Assembly: GCA_963843145.1 (NCBI GenBank)
Contig: CAWJJC010000021.1
Span: 64,001 to 128,000 of the forward strand
Reading direction: 5' to 3'
DNA from: an uncultured delta proteobacterium
Lineage (GTDB): Bacteria > Desulfobacterota > RBG-13-43-22
Length of the DNA stretch: 64,000 bases
This document shows, in pieces, positions 1-64,000 of the stretch (positions within the stretch are counted from its first letter, which is position 1; every line of letters starts with the position of its first letter). Position numbers and translations under genes: made by a program. The notes beneath the pieces were generated by a model, which searched no databases, was not told where the DNA came from, and worked only from the letters and a program-made list of their open reading frames with translations.

Positions 1-41
1 AGCTGTTTATTAAAAAAGTCAACGAATTTATTTGGCACGAT

Positions 42-117
42 GGGGATGTAGCTCAGATGGGAGAGCGGTACGTTCGCAACGTACAGGCCGGGGGTTCGAT
101 CCCCCCCATCTCCACCA
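42..117 (+). tRNA. tRNA-Ala(CGC)
   Basis: 76-nt cloverleaf GGGGATGTAGCTCAG...GTTCGATC...CTCCACCA; anticodon stem GTACG/CGTAC, loop TTCGCAA; G3:U70 Ala determinant; CCA encoded. Confidence 0.97.
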
Positions 118-271
118 ATTTTTTAGTTCGAAAATAAACAGCTCGGTTGACTAAACTGGTAATATTCATTAATAATTAATATTTTTATTTTCTTTCCTCA
201 CGCGGGGCATGAATGTCTGGTACGGCTTCGTCCTGGAACCCCTTTCGCCGAAAGGGATGTAAGGTTGCAAA

Positions 272-868
272 ATGCCCTCAAAACGGATCGGAAAAGTAAA
301 CCGAGAGACGAAGGAAACCCAGATTCGCCTGGCCCTGCGGCTGGACGGAAGCGGTAAAAGCAGGATTCAAACCCCGATCCCTTTTTTGAATCATATGCTG
401 GAGCTTTTGGCCCATCATGGCCGGATGGATTTGACCATCCTGGCCTCCGGGGATATTGAGGTGGGTTTTCATCATACGGTCGAGGACATCGGGCTTTGTT
501 TGGGCGAAGCCCTGAATCAATGCTTCCATGATTTGGCGGGGGTGAATCGCTACGGGAGTGCCCTCTTGCCCATGGATGAGGCCCTGGTGCTGGTGGCCCT
601 GGATATTTCCCGGCGTCCCCATTTGCACTATGGCTGGAAAACCAGGAAAATCCGGGTGGAAGGCTTTGATATCGGGCTCATCAAGGAGTTTTTTCAGGCC
701 CTGGTTAATCGCGCCGGGGTGACCCTTCATATACAGGTGATCCACGGCGAGAACCTGCACCATATTATTGAAGCCATGTTTAAAGGGTTAGGCCGGGCCC
801 TCCAGCAAGCCGGTCGCCGCCTGCCAGGGCGGCTACAAGTCGTCTCGACCAAGGGGATATTGGGATGA
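272..868 (+). CDS. hisB: imidazoleglycerol-phosphate dehydratase
   Basis: RETKETQI, FLNHML, HHTVEDIG, PMDEAL, NLHHIIEAMFK, STKG motifs. Confidence 0.96.
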   Translation: MPSKRIGKVNRETKETQIRLALRLDGSGKSRIQTPIPFLNHMLELLAHHGRMDLTILASGDIEVGFHHTVEDIGLCLGEALNQCFHDLAGVNRYGSALLPMDEALVLVALDISRRPHLHYGWKTRKIRVEGFDIGLIKEFFQALVNRAGVTLHIQVIHGENLHHIIEAMFKGLGRALQQAGRRLPGRLQVVSTKGILG

Positions 869-1536
869 AACGAATTTTCACGAATCGACTGGGGGGAATC
901 CTTACCGCTCTGGGCCTTTTGGGGGGTCTGTTGACCGGCGCCTGGGCCGCCGATGCGCCGGCTAAGAAACGTCTGGTCCTGGTTCCCTTTCAGGTGGAGA
1001 GCAATGGCAACGCGGACGTCATCCGCTGTCGGGCCTGTGGCAATATCTTAGGCGCTGGAAAGGTGGAAGGAGATCCCAGTCCGGCCTTGACCTTATTGCT
1101 TTGGAATTTGCTTAAGGATCAGGTCAAGGGCTACGAATTGATCAGCCCCGGGCAGGCGGAAGGGGCCTATCAGACCCAACTGGCTAAAAAAATTGAACAA
1201 GACCCCAAGGTTCTGATGAAGGCCATCGGGCAGGACCTGAAGGCCGATGGGGTAATCTGGGGAGGGATTTTTCGCTACGAGAATCGAAAGGGGACCGCTT
1301 ATGGCGTGCAGGAACCGGCTTCCGTTTCCCTGGATCTGCATCTTCTCCGGGTCAGTGACGGGTTGATCGTTTGGAAGATCCAGTGGAGCCATACCCAGAA
1401 ATCCCTCAGTGAAGACCTCTTCCAATTGGGGGAGGTGGCCAAGCGGGGTCTGCGCTGGTTGACGGCGGAAGAATTGGCTCAGTCGGGCCTGGCCCAGATG
1501 ATCAAGAATTTTCCCGGCCCCCAAGCTTGGGAATGA
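865..1536 (+). CDS. exported hypothetical protein (LpoB/GNA1162-like fold suspected)
   Basis: signal peptide ending AWA; overlaps hisB stop (ATGA); PASVSLDLHLLRVSDG-type C-terminal strands. Confidence 0.75.
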   Translation: MKRIFTNRLGGILTALGLLGGLLTGAWAADAPAKKRLVLVPFQVESNGNADVIRCRACGNILGAGKVEGDPSPALTLLLWNLLKDQVKGYELISPGQAEGAYQTQLAKKIEQDPKVLMKAIGQDLKADGVIWGGIFRYENRKGTAYGVQEPASVSLDLHLLRVSDGLIVWKIQWSHTQKSLSEDLFQLGEVAKRGLRWLTAEELAQSGLAQMIKNFPGPQAWE

Positions 1537-1594
1537 GCGGGCAAAACAAGCCGACTGCGGGTTTCGGGGGGAGCGCTAGGTCGCGAGGGCCTCG

Positions 1595-2347
1595 ATGATT
1601 ATCATTCCGGCGGTGGATATTAAGCAGGGCCTGTGCGTCCGCCTTCGGGAAGGGAAGGCGGACGCGGTGACCGTTTTTTCCGATGACCCGGCGCAGATGG
1701 CCCGGCAGTGGGTCGCTCAGGGGGCCGAACGTCTCCATGTGGTGGACCTGGACGGGGCCTTCGAAAAGGGACCCCGTAATTTTTCCCTTATTAAAAAACT
1801 GGTCCGATCCGTCTCCATCCCGGTCCAACTGGGAGGGGGACTTCGTGATCTGAAGACCATCGCCCGTTATTTGAAGGCCGGGGTCGCCCAGGTTATTTTG
1901 GGAACCATTGCGCAGAAGCAGCCTGCTCTGGCCCGGGAAGCCTGCCGCCTCTTTCCCGGCCGGATCATCATTGGAATAGACGCCCGGGACAACCGGGTGG
2001 CCGTCGAAGGTTGGACCGAGGTTACCGCTCAGGATCCTTTGGATTTGGGCCGAAAATACGAAGACTGGGGGGTACGGGCCATCATCTATACCGATATCCG
2101 CCGGGATGGGACTCAGAAAGGACCGGCCCAGCGGTCCACGCAACGTCTGTCCCAGGGACTGCAGGTCCCTATTATTGCGGCCGGCGGGATTGCCACCCTG
2201 GAAGATGTTCAAAAAATGGCTCGGTTGGAAAAATATGGGGTGGCGGGGCTGATAACCGGGAAGGCGATATACAGCGGTTCCTTACGCTTGCCGGAGGCCA
2301 TCGGCTGGCTTAAGAATAATTCCCAGGCCGGTCGCCTTTTTGAATAA
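1595..2347 (+). CDS. hisA: ProFAR isomerase
   Basis: IIPAVDIKQGLCVRL, LHVVDLDGA, QLGGGLR, YTDIRRDG motifs. Confidence 0.96.
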   Translation: MIIIPAVDIKQGLCVRLREGKADAVTVFSDDPAQMARQWVAQGAERLHVVDLDGAFEKGPRNFSLIKKLVRSVSIPVQLGGGLRDLKTIARYLKAGVAQVILGTIAQKQPALAREACRLFPGRIIIGIDARDNRVAVEGWTEVTAQDPLDLGRKYEDWGVRAIIYTDIRRDGTQKGPAQRSTQRLSQGLQVPIIAAGGIATLEDVQKMARLEKYGVAGLITGKAIYSGSLRLPEAIGWLKNNSQAGRLFE

Positions 2348-2353
2348 TACCTA

Positions 2354-2382
2354 TTGACTTATTGAGTTATTATAATCATAAT
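2354..2382 (+). promoter_or_regulatory. putative sigma70 promoter of rpsU
   Basis: TTGACT-17nt-CATAAT in an AT-rich intergenic region. Confidence 0.5.
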
Positions 2383-2439
2383 AAAGGTTTGACTAAAAAA
2401 ACAATTTAAATAAATTTTCGATGGGAGGGAGGGAATTGA

Positions 2440-2637
2440 ATGACGGGCGTAAGGATCAAGTCTGCTGAATCCTTTGAAAACGCCTTAAGACGGTTCAAGA
2501 AACAGTGCGAAAAGGCCGGAATTCTTTCAGAGGTCCGCAAAAGAGAATATTATGAAAAGCCCAGCGTCAAGCGGAAAAAGAAGGCCTTAGCCGCCAAAAA
2601 AAGAGCACTCCGGAGAATGCGGAAATTTGAATCATAA
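2440..2637 (+). CDS. rpsU: 30S ribosomal protein S21
   Basis: [33 protein letters not shown]. Confidence 0.98.
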
Positions 2638-3001
2638 TTTCTCTCTCGGTGCGGAACGAGGCCGTGTTTTTACTTGAGCGTTTAAATCCCAAGCTAAAGA
2701 GCGGCTTCTAGAGGGCGCCTATTACGCACTTCGTTGAAAAACCGGATTGAACAATTTCAAAAGGAGAAATTATCGGCGGTTGAAATTTGAAAACCGTCCT
2801 GATATTTGCCTAAAATCCATGAAGCTCCCACCAGAGTATCGGCGGGAGCTTCAAAACTTTCGGGAAACCGTGGGAATCCCCTGGACCATAGATTCTTAGC
2901 TAGATGTTGGGTTAGCGTTTTGGTCCAATCTCGAGTCTGCAGCGTCTCCGCATCGTTGACCGCCAACCCCCAATCGAGCCCGCGAGCCGACGGATAAGCC
3001 G

Positions 3002-4781
3002 ATGGCCTTCATCTCCGAATCGTTTGTCAGTCAACTCAAGGAGGCGTCCAATATCGTTTCGGTTATTTCGAGATTTGTCCCCTTAAAGAAGGCCGGGCGC
3101 AATTTTTTAGGGCTTTGTCCTTTCCATCAGGAAAAGACGCCCTCCTTGACGGTTAATGAAGAAAAACAGATTTTTCATTGCTTCGGCTGCGGGTTAGGGG
3201 GCAATGTCTTTACGTTTCTCATGCACTACCAGCGCTTGAGTTTTCCGGAAGCGGTTAACGAATTGGCCCAATTTCTGGGGATGGCGGTCCCGACCGCCGT
3301 GCTTTCCCGCGAACAGGTGGCGGAAAATCGCCAGCGGGATGAACTAAGGACCATTCATCAACTAGCGGCGGATTTTTATCATCGCCAACTGATGTCCGCC
3401 CAGGGGGGACGGCCGGGCCGGGAATACCTGCGCCGGCGGAAAATGACCCGCGGGATCATCGAAGAGTTTACCCTGGGCTACGCTCCGGACGCCTGGGATC
3501 GGTTGGCCCAATTTTTACAGCAACAGGGTTTGGATCCGTCCCGGATAGAACAATCGGGCCTGGGTAATCAAAAAAGACCGGGGAGGGATTTATGACCGGT
3601 TCCGCAATCGACTGATCTTTCCGATTTGGGATGAAAAAAAACGGGTGGTGGCGTTCGGGGGTCGGACCTTGGGAGAAGATAATCCTAAGTATTTGAATTC
3701 CCCTGAATCCGTCATTTTCAGCAAGGGACGGTCGCTCTATGGCCTACCTCAGGCTCTGCCGATCATTCGGCAGGAACGGCAAGCGTTAATCGTCGAGGGC
3801 TATTTTGACTGTTTGAGCCTCCATCTTCATGGTTTTAAACAGACGGTGGCCACCTTGGGGACGGCCCTGGGCGCCCATCAGGTTCGCCGCTTGAAGGGGA
3901 TGGCCGAAGAACTTATATTGGTCTATGACGGGGATTCGGCCGGACGGCAGGCGGCCTTGCGCAGTGTGGCCATTTTCCAGGAGGAGGGAGTTTCCGCCCG
4001 GATCAAGGTCCTGCCCCCCCAGGCCGATCCGGACAGTTATTTGTTCCAGGTCGGGGCCGAGCGGTTTGCCGCGGAGTTGAAGGAGTCCGTCCCGATGATG
4101 GTTTTTTTCCTGGACCAGCATTTGGAGGGGGTATCGGGCGACATTCAAGATCGACTCCGAGCCTTGGAAAAAGTCCTGCCGACGATCCAGTCCCTGGCCC
4201 CGGCCGAGCTGGCTTATTATGTCCAATTGATCGGCGAACGGTTGACGCTGTCGGAATCGGCGATAAACCAGATGCTGAGGGCCCAAGGGCGGACTAATCC
4301 GGCAGCCCGGATTGCTGAAAAAATCAAAGGGGAGCAGGTTCAGGGCCTGGAGTGGCGGATCATCGAAGCCCTGCTGCGAATCCCTCAGGCGCCGGAACGG
4401 CTCTTGAGCCTGGATTTGCACAACGTCGTGGTCGGTGTGGAAGCCGTTCAGGTGTTTAATGCCATTTCCCAGACGGTGAAAGAAAAAGGCCAGATGGATC
4501 TGGTTTGGCTGCTGGAGCGGTTGGAGAATCAAACTCTTAAAAATCGGGTGGCGGCCCTGGCCCTTCAAGAGTTTGTCGACGAGCGTGATCAGGATTCTTT
4601 TTTGCTAGACTTGTTGAAGACCCTTGAACTGAGAGCCATTCGCCGTCGGGAAAGGTCTCTGCTCCAGGCCATTCAGGACCAGGAGCGACAAGGGATGACG
4701 TCTGAGTTGATGGCCCTGCTGGAGAGGAAACAGGACCTGCTTAAACAACGGAAGCAACTATTAGCCCCACTGAAGAATTAA
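3002..4781 (+). CDS. dnaG: DNA primase, split by a +1 frameshift at about 3562-3564 (probably a sequencing error)
   Basis: CHC2 Zn finger (CPFH...CFGC) in ORF 3002-3595; removing one G from CTGGGTAATC gives SGLVIKKDRGGIYDRFRNRLIFP, joining FGGR/KYLNSPE/VEGYFD/DGD in ORF 3645-4781. Confidence 0.93.
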
Positions 4782-4790
4782 GGAGCTCTA

Positions 4791-6533
4791 ATGTCTAAAA
4801 ACACCACTCTGGAAGATTTCAAGATGATTTCCCTGACCAAAGAAAAGGAATATCTAGATCTGGAGGAGGGCGGGGAGGCTTTGACCCAGGAATTAGTGGG
4901 TCACGAACCCATCGATGATATGTTGTTGATCTTTGAAGAAACGGAAATTCAGCTTCTGGACGCCACCCCCCGGGGCCGAACCAAAGATAAGCTGGAGGAG
5001 GAGCGAACCGAGGAAGAGGAGGAAACGGAAATTCGCTGGGGGACGGAAGTAGGGGCTAAAACCACCGACCCGGTAAAGATGTACCTGAAGGAAATGGGAT
5101 ATTATTCCCTCCTGACCCGGGAAGGGGAGGTAGAAATCGCCAAACGGATCGAAGAGGGCAAGCATGAGGTGATTAATGCCTTGCTGGAATCCCCGGTGGG
5201 TATTAAGGAATTTATCACCCTGGGTGAAAAATTCCAACAGGGGATCGTCAAGCTGAGAGAGATCGTTCGAGACAGCGATGACGAAGAACCGTTTATCGAA
5301 ACCGAGGCCCATCGAAAAAAAGTCCTGCAGCTTTTCTTGGAAGTCAAGACGATCTATGAAAAGAACATCAAGTTGCAGGAGAAATTAGGACAGGATTTGG
5401 TGGCCGCTCGGAAGAAAAAGATCAAGGATCAGATCGATGAGAATAAGCACCGGATCGTCGAGCGCCTAAAAGAATTGCGGTTGGATAAACGGCAGATCGA
5501 CCGGGTAGTCAATAAGCTTCGGGCTTTCGTTGATCGCATCGAAAAGGGGGAAGCGGAGATTCAGGAGGCCCTAAAAAGGGTCTCGATTCCTTTGACGGAT
5601 CTAAAAAAACCACTCCGCAAGTTTAAACAGGACGGCCTGTCCCGGTCCTTAGTGCGGCTGACCGGTCTTTCCAAGGAAGAGCTACTGGAACTGGACCGCC
5701 GGGTCCGCAATGGGGAGCGAAAAGTTCGCCGGGTGGAACAAGAATCGAAGATGACTTCCAAGTTTTTGAAGAAAATCCTCCGGCAAATCGAGAACGGGGA
5801 GTATAAAGCCAAGTATGCCAAATCCGAACTGATCGAGGCCAACTTGCGTCTGGTGGTCAGCATCGCCAAGAAATATACCAATCGTGGCTTGCAGTTTCTG
5901 GATTTGATCCAAGAGGGCAACATCGGACTGATGAAGGCGGTGGATAAGTTTGAATACCAGCGAGGATATAAATTTAGCACTTATGCCACCTGGTGGGTGC
6001 GCCAGGCCATCACCCGGGCTATCGCCGATCAGGCCCGAACCATTCGCATCCCCGTACATATGATCGAAACCATCAATAAGCTGATTCGCACCGCCCGTTA
6101 CCTGGTCCAGGAGATGGGACGGGAACCCACTCCGGAGGAAATTGCCGAGCGAATGGAATTCCCGCTGGATAAGGTGCGCAAGGTCTTAAAGATCGCCAAA
6201 GAGCCCATATCCCTGGAAACACCGATCGGCGAGGAAGAGGACAGCCACCTCCGGGATTTCATTGAAGACAAGAAGATCTTGTCGCCCTCGGAGGCGGTGA
6301 TCCGTCTGAACCTCTCCGAGCAGACTCGCAAGGTATTATCCACGCTGACCTCCAGGGAAGAGAAAGTGTTGCGCATGCGGTTCGGTATCGGGGAAAAAGC
6401 CGATCATACGCTGGAAGAGGTGGGCCGGGATTTTGACGTCACCCGGGAACGAATCCGCCAGATTGAGGCCAAGGCCCTCCGCAAACTTCGCCATCCCAGC
6501 CGGAGTAAGCGCTTGAAAAGCTTCGTGGATTAG
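4791..6533 (+). CDS. rpoD: RNA polymerase primary sigma factor
   Basis: [56 protein letters not shown]. Confidence 0.98.
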
Positions 6534-6576
6534 AAAACACCGCTAAAGCAATAGGGAAAACCCTTTCCAAAGGCCA

Positions 6577-8028
6577 TCAACGTTCCTTAAATTCGGAAAG
6601 GCGGATAAGCGTCCGATCAACCCCGGTAAGCTTATCCGCTTCGACCACCCAACCACCACCCATGGACTTGTAGAGATTGACCAGGGCCCGAAATAGAACG
6701 CCTTGGGTCTGAGTATAGGAAAGCTCCGCATTAAAAAGACCCCGTTCGGCATCGAGGACCTCCAAATAACTGGTATACCCGTTTTCATATCGCATCTGGG
6801 CCAGGTCTAAATAGGCCTTCAGTGCCTCCACCTGCTTTTTCTGAACGGCCAACTGTTCCCTGGTTTTGGACTGATCGATCAGCGCGTCCTCCACCTCCCG
6901 GAAGGCGGTTTGAATAACCTGCTGGTATCGGGTCAGGGCCTGTTGCCGGACCGCCTCCGAAACCTTAACTGCCCCAGCGATGCCTCCGGCCGAGAAAATA
7001 GGTGCGGTCAAGGAGGTTGAGAAATTCCAGGCCCTGGCCGCACCGGTAAAGAGAAGGGATAAATCGGTACTTTCTAGACCCAAAAAGCCAGTCAGGGAAA
7101 GGGTCGGGAAATAGAGGGCCCTGGCCACGCCGATTCTGGCATTGGCGGCGATGAGGTCCTGTTCGGCCCGACGGATATCGGGTCGTCTTTCCAGTACCTG
7201 GGAGGGGATCCCGGCCGGAACCGGGGGAAGCTTCAGGCTGTCCATGGTTTTGCCCCGGGGAATAGGACCCGGGTTTTGCCCCAGCAAAATACTTAAGCTG
7301 TTTTCCTGCTGGCCGATTCCTTTTTGCAAAGCCGAAACGGTGGCCAGGGCCGACTGGACTTCCGAATCAATTTGTCGTAATTCCAGTTCGGCAATCAGTC
7401 CCCGCTCATAACGAAGCTTGAAAAGGTTGTAGGCGTCCCGGCGACTCTCGGCGGTTCGTTGGGCGATCTGGAGCTGTTTATCCAAATCCAGTAGATCGGT
7501 ATAGGCTATGGCCACCGCGGTGATCACCGTTAAAATAACCGTTCGTTTGCCTTCTTCGGTGCCCAGAAGGTCGGCTTGAGCCGCTTCCCGGGTTCTCCGG
7601 AGACGTCCCCAGAAATCAATTTCCCAACTGGCGTTGAGCAGGGTTTGGTAATCGTTATACAGATTATCGGCCGTAGCCGGCCAGGGTGGATTGGTATATT
7701 GGGTAACATTTTTTCGTTGCCCAAGGATCAGGGCACCAACCTGAGGGAAGGATCCTGACCGGGCCAGGCCGTAGCGGCCCAGAAATTCTTCGACCCGCGA
7801 GGCCGCGATCTTGATTTCCTTATTTTCCTGAAGGGCGGTCAGGATCAACCGGTTCAAAACCGGATCTTGGAACTGCTCCCACCAGGGCGTATTGGCCGTC
7901 TCTTGGGCCTCCCTTTCTTCCCAGCGCCAGGATGATGGGGTATTTAATTCCGGACGTTTATAATTGGGACCCAGGGTACAGGCACCAAGGAATATAACCA
8001 GGAGGAAAACAACCAGCCATTTAGTCAT
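6577..8028 (-). CDS. RND efflux outer membrane lipoprotein (NodT/OprM family)
   Basis: lipobox LGAC-TLGPNY; WEIDFWG; RRPDIRRAE; LYKSMGGGW; start taken at ATG 8028 overlapping the permease stop. Confidence 0.92.
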   Translation of the reverse strand: MTKWLVVFLLVIFLGACTLGPNYKRPELNTPSSWRWEEREAQETANTPWWEQFQDPVLNRLILTALQENKEIKIAASRVEEFLGRYGLARSGSFPQVGALILGQRKNVTQYTNPPWPATADNLYNDYQTLLNASWEIDFWGRLRRTREAAQADLLGTEEGKRTVILTVITAVAIAYTDLLDLDKQLQIAQRTAESRRDAYNLFKLRYERGLIAELELRQIDSEVQSALATVSALQKGIGQQENSLSILLGQNPGPIPRGKTMDSLKLPPVPAGIPSQVLERRPDIRRAEQDLIAANARIGVARALYFPTLSLTGFLGLESTDLSLLFTGAARAWNFSTSLTAPIFSAGGIAGAVKVSEAVRQQALTRYQQVIQTAFREVEDALIDQSKTREQLAVQKKQVEALKAYLDLAQMRYENGYTSYLEVLDAERGLFNAELSYTQTQGVLFRALVNLYKSMGGGWVVEADKLTGVDRTLIRLSEFKER

Positions 8029-11000
8029 GAGTTGCCTCGCTTTCCGTCTTCCGGCTATCTTTTTTTCGACGATGGGCGATTTTTTCCACCACATAAAAGG
8101 TTACCGGTATCAGAAAAATGGCGATCACCGAGGCGGCTGTGGTACCGCCCATAACCGCTGTGCCCATAATCCGTCTGGCCACGGCCCCGGCGCCCTTGGA
8201 AAAGACCAGAGGCAGCACCCCCAGGAGGAAGGCCAAGGAAGTCATCAAGATGGGTCGGAGACGGAGACGGGCCCCTTCCAGGGCGGAATCTTCCAGGGGA
8301 TGTCCCTTTTCATAGCGCGTCTTGGCGAATTCAACGATTAGAATGGCATTTTTGGCCCCCAGACCGATGAGGACGATAAGGCCGATCTGGGCGTAGACAT
8401 TGTTGGCCTGTCCCAGAATCCAGATTCCGGCAAAGGCCCCAAAAACAGCCACCGGGGTGCAAAGCAGCACACTGAAGGGCAAAGACCAGCTCTCATAGAG
8501 GGCGGCCAGGATCAGAAAAACACAAAGGAGCGAAAAACCGAATATGGCCGAGGCCGGGATCCCTTCCTGGGCCTTTTTTTCCTGAAAGCTCATGCCGATA
8601 TAGTCGAATCCCATCTCAGCCGGCATGGCTTGATGGAAGACTTCTTCGAGGGCCTTCATGACCTGTCCGGAGCTGTAACCGGGTTTGCCCATGGCATTAA
8701 TCTGAGCCGAACGGTAGAGATTATAGCGCATGGTAAACTCCGGACCCGAGCGAGACTCCATGGTCGTCAAGGCGGAAAGGGGCACAAAGTCCCCTTTGTT
8801 ATTATGAACATAAAATTGCCGGATATCATCCGCCTTGGTTCGATATTCCCCTTCGGCCTGGACAAAGACCTGCCATTGCCGGCTAAAGCGATTAAAGTAG
8901 TTGATGAAATAACCGCCCATGAAGGTCTGGAGAGTCTGATAGACCTCTCCCAGGTCAATCCCCTGTTTAAGAATCTGGTCGCGATCCACTTTCACGAAGC
9001 GCTGGGGAACGGCCGGTAGAAAGGTGGTGGTTACCCTTGCCAGTTCCGGTCTTTTGCGGGCCTCCTCAATGAACTTGTTGACGTTTTCAGCCAGGAAGGA
9101 AATGGGCTTGCCGGCCCTGTCTTGGAGAACCATCGTGGCCCCACCGGCCAGTCCGATACCTTGTATGGCCGGTGGGGGAAAGGCAAAGGCCACGGCCTGG
9201 GGCAATTTGGCCAGTTCGGTATTCAGGTGATCCATGATGGCCTGGTATTGCTCTTCCGGTCTTTTGCGGTCTTTCCACTCCTTCAGCGTGACAAAGAAGA
9301 AGCCGCTGTAGGTATTTTGAGCGATACTCATCAGGCTGATACCGATGATGGCCTGGTTGTGTTCCACTCCCGGCGTATTTTTAAGAAGGGTTTCAATTTT
9401 TCGGCAGGTATCGTCCGTCCTTTGAAGAGAGGCAGCCTGGGGTAGGGTCAGGTTGACGAACATGTACCCCAGATCTTCTTCCGGCAGGAATCCGGAAGGG
9501 ATTTTAGAGCCCAAGAGCCCGCCGAGAAGGGCTATTCCGGCCAGCAGGATTAGACTCAAGGCACTTTTGCGAAGGAGAGACCCGCAGATACGGATATAGC
9601 CTCTCGAAGCCTTACCGAAAGAGCGGTTGAACCATCCAAAAAAGATCCCCAGGGGGCCCCGTGTCTGTTTCCCCGGTCTGAGCAAGAGGGCGCAGAGGGC
9701 CGGGCTGAGGGTCAGGGCATTGAAGGCCGAGATCAGGACCGAAATGGCTATGGTTATGGCGAACTGCTGGTAGAGGCGGCCGGTGATCCCCGGGATGAAA
9801 ATGGTGGGGACAAAGACCGCCGAGAGGATCAGGGCAATCGCGATAACCGGTCCCGAGACCTCCTCCATAGCTTTAAAGGCCGCCGCTTTGGGCGCCAACC
9901 CTTCTTCAATGTGCCGCTCCACCGCCTCTACCACAATGATGGCGTCATCGACCACCAGACCGATGGCCAGGACCAGACCAAAAAGGGAGAGGGTGTTGAT
10001 CGAGAATCCCAATAAGGGAAAGACGGCAAAGGTCCCGATGAGAGAGACCGGAACCGCCAGGGCCGGGATCAGGGTGGCTCGCCAGCCCTGAAGAAAAATG
10101 TAGACGACCAGGATGACCAGGAGCAGGGCCTCTAAAAGAGTAATAACGATTTCCTTGATCCCTTCGTTGATGGACTTGGTGGTGTCCAAGGAAATGGTAT
10201 AATCCAGGTCCGGCGGAAATCGTTTCTTAGCCTCTTCCATCAATTTTTTTATAGTGGCTACGGTGGCTAAGGCATTGGAACCGGGCAACTGATAGATGGC
10301 CATGATTCCGGCCGGTTGGCCGTCGATACGGCCCTTGATGCTATAGCTTTGACTGCCTAATTCGATGCGGGCCACGTCCTTCAGCCGGACAATGGATCCA
10401 TCGGGATTGGCCCGGAGCACGATGTTTCCAAAATCTTCCTCGGAAACTAATCGGCCCTGGGCCGTAACGGTATAGGTATATTCCTGGCCGGGCGGTACAG
10501 GCTCGTTGCCGATTTGTCCGGCCGGGTTGACGGTATTCTGCTCTCGGACGGCGTTGACAATATTGGAAACCGTAAGGCCCAGCTTCCCGAGAGCGTCGGG
10601 TTTGACCCAGATCCGGATGGCATAGGGGCCGGCCCCGAAAATGGCCACCTGACCAATGCCGGGAACGCGCAGGAGCTGGTCGTTGAGATTGATATTGGCA
10701 TAGTTGGCCAGGAAGGTGGCGTCATAGGTCCCCCGGGGAGAAACCAGGCCGATGAGCATCATGAGGTGCGGCGCGGGATTTCACCATGGTTACCCCGTAA
10801 TTGCGCACATCCGCCGGTAACTGCGCCTCGGCCTGGTTTTCCCGCATCTGGGTAAAGATCAGGTCCGTATTGGGGTCGGTCTTGACATCGAAGTTGACAA
10901 ACATGCGCGAGGTGCCGTTACTGGCATTGATGGAATACATATACCCCATGTTATCCACGCCACTGACCTGTTGCTCGATGGGCGTGGCCACCGATTGCTC

Positions 11001-11170
11001 CACGGTCTCCGCGTTGGCCCCGGTATAGGTGGCGTAGATCTGAATCTCGGGGGGGACGATTCCGGAAATTGGGCCACCGGCAATCCCAACACGGACACCA
11101 GTCCTAAAATGACAAACAAAATAGAAATGACCATGGCCACGATGGGGCGATTGATAAAGAACTTGGACAT
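8021..11170 (-). CDS. RND permease (HAE1, AcrB/BepE-like), 5' part broken by two frameshifts (about 11060 and about 10770)
   Basis: MSKFFINRPIVAMVISI start; EQSVATPIEQQVSGVDNM; AIGLVVDDAIIVVE; KNAILIVEFA; RLRPILMTS, spread over three ORFs. Confidence 0.9.
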
Positions 11171-11189
11171 TCGATCTACCCCCTAATTT

Positions 11190-12410
11190 TTACGGGCCCG
11201 CGGGCCTTCGGGTGCGGAGGCTGATTTTGAGGCGGGAGGCAGCAGTCCCCGGAGGCGGGGAGGAAACGGAGGTCTGAGGGGTCATTTTAAAAGGCTGGGT
11301 CTTGACGACCGCCCCGTCCTTGACCTTCTGGAGCCCTTCACTAATAATCTTTTCGCCGGGTTTGAGGCCCTCTTGGATGATCCAAAGGGTATCGATCCGT
11401 TCACCCACCGTAACCGTCCGGATGGCCACCTTATGGTCGGAACCTACTACGCCGACCTGATAACTGCCTTGAAGTTCCGTAACCGCCCTTTGGGGGACCA
11501 GCAGGGCCCCTTTTCGGGTCTCCACCTTGGCCCTTACTCGGGCAAATTGGCCGGGCCGGAGAACGTTGCCCGGATTGGGGAATAGGGCGGCTACCTTGAT
11601 GGTGCCGGTTCTGACGTCTACGGATCTCCCGGCAAAGGAAAAGGTCCCGGGATAAGGATGAAGGTTGCCATCGGCCAGGATCAACTCGAGGGGAATATGC
11701 TGAACCCGGTTATGATCTTTGGCCACATAGCGCAAATACTCCTGTTCGCTCATGGGGATATAAGACTTTGATCGGATCCACGGTGGAAACATTGGTCAGT
11801 TCTCCCGGGGTCCCGGGACCTACCAGGTTGCCGATCTGGATCTTGGCGATACCGGCTATGCCATCGATAGGGGAGGTAATCCGGGTGAAGCCTAGGTCCA
11901 CTTTGGCCTTGTCCACCACGGCCTGGGCGGACACCACTGCGGCCCGGGCGGCCTGTTCCGTACCTGCGGCATCATCCAGGTCTTTCATGGCTGACGGCCC
12001 TCCGTTCCACCAACGGTTTAATCCGCTCCAGATTGGCCCGGGCGTTTTCCCAGCGGGCCCGCTGCTCCGTGAGCTGCCCTTCGGCCTGGGCCAAAGCGGC
12101 TTGAAGGAAACGGTCATCAATATGAAAGAAGAATCTGGCCCTTTCTGACGAAATCTCCTTCCTTGTAGTCCTGTTTGACAAGATACCCTTGGATCTGGGC
12201 CCGAATCGCGGAATTGATCCAAGCCGCGGAGGAAGCGGTCCATTCCGTATAAATCGAACTTGTGACCAGGACATCTGCCTCTTCAACGGTCATTCTCGGC
12301 GGGGCCTCTGTGGTCGGTGCCTTTTGACATCCCAGACTAATAAAAGTCATCCCCCTCAGCCTAAGAACGGATACACCAGAGCGCACGGTCAATCTCTTTC
12401 CTCTCATCAT
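11190..12410 (-). pseudogene. RND periplasmic adaptor (AcrA-like) with several frameshifts
   Basis: fragments IRAQIQGYL..YKEGDFVRKGQ, TRITSPIDGIAG...GNLV, TGTIKVAALFPNPGNVLRPGQF, VPQRAVTELQG lie in different frames. Confidence 0.8.
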
Positions 12411-12753
12411 GCCAACCCCTCCTTGTTACCGGCAGGCTTCCTCCCGATTGGAGGTCCAGTCCCTCGTTGCCCACCGAATCTCCAGAACCGGGCGAAGATT
12501 AACTTCAATGGGCGGGGAATTCAACTTAATATCGCTCACCCCTCAAGGGGCAGCTTTCGGTAGAACAAGGATTTTCACCTCAGGGATATTTAACATTCGA
12601 GATTTTAAGGTGTCTGAGAAAAAAATAGGTAGTTTAGTCCGGTCTATTGACTTAACAGGTCTATGAGACGATATTTTTTTCCTCTTAAAAGACCCCAGGC
12701 GATTGCCTAGTGCTCCTGAGGGAGCTCCACTCCTTTGATTTCTTGGCGAGGTC

Positions 12754-13980
12754 ATGATGGTTGAAGAACTTTCGGAAAAACAGGCCGGAGCGAACCGCCC
12801 CCGCGGGGGCTTACGCAGGCGTTGGTGGGCCGTCGTTTTGTTGTTAGCCCTGGTCGGGGCCGGGACGGTGGCCTATTTAGTGAAGGGAGGAAATACGCGA
12901 GCTCCGGGGGCCAAACCAGAGGCCGGCCCTCCCGTTCGCGCCGTATCGGTGGCGGCTGTGGCCGCCAAGCAAGGGGAAATGCCCATCTACCTTAATGGGC
13001 TGGGATCCGTGATTCCCCTGAATACGGTCACGGTTAAGAGCCGCGTCGACGGGCAGCTTATGGAGGTCCTTTTCCAGGAGGGGCAGACCGTGAGTAAGGG
13101 TCAACTCCTGGCCCGGATCGACCCTCGGCCTTTCGAGGTGCAGTTGACCCAGGCCGAAGGGCAGATGGCGAGGGACCAGGCGCTCCTGAAAAACGCCGTC
13201 CTCGACCTGGAGCGCTACCGAGGTCTCTGGCAGCAGGACTCCATCCCCAAACAGCAACTCGACACCCAGGAGGCCCTGGTGCGCCAGTACGAAGGAACGG
13301 TCAGGGCCGACCAGGGGCCGATCGATAACGCCAAGCTGCAATTGGTTTACTGCCGGATAACGGCTCCCCTCAGCGGCCGGGTCGGTTTACGTCTGGTGGA
13401 TCCGGGCAATATCATCCATGCCGCCGATCCCAACGGGCTGGTGGTTACCACCCAGCTTCAACCCATCTCGGTTATTTTTTCTCTGCCCGAGGACAACATT
13501 CCCCAGATACTCGCCCAGCTCAAGGCCGGCCGGCGTCCTCCAGTTCTGGCCCTCGACCGTGATCAGAGCAAAAAACTGGCCCTGGGACATCTGCTGACCA
13601 TCGACAATCAGATCGATGCCAACACCGGGACCGTGCGGCTGAAGGCCCTGTTTGAAAACAAGGACAACCAACTGTTTCCCAACCAATTCGTCAATGCCCG
13701 CTTGTTGGCGGAGGTCAGAAAAGATGTCATCCTCATCCCGGCGGCGGCCATCCAGCAAGGTCCCCGAGGGGCCTTCGTCTATTTGGTTAACGCGGACCGG
13801 ACCGTGTCCGTCCGCCCGGTCAGCGTCGGCGAGATACAGGGCGCCGAGGCCTCCCTCCAGTCCGGTCTGACCAGCGGGGATCGGGTGGTCGTGGACGGCG
13901 CCGAACGGCTGCGGGAAGGGGCCAGAGTGGAATTGCGGGAAAAGGGCAACGGGAACGGAAACGGCCGGCGGAGCCGCTGA
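12754..13980 (+). CDS. mdtA: MdtA/MuxA-type RND periplasmic adaptor
   Basis: [56 protein letters not shown]. Confidence 0.9.
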
Positions 13981-16900
13981 TGAACCTTTCCCGCCCTTTC
14001 ATCCTGCGACCGGTGGCCACCACCTTGCTGATGGTGGCCCTCCTGCTGGCCGGCGCCGTGGCCTACCGTGAGCTGGCTGTCTCGGCCCTGCCCCAGGTGG
14101 ATTACCCCACCATTCAAGTTCGGACCTTTTATCCCGGCGCCAGTCCCGAGGTCATGGCCTCGTCGGTGACCGCCCCTCTGGAACGTCAATTCGGGCAAAT
14201 GCCCGGTCTGACCCAGATGACCTCCACCAGCTCGAGCGGCAGTTCGATCATCACCCTGCAGTTTACCCTGGACTTGAGTCTGGACGTGGCCGAGCAGCAG
14301 GTCCAGGCCTCGATCAACGCCTCCTTTACCTTTCTTCCTCGAGACCTGCCGTCTCCGCCGGTCTATAGTAAGGTCAATCCGGCCGACGCCCCGATCCTGA
14401 CCCTGGCCCTGACCTCCAAGACCTTGCCCCTGCCCACCGTGGAGGATCTGGCCGATACCCGGTTTGCCCAAAAGATCTCTCAATTACCCGGTGTGGGTCT
14501 GGTGAGCATCAGCGGCGGGCAGCGGCCGGCGGTGCGGATTTTGGCCAATCCTACGGCCCTGGCCGCCTATGGACTGTCTTTGGAAGACCTGCGGACGGCC
14601 ATTACCAACGCCAATGTCAATCTGGCCAAGGGCAGCTTCGACGGCCCACGCCAGGCCTATAGCATTGAGGCCAACGATCAGCTTTTTACCAGCAGTCAAT
14701 ACCGCCCTCTGATCATCGCCTATAAAAACGGGGCGCCCATAAAATTGTCCGCTGTGGCCGAAACCGTGGACGATGCCGAAAATATCCAGCAGGCGGCCTG
14801 GACCAACACGGTTCCGGCCGTGATCTTAAATATCCAAAGGCAGCCGGGGGCCAATGTCATCGAAGTGGTCGACCGGATCAAGAAATTGATGCCCAAATTG
14901 CAAGGTTCCCTGCCGGCGGCCGTCCAGGTCTCGGTTCTGACCGACCGGACTACGACCATTCGCGCCTCGGTCCGGGATGTGGAGTTCGAGCTAATGCTGG
15001 CCGTGGCCCTGGTGATCCTGGTCATCTTTATCTTCCTGCGCAACCTTTCGGCCACGACGATTCCCAGCGTGGCTGTCCCCCTTTCTCTGGTGGGTACTTT
15101 TGGGGTCATGTATCTTTTGGGATATAGTCTGAACAACCTCACCTTGATGGCCCTGACCATTTCCACCGGATTCGTCGTCGATGACGCCATTGTCATGATC
15201 GAAAATATCGCCCGGTTTATCGAGGAAGGAGATACTCCCCTCGAGGCCGCCCTCAAAGGCTCCAAACAGATCGGCTTTACCATCTTGTCTCTGACCGTTT
15301 CCCTGATCGCCGTGCTTATTCCCCTTTTGTTCATGGGCGACGTGGTGGGTCGGTTGTTCAGGGAATTTGCCGTCACCCTGGGGGTGACCATCATCATTTC
15401 CGCCGCCGTCTCCTTGACCCTGACGCCGATGATGTGCGCCCGTCTCCTCAAACACACCCCCCTGGAGCGTCAGGGCCGGTTTTACCGGGTCTCCGGGCAG
15501 ATGTTCGATCGCATTATCGCCGCCTACGGTCGGAGCTTGCGCTGGGTGCTCAGGCATCAGCCGGCGACTTTAATCGTGGCCGTCGGCACCCTGATCCTGA
15601 CCGTGGTCTTGTTTTTCATCGTTCCGAAAGGGTTTTTCCCGGTCCAGGACACGGGGCTCCTCCTCGGCATATCGGACGCCCCCCAAACGATCTCCTTTCC
15701 CGCCATGGCCGGGAGACAACAGGACCTGGCCAAAGTGATCCTCAAGGACCCGGCGGTCATGAGCCTGTCCTCTTTTATCGGGATCGACGGGACCAACGCC
15801 ACCCTCAACAGCGGACGGATCCTGATCAACCTCAAGCCCCTGGAAGAGCGGGGGATCAGCGCCACCCAGGTGATCAACCGACTCCAGCCGGAGCTGGCCC
15901 GGGTCGAAGGGGTCCGGCTCTTTCTTCAGCCGGTGCAGGACCTGACGGTCGACGCCCGGGTGAGCCGTACCCAATTTCAGTATACCATGGAAGACCCCGA
16001 CGCCAAGGAATTGTATGTCTGGGCCCCCAGGCTGGTCAAGGCCTTAAGCCAGCGGCCCGAGCTTCAGGAGGTCAGCAGCGATCAGCAGGACCAGGGACTG
16101 CGGCTGGCCGTGGACCTCGACCGCAACACGGCTTCCCGCTTCGGCATCCAGCCGCAACTCATCGACGATACCCTCTACGATGGCTATGGACAGCGAATCA
16201 TCTCGACCATCTTTACCCAATTGAATCAGTACCGGGTCATTCTGGGCCTCAAGCCGGAGTTTCAGCAAGATCCGAGTAAAATAAGAAACCTCTACCTCCC
16301 GGGGAAGACCGGCGATCAAGTACCGCTCAGTGCCTTCACCCGGACCTCGGAGACGACCGGACCGCTGCTCATCAGCCGCCAAGGACAATTCCCCTCGGTG
16401 ACCATCTCCTTCGACTTAAAAAAAGGGGCCTCCTTGGGAACGGCCGTTCAAGCCGTGGAGGAAACGGCCCGGCAGTTAGGCCTGCCCTCCAGCATCCGGG
16501 GGAGTTTTCAAGGAACGGCCCAGGCCTTCAAGGCTTCCCTGGCCAGCGAGCCCCTGCTGATCCTGGCGGCCCTGATAACGGTTTACATCGTCCTGGGCAT
16601 CCTTTACGAGAGCTACATTCACCCCATCACCATTCTTTCCACCCTGCCCTCAGCCGGGGTGGGAGCCTTCCTGGCCCTGTTGCTATTCCGATCCGAATTC
16701 AGTGTTATTGCCCTGATCGGCATCATCCTGCTCATCGGCATCGTCAAAAAGAACGGGATTATGATGGTCGATTTCGCCCTCGAGGCCGAGCGTAAGGAGG
16801 GAAAGACACCGGAGGAGGCCATCTACCAGGCCTCTTTGTTGCGTTTCCGGCCAATCATGATGACCACCCTGGCCGCCCTGCTCGGGGCCCTCCCTCTGGC

Positions 16901-17096
16901 TATGGGCGGCGGAGTAGGGTCGGAGCTGCGACATCCCCTGGGGATATCCATCGTCGGCGGCCTGATCATCAGCCAGATCCTGACCTTCTACACTACGCCG
17001 GTCATCTATCTGGCGTTCGACCGGTTGGCCCAAAGGATCAAAAACCGTCGAACCCATCATTCAGACGATGAACCTTTCAGCCCACTTCATCAATAG
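13980..17096 (+). CDS. mdtB: MdtB/MuxB-type RND permease
   Basis: [18 protein letters not shown]; [12 protein letters not shown]; [14 protein letters not shown]; RFRPIMMTT. Confidence 0.92.
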
Positions 17097-20000
17097 ACCG
17101 GTAGCCACCACCCTGCTCACTCTGGGACTGGCCCTGGCCGGGATAATCGCCTTTCGGCTGCTGCCCGTATCGCCGCTGCCCCAGGTGGATTTCCCCACCA
17201 TCCAGGTATCGGCCTCCTTGCCCGGGGCGGATCCCGAGACCATGGCCACCTCGGTGGCCGCCCCCTTGGAGCGCCAGTTCGGACGCATCGCCGGAGTCAC
17301 CGAAATGACCTCCACCAGCTACCGGGGCTCTACGGGCATTGTCTTGCAGTTTGACCTGGACCGCAATATCAACGGAGCGGCCAGGGACGTCCAAGCGGCC
17401 ATCAATGCCGCCCGGGGTTTTATGCCGGCCAATCTTCCCCGCAACCCTACCTATCGCAAGGTTAACCCGGCCGATGCCCCCGTGCTGATTGTCGCCCTGA
17501 CCTCGGAAACGATCACTACGGCCAAGCTTTATGACGCGGCCTCGAGCATCATGCAGCAGAAACTTTCCCAGGTGGATGGCGTGGGCCAGGTATTTATCGG
17601 CGGCAGTTCCCTGCCGGCCGTACGAGTGGAGTTGAACCCGACGGCCTTAAATAAATACGGGATCAGTCTGGAAGACGTCCGGGGCGTCTTGAGCCGGACC
17701 ACGGTAAACCGGCCTAAAGGCCAGTTGTTTAACCAGGAAAAGACCTGGGAGATCCAGACCAACGACCAGCTCCGTACCGCGGACCAGTATCTGCCCTTGG
17801 TCATCAGTTACCGGGCCGGCGCCGCCCTCCGACTAACCGATGTGGGCCGGGTGACCGACTCGGTGGAAGACCTGCGCACTGCCGGGATGGTCAACGGAAA
17901 ACCCGCGGTGATGGCGGTCATTTTTCGACAGCCCGGGGCCAACATCATCGAAACGGTCGATCGGGTCAAGGCCCTGCTGCCCCAACTTAAAGCCGCCCTG
18001 CCCGGGGAAGTGGAATTTTCCGTCGTTTCCGACCGAACCCCCCCCATCCGGGGTTCCTTGAGAGACGTGGAACGGGCTTTGCTGATCTCCTTCCTGCTGG
18101 TCATCCTGGTGGTTTTCGGCTTCTTAAGGAGCTTCCGTTCCACCATCATTCCGGGCGTGGCCGTGGCCGTCTCGCTGATCGGCACCTTTGGGGTGATGTA
18201 CTTGTTCGGCTACAACTTGGACAACCTTTCCCTCATGGCCCTGACCGTGGCCACGGGATTTGTGGTGGATGACGCCATCGTGGTCCTGGAAAACATCACC
18301 CGCCATATCGAAGCAGGCGTCCCCCCACGGGAGGCTGCCTTCCAGGGGGCGCGGGAAATCGGCTTTACTGTTTTGTCCATGAGCACCTCCCTGGTGGCCG
18401 TCTTCATTCCCATCCTGCTGATGGGCGGCATGGTGGGCCGCTTGTTCCGTGAGTTTGCCGTCACCCTCTCGGCGGCCATCCTGGTCTCTTTGGTGGTTTC
18501 GCTCACCACCACGCCCATGATGTGCGCCGCCTTCCTAAAGTCCGGGAAAAACGGGGACCATGGCACCTGGTATAAATTCAGTGAGGGCGTTTTCAATTGG
18601 ATGCACCGGCGCTATGAAACCACCTTGGGCTGGTCCCTGCGCCACTCCCGGTTCATGCTGCTCTTGATGTTCATTACGGTGGGTACCAGCGGCGTCCTCT
18701 TTGTCGTCGTTCCCAAGGGTTTTTTCCCGGAGCAGGATACCGGACGGATTGCCGGGTCCATTCAGGCCGAACAGGATATATCCTTTCAGGCCATGCGGGC
18801 CAAGCTGGCTCAAATTTTGGCCATCATCAAATCGGACCCGGAAGTGGTTTATTCCGCGGGTTTTACCGGGGGCGGGGGCGGCGGCGGGACGGCGGCCAAT
18901 ACCGGCCGGATGTTCATTACCCTGAAGCCCTTCGAGGAGCGAACCTCCCAGATCGGGCAAGCGATTGCCCGGCTGCGTAAAAAGCTGGCCCAGGTGCCCG
19001 GCGCCCCGAGCTATCTTCAGCCGGTCCAGGACCTGCGCGTCGGAGGGCGGGCCAGTAATGCCCTGTATCAGTATACCCTCCAGAGCGATATCTTAGCCGA
19101 CCTGACCACCTGGGCCCCGCGCGTCCTGCAGCGGTTGCGCAGCCTGCCGGCGCTGGTGGATGTGAGCAGCGACCAGCAAAACAAGGGGCGGGAGGCCCGG
19201 CTGGAAATCGACCGGGATACGGCCTCGCGGCTGGGGATTACTTCCCAAATGATCGACAACATCCTCTATGATGCCTTTGGACAGGCGCAGGTGGCCATCA
19301 ATTATACGCTGTTAAACCAATACCACCTGATCATGGAGGTGGCCCCGGAATATTGGCAGCAACCGGAAACGCTTAAAGATATTTTTGTCCGCGGCGCCCA
19401 GGGGGTCATGGTGCCTTTGGGGGCCTTCAGCCGGTTTGATCGCAAGGCCACTTCCCTGGCCGTCAACCACCAAGGTCAGTTCCCTTCGGTGACCATCTCT
19501 TTTAATTTGCAGCCGGGCAAATCGCTCGGAGAGGCCGTCAAAGCCGTAGAAACCGCCACCCGACAAATGGGAATGCCGGCCTCCATCCGGGGCAGCTTTT
19601 CAGGCACGGCCCAGGCTTTTCAAGCCTCTTTGGCTAACCAGCCCCTGCTCATCCTGGCGGCCCTGGTGACGGTCTATATTGTGCTCGGTATCCTTTATGA
19701 GAGCTATATCCATCCCATCACCATCCTCTCCACCTTGCCCTCGGCCGGGGTGGGCGCCTTACTGGCCCTGCTGATCTTTCGCACCGATTTGAGCGTCATC
19801 TCCTTTATCGGGATTATCCTGCTGATCGGCATCGTCAAAAAGAACGGCATCATGATGGTGGACTTCGCCGTCGAGTCCGAGCGTCAGGAGGGGAAAAGAC
19901 CGGAGGAAGCCATCTATCAGGCCTGTTTGTTGCGGTTCCGCCCGATCATGATGACCACCATGGCGGCCCTCTTCGGCGCTCTGCCCCTGGCCTTGGGCCG

Positions 20001-20190
20001 GGGCGTAGGCTCGGAGCTTCGCCGTCCCCTCGGTATCGCCATCGTCGGCGGACTGGTTATCAGTCAGATGCTCACCCTGTATACGACACCCGTCATGTAT
20101 CTCTATCTTGATCGGTTCAGGCTTCGCCTGAAAGGGTTGAGGCAAAAACGCCCTCGGGAAGCCATAGGAAATAGTCCGGAAATTGTGTGA
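17068..20190 (+). CDS. mdtC: MdtC/MuxC-type RND permease
   Basis: [12 protein letters not shown]; [22 protein letters not shown]; second permease of the tandem pair. Confidence 0.92.
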
Positions 20191-20199
20191 GGTGAAGAC

Positions 20200-21639
20200 G
20201 TGAAGATCATTACCCGGAGAATAAAGTTGATGGGGACAGCGGCGCTGTTTCTCTTGTTCACCGCCTGCGTGGTGGGGCCCGACTATCGAAGACCCGACGC
20301 CCCCGTGCCGGAAGCCTACAAAGAAAGCGCAGCTTGGAAAGCGGCTCAGCCGGCCGATGCCGTCACCCGGGGGGCCTGGTGGGAAGTCTTCGCCGATCCG
20401 CAGTTGAACGGCCTGGAAGAGCAAATAAACCTCTCGAATCAGACCGTCAAAGCGGCCGAAGCCCAGGTCCGTCAGGCCCTGGCGCTGGTTCAGATGGCCA
20501 GGGCCAGTTATTTTCCCTTTGTCACCGGCGGCGTCTCCTTTACACGGTCGGAGAGCTCCGCCACCCTCACCAAGAGCCAGGCGGTTGGGGGCACTCCCAC
20601 CTCGGATTATCTTTTACCCGTCAACCTGTCCTGGGAGGCGGATGTCTGGGGACGAATCCGCCGCACGGTCGAGGCCAGCCGGGACAGCGCCGAGGCGAGC
20701 GCCGCCGATCTCGAATCCGCCCGTCTGAGCGCGCAGAGCGCGCTGGCCCAAGCCTATTTTCAATTGCGAACGGTGGACACCCAGAGGCAGCTTTTCCAGG
20801 CGACGGTCACGGCCTACCAAAAGGCGCTGCAGTTGACCCAGAACCGTTATGGCGGCGGTGTGGCGGGGAAGGCCGATGTACTCCAGGCGCAGACTCTTCT
20901 GGAGTCCACCCAGGCCCAGCTTATCGACCTGGGCGTGCAGCGCGCGCAGTTGGAGCACGCCCTGGCGCTCCTCATCGGGAAGCCGGCGTCGGCCTTCTCA
21001 CTGGCGGAGACTCCGTTTAACCTGGTCCCGCCCGCCGTACCCGTCGGCCTGCCGTCGGAGCTTCTCGAACGAAGGCCCGACATCGCGGCCGCGGAGCGGC
21101 GGGTGGCCGCGGCCAACGCGCAGATCGGCGTGGCCACCGCCGCCTTTTTTCCGAGATTTACCCTGAGCTTATTGGGCGGGTATGAAAGCGGCGTCGCTGC
21201 CAACTGGCTTACCTGGCCGAGTCACTTCTGGTCGCTGGGGCCGGCCCTGGCGCAGACGCTCTTTGCCGGCGGCTCGCTTCGAGCTCTGACCGACCAGGCG
21301 CGGGCGGCCTACGACGGCGCGGCGGCGTCTTACCGTCAGACCGTGCTGACGGGATTTCAGGAGGTCGAGGACAACCTGGCGGCGCTGCGTATCCTGGAAG
21401 GGGAAGCGCAGGTGCAGGAGGCGGCGGTGAAGGCGGCCCAGCAATTGCTCACGGTGACCATGAACCAGTACCGGGCGGGGATAGTGAGCTATCTCAATGT
21501 GATCACCGCGCAGACGACGGCTTTGACGAATGAACGGGCGGCAGTAAACATTGCCGGGCGGAGGATGGCGGCTACGGTACTGCTCATCAAGGCCCTGGGC
21601 GGGGGGTGGAAATCGGCCGCCTCCGCACCAGGAATCTAG
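20200..21639 (+). CDS. RND outer membrane lipoprotein (NodT/OpmB-like)
   Basis: lipobox FTAC-VVGPDY; PSELLERRPDIAAAER; LIKALGGGW. Confidence 0.92.
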   Translation: MKIITRRIKLMGTAALFLLFTACVVGPDYRRPDAPVPEAYKESAAWKAAQPADAVTRGAWWEVFADPQLNGLEEQINLSNQTVKAAEAQVRQALALVQMARASYFPFVTGGVSFTRSESSATLTKSQAVGGTPTSDYLLPVNLSWEADVWGRIRRTVEASRDSAEASAADLESARLSAQSALAQAYFQLRTVDTQRQLFQATVTAYQKALQLTQNRYGGGVAGKADVLQAQTLLESTQAQLIDLGVQRAQLEHALALLIGKPASAFSLAETPFNLVPPAVPVGLPSELLERRPDIAAAERRVAAANAQIGVATAAFFPRFTLSLLGGYESGVAANWLTWPSHFWSLGPALAQTLFAGGSLRALTDQARAAYDGAAASYRQTVLTGFQEVEDNLAALRILEGEAQVQEAAVKAAQQLLTVTMNQYRAGIVSYLNVITAQTTALTNERAAVNIAGRRMAATVLLIKALGGGWKSAASAPGI

Positions 21640-21707
21640 CCCGGCTGTAGATAGCCTGAGGGCCGACGGTTCCGGTTAGGTTCATGTTCAACGAGGGATT
21701 AGGCCGT

Positions 21708-22274
21708 TCATCCTTTGATGCGCGGGTGGTTTTTTTCGACCCCGCCCTCCGCATCATCGCCGGAGGAGTGCTGGGCGCCGAGAAACCAAAATAAAAAGGC
21801 CAAAATCACGGTCAGGAAGAAGAGCGTGAAGGCCAGCGGTTGGCCGTGCCACAACCCGCCAAACCATTCCCGAAACTCCGTAGCCAGAATATTGACTTTA
21901 CCGCCATAGAGCTCTAAATCACGTAAGTATTTTTTTGTCTCCAGAGGATTGTAGCCCAGCGGGTTGGGAACGGCAGGCCCGGCGGTTAAATAAACAAGGA
22001 GGGAACTGCTCAAACCAACAGCTAAGAGGATAACGGCAATCGATTTGGCGTGGGTTGCCAAGCGCTTGAGGGTATTTGGCCTGTGGTCATTTTGGGTAAG
22101 AATATTTTCTCGTATAGTGTTTAATTCATCTATGGATATAGGGTGGCCGCGCCTTCTAAGCTCATTGGCGGCTGCCTCAACGGCTTCCAATCGATACTTT
22201 GAATAATTGGCTATATATTCCTTAAGTTCTGCATCTGAAAGAGTGGGGATCCTGGTATGAAATGGTTCTGCCAT
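21708..22274 (-). CDS. hypothetical membrane protein (2 TM)
   Basis: ATG at 22274; two hydrophobic segments flank TKKYLRDLELYGGKVN..EF..WF..LWHG. Confidence 0.7.
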   Translation of the reverse strand: MAEPFHTRIPTLSDAELKEYIANYSKYRLEAVEAAANELRRRGHPISIDELNTIRENILTQNDHRPNTLKRLATHAKSIAVILLAVGLSSSLLVYLTAGPAVPNPLGYNPLETKKYLRDLELYGGKVNILATEFREWFGGLWHGQPLAFTLFFLTVILAFLFWFLGAQHSSGDDAEGGVEKNHPRIKG

Positions 22275-22293
22275 GGGCTTCCTAATCAAGTGA

Positions 22294-22365
22294 GGCTTCG
22301 TCCTTTTGGGTGGGTAGCCCAAAAGATCTGGCGCGGCCGTCGGGTCTCGGCGAAAGCGTTTTCCC
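22294..22365. repeat. dispersed two-block repeat, copy A
   Basis: TTCGTCCTTTTGGGTGGGTAGCC and GCGGCCGTCGGGTCTCGGCGAAAGCGTTTTCC blocks recur at 34411-34502. Confidence 0.6.
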
Positions 22366-22369
22366 TCTC

Positions 22370-23887
22370 TCAATTTAACTGGAAAGTCACATAGGACAGG
22401 CCCGCCGCCCGTTCTACTTGGAGAACCACGTAGCTGCCGGGTTTCAGGTGATGCAAGGCCGAATAAAGCGACTCGAGGCTGTTGATGGCCGCTCCATTCA
22501 GGGCGTGAATGATGTCCCCGGTGGTCAGGGAGTTCTTGGTCAACCCGGATGTGGCCGTTTTGGCTACCACGACGACTCCGGAGCCCTGACGAATCCCCGG
22601 AAGGAGCGAAAGGACCTTTTCGTCGACGTTGAGGCCCACAATCCCCAATTTTCGCACCAGGTTCTTTTCAGGGTCCGCCAAATCAAACAGACGATCTACG
22701 TTTTCATGGTGCTCAATGACCTCCACGTCGAAGGACAACTTCTTCGTTCCGCGCAGGACCTCCATTTTGACGTTCTCCCCGGGGTTGACTAGAAAGAAGC
22801 TGATTCCCAAAAGGGGGAGATTGTCGACCGGTCTCCCCTTGACCGTCAGGATGATGTCCTGAATCTTGAGGCCCGCCTTATCGGCGGGAGATCCAGGGGC
22901 CACATCGCTGATAAGGACCCCCCAGTCTCTGGGAAGGCCCAGGCCGGCGGCCATCCCCGGCGAGATGGACTGAACGTGGATGCCGATTACTCCCCGGTGG
23001 AGGTGCCCATATTGACGGAGTTGGGGATAGGCGAAGCGGACGATGGCGCTGGGAATGGCGAATCCCAAGGCCTCATTTCCTCCGGACTGGGTAAGGATGA
23101 AAGTGTTGATCCCCACCAGTTCTCCCTGCACGTTTACCAGCGGACCGCCGCTATTGCCGGGATTGATGGCGGCGTCTGTCTGAATGAAAACCAGTGGACT
23201 ATCAGGTTCGAGCTGACGGGCGACCGCACTCACCACGCCCATGGAAACGGAATTCCGCAGTCCGCTGGGACTGCCGAAGGTGAAAACGATCTCTCCCTGC
23301 CGCAGTCCCTCGTACTTTCCAATGGGCAAGGCCGGCAGTCCCCGGGCCTCCACCTTCAGCAACGCCAGGTCCAATTCGTTTGAGACGCCCACCACGCGGG
23401 CCTCCAGGGTGCGACCTAGGGAGGTAGAACTTGAAAAGGCGGAAGCCCCCTCATCCCCTAAAGAGGACAAAACCACTTGGACCCGGCTCTCGCCGCTGAC
23501 GACATGCGCATTGGTGACGATAAAGCCATCGGGATCGATGATGGCTCCAGATCCAATGCCTCGTTGTTTTCCAAAGACCAAACTCCCTTCTCGATGACTT
23601 TCATCATCCAAAGGCTTGAATCCTGTGACCAGTACCTGCACCACACTCGGGGAAACCTTTCCTACCAGGTCTTCCACGGAAGCATTGAATTGAATAAGGG
23701 CTTCGGAAGCCTGGGCCTTCTGGGCCGAATGTGCCTGCAACTCTCCGGCCAGCAAGGCGTACCCGACGCTGACGATTACGAGTCCTAGTCGCATCCTGCT
23801 CAGTCGAAACAACCGTCCTTGAAATCGGATCCATCCGAAATTCCTCACGTTCAAGTCCGAATTCCCCACTTTATTCTCAGCGATCAT
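22370..23887 (-). CDS. HtrA/DegP-family serine protease with two PDZ domains
   Basis: TNAHVV, DLALLK, IQTDAAINPGNSGGPL catalytic motifs; start may be downstream at MRLGLV. Confidence 0.93.
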   Translation of the reverse strand: MIAENKVGNSDLNVRNFGWIRFQGRLFRLSRMRLGLVIVSVGYALLAGELQAHSAQKAQASEALIQFNASVEDLVGKVSPSVVQVLVTGFKPLDDESHREGSLVFGKQRGIGSGAIIDPDGFIVTNAHVVSGESRVQVVLSSLGDEGASAFSSSTSLGRTLEARVVGVSNELDLALLKVEARGLPALPIGKYEGLRQGEIVFTFGSPSGLRNSVSMGVVSAVARQLEPDSPLVFIQTDAAINPGNSGGPLVNVQGELVGINTFILTQSGGNEALGFAIPSAIVRFAYPQLRQYGHLHRGVIGIHVQSISPGMAAGLGLPRDWGVLISDVAPGSPADKAGLKIQDIILTVKGRPVDNLPLLGISFFLVNPGENVKMEVLRGTKKLSFDVEVIEHHENVDRLFDLADPEKNLVRKLGIVGLNVDEKVLSLLPGIRQGSGVVVVAKTATSGLTKNSLTTGDIIHALNGAAINSLESLYSALHHLKPGSYVVLQVERAAGLSYVTFQLN

Positions 23888-23967
23888 CGTCCGCCTCTCT
23901 GGTCTGCGCTTGGTTCCTTGGTTCTATCTGGAAAAAGTATAGGGTAAGAAAAAAGACCGGTCAACTC

Positions 23968-24297
23968 CTAAAAGATGGAATAGGTAATGATGCCGCAGAC
24001 CGCCACCATCAAAATCAAACCCAGGATGAAGGCCCCATCGGCAATTTGTTCCAGGCGAGGCATTCGATGAAGACTGCGCATTCGCAAGGCCCAATAAGCA
24101 CAAAGACAGGAGCAGAGAAAGAAAAGGGCGTCGAGAGAAAGAAGGTCGTCGGCCAAGGTATCGATCTTTAGGGTGGAAATAACCACGCGAATAAGTCCGA
24201 TGACCGTTAGACAGACGCCGACCATGGCGGCGGATACCGAAAAAAGGTGGATGGAAATGTCCTCTTCGAGAGGTTTAGGCATTCTTAGCTGAGGCAT
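23968..24297 (-). CDS. small hypothetical membrane protein (3 TM)
   Basis: IHLFSVSAAMVGVCLTVIGL...TLADDLL; RBS GGAG upstream. Confidence 0.75.
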   Translation of the reverse strand: MPQLRMPKPLEEDISIHLFSVSAAMVGVCLTVIGLIRVVISTLKIDTLADDLLSLDALFFLCSCLCAYWALRMRSLHRMPRLEQIADGAFILGLILMVAVCGIITYSIF

Positions 24298-24387
24298 AGG
24301 TTCGGTCTCCAGGCTTGCTCTGCAAAAAAAGGTGGTCTAGTTGGGTTTGATGTGTATTTTCAAATAGCGATCAAGGACGCTTAGGCG

Positions 24388-24837
24388 TTAGGGATGATCT
24401 TCTCTCTTCTTGAACGATTTTCCATCAAATTCCGGATAGAGTATCTTTAGGCAGTCAGGGCAGATCGAATGGCTAAACTTCGCCAGAGAATTTGCACTGA
24501 TATAGTCTTCCAATGTTTTCCAATCAATGTCTTGTCTAATCTTTTTGCAATTGGCGCAGATGGGGATAAACCCTTCAAGAATTCTAATTTCCTTCTCTAA
24601 TCTCTTTCGAAAGTAACAGAACGATGAGAAGATGACCAAGAAATATATTACTAGTTCAAAGATCACCTCCCCTTTTCGCTGAGAGAATTTGGTGGGTTCG
24701 TCGCCGAACAGGTAATGAGGTAAGTCCAGAAGCTCATTGGCTATGGTCAAAAAAACAAATATGGTCAGCATAACTAGAAAAACAACCCAGATTTTCTTGT
24801 GAGCCCGTAAAGGCAATGGATTATGACTTTTTGACAT
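24388..24837 (-). CDS. 2-TM protein with C-terminal PICxxCKKIR...SHSICPDC Cys-rich domain
   Basis: motifs read directly; RBS GGAGGG in the 21-nt gap after the Enzyme I gene. Confidence 0.8.
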   Translation of the reverse strand: MSKSHNPLPLRAHKKIWVVFLVMLTIFVFLTIANELLDLPHYLFGDEPTKFSQRKGEVIFELVIYFLVIFSSFCYFRKRLEKEIRILEGFIPICANCKKIRQDIDWKTLEDYISANSLAKFSHSICPDCLKILYPEFDGKSFKKREDHP

Positions 24838-24858
24838 GGATCTGCCCTCCCTCTGGGT

Positions 24859-26961
24859 TTAATCAAATGCGGAGGCGACGATCTGCTGAAGGTCCTTCGG
24901 AGTGGTGGCACCGAGGGCCTCCTGGGCCAGGGCTCGCGCCTGATCAATCGTCACCTGTCGGATAGCGTGACGTACCCGCGCCGCCAGAAATGGATTCAGA
25001 CTGAGGTCCGTCACGCCCAGGCCCACCAACAGGCAGGCGACCACGGGATCACTGGCCGCTTCTCCGCAGACGGTTACGGCCATCCCCCGGTTCACGGCAG
25101 CACGGACTATCCGCTCCGTGGCCCGCAGCACGGAGGGATGGAGAAATGAAAGCACCCCCGAAGGTCCCTGCGATCCACGGTTCATGGTCAAGATGGAGTG
25201 GGCCAGATCGTTGGTCCCGATGGAGACAAAATCCGCGATTTGCAGAATTCCCTGGATATCAAAGGCCGCGGCCGGAGTCTCGATCATGGCTCCGATAGGC
25301 GGTCGTTTGCTCAGTTGCTCGCTTTGCACTACTTCGTCCACCAAGCGGCAAGCCTCGCTCAAATCCGCCACGCCTATGACCATCGGGAACAAGATTTTCA
25401 CGTCACCCCTTGGTGCGGCTCGGAGGATCGCCAGGATCTGGGTGCGGAACATGGTTTTCTCGGCCAGGGAATAGGCCAGACCGCGCAGGCCGGCGCGCAA
25501 AGCCAGATCGGTGGCGATGCCGTCAAAGCGCGGCATCTTGTCCCCCCCGAGATCCATCGTGCGGATGACGACCGGCCGCGGAGCAAGCAGACCGGCTACC
25601 TCGGAATAGGCCGCTGTTTGCGTTTCCAGGTCCGGCGGTCGTTCCGCCTCCAGAAACAGGAATTCCGAGCGAAACAGGCCTACGCCATCCAGTCGATGCT
25701 CCAGGACTAGGCAAGCTTCATCCGGACGGCCGATATTCGCCTGTAACCCGATCGCGACACCATCCTTGGTGATACAGGGCTGGACCGGCTCCTGGGCGGT
25801 GGCCGCCCTGAACAGGGCGGATTGTGTCTGACGCGCCGCAAAGCGCGCCTTCTGGGCCGGGGTCGGGGCTACCGTAACGGTTCCCGCTTCGGCATCCACC
25901 AGCAGCCGGTCCCCGGAGGCCAGCAGCGACGTGGCGTCCTTGATGTCGCAGACTGCGGGAATATGTCTGAATCGGGTCAGGATCGCGACATGCGACGCGG
26001 GGCCCGTTCTCTCGGTGACGATGGCGGCCACAAGGGCCGGATCGATCTGGAGCGCATCGGACAAAAGGAGTTCTTCAGAGACCAAAATGGTTCCCGGCGA
26101 AAGGGCGGACAGGCGGTTCGAGGCCGAATTATTCGAGGTTCTGAGGTGGCGTAGAACTTGATGCCCCAAGTCGCGCACGTCAGCGCTGCGCTCCCGCATG
26201 AATTCCTGTTTCAACCCCTGGAGCCGCCGCTCCATCTCTCGGATCTCGGCCAGGACGGCCTGTTCGCTTCTGACCAGATCCTGAGACACGCGTCGTTTGC
26301 ATTTCTTCGTAAAGGAGGGGTCTTTGAGCATGGCCAGACGCATCTCCACCAGAGCGATCTCATCGTCTGCCTTTTGGCGTTCAAACTGCTTCCGAATGGT
26401 ATCCAACTCGTGGATTGACGCCGCCAAAGCGCAGTCAAAGCGGTCACCCTCCGACTTCACCTCATCCAGAGCAATGTTTGGCTCCCCGAGTGCGGATTCA
26501 GGCTCCGGCAGGTAGACCACGGCCACTCCGTCGGCTAAGCCAGGGGAAACCCCGCGGCCTTGCATGGTCGTGCCTACCAGTCGGGAAAAGGCGCGAAGAT
26601 GCTGCATCTCTTCGTCCTTCGTCGTCAGGTCCTTTTTAATCTGTCTGGTCTCAATGGCTTTTCGGCCTACTAAGTAGGCATATAATGACAAGGCGAGCAC
26701 TTCAATCGCGGCATTGATGCTCTCTAAGGGAAGTAATTCAGGTACCCGCCAATAGACTTCAAAATAGACCCTCAGCACCGGAAGCAAGACGGATAAGATA
26801 TAAGCCAGGGTCCTTGTGCCCATCCAGGCCGCCAGGCCAATCGGCAGAACATAGAGGAGAGGAAAGCGAATATCTCGGCCCGTGACCAAGTCAACGGACA
26901 AGGTAACCAGCGTGACCAGCAGGCAAACGGCTGTGGGGTTCCTCTCGGTGAGCTGTTTCAT
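24859..26961 (-). CDS. PEP-protein phosphotransferase (PTS Enzyme I) with N-terminal multi-TM domain
   Basis: GRGVSPG, GPASHVAIL (phospho-His), GVGLFRSEF, IRTMDLGGDK, MIETPAA, SIGTNDL, VCGE; first ~100 aa are about 4 hydrophobic helices; start uncertain (26961 or 27015). Confidence 0.9.
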   Translation of the reverse strand: MKQLTERNPTAVCLLVTLVTLSVDLVTGRDIRFPLLYVLPIGLAAWMGTRTLAYILSVLLPVLRVYFEVYWRVPELLPLESINAAIEVLALSLYAYLVGRKAIETRQIKKDLTTKDEEMQHLRAFSRLVGTTMQGRGVSPGLADGVAVVYLPEPESALGEPNIALDEVKSEGDRFDCALAASIHELDTIRKQFERQKADDEIALVEMRLAMLKDPSFTKKCKRRVSQDLVRSEQAVLAEIREMERRLQGLKQEFMRERSADVRDLGHQVLRHLRTSNNSASNRLSALSPGTILVSEELLLSDALQIDPALVAAIVTERTGPASHVAILTRFRHIPAVCDIKDATSLLASGDRLLVDAEAGTVTVAPTPAQKARFAARQTQSALFRAATAQEPVQPCITKDGVAIGLQANIGRPDEACLVLEHRLDGVGLFRSEFLFLEAERPPDLETQTAAYSEVAGLLAPRPVVIRTMDLGGDKMPRFDGIATDLALRAGLRGLAYSLAEKTMFRTQILAILRAAPRGDVKILFPMVIGVADLSEACRLVDEVVQSEQLSKRPPIGAMIETPAAAFDIQGILQIADFVSIGTNDLAHSILTMNRGSQGPSGVLSFLHPSVLRATERIVRAAVNRGMAVTVCGEAASDPVVACLLVGLGVTDLSLNPFLAARVRHAIRQVTIDQARALAQEALGATTPKDLQQIVASAFD

Positions 26962-27290
26962 GGAACGCAGAGCAGTTGTCAGGTGAGCTTCCCTCCTCCT
27001 ACCATTAGACGCCAATCATAGTTAGGTTAATCCGCAGAGTAAAGAATAGTCTTCAATAAATCATTATTAAACTTAGGAGTACAGGACCATAAAAAGGTTA
27101 AATATCCGATTAAGAACCCTGGTTTCATCCGCCCTAAAAACATCCCTTTTTCAATTCCAGAATAGACTCATTATGCCAAGCGATGAAAGCAAATTTAACC
27201 TAATGAAATACTTCCTGGTCCAAGAGATCATGACTAGGTAAGATTTGAGGATGTTTTATTCGCCAAGTCAACCTGAAGAGGAGGACCCGT

Positions 27291-27800
27291 ATGAAAAAGA
27301 TCATTGTTTTGTTGATTATCTGTTCGATGCTTGTTTTATTTGTTCCCGCCAAACAAGTGGAGGCTCACGGCGGGTTAGGGTGGTTACTTCCCGGATTGAT
27401 TATCGGTGGGGCCATCGGCTTGAGCCTAACCCCTCGATACTACTACCCCCCGCGTTACTATTATCCGCCTCCGGCCTATTATTATCCCCCGCCCGCCTAT
27501 GACTACCCGCCTCCGGCCTATAGTTCACCTCCGCCCCCACCCGATACCTCTTCGAGGGAAAGTGATCAGGCGTCGAAGTCAGGGGGTCGGATCTTCATCT
27601 ACCCCCGCCAGGGTCAGACCCAGGAAAAACTGGAACTGGATCGCAACGATTGCCATAACTGGGTTTTGGGCCAAACAGGATACGACCCGACCAAGCCGCC
27701 GCCCAGCGATATGTCTCTTGCTCAGATAGAACAAGAAAGTGCGGATTACCAGCGGGCCTTGGGAGCCTGCCTGGATGCCCGGGGGTACACGGTGAGATAA
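27291..27800 (+). CDS. exported Pro/Tyr-rich protein
   Basis: signal peptide; YYYPPP repeats; IYPRQGQTQEK..DRNDCHNW...ACLDARGYTV C-terminal domain; RBS GAGGAGG. Confidence 0.8.
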   Translation: MKKIIVLLIICSMLVLFVPAKQVEAHGGLGWLLPGLIIGGAIGLSLTPRYYYPPRYYYPPPAYYYPPPAYDYPPPAYSSPPPPPDTSSRESDQASKSGGRIFIYPRQGQTQEKLELDRNDCHNWVLGQTGYDPTKPPPSDMSLAQIEQESADYQRALGACLDARGYTVR

Positions 27801-27878
27801 CGCGCCATGGTCGTTTAACTCACTGAATGTTCATAAAAAATACAAACCAATAGAATTTTCCAGAAAGGAGAAAATCTA

Positions 27879-28319
27879 ATGAAAACCAGGACTAAAATAG
27901 TATCGATGCTTGTTTTGATGGTTTTTTGCTTCAGCGCTTATGAGGCCTACGCCTTCGGAGGGCCCGGCAGGCGAGGATCTGAGATGAAGCACCTCAAATG
28001 GGTACTGGCCAAGGCCGGGGTTCCATTGACCGACGACCAGAAAACCCAGATCAAAGGGATTTTTCAGGGAAACCGGGACCAGATAAAGACGGAGCGGACC
28101 GCTTTATTCCAAGCCCGCCGGGCTCTTCAAGCAGCTATTTTATCTGGCAAACTCAATGATCAACAGATCAATGACCAGGTAGCCAAAATGATGCCCCAGA
28201 TCAGTGCCTTGGCGGTGAACCGGGCCGGCCTTTATAATCAAATCGTTTGGGATGTGTTGACGCAGGACCAACAGGCGGCGCTACAAGCCCGTGCCACTTC
28301 CGAACAGGTCCAGCAATAA
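27879..28319 (+). CDS. Spy/CpxP-family periplasmic chaperone-like protein
   Basis: signal peptide; two LTxxQ motifs (LTDDQ, LTQDQ); RBS AAGGAG. Confidence 0.8.
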   Translation: MKTRTKIVSMLVLMVFCFSAYEAYAFGGPGRRGSEMKHLKWVLAKAGVPLTDDQKTQIKGIFQGNRDQIKTERTALFQARRALQAAILSGKLNDQQINDQVAKMMPQISALAVNRAGLYNQIVWDVLTQDQQAALQARATSEQVQQ

Positions 28320-28655
28320 AAAACCTGGAAAGGATGGTTTAATTTGAAAAAAGGGATCGGGGGCCTTTACGTTTTCTCGGCCCCTGATCCCTTCCAAACG
28401 GTCTTTACCGTGGCTCAAAGTTTTCTAACCCCTGACCAAGCAGAACGGTTACCCGTCTTTGGTTTACGTTTAGACATTGAACCCAATTTTTACGTCGGCC
28501 CCGGAGTTCCATCCTGGAATAACCTGATCTTATTATCAACCAAAGGACGAAAGCTTTCTTAGAAATGGATGGTATCTTTAAGGCTGACCACTAGACCTCC
28601 AACAATGAAGGAAGGCGTATTTCAGGGCCAGCGAAATAGGAAAGGGGAATTTAAA

Positions 28656-28684
28656 TTGACTTTCCAAGGCAGTTCGCCTAAATT
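28656..28684 (+). promoter_or_regulatory. sigma70 promoter of the tRNA
   Basis: TTGACT-17nt-TAAATT, 13 nt upstream of the tRNA. Confidence 0.65.
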
Positions 28685-28697
28685 AAATAGTTTGGGT

Positions 28698-28773
28698 GGG
28701 CCCATAGCTCAGTTGGAAGAGCCACCGGCTCATAACCGGAAGGTCCCTGGTTCGAGGCCAGGTGGGCCCACCA
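28698..28773 (+). tRNA. tRNA with CAT anticodon, most likely tRNA-Ile2 (lysidine)
   Basis: GGGCCCA/TGGGCCC acceptor stem, CCGG-CTCATAA-CCGG anticodon arm, GTTCGA, CCA; lacks initiator features; Ile2 versus elongator Met is inferred. Confidence 0.93.
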
Positions 28774-28916
28774 TTAAATATTATAAACCCAGACGATTAA
28801 CATTTAAAATGATGCTCCATCAAAATAGCAAAAAGCGAATCCCCAAACCGCTCAGGGGATGGGAGGACGAAAAAAGGGTGCCGCGTTAATCGGGCGCCCT
28901 TTTTGTTTAATAGCGG

Positions 28917-30035
28917 ATGGTGGTCACCACTAAAGAGATTATCCAGTGGCTCGATTCCCGATATCCCCCCCACTGGGCCGAGGATTGGGACCAGGTCGGA
29001 CTTCAAGTGGGCGATCCCGGGCAAGCGGTTCGGCGCCTGGGAATCGCCCTGGAAGCCTCACCTCGAACGATTCAATGGGCGGCTTCTGAATCCATCCAAT
29101 TGCTCTTATGTCACCATCCTTTATTATTCCAGCCAGTTAGCCGACTTCGCTATGATCGGGAACCCGGTAAGACGGTGCGGAAGCTGATCCGGGGGGAGAT
29201 AGCCCTCTGGGTGGCCCACACCAACCTGGATGCGGCTCCGGAGGGAGTCAGCACAGCACTGGCTCGAAGGTTGGGGTTAACCCGTTTGAAGCCCCTGGAA
29301 GAAAAAACCAAGGACCTCTGCAAACTGGTGGTCTTTGTTCCGGCGGGTTATGAAGAACGTCTGCAGCAGGCCCTCAAGATTCCGGGTATCGGACAAATCG
29401 GGACCTATCGGTTTTGTACCTTCTCCGCCCGGGGGGAAGGGCGGTTCACCCCCGAACCGGGGTCCCATCCCTTTCAGGGGAAAGCCGGGCTTGAAAACCG
29501 GGCGCCGGAAACCCGATTGGAGGTCCAGGTTCCACGGGCGCAAGTCGAAACATTGCTTCAGCGTTTTCGAGCGTCCCATCCCTACGAGGAGATGGCCTAC
29601 GACCTCTACCCGCTTCAGAACAGTGCGCTCGGGGTGGGGATAGGGCGGCTGGGGATCTACGACCCCCCCTTATCCTGGGATCAATTCATCTCTTTTCTGC
29701 GCGAGGGCGCTGAAGCGCCGTTTATCCAAGTTGCCGGAAAAATTCCGCAAAAAATTGAGCGGGTCGCCGTCTGCGGTGGCGCCGGGCGTTCGTTGCTTCC
29801 GGCCGCTCTGGCCGCTCAAGTCCAGGTCTTCGTAACCGGGGAGATCGGACACCATCCTTCCGTGGAGTTTTCCGGAGAGGATCTGGCCCTGGTCAGCATT
29901 GGGCACTATGTGTCTGAAAAATGGATCCTTCCAGTTTTAGGACAGCAATTGATCGAGGCCGCGGAGGCGCAGGGTTGGGAGTTGGAGGTCCGGGTCCACC
30001 TTGAACCAGGCGATCCGACCTGTCGGTATTTTTAG
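28917..30035 (+). CDS. Nif3-like dinuclear metal protein (YqfO type with PII-like insert)
   Basis: AEDWDQVGLQVG, HHPLLF, HTNLD, HPYEEMAYD, VCGGAG, GHYVSE. Confidence 0.93.
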   Translation: MVVTTKEIIQWLDSRYPPHWAEDWDQVGLQVGDPGQAVRRLGIALEASPRTIQWAASESIQLLLCHHPLLFQPVSRLRYDREPGKTVRKLIRGEIALWVAHTNLDAAPEGVSTALARRLGLTRLKPLEEKTKDLCKLVVFVPAGYEERLQQALKIPGIGQIGTYRFCTFSARGEGRFTPEPGSHPFQGKAGLENRAPETRLEVQVPRAQVETLLQRFRASHPYEEMAYDLYPLQNSALGVGIGRLGIYDPPLSWDQFISFLREGAEAPFIQVAGKIPQKIERVAVCGGAGRSLLPAALAAQVQVFVTGEIGHHPSVEFSGEDLALVSIGHYVSEKWILPVLGQQLIEAAEAQGWELEVRVHLEPGDPTCRYF

Positions 30036-30066
30036 ATGGAAAGCGAATTCAAATAGGGGGAAACGA

Positions 30067-30792
30067 ATGGAGGAACAAATTCGTCGGTTGGTTTACCTGC
30101 AACAGATCGATAACGATATCCAACAAGTGAAGGTCCAAGCGGAGGAGACTCCCCGTCGTTTGGCCGGGATTGACTTGGAACTCCAAGCGGCCCGGCAAAC
30201 CTATGAGACCTTTTTGAACAAGTTGGAGGAAGTAAAAAAACAGCGACGCGACCTGGAAAAGGAAGTTGAACAATACGACCAGAAAATTAAGAAAAGTCGA
30301 ACTAAACTGATGGAAGTAAAAAACAATAAAGAATATAAGGCGATGCTCACCGAGATAGACGACCTGGATAAAAGCAAGGCCAGCCAGGAAGACGCTCTTT
30401 TGGAACTGATGGAACAAATGGAGGCCTTGACCCTCCAGGTGCGGGAGCAAAAAAAAGTTTTGGATCTAAAAATCGTTGCCGGCAAAACCCAAAAAGAAGA
30501 ATGGGAAAAAGCCGGTGAGGGTTATGCCCGGGAATTAGCCCGCTTTGAGGAAGATCGCCAAAAAGCAGCCGCCCGGGTGGAAGATTCGCATCTTAAACAA
30601 TATGAATTTTTACGGGAGCGTTTGCGTGGTTTGGCCTTGGCCGAGGTTCGTAATGCCGCCTGTATGTCCTGTCATATGCATATCCCGCACCAATTATATA
30701 ACGAAATTCAACGGTGCGACCGGATTATCAATTGTCCCAATTGCCTGCGAATTTTATTTTACTCGGGGAAACCCGAGGCCGCCAAGGAATAA
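30067..30792 (+). CDS. coiled-coil C4-type zinc-ribbon protein
   Basis: LQQID, long coiled coil, CMSCH...CPNCLRIL. Confidence 0.9.
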   Translation: MEEQIRRLVYLQQIDNDIQQVKVQAEETPRRLAGIDLELQAARQTYETFLNKLEEVKKQRRDLEKEVEQYDQKIKKSRTKLMEVKNNKEYKAMLTEIDDLDKSKASQEDALLELMEQMEALTLQVREQKKVLDLKIVAGKTQKEEWEKAGEGYARELARFEEDRQKAAARVEDSHLKQYEFLRERLRGLALAEVRNAACMSCHMHIPHQLYNEIQRCDRIINCPNCLRILFYSGKPEAAKE

Positions 30793-30831
30793 ACCCTGTC
30801 TGATTTTAAGAAACAAGCTGTCGGGCAGTGG

Positions 30832-31242
30832 GTGGTTTTCTCCGATGGGGCGGCTAAGGGCAACCCTGGGCCTTCCGGGGCCGGATGGCTCATCCGTGAT
30901 CCCCAAGGGCAGATCCGGGAAAATGGAAAGTTTCTGGGGCCTGGGACCAACAACGAGGCGGAATATCAGGCCTTGACGGCGGCCCTGGAAGAGGCCTTGT
31001 CTCTGGGGGCGAAAGCGGTTAAAGTGCATCTGGATTCCGAACTGCTGGTCCGCCAGATTAACGGACAGTACCGGGTGAAAAGTGATCGCTTGCGAAAGTA
31101 TTACCACCAGGCGCAAGATCTTTTGAGCCGTTTTCACGATTATGCTATAATTCATATTCCCCGGGAGCAGAATCGGGAGGCGGACCGGTTGGCCAATGAG
31201 GCCATCAAGAATCATTATAAAAACCAAACCAAAAATATTTGA
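30832..31242 (+). CDS. rnhA: ribonuclease HI family
   Basis: DGAAKGNPGPSG, TNNEAEY, DSEL, NREADRLAN; start uncertain. Confidence 0.9.
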   Translation: MVFSDGAAKGNPGPSGAGWLIRDPQGQIRENGKFLGPGTNNEAEYQALTAALEEALSLGAKAVKVHLDSELLVRQINGQYRVKSDRLRKYYHQAQDLLSRFHDYAIIHIPREQNREADRLANEAIKNHYKNQTKNI

Positions 31243-31292
31243 ATAATTGGTTTAACTAAATAATCAAGCAATAAATAATGATACCCTATAGC

Positions 31293-31662
31293 GTGGAAGT
31301 GGATCAGATGATCGCCCGCTTTCGGGCGGGAGGAAAGTCCGAGCTCCAAAGGGCAGGATGCTGGGTAACACCCAGTCCCGGTGACGGGAAGGAAAGTGCC
31401 ACAGAAAATATACCGCTCCGCCTCCGGCGGAGTAAGGGTGAAAAGGCGGGGTAAGAGCCCACCGGTATCCCGAGCGATCGGGATAGCCTGGTAAACCCCA
31501 TCCGGAGCAAGACCAAATAGGGGGGCGTTACGGGTAGCCCGCCCAAGGCCCCCGGGTTGGTTGCTTGAGGTCCGAAGCAATTCGGACTCTTAGAGGAATG
31601 ATCATCATCCCGGCCGGCGTGAGCCTCCGGGAAACAGGACTCGGCTTATGATCCACTTCCAC
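31293..31662 (+). ncRNA. rnpB: RNase P RNA, type A
   Basis: GAGGAAAGTCC, AGTGCCACAGAAA, GGTAAACCCC, ACAGGACTCGGCTTA; P1 helix GTGGAAGTGGATCA/TGATCCACTTCCAC. Confidence 0.97.
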
Positions 31663-31732
31663 CTATTTTCTTTCACCTTTATCCGCGAGGGTCAGGCTAT
31701 GCCCGCCATCGAAAAAAAATAGAGATCAGGCC

Positions 31733-32428
31733 TTGAAGACCATCGCCTTGATTACCGCCGGCGGGAAAGGACAACGGATGCAATCCTCCACGGCAAAACA
31801 GTTTTTGCTCCTGGGGGGAAAGCCTATCCTGGCGCAGACCATTGCGGTTTTTGATGCCTGTCCGGTCGTGGATGAGATCTTTGTCATAGCTCCCCAAGAT
31901 GAAATGGCGAAGGTTCAAACGGATATCGTCGAAAAGTACCACTATAAAAAAGTGCTCAAGGTGGTTCAGGGGGGCCGGAGACGGCAACAGTCCGTCTGGA
32001 ATGGGTTACGGGCGATAAAGTCGGATTGTTCCTGGGTAGTGGTTCACGACGGGGTCCGCCCTCTGATCAACCCTCAATTGATTGAAGTCGGTATGCTGGA
32101 AGCCCGGCAGACCGGCGCCGCCATCGTAGCCGTTCCCGCCCGGGATACGGTCAAACGATTAGCCCCGGGGGGGAAATTGCAGACCCTGCCCCGGGAAGAG
32201 ATCTGGCTGGCCCAGACGCCGCAGATTTTTGAATTTTCCCTGCTCTGCCAGGCCCACCAGAAAGCGAATCAGGATAAATTTACGGGAACGGATGACGCTT
32301 CCCTGGTGGAACGATTGGGGCATCCCGTCAGCCTGATTTCCGGAGACTACCGAAACATAAAGATTACCACCCCGGAAGACCTGACGATCGCTGAGACGCT
32401 GATCAAGAAGGAAAAAAAAGATCTATGA
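31733..32428 (+). CDS. ispD: MEP cytidylyltransferase
   Basis: AGGKGQRM..AKQF, VHDGVRP, QTPQ, TDDASL, NIKITTPED. Confidence 0.96.
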   Translation: MKTIALITAGGKGQRMQSSTAKQFLLLGGKPILAQTIAVFDACPVVDEIFVIAPQDEMAKVQTDIVEKYHYKKVLKVVQGGRRRQQSVWNGLRAIKSDCSWVVVHDGVRPLINPQLIEVGMLEARQTGAAIVAVPARDTVKRLAPGGKLQTLPREEIWLAQTPQIFEFSLLCQAHQKANQDKFTGTDDASLVERLGHPVSLISGDYRNIKITTPEDLTIAETLIKKEKKDL

Positions 32429-32907
32429 TCCCGCCCTTCCGAGTGGGATTGGGCTATGATGTCCACCGTCTGGTTCCGGAAAGGGCCTTGATCCTGGGAG
32501 GGATCGAAATCCCTTATTCCCTGGGGCTGGAAGGCCACTCCGACGCCGATGTGCTGGCCCATGCCCTGGGTGACGCCCTCCTGGGGGCCGCCGGGTTGGG
32601 CGATTTGGGGCGGCATTTTCCGGATTCGGATCCCCGATATAAAGGGGTATCCAGCCTCATCCTTTTGAAGGCCATCCTTTCGAAGATCCGGTCCGCAGGC
32701 TGGGAGATCGGCTACCTCGATAGTACGATCGTGGCCCAGCAGCCCAAGCTGGCGGACTTTATCCCTTCCATGCGTCAGACCCTGGCGGAGAGCCTTCAAA
32801 TAGCTTCGGACCAGATCCATATTAAAGCGACTACTTCCGAGGGACTCGGATTTTGCGGCCGGCAAGAGGGGATCGCCGCCTACGCCGTGGCCCTGATCAA
32901 TCAATAA
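32425..32907 (+). CDS. ispF: MEcPP synthase
   Basis: GYDVH, GHSDADV, KATTSEGLG. Confidence 0.96.
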   Translation: MIPPFRVGLGYDVHRLVPERALILGGIEIPYSLGLEGHSDADVLAHALGDALLGAAGLGDLGRHFPDSDPRYKGVSSLILLKAILSKIRSAGWEIGYLDSTIVAQQPKLADFIPSMRQTLAESLQIASDQIHIKATTSEGLGFCGRQEGIAAYAVALINQ

Positions 32908-32928
32908 AATAATGGGTGCACCACCGCC

Positions 32929-34407
32929 ATGTCGTTAAGAATTTACAATTCCCAAACCCGGCAAAAGGAAAATTTTGTTCCCTTGAATCCCCCCCGGGTG
33001 GGGATCTATGTCTGCGGGGTGACCGTCTATGACAGTTGTCATATCGGTCATGCCCGGTCCATGATCGTTTTCGACGTGATCGTTCGCTTCCTCCGCTCCC
33101 AGGGCTATGAGGTAACCTATGTCCGCAACTTTACCGACATTGACGATAAGATCATCGCCCGCTCTAATCGGGAAGGGGTCCAGTCCGAGGATTTGGCGGA
33201 AAAGTACATTGCAGAATTTAGAGAGGATATGGCGGTCTTGGGAGTGTTGTCTCCTGAGGCGGAACCTCGGGCCACCCGCCATATCCCGGCAATCATCGCT
33301 TTAGTTCAGAAGTTGATTGATCTGGGGGCGGCCTACGCGGTTGACGGGGATGTTTTTTTCGCGGTAGAGCATTTTAAATTCTACGGCCAACTTTCCGGGA
33401 GGAACCTGGAGGAAATGCAGGCCGGGGCGAGGATCGAAGTGGACCCCCGGAAACGCCATCCCATGGACTTTGCCCTTTGGAAAGCCGGAAAACCGGGAGA
33501 ACCGACCTGGGAAAGCCCGTGGGGTCCGGGACGGCCGGGATGGCACATCGAATGTTCGGCCATGAGCTCCTATTACCTGGGGGAGACCTTCGACATCCAT
33601 GGCGGCGGGCAGGATCTGATTTTCCCGCATCATGAGAACGAGCAGGCCCAATCCATGGCCGCCTCGGGTCAGCCTTTGGCCCGGTACTGGGTCCATAACG
33701 GTTTTGTCACCATCCGGGGTGAAAAAATGTCCAAATCGTTGGGCAATTTTTTGACTATTCGGGAGATGGTCCGGCGCTTCCATCCCGAAGCGGTTCGTTT
33801 GTTTTTACTTTCACGGCATTACCGCACCCCGCTGGATTATTCGGAGGAAGCGCTGCAGGAGGCCCAGAACCACCTGCACCGTCTTTACCAACTGGTTAAG
33901 GACCTGGAGCATCCGGAAGACCGTTGGCAGCGGGGGGGAGCGGAAGACTTTTCGGAGGAGAAAATCCGCGAACTGGCCGGAGTGGTGGATCAATTCAAGG
34001 AAAAATTTGAAGGGGCCTTGGAGGACGACTTCAATACCGCTCAGGCCCTGGGGTACTTTCACGATCTTTCCCGCAAGCTGAATCGCCTGCTGGACAATCT
34101 GAAGCTAAAAACCATTGGAACTTCGAAAGGAGCTCTTGTCCAGGCCGCCGGTGTTCTGAAAGCCGCCGGCTTGCTGCTGGGTATTCTGAACCTGCCGCTG
34201 GACGATTTTTTTGACCAAGAGAGAGAACGGGTTTTGGAAAGCCGCGGGTTGTCTAAACAAAGCATCGCTGATCTCATTGCGAAACGGGTTCAGGCTCGCC
34301 GGGAAAAGGATTGGATCCAAGCCGACGCCCTGCGCGCTCAGCTTCAGGAGATGGGGGTCATCCTCAAGGACAATCCCCAGGGCACGGAGTGGGATTTGGA
34401 AGAATAG
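32929..34407 (+). CDS. cysS: cysteinyl-tRNA synthetase
   Basis: CGVTVY, HIGH, PGWHIEC, KMSKS. Confidence 0.98.
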   Translation: MSLRIYNSQTRQKENFVPLNPPRVGIYVCGVTVYDSCHIGHARSMIVFDVIVRFLRSQGYEVTYVRNFTDIDDKIIARSNREGVQSEDLAEKYIAEFREDMAVLGVLSPEAEPRATRHIPAIIALVQKLIDLGAAYAVDGDVFFAVEHFKFYGQLSGRNLEEMQAGARIEVDPRKRHPMDFALWKAGKPGEPTWESPWGPGRPGWHIECSAMSSYYLGETFDIHGGGQDLIFPHHENEQAQSMAASGQPLARYWVHNGFVTIRGEKMSKSLGNFLTIREMVRRFHPEAVRLFLLSRHYRTPLDYSEEALQEAQNHLHRLYQLVKDLEHPEDRWQRGGAEDFSEEKIRELAGVVDQFKEKFEGALEDDFNTAQALGYFHDLSRKLNRLLDNLKLKTIGTSKGALVQAAGVLKAAGLLLGILNLPLDDFFDQERERVLESRGLSKQSIADLIAKRVQARREKDWIQADALRAQLQEMGVILKDNPQGTEWDLEE

Positions 34408-34410
34408 GTG

Positions 34411-34502
34411 GTTCGCCCTTTTGGGTGGGTGGCCTCAATATAGGGTAGGTTAATTTGAAATCGGGCCTTCGTGGCCGTGGGGTCTCGGCGAAAGGGTTTT
34501 CC
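34411..34502. repeat. dispersed two-block repeat, copy B
   Basis: same two blocks as 22294-22365 with a longer, different spacer. Confidence 0.6.
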
Positions 34503-34589
34503 GTATTGCTTTTTAGGTTCTAACCCGGCCCTTTTATTATCGAATCCGTCAAGCACTGACGGAAACCGGAAAACTTGAAGGAGAAGGCG

Positions 34590-35327
34590 ATGGATGATTT
34601 AGCCGGCAAGCGAGTTTTGGTTACTGGAGGTTCAAAGGGGATCGGACTGGGGATAGCCCGCTATTTCTGCGAAGCCGGGGCCAGGGTGGCCATTTGCGGA
34701 CGGAAGGAGGCCAATTTAGTGAAGGCCCGGGAACAACTGGGCGAGGTGGTTACCGTGACGGCCCACTTGGGCAAGGCCGAAGAGGTGGAGCAATTGTTTA
34801 AAACCGTCGAGAATACCTTCGGGAGCCTGGATATTCTGATCAACAATATGGGAATGAATATTTTCACCCCCTCGACCGTGGAAGCGGATATCGGTCTCTG
34901 GGATAAAATTATAGAAGGAAATCTGAAGTCGGCCTTTTTATGCTGCCGGCAGGCCTTTCCCTTGATGAAAACCAACGGCGGGGTCATCGTCAACCTCAGT
35001 TCCATCGCCGGCCACCGGGCTGCTCCCGGCATGGGTATTTACGGGATCGCCAAGGCGGGACTTAACATGCTGACTAAAGTACTGGCCAAGGAATTGGCTT
35101 CCTACGGCATCCGGGTCAATGCCGTCGCCCCCGGAATGGTGGAAACCGATTTTTCCAGGCCTTTTTGGGGTAACGACGATATCCTCAAGGAGCTCCTGAA
35201 AGCCATTCCCTTGGGCCGAATCGCCCGCGTTGAGGATGTGGTGCGGTTGGTGGCCTTCCTCTCCTCGGATCAGGCCGGTTATCTGACCGGCGAAATCATT
35301 TCCGTATCCGGCGGGACCGAGGCCTAA
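34590..35327 (+). CDS. short-chain dehydrogenase/reductase
   Basis: TGGSKGIG, YGIAK, IRVNAVAPG. Confidence 0.93.
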   Translation: MDDLAGKRVLVTGGSKGIGLGIARYFCEAGARVAICGRKEANLVKAREQLGEVVTVTAHLGKAEEVEQLFKTVENTFGSLDILINNMGMNIFTPSTVEADIGLWDKIIEGNLKSAFLCCRQAFPLMKTNGGVIVNLSSIAGHRAAPGMGIYGIAKAGLNMLTKVLAKELASYGIRVNAVAPGMVETDFSRPFWGNDDILKELLKAIPLGRIARVEDVVRLVAFLSSDQAGYLTGEIISVSGGTEA

Positions 35328-35418
35328 ACCGGTACGGATTCCAATCACTGGTTGTTGGTCGGTGAGTCTGAAAACAGAACTCGGCAACAGAAGGCAATTT
35401 TGGTTAGTATTTATGCGC

Positions 35419-35462
35419 TTGACGAATATTGCTATTCCAGTATAATAATAACCATTATCATT
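35419..35462 (+). promoter_or_regulatory. sigma70 promoter overlapped by a Fur/PerR-type box
   Basis: TTGACG-16nt-TATAAT; 9-1-9 palindrome AATAATAACCATTATCATT at 35444-35462 directly before the Fur-family gene. Confidence 0.7.
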
Positions 35463-35474
35463 TAAGAAGAGTTT

Positions 35475-35888
35475 ATGGAAACCAAGGAAAAGAAAACAAG
35501 GACCACCAAACAGCGGCAGGTTATTTTGGAAGAAATTAAAAAGGTGAGTACTCACCCGACTGCTGATGAGGTCCATGCTCTGGTGAGGAAGAGGCTTCCC
35601 AAAATCAGCCTGGGAACCATCTACCGCAACCTGGAATTTATGGCCGGGCAAAACCAGATCCTGCGGTTGGATTGGGCCGGAAACCAACGCCGTTATGATG
35701 GGAATACGTCCAACCATTTTCACTTGCGCTGTGTACAATGCGGACAGGTTAAAGACCTGCTCATGGACTATCCCCAAGAAATAGAAGAAAAGGTGGCCTT
35801 AGAGACAGATTATGAGCTTTTAGGCTGCCGTCTGGAATTTGTCGGACTTTGTCCGCGATGCCAGCCCGAAAAGCAAAAAAGCCATTAA
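35475..35888 (+). CDS. perR: Fur-family repressor, PerR-like by context
   Basis: HPTADEV, ISLGTIYRNL, HFHLRCVQC, CPRC; heads the rubrerythrin/desulfoferrodoxin cluster. Confidence 0.8.
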   Translation: METKEKKTRTTKQRQVILEEIKKVSTHPTADEVHALVRKRLPKISLGTIYRNLEFMAGQNQILRLDWAGNQRRYDGNTSNHFHLRCVQCGQVKDLLMDYPQEIEEKVALETDYELLGCRLEFVGLCPRCQPEKQKSH

Positions 35889-35927
35889 CGCCAACTTACA
35901 TTGATACAGGGAAAGGAACCGATAATT

Positions 35928-36500
35928 ATGGATTTAAAAGGGTCCAAAACGGAAAGAAACCTATTAACCGCTTTTGCCGGTGAATCGCAGGCCCGGAACC
36001 GTTATACCTATTTTGCCAGTCAGGCCAAAAAAGAAGGGTATGTTCAGATCCAGTATATCTTCGAAGAAACGGCCAATCAGGAAAAGGAACATGCCAAACG
36101 GTTGTTTAAACTGCTGCTGGGAGGGGAAGTGGAAATTCAGGCCCGATTTCCCGCCGGGGTAATCGGAACCACGGCGGACAACCTCAAGGAGGCCGCCGGA
36201 GGGGAGAATTACGAGTGGACGGATATGTACCCGTCTTTTGCCCGGGTGGCCGTGGAAGAGGGTTTTGAGGAAATCGCCAAGATTTTCGAGTCCATCGCGG
36301 TGGCTGAAAAACAACACGAACGACGCTACCTCGGTTTCCTGGCCAATATCAAAAATGGGACGGTTTTTAAAAAAGATACCGTCGTGACCTGGCGCTGCCG
36401 CAACTGCGGCTACCTGCAGGAGGGCCGCGAGGCCCCGGACAACTGTCCCGCCTGCGACCACCAGCGAGAGCAATTCGAATTGCTCTGCGAGGACTGGTAG
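35928..36500 (+). CDS. rbr: rubrerythrin
   Basis: [26 protein letters not shown]...CPACDH. Confidence 0.96.
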
Positions 36501-36529
36501 TAACGAATTTATTCTAGGAGGATTGTTCA

Positions 36530-36907
36530 ATGACGGAAAAACTGGAAGTCTATCAATGCGAGGTTTGTGGCAATCTGGTTGAGGTGCTTCATGTCGGCGG
36601 TGGGACGCTGGTCTGTTGCGGACAGCCCATGGTCTTGCAGAAAGAGAATACCAAAGAAGCCTCTCTGGAAAAGCATATTCCCGTCTTGGAGAAGACGACA
36701 GGGGGCTTCAAGGTCTCCGTGGGCAGCATCCCCCACCCCATGGAGGAAAAGCATTATATCGAATGGATTGAATTGGTGGCGGATGGGAAGGCTTACCGTC
36801 AGTTCCTGAATCCCGGCGACCCCCCGCAGGCGCTCTTTGCCTTGGAGGCGGAAAAGATCACGGCCCGGGCTTATTGCAACCTGCACGGAATGTGGAAGTC
36901 CTCCTAA
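36530..36907 (+). CDS. dfx: desulfoferrodoxin (superoxide reductase)
   Basis: [31 protein letters not shown]. Confidence 0.96.
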
Positions 36908-37085
36908 TTCAAATTGCGCTTCGTCCTTGGGGGCAGGAGCCTGACCCGTAGCCAGCCAAGAGGACGCAGAAGCAACTCGCTGTTGCACTCGTTCCCGATT
37001 TTTGTTATTCTGGAAGCCAACCAGACCGGAAGGGCGGGGAATCCCGCTCCGCTCCGGAAACAACCCAAAATTCGACGAGGAGACC

Positions 37086-37619
37086 ATGACCGCAACCAGA
37101 GAGCGCTTCACCCAGATGCTTTGTACGGCCCAGGAGATGGAAGAGAAGGGCAGGGCCTTTTATGAAAAGGCCAGGTCCACTTCCGAGAACCCGCTGGGGA
37201 AAGAGATCTTTCGCCTGCTGATTGATGACGAAATCGTCCATCTGGAGCGGATCCGGAAAATTTCCGATTCCCTGACCAAGGATCAAAATTGGTCCGAGGA
37301 CTGGAAAAAACTTCAGTGTCCCTACCAGGATCTGGGGCAGGTTTTTCGGGACCTGGTGTCCCAATACAGCCAGGCCGGCATTGCAGGCAGCAACGATCTC
37401 GAGGCTCTGAAACTCGCCCTGGATTTTGAGCTGCGGAGCGTCGCCTTCTACGAAAGCCAGTTAGCCCAGGCCGTTGATCCTTTGGAAAAGGCCTTTCTGG
37501 TCCAGATGATCAAAGAAGAAAAAGGACATGTCCTGACTCTTGAGGATACGCAATATTACCTTTCAGACCCCGAAGGCTGGTTCATGGAAAAAGAACGGGC
37601 CGGTTTGGACGGGGTTTAG
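37086..37619 (+). CDS. ferritin-like/rubrerythrin-family diiron protein
   Basis: E..G..FY, DEIVH, E....FY, EEKGH; RBS GAGGAG. Confidence 0.85.
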   Translation: MTATRERFTQMLCTAQEMEEKGRAFYEKARSTSENPLGKEIFRLLIDDEIVHLERIRKISDSLTKDQNWSEDWKKLQCPYQDLGQVFRDLVSQYSQAGIAGSNDLEALKLALDFELRSVAFYESQLAQAVDPLEKAFLVQMIKEEKGHVLTLEDTQYYLSDPEGWFMEKERAGLDGV

Positions 37620-37637
37620 CTCCCCGGTTCAGCGTGC

Positions 37638-39332
37638 ATGTCGCCGGATCCGATCAACATAGTCATCGGTGGAGAGGCCGGTCAGGGTCTGATCACCATC
37701 GGGCAGCTCTTGACCAAATCCCTGGTTCGAAGCGGGTATGAAATCGTAGTCACCCAGGACTACCAATCCCGAATCCGGGGCGGACATAATACCTTTCGGG
37801 TCCGGGCCTCCACTGAATCCTTAGCGGCGCCCCAGGAGGCCATCGACCTCTTAGTGGCCCTGGACTCCGCGAGCGTGGACCTCCATCGACCGGAACTTTC
37901 CCCGCAGGGTCTTATCCTGATCGATGACGATTTATCCGCCCCGGAAGGCTGCTGTCGAAAGGTTCCCTTAAAGGAATTGGCGCCGGACCGCTATGCCAAT
38001 ATCACCGCCCTGGGGGTGGTCAGTACGCTGCTGGGCTTGCGGGAAGAAATCGTGCTTCAAGCCACGGCAGATTTTTTCGGCCATAAAAGCCCCCAGGCCG
38101 CCGAAGGAAATCGCCAGGCCCTCCAGGCCGCCTTTACCTGGACAAAAAAACAGTCCATTTCCTTTCCCGCCCTGCCGGAAACCAGTCGTTCCGTCTCGAA
38201 ACTGATCCTGACCGGGAATGAGGCGGTGGCCTTAGGGGCGCTGTCCGCGGGGCTGAAATTTTTTGCCTTTTATCCCATGAGCCCTTCCACCTCCATTGGT
38301 CTGACCCTGGCGGCCCAGGCCAAGAAGATGGGGCTGGTGGTGGAGCAGGCCGAGGATGAAATCGCCGCCATCAACCTGGCCCTGGGGGCCTCTTTCGCCG
38401 GGGCGCCCAGCATGGTGGCCACCTCCGGGGGAGGGTTTGCCCTGATGACCGAGGGGGTCAGCCTGGCGGGAATGACCGAAACCCCCATGGTGATCGTGGT
38501 GGCCCAGCGACCCGGACCGGCTACCGGTTTGCCCACCCGCACCGAACAGGGGGACCTGGAATTCGTTCTTCATTCCGGGCACGGGGAATTTCCCCGGGCC
38601 GTTTTCAGCCCCGGATCGGTGGAGGAATGTTTTCTCCTGACCCGAAAAGCCCTGGAACTGGCCGAGCGATCTCAGGGACCGGTGTTTATCCTGACCGATC
38701 AGTTCTTGGCCGATTCTTACCGAGCGGTAGACCCTTTTGACTTATCCCAACTCCCCCCTATCCTCCCCCGAACCAGCCCGGCGATCAGCGAACCCTATCT
38801 TCGGTATGCCCTGACGGAAAGCGGCGTCTCACCGCGACTCTATCCAGGGTTGTCCGATCACCTGGTGGTGGCTGACAGCGACGAACATACGGAAGACGGG
38901 CACCTGACCGAAGACCTAACCGTCCGGATAAGAATGGTCGATAAAAGAGGGCGAAAGCTGAGGATGATCCAGGAGGCGGCGGTTCCCCCGGAATTCAAGG
39001 GTGAGCCCCGACCGGATCTTTTATTAGTTACCTGGGGTTCCGGTCGAGGGGCGGTCTGGGAGGCGGTTTCCCTGTTAAACCTCCGGGGGAAGCGAACGGC
39101 CATGCTTCATTTTTCTCAAGTCTGGCCTCTGATTCCCTATCAGTTTTTATCCCTCCTTCATGAGGCCGGGGAAATCATAGGCGTCGAAATGAATGCCACC
39201 GGACAGTTCAGCCGCCTCCTCCGGCGGGAGACCGGGGTGACTATTAAAAAAACGATCCTTCGCTATGACGGCTCCCCCCTCACCCCGGAATACCTCCTCC
39301 GGGAATTGGAACAGCGCCAATGGTTGACGTAG
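37638..39332 (+). CDS. 2-oxoacid:ferredoxin oxidoreductase, alpha (gamma-alpha fusion)
   Basis: GGEAGQG, YQSRIRGG, YPMSP, QAEDEIAA, QRPGPATGLPT. Confidence 0.94.
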   Translation: MSPDPINIVIGGEAGQGLITIGQLLTKSLVRSGYEIVVTQDYQSRIRGGHNTFRVRASTESLAAPQEAIDLLVALDSASVDLHRPELSPQGLILIDDDLSAPEGCCRKVPLKELAPDRYANITALGVVSTLLGLREEIVLQATADFFGHKSPQAAEGNRQALQAAFTWTKKQSISFPALPETSRSVSKLILTGNEAVALGALSAGLKFFAFYPMSPSTSIGLTLAAQAKKMGLVVEQAEDEIAAINLALGASFAGAPSMVATSGGGFALMTEGVSLAGMTETPMVIVVAQRPGPATGLPTRTEQGDLEFVLHSGHGEFPRAVFSPGSVEECFLLTRKALELAERSQGPVFILTDQFLADSYRAVDPFDLSQLPPILPRTSPAISEPYLRYALTESGVSPRLYPGLSDHLVVADSDEHTEDGHLTEDLTVRIRMVDKRGRKLRMIQEAAVPPEFKGEPRPDLLLVTWGSGRGAVWEAVSLLNLRGKRTAMLHFSQVWPLIPYQFLSLLHEAGEIIGVEMNATGQFSRLLRRETGVTIKKTILRYDGSPLTPEYLLRELEQRQWLT

Positions 39333-40171
39333 AAGAATTCGGAACCTTCGAAACGGCTTGGTGCCCGGGTTGCGGCAATCACGCGCTGCTCTCGGCGGTG
39401 AAGAAGGCCCTCTCCGAGGAAGGGCTCAAACCGCGGCAGGTGCTGTTTGTCTCGGGAATCGGTCAGGCGGCTAAAGCGCCGCACTATCTGAGGGCCAATT
39501 TTTTTAACGGACTCCACGGTCGGGCCTTACCGGTGGCTACCGGGGCTAAGCTGGCCAACCCGGGGCTGGTGGTGATTGCCGAGAGCGGGGATGGCTGCAA
39601 TTACGGTGAGGGGGGCAACCATTTTTTAGCCGCCATCCGGAGAAATATCAATCTGACCCTGCTGGTCCATAATAACCAGGTTTACGGCTTGACCAAGGGG
39701 CAGGCCAGCCCTACCACGGGGGAGGGTTTTATCACCAAGGCCCAGCCCGAAGGGGTCCCTTCGGCACCCTTCAACCCGGTAGCCGTGGCGGTGGCCATGG
39801 AGGCCGGTTTTGTGGCCCGGGGCTTCTCCGGTTTTCCGGATCATCTTTCCGGCCTGATCCGGGAAGCGATCCGCCATCCGGGATTTTCACTGATTGATAT
39901 ATTGCAAAACTGTGTCTCCTTCAACCGGGTCAACACCCTCGCCTGGTATAAGAAGCGTTGCACCCCTTTGCCGGACGATTACGATCCCCTGCACTGGGAG
40001 GGGGCCATGAGCCAGGCTCGGGAGTGGGGAGACCGCATTCCCATAGGAGTGCTCTACAAAAATAAGCGACCCCCGTTTGAAACGCATTTCCCCGTGCTGC
40101 AACAGGGGCCGCTGGCCGAACAGAAAGTGGATCGGGATTTGCTCCGCCGTATTATGGAGACCTATCAATAG
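39320..40171 (+). CDS. 2-oxoacid:ferredoxin oxidoreductase, beta
   Basis: WCPGCG, HGRALP, GDG...NN TPP motif, YGLTKGQ. Confidence 0.94.
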   Translation: MVDVEEFGTFETAWCPGCGNHALLSAVKKALSEEGLKPRQVLFVSGIGQAAKAPHYLRANFFNGLHGRALPVATGAKLANPGLVVIAESGDGCNYGEGGNHFLAAIRRNINLTLLVHNNQVYGLTKGQASPTTGEGFITKAQPEGVPSAPFNPVAVAVAMEAGFVARGFSGFPDHLSGLIREAIRHPGFSLIDILQNCVSFNRVNTLAWYKKRCTPLPDDYDPLHWEGAMSQAREWGDRIPIGVLYKNKRPPFETHFPVLQQGPLAEQKVDRDLLRRIMETYQ

Positions 40172-40229
40172 TCGTTTAGTGGGCCACCCGGATGATAATA
40201 TTCTCTAACGTTCTAATAGTTGAAGCCCT

Positions 40230-40355
40230 AAATCCGAAATTCGAAGCACGAAATCCGAAACAAGCACGAAGGTCCAAAATCCACAAAAACGTTTTGGATT
40301 TTGAAATTTGATCATTTAAATTTGTTTCGAGTTTCGGGCTTCGAATTTCGAGTTT
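40230..40355. repeat. palindromic element with 7-nt periodic arms, copy 1
   Basis: AAATCCG-AAATTCG-AAGCACG-AAATCCG-AAACAA ... TTGTTT-CGAGTTT-CGGGCTT-CGAATTT-CGAGTTT. Confidence 0.85.
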
Positions 40356-40404
40356 GAACCAAAAATTCATCCATTCTGTTAAGGGATTAATTGGAGAGGT
40401 GGAG

Positions 40405-41907
40405 ATGAAGAGGATAATCGGAGTCCTGTTGGTAGTGAGCTTCCTGGTGGCGATGTCCGTCTTGGCCGCCTCGCCTGCGAAAAAGGAGGTAATCAGCGAC
40501 GATACCCAGAATTGCCTGGGCTGCCACCGGGAAATCTCTCCGGGGATCGTCAAGGACTGGGAAAACAGCCGACACGGGCGGATGACCCCCCTTGAGGGAC
40601 TCAAAAAAACGAAGCTGGAACGCCGGGTTTCCAGTGAGAAAATCCCCGGGGCCGTGGGAGGCACGGTGGTGGGCTGCGCCGAATGCCACACGCTGAATGC
40701 CGCCAAGCATAAGGATTCGTTTGAACACAACGGGTCTCAGGTCCACGTGGTGGTTACGCCGGAAGACTGTGCCGCCTGTCATGGAAAAGAGGTCCAGCAA
40801 TACGGGCAGAACCTGATGGCCAAGGCCTACGGAAACCTAATGAATAATCCGGTCTACCGCCTGTTGCTCGAAGATATCAACAGCACGGCCTCTTTTAAGG
40901 AAAATAAACTGATCCTGACCAAACCCGATTCGGAAACCAATGCCGATGCCTGCCTGTTTTGCCACGGGACAATCATCGAGGTCAAAGGCCTGAAAAAACG
41001 TGACACCCCTCAGGGCGAAATGAGTTTTCCAATACTTAGCGGCTGGCCCAATCAAGGGGTTGGTCGGGTGAATCCCGATGGGAGTTTGGGTTCTTGCGCG
41101 GCCTGCCACACCCGCCATAGCTTTTCCATCGAGATGGCCCGAAAACCGTACACCTGTTCCAAATGCCACAAGGGGCCCGATGTGCCGGCGTTTCCCGTCT
41201 ACGAAGTCAGTAAACACGGCAACCAATACGCCGCGCTGAACAAGCACTGGGATTTCCAGGAAGTCCCCTGGAAGGTTGGTAAGGATTTCACCGCGCCCAC
41301 TTGCGCCACCTGCCATGTCAGCCTGATCGTGGGGGACGGAAAACAGGTGCTGGCTGAGCGGACTCACCGAATGAACGACCGATTGCCCTGGCGTATTTTT
41401 GGGCTGATTTATGCCCACCCACACCCCAAGGCGGCGGATACCACCGTGATAAAGAACAAAGCCGGTTTGTCCCTGGCTACCGATTTCAGCGGGGAACCGG
41501 CTCAGGCTTTTTTGATCGATAAGGCCGAGCAGGATAAACGGCTGAAAACCCTGCAGCAGGTCTGCCTGGGCTGTCACAGCCAAAACTGGGTGGAGGGCCA
41601 CTTTAAACGCCTGGAGCACACCATCCAGACTACCAATCAGATGACCCTGGCCGCCACCCAGGTGGTCTCGGCGGCCTGGGAACGGGGGCTGGCAAAGGGT
41701 TTGGCCCAGAAGAGCAGCCCCTTTGATGAGGCCATTGAAAAGAAGTGGTTTGAACAATGGTCGTTTTACTCCAACTCCACTCGGTTTGCCTCGGCCATGA
41801 TGGGGGCCGATTACGGGGTCTTCGCCCACGGACGCTGGTATCTAAGAAAAAATCTTCAGGAAATGGTTGAGTGGCTGGCCGAGCATGACCAGGGAAGAAA
41901 ACCCTAG
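40405..41907 (+). CDS. periplasmic octaheme cytochrome c, hydroxylamine oxidoreductase family
   Basis: signal peptide; 8 CxxCH (CLGCH, CAECH, CAACH, CLFCH, CAACH, CSKCH, CATCH, CLGCH); WPNQGVGRVNPDGSLGSC, CHTRH, SKHG. Confidence 0.9.
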   Translation: MKRIIGVLLVVSFLVAMSVLAASPAKKEVISDDTQNCLGCHREISPGIVKDWENSRHGRMTPLEGLKKTKLERRVSSEKIPGAVGGTVVGCAECHTLNAAKHKDSFEHNGSQVHVVVTPEDCAACHGKEVQQYGQNLMAKAYGNLMNNPVYRLLLEDINSTASFKENKLILTKPDSETNADACLFCHGTIIEVKGLKKRDTPQGEMSFPILSGWPNQGVGRVNPDGSLGSCAACHTRHSFSIEMARKPYTCSKCHKGPDVPAFPVYEVSKHGNQYAALNKHWDFQEVPWKVGKDFTAPTCATCHVSLIVGDGKQVLAERTHRMNDRLPWRIFGLIYAHPHPKAADTTVIKNKAGLSLATDFSGEPAQAFLIDKAEQDKRLKTLQQVCLGCHSQNWVEGHFKRLEHTIQTTNQMTLAATQVVSAAWERGLAKGLAQKSSPFDEAIEKKWFEQWSFYSNSTRFASAMMGADYGVFAHGRWYLRKNLQEMVEWLAEHDQGRKP

Positions 41908-41968
41908 CCAAAAATAGTTGAAATATTTTTGGCTAACCGGGTAGAGAAGGAACCGAAGGAGGGTGCCC

Positions 41969-42130
41969 ATGAAAAAGTATGTTTGTGATGTTTGCGGCTA
42001 TGTGTACGACCCGGCAGCCGGGGACCCGGAAAACGGGGTTGCTCCGGGAACGGCCTTTGAGGATCTACCGGACGATTGGCTTTGTCCCTTGTGCGGGGTC
42101 GGCAAGGATCAGTTCTCTCCGGAAGACTAA
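41969..42130 (+). CDS. rub: rubredoxin (53 aa; absent from the ORF track)
   Basis: manual translation [53 protein letters not shown]; RBS AAGGAGG. Confidence 0.97.
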
Positions 42131-42143
42131 TAAGGAGCCCGGA

Positions 42144-42725
42144 ATGAAAAAGAAATTTTATTCCACTGCGGTACTGCTGTTTATCCTGGTTTTAGGTCTG
42201 ATCCCCCGCAGCCTGGCTGCCGCCCCGCCCCCCCCGGCCAAGGGAGAGCCCTTTCCGGCCATTACCCTTCCGATTCCCAAAGACGCGGAGGCTAAGAATT
42301 ATCTGGGCCTGACGGGGAGCGGCTCCTTTAAAATTACCCAGGTCAAGGCCCAGGCGGTGCTCATTGAGATTTTCAGCATGTACTGCCCCTTCTGCCAGAA
42401 GGACGCGCCCGGGATCAACGAACTGTTCCAGGCCATCGAAAGGGATCCCGAGTTAAAAGGCCGGATCAAAATTCTGGGTATCGGGGTCGGGAATTCCGCT
42501 TACGAAGTGGGGGTTTATAGAAAGATCTACAACGTTCCCTTCCCCCTCATCCCGGATGAACGTTTTGTCCTGCATCAGGCCCTGGGGGAGACCCGTACCC
42601 CTTACTTCTTCCTGGTAAGCATCAATCCGGGCGGGACCGGGGAAGTGACCTATTCTGAATTGGCCGGCTTCAAGGGGGTGGAATCCTTTTTGGAAATCAT
42701 TCGAAAGTCAGCCGGGATCAAATAG
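42144..42725 (+). CDS. TlpA-like periplasmic thioredoxin
   Basis: signal peptide; FSMYCPFC; cis-Pro motif RTPYF; RBS AAGGAG. Confidence 0.85.
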   Translation: MKKKFYSTAVLLFILVLGLIPRSLAAAPPPPAKGEPFPAITLPIPKDAEAKNYLGLTGSGSFKITQVKAQAVLIEIFSMYCPFCQKDAPGINELFQAIERDPELKGRIKILGIGVGNSAYEVGVYRKIYNVPFPLIPDERFVLHQALGETRTPYFFLVSINPGGTGEVTYSELAGFKGVESFLEIIRKSAGIK

Positions 42726-42734
42726 GAGGTTTTT

Positions 42735-43343
42735 ATGAAGCGCCTGAAAAGTTTATCGGGGTTCCTTTGGGTGGCAGTCCTGTTTTCGCTGGGAGCGGCC
42801 GGGCCGGTTTTCAGCCGCTCCGAGGCCTTTAAGGAAAATATTTATCCGGTGGGCCAACTCAAGCCCACGGACAGTAAACTCAAGGTCAAAGTGGGAGAAA
42901 AGGCCCCGGATTTCACTCTTCCCTCCGTAGGGGGGGAGAAGGTTTCCCTGCACCAGTATCTCGGGAAAAAAAACGTGGTCCTGTCGTTTGTTCCGGCTGC
43001 CTGGACCCCGGTCTGCTCGGATCAATGGCCCGGGTATAATATCACCCAGGGGCTCTTTGAAGAGCATAACGCGATCCTGCTGGGGATTACGGTGGACAAT
43101 ATCCCCACGCTCTTTTCCTGGACCAACCAAATGGGCCGGCTCTGGTTTCCGGTGCTCTCCGATTTTTTCCCCCACGGGGCGGTAGCCGCCCGGTACGGTA
43201 TTCTTCGAACGGACGGCATGGCGGAGCGGGCCCTCTTCGTGATTGATAAGAAGGGGATCATTCGCTATATCGACGTTCACGACATCAACCAGCGTCCTCC
43301 TCTCGAAGCTCTGATGGGGGAATTGGGAAAGCTGGAAAAATGA
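42735..43343 (+). CDS. exported peroxiredoxin (AhpE-like, one Cys)
   Basis: signal peptide; PAAWTPVC; ERALFVIDKKGIIRY. Confidence 0.9.
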   Translation: MKRLKSLSGFLWVAVLFSLGAAGPVFSRSEAFKENIYPVGQLKPTDSKLKVKVGEKAPDFTLPSVGGEKVSLHQYLGKKNVVLSFVPAAWTPVCSDQWPGYNITQGLFEEHNAILLGITVDNIPTLFSWTNQMGRLWFPVLSDFFPHGAVAARYGILRTDGMAERALFVIDKKGIIRYIDVHDINQRPPLEALMGELGKLEK

Positions 43344-43492
43344 TGGACTCGAAAAAGTCCATCGACAGCCCGAGCGCGATTAAGCGCCGGGCTGGGGTGA
43401 GGGTGGCCATTTGAATTCACTTCAAATGGCGGGGAGGGGGAACCCTTCCCCGCCGAGCAGAAAGTCGTTTTTTGACTTTTTGCGAGGTTATC
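43342..43492. mobile_element. MITE family A, copy 1
   Basis: TIRs GATGGACTCGAAAAAGTC / GACTTTTTGCGAGGTTATC; perfect 6-bp TSD AAAAAT; body homologous to 53539-53692. Confidence 0.88.
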
Positions 43493-43500
43493 AAAAATAG

Positions 43501-44169
43501 ATGGTTTTTAAGGGCCGGATTAAAGCCCTCCTGGATTTGGAAGACTATGACGGGCTGCTGGAGTTGTCCGACGTCCATGGGGGGAAAGTGAGCAAAAGCC
43601 TAATCAGCCTGACCGCTGACCTGGATCTAGATCGACGTTGGCGGGCCATCCGGGCCCTGGGGCTGGTAACCTCCCGGATATATGATCGAGATCCGGAAAA
43701 GGCCCGGCAGGTTGTTCGTCAATTGATCTGGAACCTGAACGAGGAATCCGGCGGGATCGGCTGGGGGATGCCGGAGGCTTTCGGAGAGATTCTGGCCCGG
43801 CAGGAGGATTTGGCTCGAGAATATGCCTGTCTTCTGGCCTGTTATCTGGTAGAGGACAAATCCTTTCTGGAAACGGAAGGACTGCAAACCGGAGTGATCT
43901 GGGCCCTGGGGCGGGTAAAGACCTTCCCTCAAGAAATGAAGGATCGGATTATCGAAAAGCTGAAGGGGTTCCTGGGGCAGCCGAATGCCGACCTGAAAGG
44001 TCTGGCCGCTTGGAGTTTAGGGGAACTGGACGGCCGGGAAGCCTTTCCCGACCTGGATGCCTTGCCATCGGATGGTCGAATGATTAAAATAAAAAGAGGT
44101 GAAAATTTGGTCAGTATGGCAATCAACGATTTGGTCGAAGAGGCTAAAATTAAATTAAGTAAACTTTGA
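43501..44169 (+). CDS. HEAT-repeat protein (DVU0298-like)
   Basis: EKARQVVRQLIWNLNEESGGIGWGMPEAFGEI signature. Confidence 0.8.
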   Translation: MVFKGRIKALLDLEDYDGLLELSDVHGGKVSKSLISLTADLDLDRRWRAIRALGLVTSRIYDRDPEKARQVVRQLIWNLNEESGGIGWGMPEAFGEILARQEDLAREYACLLACYLVEDKSFLETEGLQTGVIWALGRVKTFPQEMKDRIIEKLKGFLGQPNADLKGLAAWSLGELDGREAFPDLDALPSDGRMIKIKRGENLVSMAINDLVEEAKIKLSKL

Positions 44170-44188
44170 TGGAAAGGAGGTGGACAAC

Positions 44189-44353
44189 GTGAACGATTGG
44201 AAATGCAGCAAATGCGGATATACTCTGAAGGCCGATGCGCCGCCGGAAAAATGTCCGGCCTGTAAAGAAACCTGCGAATTTGTCAATGTGACCTGTTATA
44301 TTCCAGAATGTGGTTTTACCGGTTCGGATAATCGTCTGAAGGGAGAATCCTAA
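44189..44353 (+). CDS. small rubredoxin-like protein (54 aa; absent from the ORF track)
   Basis: GTG start after AAGGAGG; WKCSKCGY...PPEKCPAC..CEFVNVTCYIPECG. Confidence 0.88.
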   Translation: MNDWKCSKCGYTLKADAPPEKCPACKETCEFVNVTCYIPECGFTGSDNRLKGES

Positions 44354-44544
44354 TGTCCAAGAAGAAATATAGGGTTCGGGCGGAGTGTCCGGCCTGCGCC
44401 TGTGGCGACGTGTCCTTTTTAGGTCCTGAAAAGTTGAGGGAAAAATTCATCGGCGATGAAAAAGAGATCGATATCCTTTGTCCCCTGTGCGGCACCAAGC
44501 ACCGAGGACGGGTGGTGGCCGAAGAGGAAGTGCCCGGTCAATGA
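44353..44544 (+). CDS. small Cys-rich (Zn-ribbon-like) protein
   Basis: CPACAC...CPLCG; coupled on both sides (TAATG, ATGA). Confidence 0.8.
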   Translation: MSKKKYRVRAECPACACGDVSFLGPEKLREKFIGDEKEIDILCPLCGTKHRGRVVAEEEVPGQ

Positions 44545-45131
44545 CGGTTCTGGGGATCTATGGCAGTCCCCGCCAGGGGGGCAACAGTGACCAGCTCTTG
44601 GATCAAGCCCTGGAAGGGGCGCGGTCGGCTGGGGCGACCATTGAAAAGGTCTACGCCCGAGATCTGAAGATGTCGGGTTGTCTGGAGTGCGGCGGGTGCA
44701 CGCCGACAGGCGTTTGTGTGGTCCAGGATGAGATGGCCCGGGTATATCCCTTACTGGAGGAGGCGCGGGTTACTATTCTTTCCTCCCCCATATTTTTTTA
44801 CGGGGTCACTGCTCAGTTGAAGGCCCTGGTGGATCGCGTTCAGGCCATGTGGTCCAAACGGCTCTTGGAAAAAAAGACGCCGGAGGAGCGTAAACGGTAT
44901 GATCACGGGAAGGGCTATCTGATCGCCGTAGGGGCCACCAAGGGCAAGACCCTCTTTGACGGGTCGCAGATGATGGCCAAGTATTTTTTTGACGCCTTGG
45001 ATATGACCTATGAAGGCGGCCTGTTTTATAAGGGCATCGAATACAAGGGGAACATCAAGGATAACCCGGAGGCCCTCCGGGAAGCATATGACTTGGGGGT
45101 GAAAGCCGTCCAAGGGGAGCCCGGACTTTAA
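44541..45131 (+). CDS. iron-sulfur flavoprotein (flavodoxin family)
   Basis: GSPRQGGNS; CLECGGC.....C; SPIFFY; KALVDR. Confidence 0.9.
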   Translation: MTVLGIYGSPRQGGNSDQLLDQALEGARSAGATIEKVYARDLKMSGCLECGGCTPTGVCVVQDEMARVYPLLEEARVTILSSPIFFYGVTAQLKALVDRVQAMWSKRLLEKKTPEERKRYDHGKGYLIAVGATKGKTLFDGSQMMAKYFFDALDMTYEGGLFYKGIEYKGNIKDNPEALREAYDLGVKAVQGEPGL

Positions 45132-45135
45132 TAAT

Positions 45136-45268
45136 GATGACCTCGCAAAAAGTCGTCACCCCGGTGAAAACCGGGGTCCAGTGAATTGATAACTACTTGA
45201 ATCTCCTGGATTCCGACTTTCGTCGGAATGACGTAAACGGTCTCTCGGTGATTTTTTGCCAGACCACC
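45136..45268. mobile_element. MITE family A, copy 3 (different internal cargo)
   Basis: left TIR GATGACCTCGCAAAAAGTC; degenerate right TIR GATTTTTTGCCAGACCACC; flanks AATAAT/AATAAA; interior is a GTCACCCCGG..CTGGATTCCG..GGAATGAC palindrome. Confidence 0.78.
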
Positions 45269-45311
45269 AATAAATCAATAATCAGACGAAACCAATCTGG
45301 AGGAGGAGCAA

Positions 45312-45497
45312 ATGACCACACCCATGCATTGCCCGGGATTTGAAGGTATGAAACATCTGAAAGCCTTTTCCTGCAAATGTCCCAACTGCGGCAAGGAAAA
45401 CGAGATTTTTTCAGACGAGTTTGAAAAGAAGCATGTCTGCAAAGGCTGCCACCAGGAGATCGATTTCACCAAGTGTACCCTGGAGGCCGGGGTCTAA
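45312..45497 (+). CDS. small Cys-rich protein
   Basis: RBS GGAGGAGG; HCPG, CKCPNC, EIFSDE, CKGC. Confidence 0.8.
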   Translation: MTTPMHCPGFEGMKHLKAFSCKCPNCGKENEIFSDEFEKKHVCKGCHQEIDFTKCTLEAGV

Positions 45498-45568
45498 ATT
45501 TTTCCACCGCTAATGCCTGGTCTTTTGACCAAGGGTGGAGATTTACAGCCCAGATTGAAGGAATGGTG

Positions 45569-45700
45569 CAAATTCGAAATTCGAAGCACGAAATCCGAAA
45601 CAAACACCAAGATCCAAAATTTAAATGATCAAAACAAAAACGTTTTGGAATTTGACCATTTGAATTTGTTTCGGGTTTCGGATTTCGTGCTTCGAATTTG
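45569..45700. repeat. palindromic element with 7-nt periodic arms, copy 2
   Basis: homologous to 40230-40355. Confidence 0.85.
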
Positions 45701-45715
45701 TTGTGGAGGTGGGGG

Positions 45716-47773
45716 ATGGACAATCACTTAATTAACGAGAAAAGCCCCTACCTCCTCCAGCATGCCCATAATCCGGTAAACTGGTATCCCTGGGGTGAAG
45801 AGGCCTTCGCCCGGGCCAGGGAAGAGCGGAAGCCGGTCTTCCTCTCTATCGGCTACGCCACCTGCCACTGGTGCCATGTCATGGCCCACGAATCCTTTGA
45901 AGACGAAGAGGTTGCCCGGCTGATCAACCTTCATTTTGTAGCGGTGAAGGTGGACCGGGAAGAGCGCCCCGATATCGACCAAATCTATATGTCCGTTTGC
46001 CAGGCCCTGACCGGCCGTGGCGGCTGGCCCTTGTCCCTGTTTCTGACTCCGGAAAGAAAACCTTTTTTCGCCGGGACCTATTTTCCCAAGACCAGCCGGC
46101 TGGGGATGTCGGGTTTCACGGAGCTGTTGACCCAGATCGCCGCCCTCTGGGAAAAAGACCGGGACCGGATTCTGAAAGCCGGCGAAGAAATTACCCAATC
46201 CCTTCAGTCCCGGGTGTCAACGGCTGGAACGGGCTCGGTTCCGGACCTGAAGACTCTGGAAACCGGCTATGACCAGTTAGCTAAAAGTTTTGACTCCCGC
46301 TGGGGAGGGTTTGGAGAAGCCCCCAAATTTCCCACCCCCCATCATTTGACCTTCCTGATTCGCTGGGACCGACGCCGCCCCGATTCCCGGGCCAGGGAAA
46401 TCGTTACCAAGACCCTGGAGGCCATGCGTGGCGGGGGGATTTTTGATCAGGTGGGCTTAGGGTTTCATCGCTACTCGGTGGATGCCCAGTGGCTGGTCCC
46501 GCATTTTGAAAAAATGCTTTATGATCAGGCCCTGCTGGCCATGGCCTATACCGAAGCCTATCAGGCCTGGCGGGACCCGGACCACGCGCAGGTGGTCAGG
46601 GAAATCTTTACCTATGTTCTCCGGGACATGACCTCCCCGGAGGGCGGATTTTTTTCGGCGGAGGATGCCGACAGCGAGGGGCGGGAGGGTTTGTTCTATG
46701 TCTGGAAGCCGGAGGAAGTCAAAAAAATATTAGGTCCGGATTTGGGCGACTTTTTTTGCCGCTGTTACGATATCCAGCCCGGCGGTAATTTTGAGGAAGG
46801 GGAGAGCATTCCCCATCTCCCGCTGTCTCCGATTCAGGCGGCGGACCGGGAAAAAATCCCCCTGGAAGAGTTGACCCGGAAGCTGGAAGCGGCCCGGCAG
46901 ATCCTTTTTGAACTCCGGGAGCAGCGGATCCATCCCCTGAAAGACGATAAGGTCCTCACCGCCTGGAACGGCCTGATGATCGCCGCCTTGGCCAAGGCGG
47001 CCCAGGCCCTGAATGAGCCGGCCTTTGCCCGGGCCGCGGCCCGTTCGGCGACCTTTATCCTGGAAAGGATGCGGGACCCCTCCGGTCGGCTCTACCGGCG
47101 TTTCCGGGAGGGCCACCTGGCCAATCCGGGGTACCTGGAAGATTACGTCTATTTCGTCTGGGGGTTGATCGAACTCTACGAAGCCACTTTTGACCTGAAC
47201 TTTCTGCAAGAGGCGGTCAATTTGAACCGGATGGCCGTTGATCTGTTCTGGGATGAGGATCAGGGCGGGTTTTTCTTTACGGCCAAAGACGGCGAACCCC
47301 TGATCTCCCGGGAAAAGGAGATTTACGACGGGGCCGTTCCCTCCGGAAACTCCGTCGGCCTGCTCAACCTCTTGCGACTCGGCAAGATAACCGGAGCTTC
47401 GGAGTGGTCTGAAAAAGCGGACCAATTGTTGCGAAGCTTTTCCGCTACCATTTCGGGCTACCCCATGGCCTATACCCAGGTTTTAAATGCCCTGGACTGG
47501 GTGGTGGGACCCAGCCAGGAGATCGTTATCTCCGGGGACCCCGATCATCCGGTTTCCCGGGAGATGGTTCGTCTGGTCCGGGAGGCCTTTCTGCCCAACA
47601 AGGTCCTGCTTTATAAATCCACGGGACCGGAAGGGGAGGCGCTGAGCCGGGTGGCCCCTTTCGTGGGTCCCATGGTTCCGGCGGCCGATAAACCGACAGC
47701 CTACGTCTGCGAACAATATGCCTGCCGGAAACCGGTCCAGACGGCGGAAGACCTCCGAAAGTCTTTGTTTTGA
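45716..47773 (+). CDS. YyaL/SSP411-family thioredoxin-domain protein
   Basis: [38 protein letters not shown]. Confidence 0.95.
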
Positions 47774-47786
47774 TCAGTTAATTTTT

Positions 47787-47870
47787 CGTCAGCCCCGAAG
47801 TCCTTTATCGGGGATCCATCGTTCTTAAGAAAAGCCTGGATTCCCGCTCAGAAGCGCCGCGGGAATGACG
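47787..47870. repeat. REP-like double-hairpin palindrome
   Basis: CGTCAGCCCCGA..TCGGGGATCCA...TGGATTCCCGC..GCGGGAATGACG; related to the interiors of 45136-45268 and 62788-63002. Confidence 0.75.
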
Positions 47871-47952
47871 CTTTATGATCTTGTTGTTATTTTGAGGCCA
47901 TTTACTAATATGTAAGCACCTATGTTGCCTGGTTTTATTTTTCAAACCCTCC

Positions 47953-48745
47953 ATGAAAATTAATCTGGAAATGATTCGGCTGGTCTTCTTTTGGGGAGGC
48001 TTGGTGCTGTACGGGCTGATCGAGTGGCGGATCCCCTACCGCCCCAACACCGTCTCCAAGCCCCGACGCTGGCTGGACAATGTGGGCTTGTCGGTTACCA
48101 ACGGCATCATCCTCTATCTTCTTTTTTTCTCCCTCATCGTCCAAACCGCGGCTTATGTCAGCGAACGGCAGTTGGGGATTCTGAACCTGGTTTCGATGCC
48201 GGCCTGGCTGCGGATCGTCCTCACCGTGGCGGTCCTGGATTTCATGCTTTATATCTGGCATTTCCTGAACCACGAAATGCCCTTTCTTCTGGCGCTTTCA
48301 CCGGGTCCATCACAGCGATTTGAACCTGGATGTCTCCTCGGCCCTGCGTTTTCATCTGGGCGAACTGAGCCTGTCGGCCGTCATCAAGATTTCCCTGATC
48401 TACTTCCTGGGGGCCGATATACGGGGGGTGGTGATTTTTGAAATTCTGGTAGTACTCACCTCTCAATTCCAGCACAGCAACATCCGCCTGCCGGCCTGGT
48501 TTGAAAAACTCTGGCTGGTTTTGTTTGTGCCGCCTTCCATGCACCGTATCCACCACTCGGTGGTGATCAAAGAGCGGAACACCAATTACGGGACCATTGT
48601 TTCCCTGTGGGATAAAATGCTGGGCACCTTTTTGTATAACCTGGACCAAACCCGGATCAAGATCGGCGTGGGGGCCTACCCGAGAGCTGAAAAGGTGCGG
48701 TTTCCCCATTTGCTGGTTATGCCCTTTACCAAAGCGATTCGTTGA
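47953..48745 (+). CDS. sterol desaturase/fatty acid hydroxylase family, +1 frameshift at about 48284
   Basis: removing one T from CCCTTTCTTCTGG restores WHFLNHEMPFFWRFHRVHHSD; QHSN and HRIHH His boxes. Confidence 0.85.
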
Positions 48746-48958
48746 AGGAGAAAGGGGATGGCGTCCAGCCTCTTAGACCCTGCGTGATAGAATGGCCCCG
48801 TCGCTTTTTCGCGTATGAGGGAGAGCCAGGAACAAGATTTATTGAATGGTCTTATCAGAACCATCCCTCAAGGCACCCCAATTTTTCTTTTGACAATCCT
48901 TAAACTTACTGATATTCCTACAAAATAAATCGATAAATTTTGGTTTCGCCTTTGGCGG

Positions 48959-49048
48959 TGCCAACCAGGCCATTAGACCCGGTGTCACTGGCTTGCATGG
49001 GCCTTCGTCCCGGCAACCTGCGTGTCACGGGTCAACGCCGCATTAGGT
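48959..49048 (+). other. attC-like site (90 bp)
   Basis: TGCCAAC..TTAGAC......GTCAA..ATTAGGT imperfect palindrome; homologous to 62668-62757(-); R' has ATT rather than GTT. Confidence 0.6.
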
Positions 49049-49061
49049 GAAAGGAGTCCCC

Positions 49062-50159
49062 ATGAAGAACATGATGATTTTGGTATGCATCACATGTTTG
49101 TTTGTATTGTCGGCGGTCTCCGCAGACTCCTGCACGGTGTTCCGACTTAAAGCCAATGACGGATCGATCATGGTCGGACGCTCCATGGAGTTTGCTGTGG
49201 ATCTGAAATACGACGCTATCGTGGTTCCGCGCAATAAGGCTTATGTAAGCTTCGCCCCTGACGGAAAAGAAGGCTTATCCTGGAAAATACGCTATGGCTA
49301 CGTCGGGATTGCATCTTTCGGGATGGAGTTTGGCTTGTCTGACGGGATGAATGAAAATGGACTTGCAGTCGGGCTGCTTTGGTTCGAATCCGACATGAAA
49401 TGGCAGGATGTTGCTGCCGGTGAGATGAAACAAGCCCTCGCCCAGGGTATGGTGGGCGATTGGATTCTGGGCAACTTTGCAACCGTCGAAGATGTAAAGC
49501 GGGAAATCAGGAACGTGAAGGTATTCAATTACACAGATCCTAAAACAAAAATGTCCCCGACCGTCCATTTTATCGTTTATGACGCAAAGGGCGGTTGCAT
49601 CGTGATCGAATATGAAGATGGGAAATGTAACATCTATGACAATCCTCTCGGCATCATGACGAATGCTCCCAGATTCCCCTGGCAATTGACCAACTTGCGC
49701 CAGTATGTCGGCATGACGAGCGAAAAACCGGAGCCCTACCAGATGTCCGGTTTGACGTTTCCGGCGACTGGCCATGGGTCGGGAATGTTCGGCCTTCCCG
49801 GCGACCTTACCCCGCCGAGCAGATTTGTTCGCCTCGCCGTTTTGACCAGGTTCTCCGATATGCAGCCGGACGCCGAAAGAACGCTTAATCTTGCCCAGCA
49901 CATTATCAATACGTTTGATATCCCCTTCGGTATGGTCACCGATACAATGCCGGATAAAAAGATCATTCTTAAGGAATCAACACAATGGGTCACGTTTCGG
50001 GATCTCACCAAACGTATTGTATACTTCAAAACGTACGACAACCAGAATCTTCGGAAAATCGACTTGAAGAAGATTGATTTCTCGGATGGGAAAATAAAGC
50101 GGATTCCCATGTTCGAGGCCTCTGAGATCATCGTGGATATGACTGATCGCGCACGTTGA
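49062..50159 (+). CDS. exported linear amide C-N hydrolase (choloylglycine hydrolase/penicillin V acylase family)
   Basis: signal peptide then CT nucleophile; GRSMEF, DGMNENGL, MTNAP, GLPGD.TPPSRFVR. Confidence 0.93.
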   Translation: MKNMMILVCITCLFVLSAVSADSCTVFRLKANDGSIMVGRSMEFAVDLKYDAIVVPRNKAYVSFAPDGKEGLSWKIRYGYVGIASFGMEFGLSDGMNENGLAVGLLWFESDMKWQDVAAGEMKQALAQGMVGDWILGNFATVEDVKREIRNVKVFNYTDPKTKMSPTVHFIVYDAKGGCIVIEYEDGKCNIYDNPLGIMTNAPRFPWQLTNLRQYVGMTSEKPEPYQMSGLTFPATGHGSGMFGLPGDLTPPSRFVRLAVLTRFSDMQPDAERTLNLAQHIINTFDIPFGMVTDTMPDKKIILKESTQWVTFRDLTKRIVYFKTYDNQNLRKIDLKKIDFSDGKIKRIPMFEASEIIVDMTDRAR

Positions 50160-50366
50160 GTTGACCAGATGAGCGAAGGAGGAGGCAGATAGCGTGTTAA
50201 TCTGGATACATGGGGCACTGTCCTATAAAATAAAATGCGTCCTCTGAAGGAGGGTCGGACCTAAACGAACCAGTTGAAATTCATCGAATTTTAATGATTC
50301 AGGTGCCTATTTAAGGCCATAAAAAGCGCTTTTTGACATCAAAAAGAAGCTTAAAAGCAGGTAACC

Positions 50367-50417
50367 ATGCCCAGAGCCAATCGCTATTTCCTCCCGATCT
50401 GGCCCACCTTTAAATGA
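50367..50417 (+). pseudogene. N-terminal remnant of a RAYT/Y1-type transposase
   Basis: MPRANRYFLP then immediate decay; resembles remembered N-termini of REP-associated tyrosine transposases. Confidence 0.45.
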
Positions 50418-50595
50418 ACATGTTGAGTTGGCACGTAAGCGGCTAGAAGAGATTGGAGGCGACGTATGAGTGAACCTATGGGAGAAGTTTAGCCTTGAAA
50501 TGTTGATAATTCTGGCGACAAAGGCTGGAATGCATGTGATTCTTAAGACAGCGGCGTAGCTGTCCGCCAATTGTTAATTTTTCTCGAGGAAAGTC

Positions 50596-51432
50596 ATGTT
50601 CTGGAAACAATTGTTTTCGCCGGTTAAGGCCATCGAACCCCAGGAGGCTAAGGCCCTCATGGCCGGGTGGCCGGAGGGAACTTATACCCTGCTCGATGTC
50701 CGCCAGCCCGGCGAGTATGAAAAAGAGCATCTTCCCGGGGCCAAACTGGTCCCCCTAGCCCAACTTTCCGACTCTACAAAGGACCTGGACCCCCGGAACC
50801 CCGTCATCGTCTACTGAGCGGTAGGCGGAAGGAGCCGCGTGGCGGCTCAATTCTTGTCGGGACAAGGGTTCGGGGAAGTCTATAACCTCAAGGGGGGCAT
50901 CAAGGCCTGGCAAGGGGTGAAGGCCTTCGGGCCGGTGGAATTGAACTTGGATTTGATTCGTGGCGATGAGAGCCCGCTGGAGATCATTTCCCTGGCCTAC
51001 GGGATGGAAGAGGCCTTGCGCCGGTTTTATGTTTTTTTTAAAGACCGCACCTCCGACGGAGAACTTCAAAAACTCTTAATCCTTTTGGCCTCGGTGGAGG
51101 AAAAACATAAGGAAATTTTGCAGGCCTTGTACCTGGACCTCCCCGATGCCTCCCCGGATTCAAAACCATTGGAGGAGAGGACCCAGGACGAAGTGCTGGA
51201 AGGAGGTTTTCGATTTACGGATTTTATCCGGGAAAATGAACCGCTGTTGAAAAACCCCGCTGCTGTGCTGGAGACCGCCCTGATGCTGGAGACCCAGGCC
51301 CTGGACCTTTACCTGCGATTTGCGGCCAAGGTGGGGGAGGGGGGTACGAAAAACATCCTTTTCCGCCTGGGGGACGAGGAAAAGGCCCACCTGGCCTCCC
51401 TGGGCCGGTTGCTGGATGAAACGTTAACGTGA
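50596..51432 (+). CDS. selenoprotein: rhodanese + ferritin-like fusion (Sec at 50815-50817)
   Basis: ORFs 50596-50817 and 50839-51432 share a frame; TGA occupies the rhodanese active-site Cys position (VIVY-U-AVGGRS); C-terminal half has EEKH and EEKAH motifs. Confidence 0.88.
50832..50848 (+). promoter_or_regulatory. bacterial SECIS-like hairpin
   Basis: GAGCCGC-GTG-GCGGCTC perfect stem; G-containing loop about 21 nt after the UGA. Confidence 0.75.
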
Positions 51433-51462
51433 AAATCACCTGCACTTTTTGCTTGACATATA

Positions 51463-51479
51463 TGTTTAGATGGTATACA
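51463..51479. promoter_or_regulatory. putative MarR operator 1
   Basis: TGTTTA-N5-TATACA, overlapping a promoter with TTGACA at 51453. Confidence 0.6.
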
Positions 51480-51489
51480 CATATCTTCC

Positions 51490-51948
51490 ATGAACAAATC
51501 GGACGCCTCCAGATTTTCCCTTGTTGGGAAATTCGGCCGGGTGGCAAAACTCTGGGAGCAGTTGGACAAGAAGCCGCGCCAATTCGGGACCGGGGAAGAC
51601 TTCTCCGGCTCTGAAATCCACCTGATTGAGGTAGTTGGACAGAACGAGGGGCTCAGCGTGACTGCCCTGGCCAAACGGTTAGGTATAACCAAGGGTGCGG
51701 TATCTCAAACACTGAAAAGGCTGGCGGCTAAAGAGATCATTGTGAAAGAGACCGATCCGTCCAACACGTCGCGGGTAACCGTGAATCTTTCTACGAAAGG
51801 GAAAGTGGTCTTCTTCGCGCATCTGCACTGGCACGAGACCATGGATGGCGGCTTTCGGGACTATTTCCTGGGCCTGTCTGAGGAGCGGATTCGGTTCCTT
51901 GAGGAGTTTCTGACCATACTGGAGCAATTCTTAAAAAGAAGGAAATAA
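51490..51948 (+). CDS. MarR-family regulator
   Basis: SEIHLIEVVG, SVTALAKRLGITKGAVSQTLKRL, LSTKG. Confidence 0.92.
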   Translation: MNKSDASRFSLVGKFGRVAKLWEQLDKKPRQFGTGEDFSGSEIHLIEVVGQNEGLSVTALAKRLGITKGAVSQTLKRLAAKEIIVKETDPSNTSRVTVNLSTKGKVVFFAHLHWHETMDGGFRDYFLGLSEERIRFLEEFLTILEQFLKRRK

Positions 51949-51964
51949 TTTTTTTTCAGCATAG

Positions 51965-51981
51965 TGTATAGTAAGTAAACA
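51965..51981. promoter_or_regulatory. putative MarR operator 2
   Basis: TGTATA-N5-TAAACA, same palindrome as 51463. Confidence 0.6.
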
Positions 51982-51999
51982 CATAGACAGGAGGCACTC

Positions 52000-52566
52000 A
52001 TGAGATGGACAATCAGCGGCCAGGGGGTGGACCGAATGCCCGGTTTGGCTTTCCGGATGATGAAGGTTCTGTTCGATGTCAGGGACAGACTCGTGTCGGT
52101 ATCCTCCCTACTGGAGGAGTTCAATATTAAACCGGGACAGACCGTGGTCGACTATGGCTGCGGTCCGGGATCCTACCTCCAGCGCGCCTCCGAATTGACG
52201 GGACCACAGGGACGGGTATTCGCTCTCGATATCCACGAACTCGCCATCCAGGCAGTGAAGAAACGGGCCGATAAAGAACGGCTGACCAATGTGACCGCGG
52301 TACTAACAGACCGCAATAAATGTTCCTTGGCCGACGAAACGGCCGATGTCCTCTACGCGCTGGACATGTTTCATATGGTGAGCGATCCCAGGGGCCTGCT
52401 GAGGGACTTGAACCGGATATCGAAAAAAAGCGGATTTCTTTTCATAGACAACGGCCATCAAAGCAGAGACGAGGCCCGATCAAAGATTATTGATTCGGGT
52501 GAGTGGGAGCTGGTTGAGGAAAAGAGGCGTTATATGAAATGGCGTCCACTCATAAAGGAAGCGTAG
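52000..52566 (+). CDS. class I SAM-dependent methyltransferase
   Basis: VVDYGCGPG; RBS AGGAGG. Confidence 0.88.
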   Translation: MRWTISGQGVDRMPGLAFRMMKVLFDVRDRLVSVSSLLEEFNIKPGQTVVDYGCGPGSYLQRASELTGPQGRVFALDIHELAIQAVKKRADKERLTNVTAVLTDRNKCSLADETADVLYALDMFHMVSDPRGLLRDLNRISKKSGFLFIDNGHQSRDEARSKIIDSGEWELVEEKRRYMKWRPLIKEA

Positions 52567-52602
52567 CAAAAGGCAGGCATTCAACCAATTAAGGAGGTCC
52601 CC

Positions 52603-52749
52603 ATGTCCGCAAAATTCCGCTCCCAAACTTCCCCGCTCGATGGGGTTCAGAGAACTGGCGTCGGTTTGGCATTCATTCTCTTTCCCCTCATCTTCATCTA
52701 TGCCTTTGCCGCTCATCCTGGCTTGTTCCACCCTCACAGCCATGCCTGA
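52603..52749 (+). pseudogene. short ORF, probably the truncated 5' end of a membrane protein gene
   Basis: strong RBS AAGGAGG; 48 aa with one TM (GVGLAFILFPLIFIYAFAAHPGLF), then stop. Confidence 0.45.
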
Positions 52750-53222
52750 TGGTTTTGAAATCATCGGAGTGTCCGCTTCGATACTCTTGGCGGCGGGTCT
52801 GATTCCCATAGGACTCCGCACCTTGGGCGGCCGATATCTTCCGAACTCTCGATGCCGAACCCCCCACGACCTCGTCGCAGCGAATATTCGCACGGCGCCG
52901 ATGGCCTAACCCCGGGCCTGGTCCGCGACCAACCCGCCGAAACGGAGGACCGGGACGACTCTTTTTAATTTGGCAATCATTGGTGAACTCCTTGAATTAC
53001 CTGAGGTTAGGGGGTGAGGTTATGGTGATAGGAGTTTGGGGTGAGGTAAGATCTTTCTCTTACTAGTACAAGTATGGGGCCAACGGCCCGGGGGTGTCAA
53101 GAGGAATGATTTTTGGTTGTTTGCCCTTTGGGGGGGGGAGCCACCCCAAAGGGCAAAGCGTCTATTTTTTGTCCCCAGGGCCATCTTCAAGCCGATAAGA
53201 ATCCGGGATCGAGCGGAAACCT

Positions 53223-53829
53223 TTAGACAAAACCAATCACCAGGAGAACGACGGAGGCCAAGCTGAGCGAGGCGCGAACCCAATTGGCGATTTGCAGTTT
53301 TCGGCGCTCCTCTTGTAGCGCAGCCACAGCGCTGCTCTCCAGGGCCTCGACTCTGGCATAGATCGGGAGAGTGGTGGACTTGGAGACGATCGAGGTAATC
53401 ACCCAGAGGACCAGCCCCGCCGTGAACCAGCGATTGCTGAAACCATAGAAGATGAAATAGGGCACCATGCCGACAAAGGTAATGCTGGATACTCCGATGG
53501 CATAAGGCGACCTCAAGGCGCGTGTTTTTAACGGGATTGGCGGACTTCCAAAAGTCTGTCAACAGCCCGAATGCGATTAAGCACCGGGCTGGGGTGAGGG
53601 TGGGACCATTTGAATTCACTTCAAATGGCGGGGGAGGGGAAGCCCTCTCCCGCCTCGCAAAAAGGCGTTTTTGGACTTTCTGCGAGGTCATCAGGATTAA
53701 GAAACGTTTGAAGGCGGCCTCGTCCAAATCATTCATCACCCCCTGGATCACCCCGGCGACAAATATCACAAACCCGGCACAGAGGGCGGTAGGGACGAGA
53801 AGCAGGATTTCAACCAAAGTTTGAGTCAT
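53223..53829 (-). pseudogene. 4-TM membrane protein (DUF1772-like) disrupted by a MITE
   Basis: excising 53539-53692 plus one TSD gives a continuous 148-aa frame ...AAFKRFLILLKTRALRSPYAIG... Confidence 0.85.
53539..53692. mobile_element. MITE family A, copy 2
   Basis: TIRs GGCGGACTTCCAAAAGTC / GACTTTCTGCGAGGTCATC; TSD GGGATT/AGGATT. Confidence 0.88.
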
Positions 53830-54428
53830 TTCAGAACCTCCGCTGGTTTGAGCGCCTCCTGAAGTGCGGAGCCAATGTCTTGCTCCAAGGTGGAGACCCC
53901 CTTGATAACCCAGGGGCCTCCGTTCTGCCAGTGGGCGGTAAAGTCGGCGGTGATTTGCCCGGTGGCGGGAGAGACGGCGCGAATCTCCAGGACCACATCG
54001 GTTCCACCCTCCACCAGGGCGAGGGAGGAGAAGAGCTTTACGATCGGGCCGAGTTCGCGGACGGTGATAAAAAGAACCTGACCGGGGTCGCTCCCATAGG
54101 TGGCGATGAGCCCCGGGACCTCCGCCGGCGGAAGTTCAACGGATTCCCGATCGCCGACCTGGCGGATGACCCTGACCTTGGCAAAGCACCCGGACATGGC
54201 GAAGAACTGCTCAATCCCGCGCTGGGCAAAGGCCTCGCGGCGCGGGACCTCCTTCTGACCGGGGCGCCACTTTGACCCCCAAAAGACCAGTGCCGAGGCC
54301 TGTTCGCCGGGCAGTTGGCACAGGGGCTGCTGGGAAACCTGGCCAGTCACTTGAAAATGAGTGCTGGCGCAGCCGGAAAGCACTAGCATGGCGAGTGAAC
54401 TTAATGATACGGAAAAGACGATTCGCAT
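53826..54428 (-). CDS. hypothetical lipoprotein
   Basis: lipobox LSGC; stop overlaps next start (ATGA). Confidence 0.75.
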   Translation of the reverse strand: MRIVFSVSLSSLAMLVLSGCASTHFQVTGQVSQQPLCQLPGEQASALVFWGSKWRPGQKEVPRREAFAQRGIEQFFAMSGCFAKVRVIRQVGDRESVELPPAEVPGLIATYGSDPGQVLFITVRELGPIVKLFSSLALVEGGTDVVLEIRAVSPATGQITADFTAHWQNGGPWVIKGVSTLEQDIGSALQEALKPAEVLK

Positions 54429-54590
54429 GAAGGGGACATCAAAAAGATGGCATCACGGAGTTGAGCCGGAGCGTATTCGATCGGCTCAAACGACTTATTA
54501 TGTGCTTTTCTCAATACGGATACCGGACTTACTATTCAGCGGGTGCTCTTTTTGCGACTCGCTGTAAGAGATTGGTTCGGTACTCGTCTT

Positions 54591-55652
54591 TCAATCCTTC
54601 ATCTGCTCCTTGGCCGATTTGATGAAGCGTCCGAAGGCTCTGTCCTTCTTCCGTTTGTCCAGGTATGACATCTCGTGGTACTCAGACTCCTTCTTGAGCT
54701 TCATAAAGCTGGAATAGCGATCTTCACTCAACTCACCGCTGGTCACTGCAGCCAGCACAGCGCAGTCCGGTTCCTGGGTATGGCCACAATTGGCATAGCG
54801 ACAATTCACGGAAAGCTCGACAACGTCTTCAAAGCCTTGGTTGATCCCATCACTCGCACCGAGAAGGCCGAGTTCCCGCATTCCGGGGGTATCGATCAAC
54901 ATGGAGCCTTGATTAAGAACGATGAGCTGTCGACGCGTAGTGGTATGTATGCCTTCTCCCGTTCCGCTGACGGCTTTGGTGTCAAAAGCGTCCTGCCCGA
55001 TCAGGCGATTGATGAGCGTTGTCTTGCCGACCCCGGATGACCCGAGCAGGCAATACGTTCGTCCCGGGACCAACACCTGCTGGAATTCGTCAAATCCGAG
55101 GCCGGTAATGTTGCTGAGAGCCAGGATTCTGGCTGGGATGCCGGTTCGTCTAATGGCCGCAAGCTTCTGTTCCAGGTCATCCTTGGTGATCAAGTCCGTC
55201 TTGGTAAGAATAACCATCGGCTCAACACCGCCATCGGCTGCCATTACCAAGTACCGATCCATCCTCCGCACATTGAAGTCAAAATGGCACGATTGAACAA
55301 TAAAAGCGATATCTATGTTGGCGGCAATCATCTGGAAATCCACTGTTTCACCGGCGGACTTGCGGCGCAGGAACGTCTTTCTCGGAAACAATCCATGGAT
55401 AATTGCTGCCGTATCATCACTGTGATAGCGTACGGTCACCCAATCGCCGACACAGGGCAGGTCAACCGGGGATTCAACCTGGAAATAGAACTTCCCGGCG
55501 AGTTCAGCGGGGATTTCCCCGAGTTCATTTCTGATGAGGTGTGAGCCCCGATCAACTGCCGATATGCGCGCAATGAAGTGACCCTCTTGCCGTAAGTCGC
55601 TGACCTGCGCTTGAAACCATTGGTCGTAACCTAGATCACGCAATTCCATCAT
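54591..55652 (-). CDS. rsgA: ribosome small subunit-dependent GTPase A
   Basis: VGDWV, TKTD, GSSGVGKT, HTTT, DTPG, CRYANCGH..EPDC. Confidence 0.93.
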   Translation of the reverse strand: MMELRDLGYDQWFQAQVSDLRQEGHFIARISAVDRGSHLIRNELGEIPAELAGKFYFQVESPVDLPCVGDWVTVRYHSDDTAAIIHGLFPRKTFLRRKSAGETVDFQMIAANIDIAFIVQSCHFDFNVRRMDRYLVMAADGGVEPMVILTKTDLITKDDLEQKLAAIRRTGIPARILALSNITGLGFDEFQQVLVPGRTYCLLGSSGVGKTTLINRLIGQDAFDTKAVSGTGEGIHTTTRRQLIVLNQGSMLIDTPGMRELGLLGASDGINQGFEDVVELSVNCRYANCGHTQEPDCAVLAAVTSGELSEDRYSSFMKLKKESEYHEMSYLDKRKKDRAFGRFIKSAKEQMKD

Positions 55653-55757
55653 ATCTTTTTACTACTTTCCGGTTAAATCTTACAGGTTTTTTGTACCTTG
55701 CTGATAAATTAAGATATACAGCTTAAGTCGACAGCCTATCCTGAAACGACGTCTTGA

Positions 55758-57734
55758 TCAACCGTCAGGTCTATTTGCCGCTATTGAATCCCGATACTCC
55801 TGAACGGTCAGCAACCGCCATTTATCCGGTCCCTGCAATTCCAACACCCGGTCATGAAACTCCACGATGCTGGTGCGATGGCCGACACTGATATAGTTAA
55901 TCCCCAGTTGCTGCAACCGGTGGTAAAGATTGGCCTCGTCAGCGACACCCAGGGCGCTGGTGGCCTCATCCAGGACGGCGTACCCGGGCTGATTGATCAG
56001 CAGGCGGGCGAAGGCCAGCCGCTGTTGTTCCCCCAGGGAAAGAACGTCGGCCCAGTCCAGTACGACCTCGAATCCGCCGACGCGCTCAGGCAGGGCTTCC
56101 AGACGTACCATTTCGAGAATCTGCCTCAGCCCGGTTTCCGTGATCTCGTTTTTGATTTGGGGATAGATCAGTTGTTCCCGTAAGGATCCGAGGAGCATGT
56201 AGGGACGTTGGGGCAGAAAGAAGATTTCCGCCAGCGGCGGCCGCTTGACGATCCCCCGGCCCTGGTTCCACAACCCGGCGATAGCTCTGAGCAGCGAGCT
56301 TTTACCTACGCCGCTTTGGCCGACGACCAGCAGATTTATTCTGGTTTTTGGGTCCAGGGTCAGGTTCTGAATCAAAGTTCGCTGCCGGTTGGGCGTCATC
56401 AGGGTCACCTGGCTCAGGGCAAAGTGGTCCGCCGACTCGGAGGTGATGCCAACGGATGGCGCCCGGTCCGGGGCGATAGCCTCGGCAAAGACCGAAAGAC
56501 GCTGCACCCCGGCGGCAAAATTGGTGATGGGTTCAATTTGGGCGACGATGAGTGACAGGGCCGCATAGACTTGGGTGAAGGCAAAATTGGCCTGGACCAT
56601 GTCGCCGTATTCGATCTTACCGCCGAAATACAGAGGGAACAGGACCAGGAAGGGCAAGACCACCGGCAGATAGCTGTAAGCCGTGGTGAAGAAGGAGAGG
56701 TTTCGCTGCCAGCCGATGAGCAGACTGAAATTTTTGAGGACATTTCGGAAGCGACCGGTGATCTGGTCGATTTCCGGTTTCTCGCCCTGATAGAAAGCGA
56801 TGGATTCCGTGTTGTCGCGCACATGGATCAGGGAGTAGCGGAAATCGGCCTCGTAGCGCAATTGATTGAAGTTTAGGGGCACCAGGCGCCGCCCGATAAG
56901 GGCCGTGAGTCCCGTACCCACGGCCGAGTATCCCAGTACGACAATTACCAGCAGTCCGGATTTGGACCAAAGAATGCCTGAAAAGGAGAGCAGGTCCATC
57001 AGGGAGCCGAGCAGGATCAGTAAAAACGAGAGCGAGGTCCGGGTAAAGGAGCGAATGTCTTCCATGATCCGTTGATCGGGGTTGTCAATCAGTCCTTGGG
57101 CTTCGATCTCGTAGTAGTTGCGGTCCTTGAAATAGTTGGCCAGAAAGTCGCCGGTCAGCCACTCCCGCCAGCGCAGGCCCAAATAATTCTGGACGTAACT
57201 GTACAGGGCGACGATGGGAATGCCCAGGAGAAAGCCGCCGAAATAGGTGAACACATACAGATAGGCCAACTCCTGATTTTTTTTCACCAGGGCGTTGGTA
57301 AAGTAATTGCCGATGTAGCTGAAAGCCACGTTGATGCCCGTCACGGACAGGGACAGCAGCAGCACGATGGCCAGCAGGGTCCAGGCCTGCCGCCGGGGGC
57401 GCAGGGGGCCGCCGAACATACCGAAGACGAGGGCCGGAATCACCAGGGCGACAGCGGCCAGCAGCCACGCCTTGGAGCTGAAAATGCCTGTCACCACGGG
57501 CACCAGACCCGCTGCGATTCTGGCGGTCAAGTCCGGTGCGAAATGGTTAACCGTCAGGATAATCCCGGCTACGATCATGAAAAGCAGGCCGAACAGAAAG
57601 ACCAGCAGCATGATCATCAATAACAGGGTTATCCAGGACCCGCCGCGGATACGGGGGAAAAAATAAGGCTGGGCAATGGTAACAAAGCTTGTCCAAAGCG
57701 TGCGTTTGTTTGGAAGGGTGTTATCGGGGATCAT
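55758..57734 (-). CDS. ABC transporter permease/ATPase fusion (YddA/BacA-like)
   Basis: IDNPDQRI, EADFRYSL, ESIAFY, GQSGVGKSS, LSLGEQQR, LDEATSA. Confidence 0.93.
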   Translation of the reverse strand: MIPDNTLPNKRTLWTSFVTIAQPYFFPRIRGGSWITLLLMIMLLVFLFGLLFMIVAGIILTVNHFAPDLTARIAAGLVPVVTGIFSSKAWLLAAVALVIPALVFGMFGGPLRPRRQAWTLLAIVLLLSLSVTGINVAFSYIGNYFTNALVKKNQELAYLYVFTYFGGFLLGIPIVALYSYVQNYLGLRWREWLTGDFLANYFKDRNYYEIEAQGLIDNPDQRIMEDIRSFTRTSLSFLLILLGSLMDLLSFSGILWSKSGLLVIVVLGYSAVGTGLTALIGRRLVPLNFNQLRYEADFRYSLIHVRDNTESIAFYQGEKPEIDQITGRFRNVLKNFSLLIGWQRNLSFFTTAYSYLPVVLPFLVLFPLYFGGKIEYGDMVQANFAFTQVYAALSLIVAQIEPITNFAAGVQRLSVFAEAIAPDRAPSVGITSESADHFALSQVTLMTPNRQRTLIQNLTLDPKTRINLLVVGQSGVGKSSLLRAIAGLWNQGRGIVKRPPLAEIFFLPQRPYMLLGSLREQLIYPQIKNEITETGLRQILEMVRLEALPERVGGFEVVLDWADVLSLGEQQRLAFARLLINQPGYAVLDEATSALGVADEANLYHRLQQLGINYISVGHRTSIVEFHDRVLELQGPDKWRLLTVQEYRDSIAANRPDG

Positions 57735-57954
57735 GGTTGTAGATTCGGAAGGCCTTAATGATTATTAACAGGCTCAAAATAATATTGACTCAATTTATCG
57801 ATGTAGCCAAGTTTCGACTAAAGACAATCTCTCACAGAGCACACGGAGATCGCAGAGATAAAATTATTAATTGCCGCTAACCCCGCCGGAGGCGTGAGAG
57901 GTTTTTAAAAATCGCCCTCTCAGCGATTTTTTAAAAGAAATATTCTCTTTTCCC

Positions 57955-57984
57955 TTGACCCTTAAATTTTTTGTATTTTATAAT
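57955..57984 (+). promoter_or_regulatory. sigma70 promoter of DUF488 copy 1
   Basis: TTGACC-18nt-TATAAT, followed by RBS AAGGAGG. Confidence 0.6.
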
Positions 57985-58022
57985 CTCTCTACTCAAAAGC
58001 AAAGATCTTAAAGGAGGCAACC

Positions 58023-58412
58023 TTGGCCATTCGTATTATCAGACTGGGTTCACCCCGGGAAAAAGGAGAAGGCCTTCGCCTGGGTACGGTTCGCCGGCCT
58101 CCTCGCGGGGTTCCAAAATCGGAATACGCCCGGAGAGACTTTTATGATGTCTGGCTTCCGAACCTCTCCCCCAGCGAGGACCTGCTCAAAGAAGCAAAAA
58201 AGGCCGAAGATGACCGGTCTTGGGCTGCTTTTAAGCGCAAGTTCCGGAAGGAAGCGAAAAAAACGGAGGCAAGCCGTGTCCTGGATTTGTTGGCCGCCCT
58301 TTCGCACCAGACCAATATGTCCCTTGGCTGCTACTGTGAAAATGAAAACCGCTGCCATCGCTCGGTCCTCAGAGAACTGCTGGAGGAGCGGGGCGCAAAG
58401 CTAAGTGGGTAA
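58023..58412 (+). CDS. DUF488-family protein, copy 1
   Basis: GTVRRPPRGV.K, W.PNLSPS..L, CYCENENRCHRSVL; TTG start with strong RBS. Confidence 0.88.
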   Translation: MAIRIIRLGSPREKGEGLRLGTVRRPPRGVPKSEYARRDFYDVWLPNLSPSEDLLKEAKKAEDDRSWAAFKRKFRKEAKKTEASRVLDLLAALSHQTNMSLGCYCENENRCHRSVLRELLEERGAKLSG

Positions 58413-58542
58413 ACATCCATTACCCGGCTGCGGTTCGGTAGCCTCTGGGGACCGCCTAGTGCGCATGTCCTGAGCTTGTCGAAGGAGACCCGCATGCTAG
58501 GTGGTGTGGGGAGGGGGGGTGAAAAACTCCCCCTTGCCCGAT
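58406..58542 (+). mobile_element. 5'-truncated group IIC (attC-type) intron tail, copy 1
   Basis: IEP-like C-terminus WVNIHYPAAVR*; DV ACCGCCTAGTGCG..GACCCGCATGCTAGGTGGT with CGC triad; DVI ending CCCGAT, followed by TAGG. Confidence 0.85.
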
Positions 58543-59945
58543 TAGGTGTTTTTGAGCATCTTTTGAGCTAATATACCAAATGCCTCCGTCATTGTAGGAT
58601 GTGGATGTATTGTCTGCGCGACATCTTTAAGAGTTAATTTGTTCGCCACAATCAATGCAGCCTCTCCCACCAACGCTGCTGCGTTGCCATTACAAATATT
58701 GACACCTATTATTTCTAAATTCTCTTTATTAACCACATATTGCAGATACCCCAAAGGTGTATCAGCAACTTGAGCGGCTGCATCAATCTTGTAGTCATAA
58801 ACACCTATCATAACATCATAGCCTTCTTGAATGGCCTTAGCTTCTGTAAACCCCGCAGTAGCGATCTCCGGTTCAGAAAACAATACCCACGAGTTCTTGG
58901 AAAAATCCACTTTCTGTTTATTTTCCGTCATAATATTTACAGCAACAAGATGTGCTCCATATGTGGCAACATGAGCAAATTTTGGCCCATCAATTACATC
59001 ACCAGTGGCATAAATACCCTTTGTAGAAGTCTCAAGAAATTCATTAACAATGATACCTTTGCGATTGAATTCTACATTGGCCTTATCCAAATCAAGGGAT
59101 TCAACATTGGGCACTTTACCAGTAACAACAAGTACTTTCGCAAAATTGTCTTTGCGTTCAGTACCATTTGCTTCGGTAAATATTACATTATAATGTCCAT
59201 CTGATTTATTTATTTCCTGGACTCTTGATGATGTGTAAATTTCAACACCGGAGCTTGCGAGCGCATTACCAATTATTGAGATATATTCTGCCTCAACAAT
59301 GCCTGATAAAATACTATCCATTATTTCAACTATTGTACACTTTATACCCAATTTTGCTAGCATTTGAGCTAACTCGACACCGATTGGTCCACCACCAACA
59401 ATGAGTAATGTTTCCGGAAGCTTATCTTGAGAAAAAAGAACTTCGGTGGTAAGAACATCTTGAACAGAATTTCCTTTGAATGGTGGTATAAAGGAGTGAG
59501 CACCAGTGGCAATAATAGCTTTGGTAAAAGCATAGTTCTCTTTTCGTCCAGTATCCTTTTCTTCAATTATTAATTCATTGCTGGAAACAAATTTTGCATG
59601 CCCGGCAACAAACTCAAGAGTTGGCAAATTATTTACCATCTGCATAGCTCCAGCAGATCGTTTTTCAAGAATAAAATTCATTTTATTCTTAATCTGATTC
59701 CATGCTTTTTCTCTATCCTCAGATGACCAGGTTCCCTCTGCCAAATATTTACGTTCCGTTGAAAATTCATCAGACCAATGCCTGATAATTTTTGACGGGA
59801 TGCAACCAACAAATAGACATGCACCTCCAAGTTTTCCTGATTCTTCCACTAACAAAACAGATTTGCCTTGAGAAGCTAACTGCATAGCGGCTGGTGTCCC
59901 GCCAGGTCCTCCTCCAATTACGATAACATCAAATTTAGTATTCAT
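58542..59945 (-). CDS. class I pyridine nucleotide-disulfide oxidoreductase (dihydrolipoyl dehydrogenase family), AT-rich, cassette-like
   Basis: GGGPGG, GGACLFVGCIPSK, GGGPIG.E, ATGD, HPHPTMTEA. Confidence 0.93.
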   Translation of the reverse strand: MNTKFDVIVIGGGPGGTPAAMQLASQGKSVLLVEESGKLGGACLFVGCIPSKIIRHWSDEFSTERKYLAEGTWSSEDREKAWNQIKNKMNFILEKRSAGAMQMVNNLPTLEFVAGHAKFVSSNELIIEEKDTGRKENYAFTKAIIATGAHSFIPPFKGNSVQDVLTTEVLFSQDKLPETLLIVGGGPIGVELAQMLAKLGIKCTIVEIMDSILSGIVEAEYISIIGNALASSGVEIYTSSRVQEINKSDGHYNVIFTEANGTERKDNFAKVLVVTGKVPNVESLDLDKANVEFNRKGIIVNEFLETSTKGIYATGDVIDGPKFAHVATYGAHLVAVNIMTENKQKVDFSKNSWVLFSEPEIATAGFTEAKAIQEGYDVMIGVYDYKIDAAAQVADTPLGYLQYVVNKENLEIIGVNICNGNAAALVGEAALIVANKLTLKDVAQTIHPHPTMTEAFGILAQKMLKNT

Positions 59946-60178
59946 AAAATACTCCTTTATAATTTAAAGTGATGTTTCCCACGAAAAGTGGATACAGCTA
60001 ACAAGTTATTCTAAAGTTTTCTGTATCCCTCTCTTCCAAAAGGTACTCTCTGGGAAGAGAGACCCCTGTCCTTTGTCTATTTTGGTTGACTTATGGTTTG
60101 GCCAACACATTCGATATGTTTGTAACCTAGTTTTAAAAGAAAAATATTCTCTTGACAAATAATTTGTTATCTACAACC

Positions 60179-60568
60179 TTGGCCATTAGTATTATCAGAC
60201 TGGGTTCACCCCGGGAAAAAGGAGAAGGCCTTCGCCTGGGTACGGTTCGCCGGCCTCCTCGCGGGGTTCCAAAATCGGAATACGCCGGGATAGACTCTTA
60301 TGATGTCTGGCTTCCGAACCTCTCCCCCAGCGAGGACCTGCTCAAGGAAGCAAAAAAGGCCCAGGATGACCGGTCTTGGGCTGCTTTTAAGCGCAAGTTC
60401 CGGAAGGAAGCGAAAAAACCGGAGGCAAGCCGGGTCCTGGATTTGTTGGCCGCCCTTTCGCACCAGACCAATATGTCCCTTGGCTGCTACTGTGAAAATG
60501 AAAACCGCTGCCATCGCTCGGTCCTCAGAGAACTGCTGGAGGAGCGGGGCGCAAAGCTAAGTGGGTAA
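60179..60568 (+). CDS. DUF488-family protein, copy 2 (RBS absent)
   Basis: near-identical to 58023-58412; the upstream segment containing AAGGAGG is missing. Confidence 0.75.
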   Translation: MAISIIRLGSPREKGEGLRLGTVRRPPRGVPKSEYAGIDSYDVWLPNLSPSEDLLKEAKKAQDDRSWAAFKRKFRKEAKKPEASRVLDLLAALSHQTNMSLGCYCENENRCHRSVLRELLEERGAKLSG

Positions 60569-60697
60569 ACATCCATTACCCGGCTGTGGCTCGGTAGCCT
60601 CTGGGAACCGCCTAGTGCGCATGTCCTGAGCTTGTCGAAGGGGACCCGCATGCTAGGTGGTGTGGGGAGGGGGGGTGAAAACGCCCCCTTACCCGAT
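60562..60697 (+). mobile_element. 5'-truncated group IIC (attC-type) intron tail, copy 2
   Basis: WVNIHYPAVAR*; GAACCGCC DV; DVI CCTTACCCGAT, followed by TAGG. Confidence 0.85.
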
Positions 60698-60730
60698 TAG
60701 GCCCGACCGTGTCAGATGTCGGGCCTGAGC

Positions 60731-61075
60731 TTACTCTTGCCTCACTATATCGACCGAGATCTCCACCGCCGGAATCGTTCCTCTGTTCTCAAGCCAGTGT
60801 GTGGTGTTCCTATCCTCAGGCCAGCCTACTCCCGGGCCATAGTCCGTAGCGACTCCATTTCGATGGTCAGTGATCGTTCCTTGCAGTATGTAGACGGTGC
60901 CTGGTCTGTCTTTATGGTCGTGAATCGGGCCGAAGACGCCTCCAGGCTCGATGGTCACCATACGCATTCGAAGTTGGCGCCCTGCCAGGCCCTCGATCTC
61001 AGGGCCAAGGTCAACCGTTGCAAGTAACTTCACCGTAACACCTTTCGTCTCAGGTGCTACCTGTTCGTTGCTCAT
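60731..61075 (-). CDS. cupin-domain protein
   Basis: HDH...G..YILQG...H; HW.EN; RBS GAGGAG. Confidence 0.85.
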   Translation of the reverse strand: MSNEQVAPETKGVTVKLLATVDLGPEIEGLAGRQLRMRMVTIEPGGVFGPIHDHKDRPGTVYILQGTITDHRNGVATDYGPGVGWPEDRNTTHWLENRGTIPAVEISVDIVRQE

Positions 61076-61097
61076 CGTGCTCTCCTCTCTATGATTT

Positions 61098-61976
61098 CTA
61101 ATTTGCTTCATCTGGATAATGTTTTTCTAAGCACTTATCACAAATTCCGTGGCTGAATCGGGCTTCTGAATGATCAGAAATGTATTTTTCAAGTTGGCTC
61201 CAATCCCCTTTGTCGTCGCGAATTTCTTTACAATACATGCATATAGGTAGAATACCTTGTAATGTTTTAATCTCGTCAATTGCTTTTTGAAGGGCATCAT
61301 TTTTCTCCTGAAGCAATTTTTCCGAGTTTAAGACCAGCTTGGTAGCAATAAAGGCAATAATTAAAGATATCAAAACACCTGAAATCGATAAAATAAGAGC
61401 GATCTTTTCAAGATTTGATTGCTTTGTTGCAGCAAGTTCGATGAAGTTATCAGCCTTGTTTCTTGCATATGAGGTTAATTCCAGCATTTTAGCCTCAAGT
61501 TTTGCTGCATGTTCAGCCCCATTTGTTTTGGTTATAAGAATAGCTTCTTGTTTATTGCCTGAATTAAGAAGTCTGACCACGTTTTCTCGGATGGGTCTCC
61601 AATTTTCAAAAAGTTGTCTGCTTTGTTTCTCAAGTGTCTTTCCTTCCTCACCGAGAATATCCTTTTGGATGGTATCAAGCTGCTGGTACACATTTTGTTC
61701 GTTTTCAGCTACGGCATTTAACGTATGCTTTATCTCGTCAGGAGAATTCGCCAAGACAACATCTTCCATGCTGCGATGTATTTTTGTTATGTTAAGAGCC
61801 GCAAGAAGGGAGGCATTTGAGACTACAAGTGGATGTTCATAAATCTTTACTGTGAGATCACCTAATGTGCGTAACCCTATTATTAAAACGATTCCAAAAG
61901 AGACAAATAAAAAGATGATGAGCAAAAAGCTTAGGGGTAATCTTTGTTTTTTAATTATATTTAAAAGAGAGCTCAT
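61098..61976 (-). CDS. membrane protein with four-helix-bundle sensor and C-terminal PICxxCKxIR..SHGICDKC domain
   Basis: 2 TM; IYEHPLVVSNA periplasmic helix; Cys-rich tail; AT-rich. Confidence 0.85.
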   Translation of the reverse strand: MSSLLNIIKKQRLPLSFLLIIFLFVSFGIVLIIGLRTLGDLTVKIYEHPLVVSNASLLAALNITKIHRSMEDVVLANSPDEIKHTLNAVAENEQNVYQQLDTIQKDILGEEGKTLEKQSRQLFENWRPIRENVVRLLNSGNKQEAILITKTNGAEHAAKLEAKMLELTSYARNKADNFIELAATKQSNLEKIALILSISGVLISLIIAFIATKLVLNSEKLLQEKNDALQKAIDEIKTLQGILPICMYCKEIRDDKGDWSQLEKYISDHSEARFSHGICDKCLEKHYPDEAN

Positions 61977-61993
61977 TGGTAACTCCTTAAATA

Positions 61994-62054
61994 TTTTTAT
62001 GCTAGCTCAGCGACGCGCCGCTTTTGGCGCGTCCGCTGGAGCGCTGGGTTGACC
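61994..62054 (-). other. attC-like site with degenerate R'
   Basis: minus strand GGTCAAC-CCAGCG-CTCCAG-CGGACGCGCCAAAAGCGGCGCGTCG-CTGAG-CTAGC-ATAAAAA. Confidence 0.7.
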
Positions 62055-62641
62055 ATCGTCTCGACTCCCTCGAGTCTGGCACCGGCGAAGAGCGTCGCGA
62101 GCTCCTCCGGGTGGCAGAGCGGGAAACGGACGCCTTCGTCCAGGCTCGAAGCGTCCGCATCAAGCTCGGTCGCGGCATCCCAGAAGAACCGCATGATCTC
62201 CATCTTCCCGGCGTAATCCCAGACGTACGCCACGATCATGCCACCCTTGCCCGTCACCCGCGCCATCTCGGCGAGAGCGGCTCGCTGATCGGGAACAAAG
62301 TTCAGGACCAGACCCGAGACCACGACATCGACCGACCCGTCACCGAGAGGAATCGCCGTCGCGCTGCCTTGGTAAAGCACCACCCGGCCCGCGAGATTCT
62401 CGGTTGCGGTCTTGAGAAATCCCTCCGAAGGTTCGACGCCAGCGACGGAGGACGGCGGGCAGCGGTCCACGGTCGCCGCGCACAGCGCCCCTGTACCGCA
62501 ACCCACATCCAGCCACTTCCGGCTGGCCGGAATTCCCAACCATGAGAGAAATGCTGGCGCGATTTGACGACTCCACCGGCCAACGTACTGCTCATAGGGG
62601 CTTCCGCGCTCCCAAGTTTCGGACACCTGTTTATGGGCCAT
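61997..62641 (-). CDS. class I SAM-dependent methyltransferase, apparently C-terminally truncated, reading into attC
   Basis: YEQYVGRWS, WLDVGCGTG, LVLNFVPD, YVWDY; last residues VNPALQRT... are translated attC. Confidence 0.8.
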   Translation of the reverse strand: MAHKQVSETWERGSPYEQYVGRWSRQIAPAFLSWLGIPASRKWLDVGCGTGALCAATVDRCPPSSVAGVEPSEGFLKTATENLAGRVVLYQGSATAIPLGDGSVDVVVSGLVLNFVPDQRAALAEMARVTGKGGMIVAYVWDYAGKMEIMRFFWDAATELDADASSLDEGVRFPLCHPEELATLFAGARLEGVETMVNPALQRTRQKRRVAELA

Positions 62642-62667
62642 TGCAAACCTCCTACGCGTCCATAGAT

Positions 62668-62757
62668 GCCCAATGCGGCGTTGACCCGTGGCACGCAGCT
62701 TGCGGGGCCGGAGGCTATGGAAGCAAGTGACATCGGTGTCCAATGGACTGGTTGGTG
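62668..62757 (-). other. attC-like site (90 bp)
   Basis: minus strand CACCAAC..TTGGAC......GTCAA..ATTGGGC; homolog of 48959-49048. Confidence 0.6.
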
Positions 62758-62787
62758 CCGCCAGCGACGGCGCCGGGCTGCTTGGTT

Positions 62788-63002
62788 GGGGTCGGACATA
62801 ATGCTGTTAACTTAAGGGTATTTCCCCTGCCTACAGCGTCACCCCGGCGAAAGCCGGGGTCCAGAAAGCCTGAAAAATCTGGATTCCGGCCATTCGACTA
62901 GGCTCATGGCCCTGAGTAAGCCGAAGGGCTTCCGCCGGAATGTCGGCAACGACTTAATTTTTGGACTAAATCTGTTAAGTTAACGGTATTAGGTCCGAGC
63001 CC
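62788..63002. mobile_element. MITE-like element with 28-bp imperfect TIRs (inner part IS4-like) and nested palindromes
   Basis: GGGGTCGGACATAATGCTGTTAACTTAA vs reverse complement GGGCTCGGACCTAATACCGTTAACTTAA (24/28). Confidence 0.75.
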
Positions 63003-63032
63003 GAATTTAGTCGTGGCCCTACCCTAATTTCC

Positions 63033-63089
63033 CATACGGCTCACCTGGAGCCGGCAATTTCGGCGATCAGGTGCAGCCGATGGTTATCC
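63033..63089 (-). other. attC-like site, R' lost
   Basis: minus strand GGATAAC-CATCGG-CTGCAC...GTGAG-CCGTAT-G; R'' overlaps the stop codon of the upstream gene. Confidence 0.7.
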
Positions 63090-63704
63090 ATCCTTTCCTT
63101 CTTTCTCAGCAATCATGCTTTCAATAGGCGTTTCTTTGAAAACACCGGCTAACTCTTCTTCGAGCCTCATTCGTTCTTCAAGAACTTTCCACATCATTTT
63201 CTTTGCCAACGCCTGGAAGACTTCCGTTGCATCTCTCGTCAAAGGGGCTGTGGTATCGTTTGCCCACGGCACCAGAAATTTTTTGTCTGCGATTGTCCAT
63301 ATCTCGGGTTGAAGGTCGATGGTTGAGGAGTCCGAATGGGCAAATGCGGTGTTTCGGTCGGACATCACCACCTCATGCATCTCCTTTTCAGCTTGAGATA
63401 GCCCTTTCAAAAGAGATACCGGAAGATCAGGGACCTTTTTTTCAACCCTCCTATCATTCCCGGAAAACGGTCGAGAGTAGGCGATGATCATTGCGCAATT
63501 GAAGGCCTCCAAGGGTCTGCAATCTTTAGAATCATGAAGTCTATTTCCGAGGATGTACGACGCGAAGTCATGCGCTTGCTTGAAGTCGCGACGAGAGATC
63601 AGTAACCTATAGAACTTTCGAAGCTTTCCTCTCAACTCGGGACCTATGTTCATATCTTTATGCTCCATTATGAACATTGGCTCTGCCATTCTATCCTCCT
63701 GCAT
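63084..63704 (-). CDS. hypothetical cassette-borne protein
   Basis: preceded by core site GTTAGCC (63721-63715); stop inside attC R''; IIAYSRPF and RNTAFAH (Rx4H, HEPN-like) motifs; start may be 63689 after GGAGG. Confidence 0.75.
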   Translation of the reverse strand: MQEDRMAEPMFIMEHKDMNIGPELRGKLRKFYRLLISRRDFKQAHDFASYILGNRLHDSKDCRPLEAFNCAMIIAYSRPFSGNDRRVEKKVPDLPVSLLKGLSQAEKEMHEVVMSDRNTAFAHSDSSTIDLQPEIWTIADKKFLVPWANDTTAPLTRDATEVFQALAKKMMWKVLEERMRLEEELAGVFKETPIESMIAEKEGKDG

Positions 63705-64000
63705 TCAGGTTCTTGGCTAACCCCCTGGAAGAGGAGAGCGCAAACGCGCGTCTTCTCGATCCCTTTGATGGGCAGGGACCCGCAAGACCTGATCTTGTTT
63801 ATATGACCCGACGTAGCCTAGAGGATGGGCCGCCGATATGTGGCCCATCGGAAAGGTAACAGGCATGGCAGTTTTTTTACCGTGTCCGGTTGGCGACAGG
63901 TTAGAAGATGGGCGCTCAGTCGCGCCTTTTGCAGATGATTACAATTTCATTCTTCAGCTTGTCTCCCAGAATTAATCGGCACAAGTCTGGCATCAGATCG

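Follow-up and report, generated by a model that had tools for sequence, protein, structure and literature searches.

Enzyme I (EI) of the PTS is regarded as soluble and cytoplasmic. One variant, EI-Ntr, has an N-terminal sensory domain that modulates its autophosphorylation and, thereby, the regulatory, non-transport PTS (PMC13104625, PMC2405797). In the portions of these two articles consulted, the only sensory EI variant named is EI-Ntr, whose GAF domain makes it a reader of glutamine and 2-oxoglutarate, and the word 'transmembrane' does not occur in either article. A literature search, from which subscription journals were mostly absent, found no paper on a membrane-bound or PAS-fused EI; an earlier mention is possible. 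The window analysed here, a stretch of 64,000 nt (contig CAWJJC010000021.1, positions 64,001-128,000; coordinates are counted from its first letter), encodes an EI in which a membrane block of four transmembrane (TM) segments precedes the enzyme. This protein is referred to below as sensor-EI, and the features of the locus are collected in Table 1.

Table 1. Features of the sensor-EI locus (coordinates within the window).
Feature	Coordinates	Strand	Basis or remark
109-aa three-TM protein, family unassigned	23968..24297	-	Kept downstream, with the 149-aa gene, in two same-genus loci only
149-aa 2-TM protein ending in an unnamed Cys4 module (IPICANCKKIRQD..W..FSHSICPDC)	24388..24837	-	ORF list, TM prediction, profiles
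Sensor-EI, whole ORF	24859..27015	-	718 aa from TTG 27015; uninterrupted; ORF list, Pfam, NCBIfam
Complete Enzyme I, residues 153-718 (EIN/HPr-binding, phospho-His mobile domain, PEP-binding EIC)	24862..26559	-	Pfam, NCBIfam, alignment
Cys650 codon, active-site cysteine of the PEP-binding domain (VCGE)	25066..25068	-	Invariant in 21/21
His342 codon, predicted phospho-histidine (GPASHVAI)	25990..25992	-	Invariant in 21/21; role by homology to E. coli EI
Cytoplasmic connector helix, residues 117-152, continues TM4 and includes EEMQHLRAF	26560..26667	-	Model and alignments
4-TM input module, residues 28-116	26668..26934	-	Hydrophobicity, profiles, AlphaFold2
Shine-Dalgarno-like AGGAGGAGGG	26991..27000	-	8 nt upstream of CTG 26982; read from the sequence
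Sigma-70-like -35/-10 match, TTTACT-17-TATGAT	27015..27043	-	Consensus match only

A preliminary description of this DNA had proposed that a single uninterrupted ORF unites about four hydrophobic helices with a complete EI, and the ORF was found to do so. The four TM segments lie at residues 28-46, 49-67, 69-87 and 97-116, behind an N-terminus rich in K/R. The true start is probably CTG 26982 (707 aa) or ATG 26961 (700 aa); the form starting at the latter is the database protein P0003, while the codon matching CTG 26982 is an ATG in the aligned relative L030. Together with TTG 27015, these candidate starts all lie upstream of TM1, none of them downstream of the hydrophobic segment, and the subsequent in-frame Met codons fall within TM2 and within the connector. 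The region scanned for promoters contained five sigma-70-like sites, against 2.9 expected. Among sequencing runs, no RNA run containing the stretch was listed, and the DNA runs listed contained only small shares of it (0.18 or less).

The EI part matched three Pfam families, all above their cut-offs: PEP-utilisers_N (residues 152-276), the mobile domain (306-378) and PEP-utilizers_C (405-688). The NCBIfam model TIGR01417 (PTS_I_fam), with a cut-off of 341.7 bits, gave a score of 383.3 and aligned from position 2 to position 564 of its 565 with residues 152-713, and residues 4-565 of E. coli EI (2hwg) aligned end to end with residues 153-713 (E 6e-75). The phospho-His, PEP-binding motifs and active Cys, said earlier to be retained, were invariant in all 21 aligned homologues: H342 (GPASHVAI), R449/E451 (FRSEF), R485-D488 (RTMD), E579 (MIE), N602-D603 (TND) and C650 (CGE). 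Judged by its domains and residues, sensor-EI is a catalytically complete PTS Enzyme I. No GAF domain was present among the Pfam matches, the N-terminus consisting of the four TM helices.

Relatives of the EI part were scored at E <= 1e-30, which gave 7,500 proteins. Among the best 120 of these, 99 had the 4-TM block at the N-terminus (E <= 1e-20), nine a 2-TM block and six a PAS or REC-PAS input; the other six were N-terminally cut fragments. All three EI Pfam domains were found in each of the 37 proteins retrieved with the N-terminal 150 residues alone. The TM extension, which the preliminary description had allowed might be without homologues, thus belongs to a genuine fusion conserved in many independent assemblies. 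In trees made with FastTree, with few outgroups and six GAF-type EI rows sampled, the sensor-EIs (118 of 118) fell into one clade on a long stem branch, with an SH-like support of 0.92. Their identity to canonical EIs and to five of the six GAF-type rows was 27-32%; the sixth row (L056), possibly a wrong ORF, showed 21%. GAF-type EIs of the same phylum grouped with the canonical EIs, apart from the sensor-EI clade. The protein of this genome belongs to the clade both by its place in the tree and by the connector pattern ..EMQ..LRAF..G..L.GRG. The MAGs in which the lineage occurs carry names from several phyla. As far as sequence comparison can tell, sensor-EIs are a conserved, separate branch of Enzyme I that takes signalling domains as input, and the branch is apparently undescribed so far.

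The preliminary description also pointed to the next gene, placed 21 nt downstream and encoding TMs and a CxxC tail, as a functional partner. This gene does begin 21 nt past the EI stop codon, on the same strand and behind its own GGAGGG, and its 149-aa product has two TM segments and a tail of the form IPICANCKK...ICPDC; it is probably co-transcribed with sensor-EI. The protein matched nothing in Pfam or NCBIfam and had no PDB sequence relative at E <= 10; it ends in the same Cys4 module as the 4TM-Cys4 proteins described below, in which the module has the form LPICxxCKKIRD...FSHGxCPxC and had no match in Pfam, NCBIfam or PDB. The two products could form a signalling unit in which the Cys4 protein regulates EI or is its target. 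Besides the spacing and the separate ribosome-binding site, this would agree with the adjacency of the pair in two of two same-genus loci, and with the finding that each of two kinds of TM block is joined to EI in some proteins and to Cys4 in others. However, the genes were adjacent in none of the four loci of other lineages with downstream sequence (L031, L032, L033 and L043, the last being the one with usable flanks among five loci from a metagenome scan). Further, the 149-aa family, with at least 436 clusters (those named come from Desulfomonilaceae, Syntrophorhabdaceae and Desulfobacterium MAGs), looks far wider than the pairing, and five more Cys4 proteins are encoded elsewhere in the genome. 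A two-protein unit is thus unlikely, and the coupling proposed earlier is not supported.

The 109-aa membrane protein, HtrA and a 221-aa membrane protein are encoded on the same strand as sensor-EI, as previously noted, and neither membrane protein falls into a Pfam or NCBIfam family. HtrA was truncated in a 96%-identical same-genus relative and missing in the next same-genus locus. The envelope-stress role suggested from this co-orientation was rejected: the HtrA linkage fails even within the genus, and no neighbour recurs around the sensor-EI gene in other lineages, linkage to the 149-aa gene being kept within the genus only. In this genome, the sensor-EI gene is flanked by HtrA and an LTXXQ protein.

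Two ideas on the origin of the fusion can be evaluated separately. The likeness seen between KEIRILEGF, in the 149-aa protein, and EEMQHLRAF, at the EI fusion point, does not reflect shared ancestry. The EMQ..LRAF helix is kept also in EIs with PAS or REC-PAS input, and it therefore belongs to the EI side; the connector helix was present in 4-TM, 2-TM and PAS-type sensor-EIs irrespective of their input. A domain swap from the TM-CxxC family is supported only after modification. The 4-TM block of sensor-EI is homologous to that of a large family of 4TM-Cys4 proteins (best match P0168, E 2.4e-30), but the 2-TM block of the 149-aa neighbour is different, showing no similarity to the EI N-termini (hhalign probability 0.07%). 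This 2-TM block resembles instead that of a subclade of EIs with 676 aa (E 5.7e-6, hhalign probability 85.5%), a likeness visible by profile-profile comparison only (BLASTP between the 149-aa protein and a 2-TM EI gave a non-significant E of 2.3). EI and the widespread Cys4 module might be interchangeable outputs of 4-TM and 2-TM membrane sensors and of PAS/REC-PAS inputs. The Cys4 module would then share a pathway with EI, perhaps as a binding partner of HPr, EI or EIIA-Ntr, and the 4TM-EI/2TM-Cys4 operon would be a surviving trace of that link. This extended proposal is rather improbable; if true, the whole EI lineage would make of the PTS a phosphorelay under control across the membrane, even by two-component signalling.

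A profile of nine sensor-EI N-termini matched 437 representative proteins at E <= 1e-3, 123 of them at E <= 1e-10; the majority are 4TM-Cys4 proteins of about 180 aa. The best 150 of the 437 included 66 with a complete Cys4 tail, eight with a cut one and nine with a Cys-less variant; the remainder were nine EIs, six histidine kinases, two PAS proteins (cut), one PP2C protein and 49 short or unclassified sequences. A TM-GGDEF protein and a hybrid kinase of the same phylum shared with the sensor-EI N-terminus the motif D..TG.E..F..FY..P...W. The outputs found in relatives of the block comprise HisKA, PP2C and GGDEF. Three of 13 weak matches were examined, and one (L017), a PilS-type 6-TM kinase, was dropped as probably unrelated. 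AlphaFold2 predicted four helices, with TM4 extending as a single helix to residue 153, and the block modelled by itself reached a pLDDT of 88. A two-copy prediction of the N-terminal block scored 0.00, which counts neither for nor against dimerisation. With the model of the block, Foldseek found no match in PDB at E <= 0.001; a wide structure search with VIA returned designed helical bundles as top matches (Z up to 10.7), a generic result, and a protein atlas search returned unnamed clusters only, with DUF4118 present in 31% of the proteins that make up the cluster at rank 13.

The block could be a mere membrane anchor of a constitutively active EI. The loops between the TM segments are of only 3-11 residues, and Pfam and NCBIfam contained no recognisable ligand-binding domain for the N-terminus. 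These properties suit an anchor. Nevertheless, the same block stands where the input is placed in histidine kinases, in a PP2C phosphatase, in a GGDEF cyclase and in the Cys4 family, and seven polar or helix-breaking residues (D42, G46, F51, P52, P58, R82 and N101) are kept in 90% or more of 70 sequences with differing outputs. Moreover, in sister EIs the same connector helix bears PAS or REC-PAS, genuine sensor domains, in place of the block. An anchor without sensing is quite unlikely, and the proteins that share the 4-TM block show it to be an input module for signalling, in line with its first description as sensor-like.

Whole-genome searches with PF00381, PF00359, PF03610 and PF02378 detected no HPr or EII gene in the window (C21:64001-128000), as had been claimed. 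On another contig, a canonical EI adjoins ptsH, and sensor-EI is about 30% identical to it. Only one HPr, of 87 aa and encoded at the C17 locus, was found in the genome, which therefore lacks a dedicated NPr-like partner. It also carries an rpoN-hpf-ptsN-rapZ-EIIA(Man) cluster. No PTS_EIIC domain (PF02378) was found in this assembly, which is 97.9% complete; on this one family, the PTS of the genome is provisionally regarded as transporter-less and regulatory. A KdpD_N-Usp-EIIA fusion is encoded elsewhere in the genome. Five other genomes with a sensor-EI were examined: four contained a canonical EI as well, which directly followed HPr in at least two.

It could be argued that the EI part has abandoned HPr for another acceptor, or works as a PEP/pyruvate-dependent enzyme outside the PTS. 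Its low identity to the canonical EI of its own genome, the long stem branch and the position of ptsH beside the canonical EI rather than sensor-EI are compatible with such a change, as are NCBIfam scores below the equivalog cut-offs for PtsI (308 against 824) and PtsP (NF008283; 293.8 bits against 583). Against it, the PTS_I_fam cut-off was exceeded over the full length, HPr-binding EIN included, the alignment with E. coli EI is complete, and an HPr gene was present in all five other sensor-EI genomes examined, as in this one. A departure from HPr is therefore very unlikely. Last, an assembly or frameshift artefact, or translation beginning after the hydrophobic part, might be suspected from related MAG copies split into two or three frames (G169, G229) and from the uncertain start codon, but it is already effectively refuted by the uninterrupted architecture of the 99 relatives mentioned above, by the strong purifying selection on the N-terminal block (42-100% identity) and by the position of the candidate starts and later Met codons.

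The explanation favoured, which seems reasonably probable, is that sensor-EI is a second EI paralogue, embedded in the membrane and under the control of a signal, that feeds the single HPr of the genome. Both termini of the 4-TM module would be cytoplasmic, with the conserved polar residues D42, R82 and N101 in the outer half of the bundle and one continuous helix, from TM4 to residue 153, joining the module to EI. The module would sense a cue in or at the membrane and pass it down this TM4-connector helix, altering the PEP-dependent autophosphorylation of His342 and hence the phosphorylation state of HPr. Among the points against this explanation, the periplasmic loops are so short that they exclude a classical ectodomain for binding a ligand, and no neighbour conserved across lineages hints at the cue. 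HPr would in turn act on the rpoN-linked EIIA-Ntr and on EIIA-Man of a PTS where no EIIC permease was found. The canonical soluble EI would read PEP/pyruvate, and sensor-EI would add phosphoryl groups or, because EI reactions are reversible, drain them in response to the membrane cue. The control of EI-Ntr by its GAF domain would be the parallel.

A conserved EI lineage that resides in the membrane or is fused to PAS/REC-PAS would show that transmembrane or two-component signals can control the PTS phosphorelay from its first step. In transporter-less bacteria, this would widen the range of stimuli open to the 'regulatory PTS'. Membrane sensor modules without loops, such as DUF4118, have stimuli that are hard to define, and EI autophosphorylation with labelled PEP would offer a simple read-out for them. 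In addition, the shared input modules would tie the unnamed Cys4 output to a known pathway, providing a first experimental handle on Cys4.

DUF4118 (PF13493) is the membrane domain of KdpD-type sensor kinases. Like the block of sensor-EI, it is a four-helix, loop-poor membrane block, immediately followed by a signalling helix and then an output domain, and the two agree in this layout. The case for the earlier term 'DUF4118-like' is nonetheless weak, the likeness in sequence being below threshold: sensor-EI scored 10.3 bits (E 0.6) against a gathering score of 28.4, and weak matches recurring in sensor-EI and relatives (E 0.6, 0.032, 0.0045, 0.01 and 3e-4) all remained below 28.4 bits. A six-frame search of the genome with DUF4118 did not list sensor-EI at E <= 1, and hhalign gave a probability of only 17% between the block and a DUF4118 kinase of the same genome. 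The block should be treated as a module related or parallel to DUF4118, not as a member of it. A link to KdpD-type potassium sensing, suggested by the weak DUF4118 likeness and the KdpD_N-Usp-EIIA fusion, is a thematic lead only. Another lead only, drawn from models, is ImcA, a membrane diguanylate cyclase of Pseudomonas aeruginosa (PDB 8WCN) and, among the matches listed, the only solved membrane signalling protein that covers the whole modelled block together with its long helix (125 residues aligned by VIA at an rmsd of 4.2 A, Z 7.2); with a Foldseek TMq of 0.49, E 5.8 and 11% identity, its score is one that helical bundles can reach by chance.

The 4TM-Cys4 proteins (about 160-220 aa) have the same 4-TM module as sensor-EI and can be aligned with it for some 18 residues past the four helices; the one encoded in this genome (L039, 204 aa) gave an hhalign probability of 66% (E 5.8e-5). 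Their output, however, is a small Cys4 module rather than EI. Canonical PtsI (E. coli EI, PDB 2HWG/2KX9) has in common with sensor-EI the EIN, the phospho-His domain, the EIC and the catalytic His and Cys; sensor-EI differs from it in about 150 extra N-terminal residues, comprising the four TM segments and the connector, and in not being linked to ptsH. The analogy drawn at the outset with the GAF-bearing EI-Ntr (PtsP) was apt. Both are paralogous EIs with an N-terminal sensory domain and, as in the nitrogen-related PTS, the sensor-EI genome contains rpoN-linked ptsN and EIIA-Man genes. Sensor-EI differs from EI-Ntr in having a 4-TM membrane input instead of a soluble GAF domain, and the two are separate on the tree.

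Sensor-EI, a paralogue of PTS Enzyme I (EI) with a 4-TM N-terminal block, is encoded by a single ORF (feature coordinates are tabulated below; residue numbers follow the 718-aa version). Its EI part contains the Pfam domains PEP-utilisers_N (152–276), phospho-His mobile domain (306–378) and PEP-utilizers_C (405–688), scored 383.3 bits against NCBIfam TIGR01417 (PTS_I_fam; cut-off 341.7), and aligned end to end with E. coli Enzyme I (2HWG/2KX9; residues 4–565 against 153–713, E 6e-75). Every EI motif quoted in the preliminary description was present, with H342, R449/E451, R485–D488, E579, N602–D603 and C650 invariant across 21 aligned homologues; the enzyme part is catalytically complete. The start codon is uncertain: TTG 27015 overlaps a -10-like hexamer, CTG 26982 lies 8 nt downstream of AGGAGGAGGG and aligns with an ATG in the same-genus relative L030, and ATG 26961 is where database entry P0003 begins. 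Since all three candidates precede TM1, the choice, over which doubt had been raised, does not affect the 4-TM plus EI architecture.

Positions of sensor-EI, its neighbours and related Cys4 proteins (window coordinates unless a locus is named)
Feature	Position	Strand	Remarks
Sensor-EI ORF	24859..27015	-	uninterrupted; 718 aa counted from TTG
149-aa gene	24388..24837	-	21 nt past the EI stop, behind GGAGGG; two TM segments, IPICANCKK...ICPDC tail
HtrA/DegP gene	22370-23887		downstream of the operon
169-aa secreted or membrane protein	27291-27800	+	PPxYYYPPPAY repeats, no family
146-aa protein	27879-28319	+	sub-threshold/borderline LTXXQ / Metal_resist (CpxP/Spy-like) match
4HB_MCP_1-Cys4 membrane sensor, 292 aa	61098..61976	-	periplasmic 4HB_MCP_1, E 8.7e-20
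4TM-Cys4 protein L039	L039 1447-2061 = G000 (the window's own genome) contig 20, ~118892-119506	-	4-TM block like that of sensor-EI (LDHMTRYEFGFLVFYFVPIVMAAW), coiled coil, Cys4 tail

The same TM+EI architecture was sought elsewhere, as the preliminary description had proposed, and it recurs. A search scored on residues 1–150 returned, out of 1238 candidates, 37 proteins at E ≤ 1e-3 (548–755 aa; 42–100% identity in that part), all of them with the three EI Pfam domains. When the EI part alone was scored (residues 152–718), the best 120 matches (53–100% identical) comprised 99 with the 4-TM block (profile match at E ≤ 1e-20), nine with a 2-TM N-terminus unlike it (676–703 aa), six with PAS or REC-PAS (751–1015 aa) and six N-terminally cut fragments. 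The source names of these relatives (MAGs) include Deltaproteobacteria, Syntrophales, Brocadiia, Sedimentisphaerales, Candidatus Accumulibacter, Luteolibacter, Verrucomicrobiales and Calditrichota. In the phylum to which the window belongs sensor-EI is rare: among 401 genomes, strong matches were confined to its own, two congeneric ones and one of 11 in the sister genus. In two related MAGs the gene is broken, into two frames (G169 contig 9) and three (G229 contig 207), probably by assembly frameshifts and not decay. The EIs with a receiver plus PAS, or PAS alone (P0344, P0353, P0356, P0358 and P0365, 982–1015 aa; P0346, 751 aa), keep a connector helix of the sensor-EI type; a receiver plus PAS would place EI under two-component control.

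A FastTree phylogeny (LG+gamma, 596 columns) was built from the 118 sensor-EIs with a length of 630 aa or more, shorter fragments being excluded; the outgroups were five canonical EIs from genomes also containing a sensor-EI, plus six GAF-type EI rows of the same phylum. One clade held all 118 (SH-like support 0.92, from few outgroups and a fast method). In it, the six PAS/REC-PAS EIs were sister to the 112 TM forms (0.92), and the nine 2-TM EIs grouped together (0.99) inside the 4-TM forms; the GAF-type EIs clustered with the canonical ones. The window's EI part shared 29.9% identity with the canonical EI encoded in the same genome and 27–32% with five GAF-type rows; the sixth (L056, 21%) is perhaps a wrong ORF. 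Since its NCBIfam equivalog scores fell below the cut-offs of both PtsP (294 against 583 bits) and PtsI (308 against 824), sensor-EI is not a PtsP, nor is it close to PtsI, and represents a third EI type.

The 149-aa neighbour ends in Cys4, an unnamed four-cysteine module of the LPICxxCKKIRD...FSHGxCPxC type. The 149-aa gene and a 109-aa gene lie downstream of sensor-EI in both same-genus loci (L029, L030) and in none of the four loci from other lineages with downstream sequence (L031, L032, L033, L043), whose neighbours are mutually unrelated. That sensor-EI and its Cys4 neighbour form a functional pair, which would fit the first count and sit poorly with the second, seems unlikely. In L031 (9260–11884, +; Calditrichota-labelled MAG), the genes after sensor-EI encode a histidine kinase of the membrane type (390 aa) and a response regulator of the NtrC type (464 aa), an arrangement seen in no other locus. 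The hint from HtrA at an envelope-stress role is confined to one genome, because HtrA is split into fragments of 126 and 132 aa (L029 10129–10988) in the closest relative, whose EI N-terminus is 96% identical, and is missing from L030, where a 21-residue trace is left (around 9972–10481). The divergent 169-aa and 146-aa genes are kept in both same-genus loci.

A profile of nine sensor-EI N-termini taken from loci, searched against 1.84 billion representative proteins, gave 437 matches at E ≤ 1e-3, 123 at ≤ 1e-10 and nine at ≤ 1e-30. Among the 150 listed, 65 are proteins of ~160–220 aa in which the block precedes a Cys4 tail (..LEGILPICxxCKKIRD..W...YI..HSEA.FSHGxCPxC), eight have that tail cut or frameshifted, nine carry a Cys-less variant, nine are EIs, six histidine kinases, two cut PAS proteins and one a SpoIIE/PP2C phosphatase; a further 49 are unclassified or short fragments. 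P0228 (432 aa) is the sole one listed with a nucleotidyl-transferase domain (PF00483, E 1.6e-50), ahead of block and Cys4 tail. EI-type and Cys4-type proteins could be aligned (MAFFT) over all four helices and ~18 residues past TM4; hhalign likened the block of L039 (204 aa) to that of sensor-EI (probability 66%, E 5.8e-5). The block's motif recurs in two proteins from the window's phylum, a TM-GGDEF protein (L016) and a hybrid kinase (L024), both with sub-threshold DUF4118 matches. Conservation reached at least 90% at D42, G46, F51, P52, P58, R82 and N101 in a 70-row alignment over all output types. Judged by the company it keeps, the 4-TM block is truly an input module for signalling, embedded in the membrane; a pure anchor would fit its short loops, less readily these outputs and conserved residues, and is quite unlikely. 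In the Cys-less tail (..CAWSRTIEYEG.WISFEEYL.RRF...SHG.SP.EA; P0221, P0232, P0250, P0251, P0254, P0286, P0303 and others) most cysteines are replaced, yet it still stands behind the 4-TM block; Cys4 may not always require four metal ligands.

Hydrophobic segments in the first 150 residues lie at 28–46, 49–67, 69–87 and 97–116, separated by loops of 3–11 residues and preceded by a K/R-rich N-terminus. In an AlphaFold2 model of the full protein (21-row alignment, mean pLDDT 68), helices lie at 27–45, 52–64, 68–89 and 92–153, the last a single long helix from TM4 directly into the EI start; modelled alone (70-row alignment), the block gave the same four helices (pLDDT 88.2, pTM 0.74). Structure searches with the block returned no specific match. 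The even helix number, the positive N-terminus and an enzyme needing cytoplasmic PEP and HPr make an N-in/C-in topology a reasonable inference, which would put D42, R82 and N101 in the bundle's outer half.

The family of the 149-aa protein numbers at least 436 clusters (119–191 aa among the 120 listed), with Desulfomonilaceae, Syntrophorhabdaceae and Desulfobacterium MAGs among its source names. The protein's C-terminal 65 residues have five further copies in the window's genome, placed after PAS-PAS, PAS, a Pfam-less domain, a 4HB_MCP sensor and a 4-TM block (L039); the cytoplasmic part of the 292-aa 4HB_MCP_1 sensor consists of a coiled coil and Cys4 only (LPICMYCKEIRDD...FSHGICDKC). Cys4 had no match in Pfam, NCBIfam or PDB, and it occupies the place usual for an output domain. 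Sensor-EI had been proposed to derive by domain swap from the neighbour's TM-CxxC family. The neighbour's own 2-TM part bears no likeness to the EI 4-TM block (hhalign 0.07%); shuffling of the kind guessed at does find support. The 4-TM block is common to EI and Cys4 proteins, and the neighbour's 2-TM part resembles the one in the 676-aa EI subclade (hhalign 85.5%, E 5.7e-6, 45 columns) through a common ..NE.lDLPhylfGD.PT.. loop, a likeness undetected by pairwise BLASTP of the 149-aa protein against a 2-TM EI. Each membrane module therefore occurs with either EI or Cys4 as partner, which amounts to module shuffling. The similarity of KEIRILEGF to EEMQHLRAF, offered as a trace of the swap, lends it no support: 2-TM, PAS and REC-PAS EIs keep the EMQ..LRAF.R..GTTL.GR helix just as well, and this helix, being kept whatever the input, belongs to the EI side; MAFFT placed the Cys4-family LEG two helical turns before the EEMQHLRAF region.

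As first described, the window has no HPr or EII gene, genome-wide matches to PF00381, PF00359, PF03610 and PF02378 all lying outside it. Canonical ptsH (87 aa) and ptsI (605 aa) genes lie paired on contig 17, and contig 28 carries an rpoN-hpf-ptsN-rapZ-EIIA(Man) cluster; one HPr gene was found in the genome (97.9% complete), and no PTS_EIIC (PF02378, the one EIIC family tested). Four of the five other sensor-EI genomes have a canonical EI above cut-off, directly after HPr in at least two; none was found in the fifth (94% complete). Sensor-EI thus adds a further EI to a regulatory PTS. An acceptor other than HPr would suit a gene with no HPr beside it, and is very unlikely in a genome that encodes one. 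At L009 (1480–3156, -) and L046 (G000 contig 20, ~368160–370635), a 558-aa protein joins a KdpD-type N-terminal part, a Usp-like domain and an EIIA-Ntr-type domain (PF00359, E 1e-19). Immediately upstream of it are fragments that include a strong DUF4118 match (85 bits) and a stop codon. The arrangement resembles a kdpD locus that was rearranged and fused to a PtsN-like domain, of interest because EIIA-Ntr has been reported to act on KdpD. A PTSNtr-KdpDE pathway is named in PMC9239096.

In the best-supported reading, sensor-EI is probably a membrane-signal-gated EI. The 4-TM module would sense a cue located within or next to the membrane, and the continuous TM4-connector helix would carry it down; EI autophosphorylation on His342 would change, and phosphorylation of HPr, then of EIIA proteins, would be altered in turn. 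That the TM-EI fusion is an artefact can, with the architecture recurring as it does, be dismissed.

EI itself is a known enzyme, and databases label these proteins simply EI. The literature searched yielded no description of an EI that is membrane-bound or fused to PAS; that on DUF4118 and membrane input domains held nothing bearing on EI. An evolutionary PTS study (PMC2405797) and a 2026 PTS-Ntr review (PMC13104625) give GAF as the sensory domain of EI-Ntr and do not contain the word 'transmembrane'. The 4-TM block had been called DUF4118-like. Membership of that family did not hold (Pfam 10.3 bits, E 0.6, under the cut-off of 28.4; hhalign 17% against an own-genome kinase passing that cut-off), and what stands is the likeness in role, the block appearing to work as DUF4118 does, as a signalling input module.

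Follow-up and report, generated by a model that had tools for sequence, protein, structure and literature searches.

Rhodanese selenoproteins, which were reportedly first predicted by Zhang and Gladyshev in 2005 (Bioinformatics), come in several forms. The form closest to the gene described here carries a UxxG motif (COG0607 type). A 2026 review (PMC13188914) catalogues it as form 2, PMC9312934 calls it 'COG0607 form 1', and the available sections of the reviews list it with rhodanese as its only domain (PF00581 or COG0607). Other Sec-rhodaneses, as those sections describe them, are form 3 (NF041203, CxU), form 4 (the COG2897 two-domain type, PMC1088965) and form 5 (TsoB, NF045694, a rhodanese/DsbD fusion). 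The available text of PMC1088965 also states how such genes are recognized: an in-frame UGA aligns with Cys in at least two homologues, and a bacterial SECIS element is a stem-loop just past the UGA with a small apical loop that contains a G.

The gene described here shares with the UxxG form, as far as the available descriptions go, just one PF00581 domain, a Sec in place of the loop's catalytic Cys, the U-x-x-G motif, Cys homologues, a small hairpin after the UGA and a home in the former Deltaproteobacteria. Unlike that form as described, in which rhodanese is the only domain, the predicted protein has an invariant C-terminal rubrerythrin-type diiron domain (PF02915, residues 129-272); it is these review descriptions, in their available parts, that set the two apart. 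The words rubrerythrin and ferritin are absent from the available text of PMC13188914, and rubrerythrin is absent from that of PMC9312934 and PMC1976440. Literature searches, partly over titles and the starts of abstracts, found no description of a rhodanese-diiron fusion. With forms 3, 4 and 5 the protein shares a rhodanese fold with Sec in or beside the active-site loop, but its motif is Y-U-A-V-G rather than the CxU or UxxxxU of other Sec-rhodaneses, and it has one rhodanese domain, not two. It scores 32 bits against NF041203 (cut-off 115), the residues before U being V-Y, and 11.8 bits against NF045694 (cut-off 805).

The gene lies in the window, the whole stretch of 64,000 nucleotides that we analyzed, where translation table 11 divides it in two. 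From the ATG at 50596, the plus-strand frame 50596..51432 is interrupted by a single internal stop, the TGA at 50815-50817 (codon 74), which leaves a 73-aa ORF (50596..50817) and a 197-aa ORF (50839..51432). The nearest relatives in public protein sets are halves of ~199 aa named 'rubrerythrin' (79-93% identity), and the ESM Atlas holds clusters of these truncated halves. Judged from sequence, the two annotated ORFs are almost certainly one gene for a predicted 278-residue selenoprotein, with the following features.

50586..50590, plus strand: Shine-Dalgarno-like GAGGA, 5 nt upstream of the ATG (direct reading of the letters)
50596..51432, plus strand: complete predicted selenoprotein gene, 278 codons and a terminal TGA (translation with TGA as U; Pfam; full-length Cys homologues)
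50641..50913, plus strand: rhodanese domain, residues 16-106 (PF00581; solved rhodanese domains match the model)
50815..50817, plus strand: UGA codon 74, predicted Sec, which opens the active-site loop U-A-V-G-G-R-S (homologue alignment; codon comparison)
50832..50848, plus strand: bacterial SECIS-like hairpin, 7-bp G-U-free stem and GUG loop, within codons R79-Q85 (fold; resampling; relatives)
50980..51411, plus strand: ferritin-like (rubrerythrin-type) four-helix-bundle domain, residues 129-272 (PF02915; AF2 model; ligand conservation)
51007-51009, 51097-51099 and 51106-51108, plus strand: putative diiron ligand codons E138, E168 and H171 (ligand conservation)
51199-51201, plus strand: invariant E202 codon (88/88 relatives)
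51289-51291, 51379-51381 and 51388-51390, plus strand: putative diiron ligand codons E232, E262 and H265 (ligand conservation)
51430..51432, plus strand: terminal stop, also a TGA (sequence; translation)

Codon 74 is the position at which relatives carry cysteine. In alignment A1 the TGA column is Cys in all 16 full-length homologues, within the motif V[YH]-C-A-x-G-G-R-S-R; the full-length Cys homologues are 277-283 aa long and 52-61% identical. The family occurs in 94 of 401 genomes of the phylum (3168 database hits). Across 90 related loci drawn from these 401 genomes, codon 74 is TGA in 37, TGC or TGT in 51 and GGC in one, with one locus unaligned. The TGA forms are 33-89% identical to the window's protein, and residues 1-277 are conserved on both flanks of the codon. 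The original prediction had seen one 278-codon frame split by a TGA exactly at the rhodanese catalytic position, and had proposed aligning homologues for Cys or Sec there. It has proved right in both respects: the frame has no other internal stop, and Cys and Sec alternate at exactly this codon. On the family tree, parsimony counts 17 changes between Sec and Cys, at least eight of which are forced by well-supported branches. Such strong conservation, combined with at least eight switches, marks residue 74 as a catalytic redox center.

Public reads give a partial view of the locus. Nine runs held at most 0.10 of the sampled words, and none yielded a contig that bridges 50815; of the pieces nearest to codon 74, one ends at 50782 and the other starts at 50823. 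One metatranscriptome contig spans 51144-51439 with 6 differences, a match that shows neither codon 74 nor transcription of this gene. The recurrence of the TGA in 37 species serves in place of a check on reads.

The genome has what is needed to read UGA as Sec. A search for selA, selB, selC and selD, proposed with the original prediction, found selA (609.4 bits), selB (368.8), selD (395.3) and tRNA-Sec (75.1), all over their cut-offs, and ARAGORN reports a tRNA-SeC with anticodon tca. The genome's own selD carries an in-frame UGA followed by a small hairpin. Among the 37 TGA-form genomes, 35 contain a whole selA; the remaining two both have a full selB, and one of them has tRNA-Sec. The fusion genomes that have a TGC codon and in which no selA was found (G087, G121, G148 and G139) all encode Cys forms; G008, whose match ends before codon 74, falls outside this group.

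Downstream of the UGA lies a candidate Sec insertion signal. The hairpin GAGCCGC-GUG-GCGGCUC occupies 50832-50848, with its stem starting 14 nt and its loop 21 nt after the A of the UGA, and forms part of the minimum-free-energy fold. Its GUG loop is a short loop at the apex that includes a G, as described for bacterial SECIS elements. To ask what the protein sequence alone dictates, we fixed the 15 residues after the TGA and redrew synonymous codons 5000 times by the window's codon usage. A G-U-free stem of at least 7 bp arose in 8 of the 5000 resamples, a stem of at least 7 bp with its loop at +19..22 in 72; in 56 the folding energy was at least as low as that of the native sequence. The window's 7-bp stem is thus stronger than its amino acids impose, and it beats 99% of synonymous resamples.

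Relatives show the same hairpin, mostly beside Sec. A hairpin with its loop 19-22 nt past the codon occurs in 34 of 37 Sec forms versus 7 of 51 Cys forms, counts that are drawn from kin sequences holding just 8 independent pairs. In an independent-pairs test on those 8 pairs, 5.1 went in the expected direction and 1.1 in the opposite one, a non-significant association (median p 0.22). The presence of a similar hairpin in 7 Cys forms implies that the S-R-x-A-A peptide itself accounts for part of the structure. An Rfam scan of 50700-50950 returned four chance hits, all with E >1, with no SECIS match and no Rfam model that fits the hairpin. The terminal TGA at 51430-51432 has no hairpin after it. 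The perfect 7-bp hairpin originally described, with a loop about 21 nt past the TGA, is upheld by the fold, the Sec-form relatives and the resampling. Almost certainly, tRNA-Sec and SelB read UGA74 as Sec under the direction of this SECIS-like hairpin, whose stem starts 14 nt downstream and is made of the codons for S-R-V-A-A.

The read-through protein joins two recognizable domains. PF00581 covers residues 16-106 (73.7 bits, cut-off 22.2, 1.8e-20) and PF02915 residues 129-272 (36 bits, cut-off 22.8, 1.1e-8), the latter being found in all full-length relatives. The single rhodanese domain has a persulfide-carrier loop of the type U-x-x-G-x-R-S that reads U74-A-V-G77-G-R79-S80; both G77 and R79 are present in 88 of 88 relatives. 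The protein contains zero Cys, leaving Sec74 as the sole redox-active chalcogen of the rhodanese domain; other Cys residues are also absent from 57 of the 88 relatives. The C-terminal domain has the six canonical ligands (E138, E168-x-x-H171, E232 and E262-x-x-H265), and their conservation across 87-88 of the 88 relatives supports the diiron site put forward at the outset. Between helices B and C, the Glu of an E-G-G motif, E202, is invariant (88/88).

An AF2 model (pLDDT 82, pTM 0.81) folds the two domains as one unit. Its rhodanese part aligns with the solved domains 3tp9, 3gk5 and 3nt6. Foldseek against the PDB matched the rhodanese domain alone and returned no solved chain with both domains in this arrangement. 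In a wide VIA-align search the ferritin-like domain tied with many ferritin, Dps, bacterioferritin and erythrin chains at Z 15-18, and a tie of this kind allows no subfamily to be named for it.

The gene neighborhood offers clues to function. In the window, three genes on the same strand are relevant.

47965..48742, plus strand: FA_hydroxylase-like membrane diiron gene, in two frames through a 1-nt frameshift near 48283-48290
51490..51948, plus strand: MarR-family regulator, 57 nt downstream of the selenoprotein gene; position kept in 3/3 species of the genus examined (Pfam; neighbor clustering, cluster 4)
52000..52566, plus strand: SAM-methyltransferase-like gene; downstream place kept within the genus (Pfam; neighbor clustering, cluster 3)

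The FA_hydroxylase-like gene lies 1.85 kb upstream of the selenoprotein gene, with a choloylglycine-hydrolase-family gene (49047-50159) standing between them. Among 415 neighbor ORFs of the relatives, just two kinds recur. The first, an NDH-2/FSP1-like FAD flavoprotein of ~375 aa, adjoins the fusion gene in 22 of 90 loci, each time on its strand; 14 of the 37 Sec forms and 8 of the 51 Cys forms have it as a neighbor. The second, a His-box FA_hydroxylase, occurs in 17 of 90 loci, always on the same strand and in 16 cases directly upstream with gaps of 3-80 nt; this membrane protein is the commonest partner in the window's own clade. The two partners never occur together (0/90). The flavoprotein's best NCBIfam match is TIGR03169 'Nterm_to_SelD' (positions 2-365 of 365, 249-282 bits, under the cut-off of 310), a domain found fused to SelD whose own function the model calls hypothetical, and the nearest solved relatives of the flavoprotein profile are the quinone reductases NDH-2 and FSP1. 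A search of the window's genome for this partner found no close copy (best 72.8 bits). Complex prediction for the flavoprotein partner and the fusion protein of one locus (L094) gave a score of 0.00, which we count neither way. Scattered neighbors in relatives include peroxiredoxins, superoxide dismutases, rubrerythrin and metallo-beta-lactamase-fold genes.

The original prediction had also placed the gene near a peroxide-defense cluster. AhpC-type genes are indeed present in the window, but they lie ~7 kb upstream (41979-43343), a loose association. The proposed link to this cluster is unsupported, as an AhpC neighborhood does not recur among relatives.

How might such a protein work? We tentatively favor a mechanism in which a persulfide bound to Sec is coupled to the diiron site, a possibility to which we assign somewhat less than an even chance. 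The selenolate of Sec74 would take up sulfane sulfur as an Se-S persulfide, which the adjoining diiron center would couple to O2 or H2O2. The bound persulfide may serve both as the reductant of the diferric site and as the species oxidized. In other lineages, the NAD(P)H flavoprotein encoded next to the gene probably supplies the system or returns it to its starting state. Three observations count in favor: the neighbors of the rhodanese domain include 5ve3 (an iron persulfide dioxygenase fusion), 3nta, 3icr and 8a56; the flavoprotein recurs beside the gene; and the scattered neighbors include peroxiredoxins, superoxide dismutases, rubrerythrin and metallo-beta-lactamase-fold genes. We count against it that the window's genome is without a close flavoprotein copy and that the ferritin-like matches are all tied. 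The membrane FA_hydroxylase partner is left unexplained by this mechanism. Taking identity, architecture and proposed function together, we consider a selenoprotein that unites a Sec-rhodanese with a diiron domain the best explanation of the locus, and a likely one.

Another possible role is electron transfer, in which the fusion protein carries electrons from the NAD(P)H flavoprotein to the membrane diiron oxygenase. Rubredoxin sits in such a position, linking rubredoxin reductase to the membrane alkane hydroxylase. In favor of a relay, only the flavoprotein and the FA_hydroxylase recur, both always on the same strand, and the window carries an FA_hydroxylase-like gene. Yet the two partners are never found at one locus, a frameshift breaks the window's hydroxylase gene but not the intact selenoprotein gene, and diiron-carboxylate sites are not known as electron carriers. 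We regard such a relay as unlikely.

The flavoprotein's resemblance to 'Nterm_to_SelD' over its full length, and its place beside 14 of the 37 Sec forms and 8 of the 51 Cys forms, could instead point to trafficking of selenium (or sulfur). The flavoprotein would reduce the perselenide or persulfide on the loop, providing SelD with selenide or other acceptors with sulfide, with the iron domain as a sensor or a guard against oxidants. This we find improbable: the match falls under the 310-bit cut-off of a model whose function is hypothetical, the profile lies nearest to NDH-2 and FSP1, Cys forms of the fusion exist in genomes in which no selA was found, and the window's genome lacks the partner (best 72.8 bits).

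We give equally little credence to a repair or assembly donor that would supply rhodanese sulfur and diiron iron to damaged Fe-S or diiron centers. The idea draws on the YtfE/RIC type, which are diiron repair proteins, and on the pairing, within the same polypeptide, of one sulfur-carrier site with one two-iron site; oxidative-stress genes are occasionally next door, and the frequent FA_hydroxylase partner is a diiron enzyme too. Domain and structure searches for RIC or hemerythrin homology found none, however, the ligands match those of catalytic sites of the rubrerythrin type, and the neighborhoods of relatives give no pointer to Fe-S assembly genes.

That the TGA is a true stop, in a broken or split gene (a stub of 73 aa plus a ferritin-like protein of 197 aa starting at GTG 50839) or with the hairpin as a terminator after the stub, is very improbable, and we reject it: gene callers split the nearest relatives alike (~199 aa, 79-93% identity) and a simple scan flags 50832-50848 as terminator-like with the tail AATTCTTGTC, but 51 relatives have Cys at precisely this codon and the TGA recurs in 37 species, protein conservation holds on both flanks (33-89% identity over residues 1-277), the stub would be without the catalytic loop, GTG 50839 is part of the hairpin loop, the weak T-tail is missing in the second version of the hairpin, and the genome has the Sec machinery.

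Once the Sec codon is recognized, at least 37 of the 401 sampled species regain a predicted enzyme of 278 aa, and the rhodanese selenoproteins gain a fused diiron architecture absent from the available catalogue descriptions. A bolder reading, which we think unlikely, is that rhodanese-diiron proteins form the core of an unrecognized redox module of anaerobic Thermodesulfobacteriota, in which the persulfide of a lone Sec or Cys would pass straight to a rubrerythrin-type diiron center, Cys would repeatedly have been upgraded to Sec, and either of two operon partners would serve the module, a flavoprotein of the kind elsewhere fused to SelD or a membrane His-box hydroxylase. If true, it would mean a new enzyme class, either a diiron persulfide/perselenide oxidase or peroxidase or a new type of protein that donates electrons to membrane lipid hydroxylases, with a possible link to selenium activation. 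The two conserved partners offer experimental handles on how sulfane sulfur, iron and oxygen species are coupled in strict anaerobes.

Comparison with known systems places each half of the protein in familiar company. With rubrerythrin and 'erythrin' proteins (PF02915; 1vjx TM1526, 2fzf and symerythrin 3qhb) it shares a four-helix bundle with the ligand pattern E/ExxH/E/ExxH at Z 15-18. Unlike rubrerythrin, it has no rubredoxin-like Cys4 module: the C-terminal Fe(Cys)4 site of classical rubrerythrins is absent from a protein without Cys, an N-terminal rhodanese takes its place, and there is the extra invariant E202. With the persulfide dioxygenase-rhodanese fusion BpPRF (5ve3) and the persulfide/CoA-persulfide reductase-rhodanese fusions (3nta, 3icr and 8a56) it shares a CxxGxRS-type rhodanese joined to a redox domain, and the rhodanese domains of these four are structural and sequence neighbors of our model. 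In each of them, the redox catalyst acts on a persulfide carried by the rhodanese. Their rhodanese is joined to a mononuclear-iron metallo-beta-lactamase fold or to a flavoprotein, whereas that of the window's protein is joined to a putative diiron four-helix bundle. By analogy, the coupling of a Sec-bound persulfide to a diiron site would resemble the chemistry of rubrerythrin peroxidases with a rhodanese replacing the rubredoxin domain, and would make the protein the equivalent, in an anaerobe, of the fusions between iron persulfide dioxygenase and rhodanese.

An open reading frame on the + strand runs from an ATG at 50596 to a TGA at 51430-51432, and its sole internal stop is the TGA at 50815-50817. 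An ORF listing under table 11 splits it into two ORFs, of 73 and 197 aa. Read through, it encodes 278 residues with two Pfam domains, each above cut-off:

Residues 16-106, PF00581 Rhodanese, 1.8e-20
Residues 129-272, PF02915 Rubrerythrin, 1.1e-8

The TGA column belongs to the active-site loop of the rhodanese, V-[YH]-C-A-x-G-G-R-S, and is Cys in 16 of 16 aligned full-length homologues (52-61% identity), which bears out the original prediction that one frame is split at the rhodanese catalytic position. The nearest five database proteins (79-92% identity) have only ~199 aa, start 2-8 codons past this column, and represent the same mis-split. Judged by its sequence, the target is a genuine selenoprotein gene hidden by ordinary gene calling.

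With the read-through protein as query, we searched 401 genomes of the phylum, among them that of the window. A family match at E ≤1e-30 was present in 94 genomes: 37 with exactly one TGA, 53 with no stop, two with a TAA, the terminal stop into which the match extends, and two with a TAG. We fetched 90 of the 94 loci, leaving out those of G006, G264, G259 and G361, none of them a TGA row.

Codon aligned with residue 74 in the 90 fetched loci
TGA: 37 loci
TGC: 44 loci
TGT: 7 loci
GGC: 1 locus
No alignment (contig end): 1 locus

The homologue alignment proposed as a check thus gives TGA in 37 and TGC or TGT in 51 of 90 loci, and all 37 TGAs fall at the catalytic Cys position, in proteins 33-89% identical to the window's. 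A maximum-likelihood tree (88 rows, 276 columns, Cys column kept unmasked; without the stand-alone rhodanese L075 and the fragment L101) implies 17 Sec/Cys state changes by parsimony, at least 8 of them forced by well-supported branches, and places the window's gene within an all-Sec clade of eight. Recoding of TGA as selenocysteine is well supported.

Several loci stand apart. L106 (G196:C1, ~49922-50740) has GGC (Gly) at the Cys/Sec position and retains all six diiron ligands, so the rhodanese nucleophile is evidently not required for the iron domain to be retained. L075 (G032:C6:6022-6360) is a 118-aa rhodanese, 53% identical to the window's N-terminal domain; its catalytic codon is likewise TGA, and the hairpin after it is weak, with 4 bp and the loop at +24. 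The Cys form L076 (G214:C40:7475-8269) has one in-frame TAG within its match; the other TAG-listed row, G139, has no stop inside the tblastn alignment.

The original prediction also proposed looking for selA, selB, selC and selD. All four Sec components are present in the window's genome (97.9% complete): selA (609.4 bits), selB (368.8 bits), selD (395.3 bits) and a tRNA-Sec (75.1 bits; anticodon tca by ARAGORN). selD, at G000:C27:447576-448499 (-) (locus L010), has one in-frame TGA of its own, within the motif A-A-G-U-A-S-K; downstream of it lies a small hairpin with a G-rich loop, GGUC-CGGGC-GACC. SelD is therefore itself a predicted selenoprotein in this genome. Across the phylum set, selA was detected in 371 of 401 genomes and is whole in 35 of the 37 TGA-form genomes. 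In the other two, selA was not found in G336 (90% complete; selB and tRNA-Sec present) and survives only as an end fragment in G314 (95% complete; selB full). Four fusion-bearing genomes with no selA found and a readable codon (G087, G121, G148, G139) have TGC at codon 74. G336, a member of the window's genus with 6% contamination, also has a second, shorter selB-like match (G336:C14:98758-100799; 261.7 bits over model positions 1-342, with a C-terminal part matched separately) adjoined by a second tRNA-Sec-like gene (50.8 bits); the pair may represent either an additional Sec locus or contaminating sequence. The window's genome may have another selenoprotein gene at G000:C22:290035-290310 (-), where a low-scoring Pyr_redox-type match (27.5 bits) contains a single in-frame TGA.

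The target's UGA is followed by the hairpin GAGCCGC-GUG-GCGGCUC at 50832-50848, which belongs to the minimum-free-energy fold. Surveying 36 nt per locus, from +7 to +42 past codon 74, we found an uninterrupted stem of at least 5 bp with its loop starting 19-22 nt past the UGA in 34 of 37 Sec forms (all except L050, L062 and L075) versus 7 of 51 Cys forms; this agrees with the claim of a 3' hairpin as in bacterial Sec insertion, although the sequences are related and on independent pairs, which are too few, the association is not significant. The hairpin occurs in two versions, GAGCCG...CGGCUC (the window's type) and (C)GCAGCC...GGCUGC(G), both pairing a Ser codon AGC in the 5' arm with an Ala codon GCU; Cys forms mostly have GCC or GCG at that Ala codon, leaving a stem of only 3-4 bp. 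Loops (GUG, GUA, AGUUG, GGGC, GGUC, CGU, CGUGCC and others) carry a G within their first two positions. When the window's synonymous codons were redrawn 5000 times with amino acids fixed, a G-U-free stem of at least 7 bp arose in 8 resamples, a stem of at least 7 bp with its loop at +19 to +22 in 72, and a folding energy no higher than the native in 56; the peptide S-R-x-A-A on its own already biases the sequence towards a weak palindrome. No Rfam model matched the hairpin region. The predicted fold also puts the UGA at the apex of an 8-bp hairpin, CGUCUACU-GAGC-GGUAGGCG (50808-50827, +), with a third hairpin (50849-50870, +) abutting the SECIS-like one.

The predicted fusion of a rhodanese to a ferritin-like diiron domain is supported at the level of individual residues. 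Among 88 relatives, D34, R36, E40, Y41, G77, R79 and S80 of the rhodanese part are invariant or nearly so, and E138, H171, E232, E262 and H265 are kept in 88 and E168 in 87; by their pattern, these six make up the classical set of diiron ligands. All 88 relatives also retain E202, which belongs to an E-G-G motif, and Y145, D237 and Y239 hardly vary. The window's protein contains no Cys; of the 88 relatives, 57 have none besides residue 74, and a second conserved Cys is absent. This excludes a disulfide or selenenylsulfide cycle within the chain. A lone residue 74 would suit a protein that carries a persulfide, or one in which this residue interacts directly with the metal site. An AlphaFold2 model (22-row alignment, Cys substituted for Sec) reached pLDDT 82.1 and pTM 0.81. 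Foldseek matched the rhodanese domain alone to 3tp9, 6mxv, 3gk5 and rhodaneses fused to persulfide dioxygenase or persulfide reductases, while VIA-align placed residues 122-279 at Z 15-18 against many tied ferritin-like chains, including 2fzf, PA4880, thioferritin 2vzb, mini-bacterioferritin, TM1526 1vjx and symerythrin. Neither search found a solved chain with both domains.

The surroundings of the gene in the window are as follows:

47965-48742, + strand, FA_hydroxylase-like gene, split into two frames by a 1-nt shift near 48283-48290
49047-50159, + strand, choloylglycine-hydrolase-family gene (PF02275, 2.8e-64)
51490-51948, MarR-family gene, downstream of the target
52000-52566, methyltransferase gene, downstream of the target

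The MarR and methyltransferase genes lie downstream in all three examined species of the genus, and two AhpC-type genes, an FMN reductase and a DUF255 thioredoxin-like gene lie 3-8.5 kb upstream. Among 415 clustered neighbour ORFs from 90 loci (1.5-kb flanks in 30, 3-kb flanks in 60), just two partners recur widely, and none of the 90 loci has both.

One is a 260-285-aa FA_hydroxylase (PF04116) membrane protein, found in 17 of 90 loci and directly upstream in 16 of these, with gaps of 3-80 nt. This adjacency is what an electron relay to the membrane hydroxylase, an unlikely reading, would draw on. In the window, the two parts of the hydroxylase gene are 55% and 70% identical to the intact L032 orthologue, and the shift could mark either a true pseudogene or a short run of T that was misassembled. 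The hydrolase gene, which is not among the recurrent neighbours of related loci, stands between this remnant and the target, 436 nt from the latter.

The other partner is a ~375-aa Pyr_redox_2 flavoprotein, found with a custom profile at 22 of 90 loci (14 of 37 Sec, 8 of 51 Cys), on either side of the fusion gene and always on the same strand. Its best NCBIfam match, TIGR03169 'Nterm_to_SelD', is full length at 249-282 bits, below the cut-off of 310; among solved structures it is closest to type-II NADH dehydrogenases, FSP1/AIFM2 and sulfide:quinone reductases, and no close copy was found in the window's genome. Selenium or sulfur trafficking tied to such a SelD-type flavoprotein is accordingly a more doubtful reading still. 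P0048 (433 aa, 220-kb contig) opens with 137 residues that share 50% identity with the N-terminal end of this NDH-2-like flavoprotein; these lead, without a change of frame, into a full rhodanese-diiron protein, as though a degraded partner gene had fused with the gene beside it. Rarer neighbours include a double nitroreductase/SagB-like protein (5 loci), metallo-beta-lactamase-fold genes (4), a histone-deacetylase-family gene (3), peroxiredoxins (2), and Ni-SOD, Fe-SOD, rubrerythrin and a TauE exporter (one locus each).

Rhodanese selenoproteins are already catalogued. The available portion of a 2026 review (PMC13188914) gives five rhodanese-like Sec forms, two with the motif UxxG; COG0607 forms are listed in part of a 2022 review (PMC9312934), and an excerpt on Olavius symbionts reports 8 such genes (PMC1976440). 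Against the UxxG form so described, the target has every defining feature except a single domain, since it carries a second; it does not reach the NCBIfam models of forms 3 and 5, and form 4 is given as the two-domain COG2897 type. The words 'rubrerythrin' and 'ferritin' are absent from the 2026 text and 'rubrerythrin' from the 2022 text, although the 'form 2' example of the former might already have this architecture. No description of a rhodanese-diiron fusion was found in the literature searched; databases list the Cys type under automatically assigned names such as 'rhodanese-related sulfurtransferase/rubrerythrin'. By its features, the target is a catalogued kind of rhodanese selenoprotein with a fused second domain, in a widespread family. 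Recoding alone would not surprise a specialist. The family's function is a well-posed question because the diiron fusion is invariant, Sec/Cys switching is frequent and there are two alternative partners.

Any account must explain a sulfurtransferase-type loop with a single Cys or Sec that is highly conserved, a fully liganded diiron bundle always attached without a rubredoxin module, repeated Cys-to-Sec exchange, and adjoining redox partners. Cys-to-Sec exchange is typical of catalytic redox residues. We tentatively favour a function in which a persulfide carried on Sec74 of the rhodanese domain would be linked to reactions of O2 or H2O2 at the diiron site. A role as an iron-plus-sulfur repair donor could use the same loop and bundle; it seems improbable, about as much so as selenium or sulfur trafficking. 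That the TGA is a true stop, or the hairpin a terminator, is barely credible with recoding so well supported. The favoured persulfide-diiron coupling would work much as in the iron persulfide-dioxygenase/rhodanese fusions, and also as in a rubrerythrin, with the rhodanese serving as the electron-donating module.

Follow-up and report, generated by a model that had tools for sequence, protein, structure and literature searches.

How did an ordinary chromosomal gene become joined to the end of a group II intron, and how did the joined unit come to stand twice, beside two different genes? We followed up this question in a window of 64,000 nucleotides of DNA from an uncultured delta proteobacterium (GCA_963843145.1, CAWJJC010000021.1:64001-128000). 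The best explanation is that the locus is inert wreckage of a class C, attC-targeting group II intron and a resident host gene, and that the unit is a relic of past intron and recombination activity rather than a functional element. A single microhomology-mediated fusion followed by recombinational copying beside a second resident intron stump would produce this arrangement, and we give this course of events roughly an even chance. The features are, in window coordinates:

57762..57950, no strand: short multi-copy (MITE-like) repeat directly upstream of the DUF488 promoter (genome BLAST)
57955..57984, + strand: predicted sigma-70-type promoter of DUF488, ancestral (TTGACC, 18 nt, TATAAT; consensus scan, 11/12)
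58023..58412, + strand: DUF488-N3a gene copy 1, TTG start (PF22751, 160.6 bits)
58406..58414, + strand: gene/intron junction, a 9-nt microhomology TGGGTAAAC containing the DUF488 stop codon (comparison with G004, G005 and intron copies)
58406..58542, + strand: intron tail 1 (homology to the C6 and C27 copies and to relatives' introns; fold)
58542..59945, - strand: pyridine-nucleotide disulfide oxidoreductase gene (Pfam Pyr_redox_2, Pyr_redox_dim)
59946..60130, no strand: unique AT-rich spacer on the 5' side of the reductase gene (matched nowhere else in the genome)
60131..60173, + strand: degenerate copy of the copy 1 upstream stretch (final 23 nt of the repeat, then TTGAC and patchy remnants)
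60179..60568 (or from 60152), + strand: DUF488 gene copy 2 (PF22751, 157.8 bits)
60562..60697, + strand: intron tail 2 (alignment with tail 1, genome search)
60697..61090 (ORF 60731-61075), - strand: cupin gene unit, an integron cassette truncated at both ends (copies in relatives)

Aligned with each other, 58018-58546 and 60174-60701 differ by 15 substitutions and 1 single-base indel (ca. 97% identity). The gene part (395 nt) holds 9 of the 16 differing positions and the tail (130 nt) the other 7 (Fisher p=0.08). The earlier note had described this near-identical pair, a DUF488 open reading frame in each copy and an end of identity 4 nt beyond the intron 3' end (TAGG), and all three hold: both frames match PF22751 over profile positions 1-118 of 118 (cut-off 27 bits), and the alignment breaks off at the same point in both copies. 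On the left, similarity had been thought to start at 58018, but a stretch identical at 21/23 positions (57928-57950 vs 60131-60153) and then TTGAC stand before both copies, and this combination occurs only at these two sites in the 5.35-Mb genome. Local alignment of the two upstream stretches scores 35 versus 18.0+-2.5 for shuffled sequences (0/500 as high); the 20-nt remainder of the copy 2 stretch aligns weakly (65/2000 shuffles as high). The left limit of the duplication is at 57928 and 60131, beyond the -35 box, and its first 23 nt are the last 23 nt of the MITE-like repeat, which is also present in relatives and gave 46 matches including itself on 13 contigs of this genome (BLAST with 57760-57952, E<=1e-8).

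Both copies share one junction, that is the same 5' truncation of the intron, and one 23-nt domain V insertion, as had been noted before, and this common possession supports the earlier claim that the chimera arose once. The junction can be read from its two parents. Native DUF488 genes end in ..TGGGTAAAG (G004) or ..GGTAAAC (G005), and the reverse-transcriptase ORF of intron copies at 6 loci ends in ..TGGGTAAAC; the residues ERGAKL/V are native in 4 further DUF488 orthologues, and RGADL is found in G004 and L038. The intron had been proposed to supply the stop codon of the gene, but the tail-less G004 orthologue has an identical TGGGTAA stop in the corresponding position. Judged from these comparisons, the stop codon is native and the join lies inside the 9-nt microhomology. 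The exact 24-mer of the junction has 0 matches among metagenome contigs, no other DUF488-tail chimera is found in 20 relatives (0/20), where matches span gene or tail and never both, and the 20 metagenome loci with the domain V extension contain neither DUF488 nor the cupin gene.

Copy 1 has 92% DNA identity to the G005 orthologue, an intact RDFYD conserved motif and a ribosome-binding site AAAGGAGG at 58010-58017. The stretch 57943-58017 is kept at 87-90%, adjoining an ABC-transporter gene, in G002, G003 and G005, and because promoter and ABC-transporter gene are neighbours in G002 and G003 as they are here, the position of copy 1 appears to be the ancestral one. Copy 1 was said to keep promoter and ribosome-binding site and copy 2 to lack the latter; this is borne out, and the sequence upstream of copy 2 has no -10 box either, with a net loss of 47 nt in 60131..60173 compared with the copy 1 upstream stretch. 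Six substitutions separate the copy 2 protein from that of copy 1 (R4S, R37G, R38I, F40S, E62Q, T81P), and F40, which is S in copy 2, is invariant in the 8 orthologues covering that position. The DUF488 gene of copy 1 is probably functional, and the best explanation of this copy is a working gene for which the tail would be a passive 3' UTR; copy 2, with signals and an invariant residue lost, looks like a decaying duplicate.

The tails themselves (intron 3' ends at 58542 and 60697) retain few parts of an intron. Tail 1 opens with a remnant of the reverse-transcriptase ORF (58406-58441, open frame ..WVNIHYPAAVR, its last 11 codons and stop), beyond which the window holds no intron-encoded reverse transcriptase or maturase; then follow domain V (58451-58505, a helix of 9 bp, 2-nt bulge and 4 bp in the DNA fold) and domain VI (58508-58539, a bulged hairpin in the DNA fold). 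The 23-nt insertion (58464-58486 and 60620-60642) extends the domain V loop, its limits being where the tails of 5/5 relatives break the alignment. The branch-point position reads G at 58536 in copy 1 and A at 60691 in copy 2, as reported earlier. In a typical group II intron, domain V is a helix of about 34 nt with a 2-nt bulge and a catalytic triad, domain VI is a hairpin whose bulged branch A stands 7-8 nt before the 3' end, and the complete ribozyme with domains I-IV has a GUGYG-type 5' end. The tail sequence occurs 4 times in this genome and is thus not a chance resemblance. Rfam returned no Intron_gpII match on the tails (window at gathering score; 57900-60800 at E<=10) because of the 23-nt insertion, and an RT-9 RNA match at 60106-60193 (21 bits, E=3.3) was taken as chance. 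Homologues without the extension do match RF00029 (cut-off 40 bits), C27 with 37.1 bits (E=2.8e-4) and G014 with 41.1 bits, and the Rfam alignment places CGC at the catalytic-triad position of the C27 homologue. The assignment to group II domains V and VI made in the earlier note thus stands on fold and homologues, though not on an Infernal/Rfam match of the window tails themselves. Its expectation of a full-length intron with this tail fares similarly: tail copies of relatives sit in elements that match group-II-D1D4-3 (132.7, 107 and 93.2 bits) and D1D4-1, have a common 5' end starting GTGTACGC and in G016 carry an ORF matching the TIGR04416 reverse transcriptase (336 bits, cut-off 300), but their tails are without the domain V extension. 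Together this supports reading the tail as the true 3' end of a group II intron (class C-like). The window copies have no D1-D4 match and no homology to the 5' part of the intron family, and neither tail is predicted to be able to splice or move by itself.

At the cupin gene, the target of the intron can be identified. Units 94-96% identical to this one stand in G002 (C14, C38, C25) and G000 (C11); in 2 of the G002 copies the gene is followed by an intact attC that folds as R/L boxes with bulged bases, and metagenome contigs of the unit carry attC and R' (GTTAGGC-type) flanks. Tail 2 cuts the R'' box at GCCTA/A (slashes mark the insertion point): where G002 cassettes read ..CGTGT/TAGG.., the window reads intron/TAGG. 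Group IIC-attC introns insert antisense at TTGT/T in the R'' box (PMC7923331), and T follows the 3' end in all 8 tail copies in which this end is intact. In sequence terms it is proven that the cupin unit is a true integron cassette and that its R'' box meets the end of tail 2 exactly at GT/T, and by this target site the intron of copy 2 would belong to the IIC-attC lineage, whose reverse transcriptases form a monophyletic clade and have no endonuclease domain. Of the cupin attC remainder, only the 26-nt terminal hairpin finds a match in this genome, which at 97.9% completeness also has no integron integrase (best TIGR02249 score 86 bits vs a cut-off of 265). The cassette context here is historical, since the genome has neither integrase nor intact attC. 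An array of at least two attC sites is absent here, with the cupin attC gone, the spacer unstructured and no attC-sized gaps among neighbouring genes, which abut. The cupin cassette is very abundant in soil and sediment metagenomes.

The counterpart at the left copy is less clear. The stop codon of the reductase gene overlaps the intron end and the R''-like letters ACCTA/A, so that of the two inverse core sites described earlier, the one at the cupin gene is upheld by intact attC sites in G002 and metagenomes and the one at the reductase gene is a resemblance in letters. The gene itself (best NCBIfam match lipoamide dehydrogenase, 338 bits, under the 409-bit cut-off) is an AT-rich, foreign one: together with the spacer it has 35-42% GC compared with about 55-60% in the surroundings, the segment has no DNA match in G001-G005, and a search of genome contigs for an intact relative gave 3 distant N-terminal matches (44-53% over ca. 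35 residues). The spacer shows no attC-like structure (fold of 60080-60135, z=-0.05; hairpin 60029-60061, z=-1.1), and no synteny resumes past the variable region in G002, G003 or G005.

Three steps would account for the locus. Introns of a single lineage, marked by the extended domain V loop, would have inserted antisense at R'' GT/T behind cassette-type genes, which is directly visible at the cupin gene and presumed at the reductase gene. A single illegitimate event would then have joined the resident DUF488 gene to the last ca. 135 nt of an intron at TGGGTAAAC, removing ribozyme body, reverse-transcriptase gene and the rest of attC; the junction can be read in the window, and its cause may have been a deletion between short repeats or the microhomology-guided joining of an abortive 5'-truncated cDNA. 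Finally, at least 620 bp, beginning in the end of the upstream repeat and taking in promoter, DUF488 and tail, would have been copied as DNA to a position left of another intron stump already resident at the cupin R''. This extent follows from the alignment. The copying most likely went by repair synthesis or by gene conversion, primed in the common tail and ended by end-joining; alternatively, a circle with the AT-rich reductase segment may have integrated by a single crossover. Several observations sit uneasily with this account. No full or 5'-bearing intron copy stands at the cupin site, where the second stump is postulated; the 7 differences between the tails are singletons relative to the family and do not speak for separate ancestry (we set aside a post hoc excess of differences in the last 25 nt, 3/25 vs 13/500 elsewhere, p=0.035); the genome holds no integrase or intact attC; and the R'' box at the reductase gene is one in letters. 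The upstream stretch of copy 2 also requires several small deletions within 67 nt, compared with one 1-nt indel in the other 529 nt, and this crowding makes plain duplication followed by drift an odd explanation as well.

Copying through RNA, with the gene-plus-tail as a SINE-like non-autonomous passenger that is copied into DNA and whose cDNA end is joined upstream by end-joining, is decidedly unlikely. It would explain why the right identity boundary is exactly the intron 3' end with a TRRRY-type flank in both copies, template jumps could have left the patchy deletions at the 5' end of copy 2, and the genome holds other introns with open reverse-transcriptase frames. An unrelated metagenome pair (L075/L076) has a like pattern, with 98.4% identity along 429 nt made up of non-intron DNA and tail, this identity stopping 4 nt past the intron end (TAGC) and different flanks thereafter; however, L075 begins at a contig end and the pair may be two recombination alleles. 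The tail also lacks domains I-IV, including domain IV, which is the binding site of the intron reverse transcriptase, and a stump of this kind is not known to reverse-splice by assembly in trans. Since the copied 23 nt and -35 box lie upstream of the predicted promoter, normal DUF488 mRNA could not have served as the template. This untranscribed DNA in the duplicated stretch favours DNA-level copying over mRNA retrocopy, and the RT-mediated or template-switch route put forward in the earlier note is weakened. Error-prone 5' joining as such, following reverse splicing at the 3' end only, has a precedent in linear-intron retrohoming, where it is established (PMC3280974); like the 5'-truncated intron fragments known from cassette arrays (PMC7923331), it is a precedent for the preferred account as well. 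A more general form of the idea, in which DV-VI stumps of attC-targeting introns serve as portable 3' docking ends while ribozyme and RT act in trans to paste upstream RNA, here that of a whole host gene, at R'' boxes, is compatible with two independent cases, the window and L075/L076, in which identity of cargo and tail ends exactly 4 nt past the intron, and strikes us as quite improbable.

Recombination could also have brought in the reductase segment. In a Campbell-type event, an AT-rich reductase molecule with its own diverged DUF488-tail would have entered by one crossover in the shared 0.6 kb; in a variant, the insertion of foreign DNA would have duplicated a long target stretch, the right edge of which just happens to fall close to the end of the intron. 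Jointly we regard these as unlikely, though of appreciable probability. A foreign segment, marked by its GC content and missing DNA matches, between two diverged copies is exactly the product of a single crossover, the derived and ancestral states in each copy fit two alleles, and the different upstream stretch of copy 2 could be the donor version. On the other hand, the same chimera would still stand beside two different R''-like ends, which moves the problem to the donor, chance would place the right boundary no more than 4 nt from the end of the intron in roughly 8 of 620 cases, and no donor-like sequence was found, the junction being present in 0 metagenome contigs. Exchange by a since-lost integron integrase at a hybrid pseudo-core site (GAT-TAGGY, like G/TTRRRY), moving the unit or its neighbours, is very improbable: the breakpoint lies within 1 nt of core-site-like sequence in both copies, L075/L076 breaks at an analogous point, and relatives carry integrases (4/21 genomes searched above the TIGR02249 cut-off; G002 258 bits vs 265), but this genome has none, A stands in place of the conserved first T, integron integrases cut at R' and not R'' (PMC7923331), and site-specific exchange would not duplicate a 0.6-kb unit.

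There is finally a very slight chance that two strain variants, or a small circle and the chromosome, were threaded together by the assembler through the 0.5-kb repeat, and a 2156-bp circle or a merged strain variant would indeed look like the recombinational product that we prefer. The assembly comprises 32 contigs with 6.9% contamination, and both copies are spanned by no contig or read examined (sequencing runs with a best share of 0.26, contigs only; longest bridging contig 426 nt). However, the copies differ at 16 positions, their flanks are distinct on all four sides and a 1.6-kb unique segment links them; moreover, tail 1 and reductase are joined on a 151-nt contig (0 mismatches) and spacer and copy 2 on a 426-nt contig (1 mismatch), from two runs of one study that may represent the source sample. 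An apparent joint 58487>60619 in the runs comes from a different organism's tail, in which 36 other letters separate the two sides.

The combination of a precise 3' target junction with a truncated, microhomology-bearing 5' junction is familiar from 5'-truncated LINE-1 insertions. Linear-intron retrohoming as described in PMC3280974 is alike in this respect; both were shown in eukaryotic cells or assays, and their cargo is not a resident upstream gene. Closer relatives are the group IIC-attC introns such as S.ma.I2 (Quiroga 2008 and Leon & Roy 2009, cited in PMC3001079 and PMC7923331), which, according to these sources, share antisense insertion between cassette ORF and the bulk of attC at GT/T of R'', CGC at the domain V triad position, insertion after hairpins and occurrence outside complete integrons. 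Unlike these, the introns here have a 23-nt loop extension in domain V, and only their last ca. 135 nt remain, the 5' part being replaced by a host gene. The 5'-truncated fragments UHB.F1 and H.ha.F1/F2 in cassette arrays or CALINs likewise consist of 3' ends only, with degenerate reverse-transcriptase ORFs in a cassette context without integrase, and PMC7923331 attributes them to incomplete reverse transcription; in contrast to them, the truncation here is fused by microhomology to a host stop codon and the fused unit stands twice, beside two different genes. Leon & Roy proposed that cassettes arise by recombination between IIC-attC introns (PMC7923331). Intron copies at an attC and beside an ordinary gene as portable homology agree with this model, but in its description a gene is joined to attC through an intact, spliceable intron, whereas here the gene stands where the 5' half of the intron would be, oriented like the intron and with no attC. 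This arrangement cannot give rise to a cassette because DUF488 replaces the intron 5' part, attC is lost and copy 2 has lost ribosome-binding site and invariant residue, which leaves the earlier view of the locus as a snapshot of cassette assembly unsupported.

IIC-attC introns have long been suspected of gene shuffling and cassette building, and few natural intermediates are known. The present locus shows at base resolution that an intron of this kind can become fused to an ordinary chromosomal gene via a 9-nt microhomology and that such a fused unit can come to stand beside two different cassette genes. Even with ordinary recombination, it documents intron stumps as portable homology that rearranges variable regions; had the unit been copied through RNA, this would be a new mode of mobility, and if stumps do act as docking ends, bacteria would have an equivalent of SINE/LINE-style transduction and with it a new way of duplicating genes. 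A by-product is the conserved domain V loop extension that current Rfam models miss. Its presence on 20 metagenome contigs and in another genus marks it as a lineage trait. A comparison of 14 sequences for covariation in the extended domain V gave a double change in only 1/14 pairs. Tails in the same orientation also lie 1.1-1.5 kb apart on each of three single metagenome contigs (L084, L086, L087).

The window contains two near-identical units (58018-58546 and 60174-60701; copies 1 and 2), whose alignment shows 15 substitutions and a single 1-nt indel, just as the earlier note had paired them. Each holds a DUF488-N3a gene with a TTG start codon 5 nt after the start of the unit, encoding 129 residues that match the whole PF22751 profile (160.6 bits for copy 1 and 157.8 bits for copy 2), and then a tail running ~135 nt past the gene to ...CCCGAT at 58542 and 60697. 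Identity ends where that note had placed its limit: TAGG (4 nt) is common beyond the intron end, and the flanks then differ. The features of the region, with two ordinary ones elsewhere in the window, are as follows.

58542-59945, minus strand, pyridine-nucleotide disulfide oxidoreductase gene (the reductase), its stop codon right of copy 1
60731-61075 (gene), minus strand, hairpin and then cupin gene, right of copy 2
58464-58486 and 60620-60642, domain V extension, also in metagenome and relative loci L066 and L069-L088
31296-31663, bacterial class A RNase P RNA (313.7 bits), ordinary feature
42-114 and 28698-28770, two tRNA genes, ordinary features

Upstream of copy 1 lie TTGACC-18-TATAAT (11 of 12 consensus matches) and AAAGGAGG. 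The -10 box and the ribosome-binding site are both missing in front of copy 2. Consensus scan and sequence thereby agree with the promoter and ribosome-binding site previously assigned to copy 1 and the missing ribosome-binding site of copy 2. The DUF488 coding parts differ at 9 positions, 7 of which alter 6 residues, and the RDFYD motif of copy 2 carries R38I and F40S, its F being invariant in all 8 orthologues that cover the position. We read copy 1 as the gene that still works and copy 2 as a duplicate in decay; the tails of both are drifting.

The window tails themselves have no Rfam match, even at E<=10, and the Rfam check proposed for their intron identity gives matches only on homologues: a tail-only copy on contig C27 of the same genome (75% identical; 37.1 bits on RF00029 Intron_gpII, E=2.8e-4, cut-off 40) and the tail of a relative, G014 (41.1 bits, same cut-off). 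The genome has one other tail-only copy, on contig C6 (87% identical). In the C27 alignment, CGC stands at the position of the AGC catalytic triad, which we take to be a mark of class C. Elements bearing such tails in the relatives G016, G002 and G003 match group-II-D1D4-3 (132.7, 107 and 93.2 bits) and also D1D4-1, have the same 5' end as the copies on C6 and C27, starting GTGTACGC, and in G016 contain an ORF scoring 336 bits on TIGR04416 (group II reverse transcriptase/maturase; cut-off 300). Reverse-transcriptase ORFs of relatives end ...QGLLSVKDLWVNIHYPATAR*, which validates the WVNIHYPAxxR* end recognized earlier in the window. Folded as DNA, the window tail forms two helices, of 9 bp and 4 bp, separated by a 2-nt bulge on the 3' side, as in a textbook domain V, and then a second hairpin in which one base bulges out 7 nt before the end, as in a textbook domain VI. 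Together with the homologues and the relatives' elements, these shapes bear out the proposed domain V/VI tail, and the bulged base (G in copy 1; copy 2, like the family, has A) the proposed branch-point A>G change in copy 1.

The 23 nt at 58464-58486 are missing from the C27 tail, and the alignment of relatives' tails to the window breaks exactly around them in 5 of 5 examined. They fold, as DNA, into an extra small hairpin atop domain V and are not a private defect: they occur also in G009, a genome of another genus, and in 20 metagenome contigs found by an exact-pattern search. Covariation in the extended domain V amounts to a double change in 1 of 14 pairs. In many extension variants a further hairpin is inserted between domains V and VI; this and the ~23-nt terminal-loop extension define an intron sub-lineage undetected by RF00029. 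At the G009 locus (C38, L066), the region upstream of the tail holds a run of N at about 2430-2819.

The DUF488 stop codon had been attributed to the intron, and tail-less orthologues overturn this. Such genes occur in G005 (92% identity over 58010-58392, plus promoter), G004 (90% over 58132-58413), four genomes of genus g4 (~70%) and a metagenome contig (94% over 57995-58404, divergent after), with C-termini like ERGAKVV*, ERGAKLV*, GADLIG* and RGADLA*. The G004 stop has the same position and the same TGGGTAA as the window gene, and where the reverse-transcriptase ORF ends, the intron copies have ...TGGGTAAACATCC; the stop codon thus belongs to DUF488 itself. Directly past the G005 stop comes GGTAAAC, and DUF488 and intron join inside a 9-nt microhomology at 58406-58414. 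This fits a deletion in which two short direct repeats recombined or a microhomology-guided joining of 5'-incomplete cDNA, the latter described in PMC3280974 as the outcome when only the intron 3' end is ligated to the target. The junction site is the foot of a GGGTAA/TTACCC hairpin, and the same GGGTAA is the 3' deletion breakpoint of an internally deleted mini-intron on C6. Breakage or template switching may be especially frequent at this site, or the C6 copy may share a truncated ancestor with the window tails. L003 1-1383 (minus strand) adjoins the C6 mini-intron, and a defence-type reverse transcriptase thus has an intron relic in its leader region.

The cupin unit right of copy 2 (60697-61090) is a mobile unit, with 3 copies in the same-genus genome G002 (94-96% identical) and 1 more in its own genome (C11, 24487-24846). 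In 2 of the G002 copies, an element of ~80 nt bounded by RYYYAAC and GTTRRRY comes after the gene. Folding of its bottom strand yields R and L boxes that contain single bulged bases, and the next ORF begins ~20 nt after the element, which is an attC in a cassette array; the cupin gene is thus an integron cassette. It is extremely abundant in soil and sediment metagenomes, with summed contig depths in the thousands (maximum ~3300, one run) and many different flanks, and the loose ends at its two sides there show attC-like sequence and GTTAGGC-type R' boundaries. The gene product (114 aa; loci L053, L054, L055) belongs to no NCBIfam family. The G002 sequence ...CGTGT|TAGG... corresponds to intron-end|TAGG... 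of the window. According to PMC7923331 and PMC3001079, IIC-attC introns target the R'' box on the bottom strand at TTGT/T, antisense to the cassette, and tail 2 at the cupin lies at this published target and in this orientation. Every family tail whose 3' end is intact (8 of 8) has T right after it, and T comes first in 15 of the 17 readable flanks of 20 metagenome variants, mostly as TAGC or TGGC. At the reductase, the R''-like evidence is limited to the letters ACCTA|A overlapping the stop and a full-length C-terminus, and no close relative of this gene was found in the searched sequences. Docking of both copies at inverse core sites, as first proposed, thus stands for the cupin and reduces to letters at the reductase. 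The window's genome (completeness 97.9%) lacks an integron integrase (best 86 bits vs a cut-off of 265, exceeded in 4 of 21 genomes searched; G002 reaches 258 bits), neither cupin nor reductase has an attC remainder in this genome or the adjacent spacer, and the cupin unit is without its own 5' cassette boundary. The locus is thus a wrecked, integrase-less variable region and not an array.

On the left, the promoter (57943-58017) and its neighbouring ABC-transporter gene stand side by side in G002 and G003 too, which have lost or truncated DUF488, and in G005 the promoter lies upstream of DUF488; by this synteny, copy 1 occupies the ancestral place. A short repeat just upstream (57762-57950; one of 46 own-genome BLAST hits, self included) takes the place of a divergent alkyltransferase-like gene found beside the promoter in all three relatives. 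This gene (MGMT DNA-binding type; L051 673-1068, L052 6061-6475, L056 5667-6020), missing here in the window's genome, is divergent to the DUF488 promoter, an arrangement suggestive of a DNA-repair pairing. Before copy 2, at 60131-60157, the final 23 nt of the short repeat plus TTGAC recur (21/23 matching; score 35 vs 18.0+-2.5 for shuffles, 0 of 500 reaching 35) and nowhere else in the genome. The duplicated stretch therefore spans at least 57928-58546, including DNA upstream of the -35 box. Upstream of copy 2, a net loss of 47 nt took the -10 box and ribosome-binding site; the 20 nt before copy 2 align weakly with the 67 nt at copy 1, at a score that is reached by 65 of 2000 shuffles.

Junction, truncation and domain V extension are common to both copies, so the chimera formed once, as the earlier note had argued. 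The boundaries of the second copy disagree: intron biology is suggested on the right, where an intron end meets an R'' box, and DNA-level copying on the left, where the duplicated stretch begins in untranscribed DNA ahead of the promoter. The simplest reconciliation, to which we give roughly an even chance, would be that two introns of this lineage entered neighbouring R'' boxes in independent events, that repair synthesis, primed in the second tail, ran leftwards through DUF488 and its promoter, and that end-joining closed this copy; several same-orientation tails do lie 1.1-1.5 kb apart on single metagenome contigs. A helper-driven RNA retrocopy would share the intron-type right boundary and has the untranscribed left boundary against it, and we consider it quite unlikely.

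Derived and ancestral states are mixed within each copy, and the segment between them (35-42% GC vs about 55-60% around) has no match in the relatives G001-G005 or the rest of its own genome. As an alternative, single-crossover integration of a circle with the reductase segment and a diverged unit is rather unlikely. Integrase action at a pseudo-core site is very unlikely in this integrase-less region. An assembly artefact has only a slim chance: tail 1|reductase is bridged by a 151-nt contig with 0 mismatches and spacer|copy 2 by a 426-nt contig with 1 mismatch, both from two runs that may be the source sample, and nothing among the contigs examined spans both copies.

The metagenome contigs L075 (1-429) and L076 (285-712) have 429 nt in common at 98.4% identity, a lower bound since the stretch begins at the L075 contig end. 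This part comprises at least 280 nt without similarity to the reference intron and then a tail of this lineage, and identity again stops 4 nt past the intron end (TAGC), with different flanks beyond. The two may be alleles made by recombination between intron copies; the pair shows that cargo plus tail beside different R''-like flanks is not unique to the window. The parts are of known kinds (IIC-attC-type intron fragment, integron cassette, DUF488 gene), and 5'-truncated intron fragments have been described in cassette arrays (PMC7923331). Unusual are an intact resident gene fused by microhomology to an intron stump, the occurrence of that unit next to two different genes of cassette type, and a conserved domain V extension hiding the intron family from Rfam. 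We found no description of the gene-stump unit in the open-access papers searched, and the Leon & Roy cassette-genesis model, as relayed in PMC7923331 and PMC3001079, has a geometry unlike this locus. That intron stumps let upstream RNA be copied beside cassette R'' boxes (retro-transduction) we regard as distinctly improbable.

Two other repeat families occur at 53530-53705 (33 own-genome BLAST hits, self included) and 62660-63010 (36), the latter with a 28-nt inverted repeat (62788-62815 / 62975-63002). All three families have dozens more matches in same-genus relatives, look MITE-like and mark a repeat-rich, rearrangement-prone genome. A 4HB_MCP-type sensor gene (61098-61976; 36-39% GC) abuts the cupin ribosome-binding site, and a methyltransferase gene (61997-62743; 65% GC) follows 20 nt past it, a compositional mosaic (61098-62743) with no match in G001-G005.
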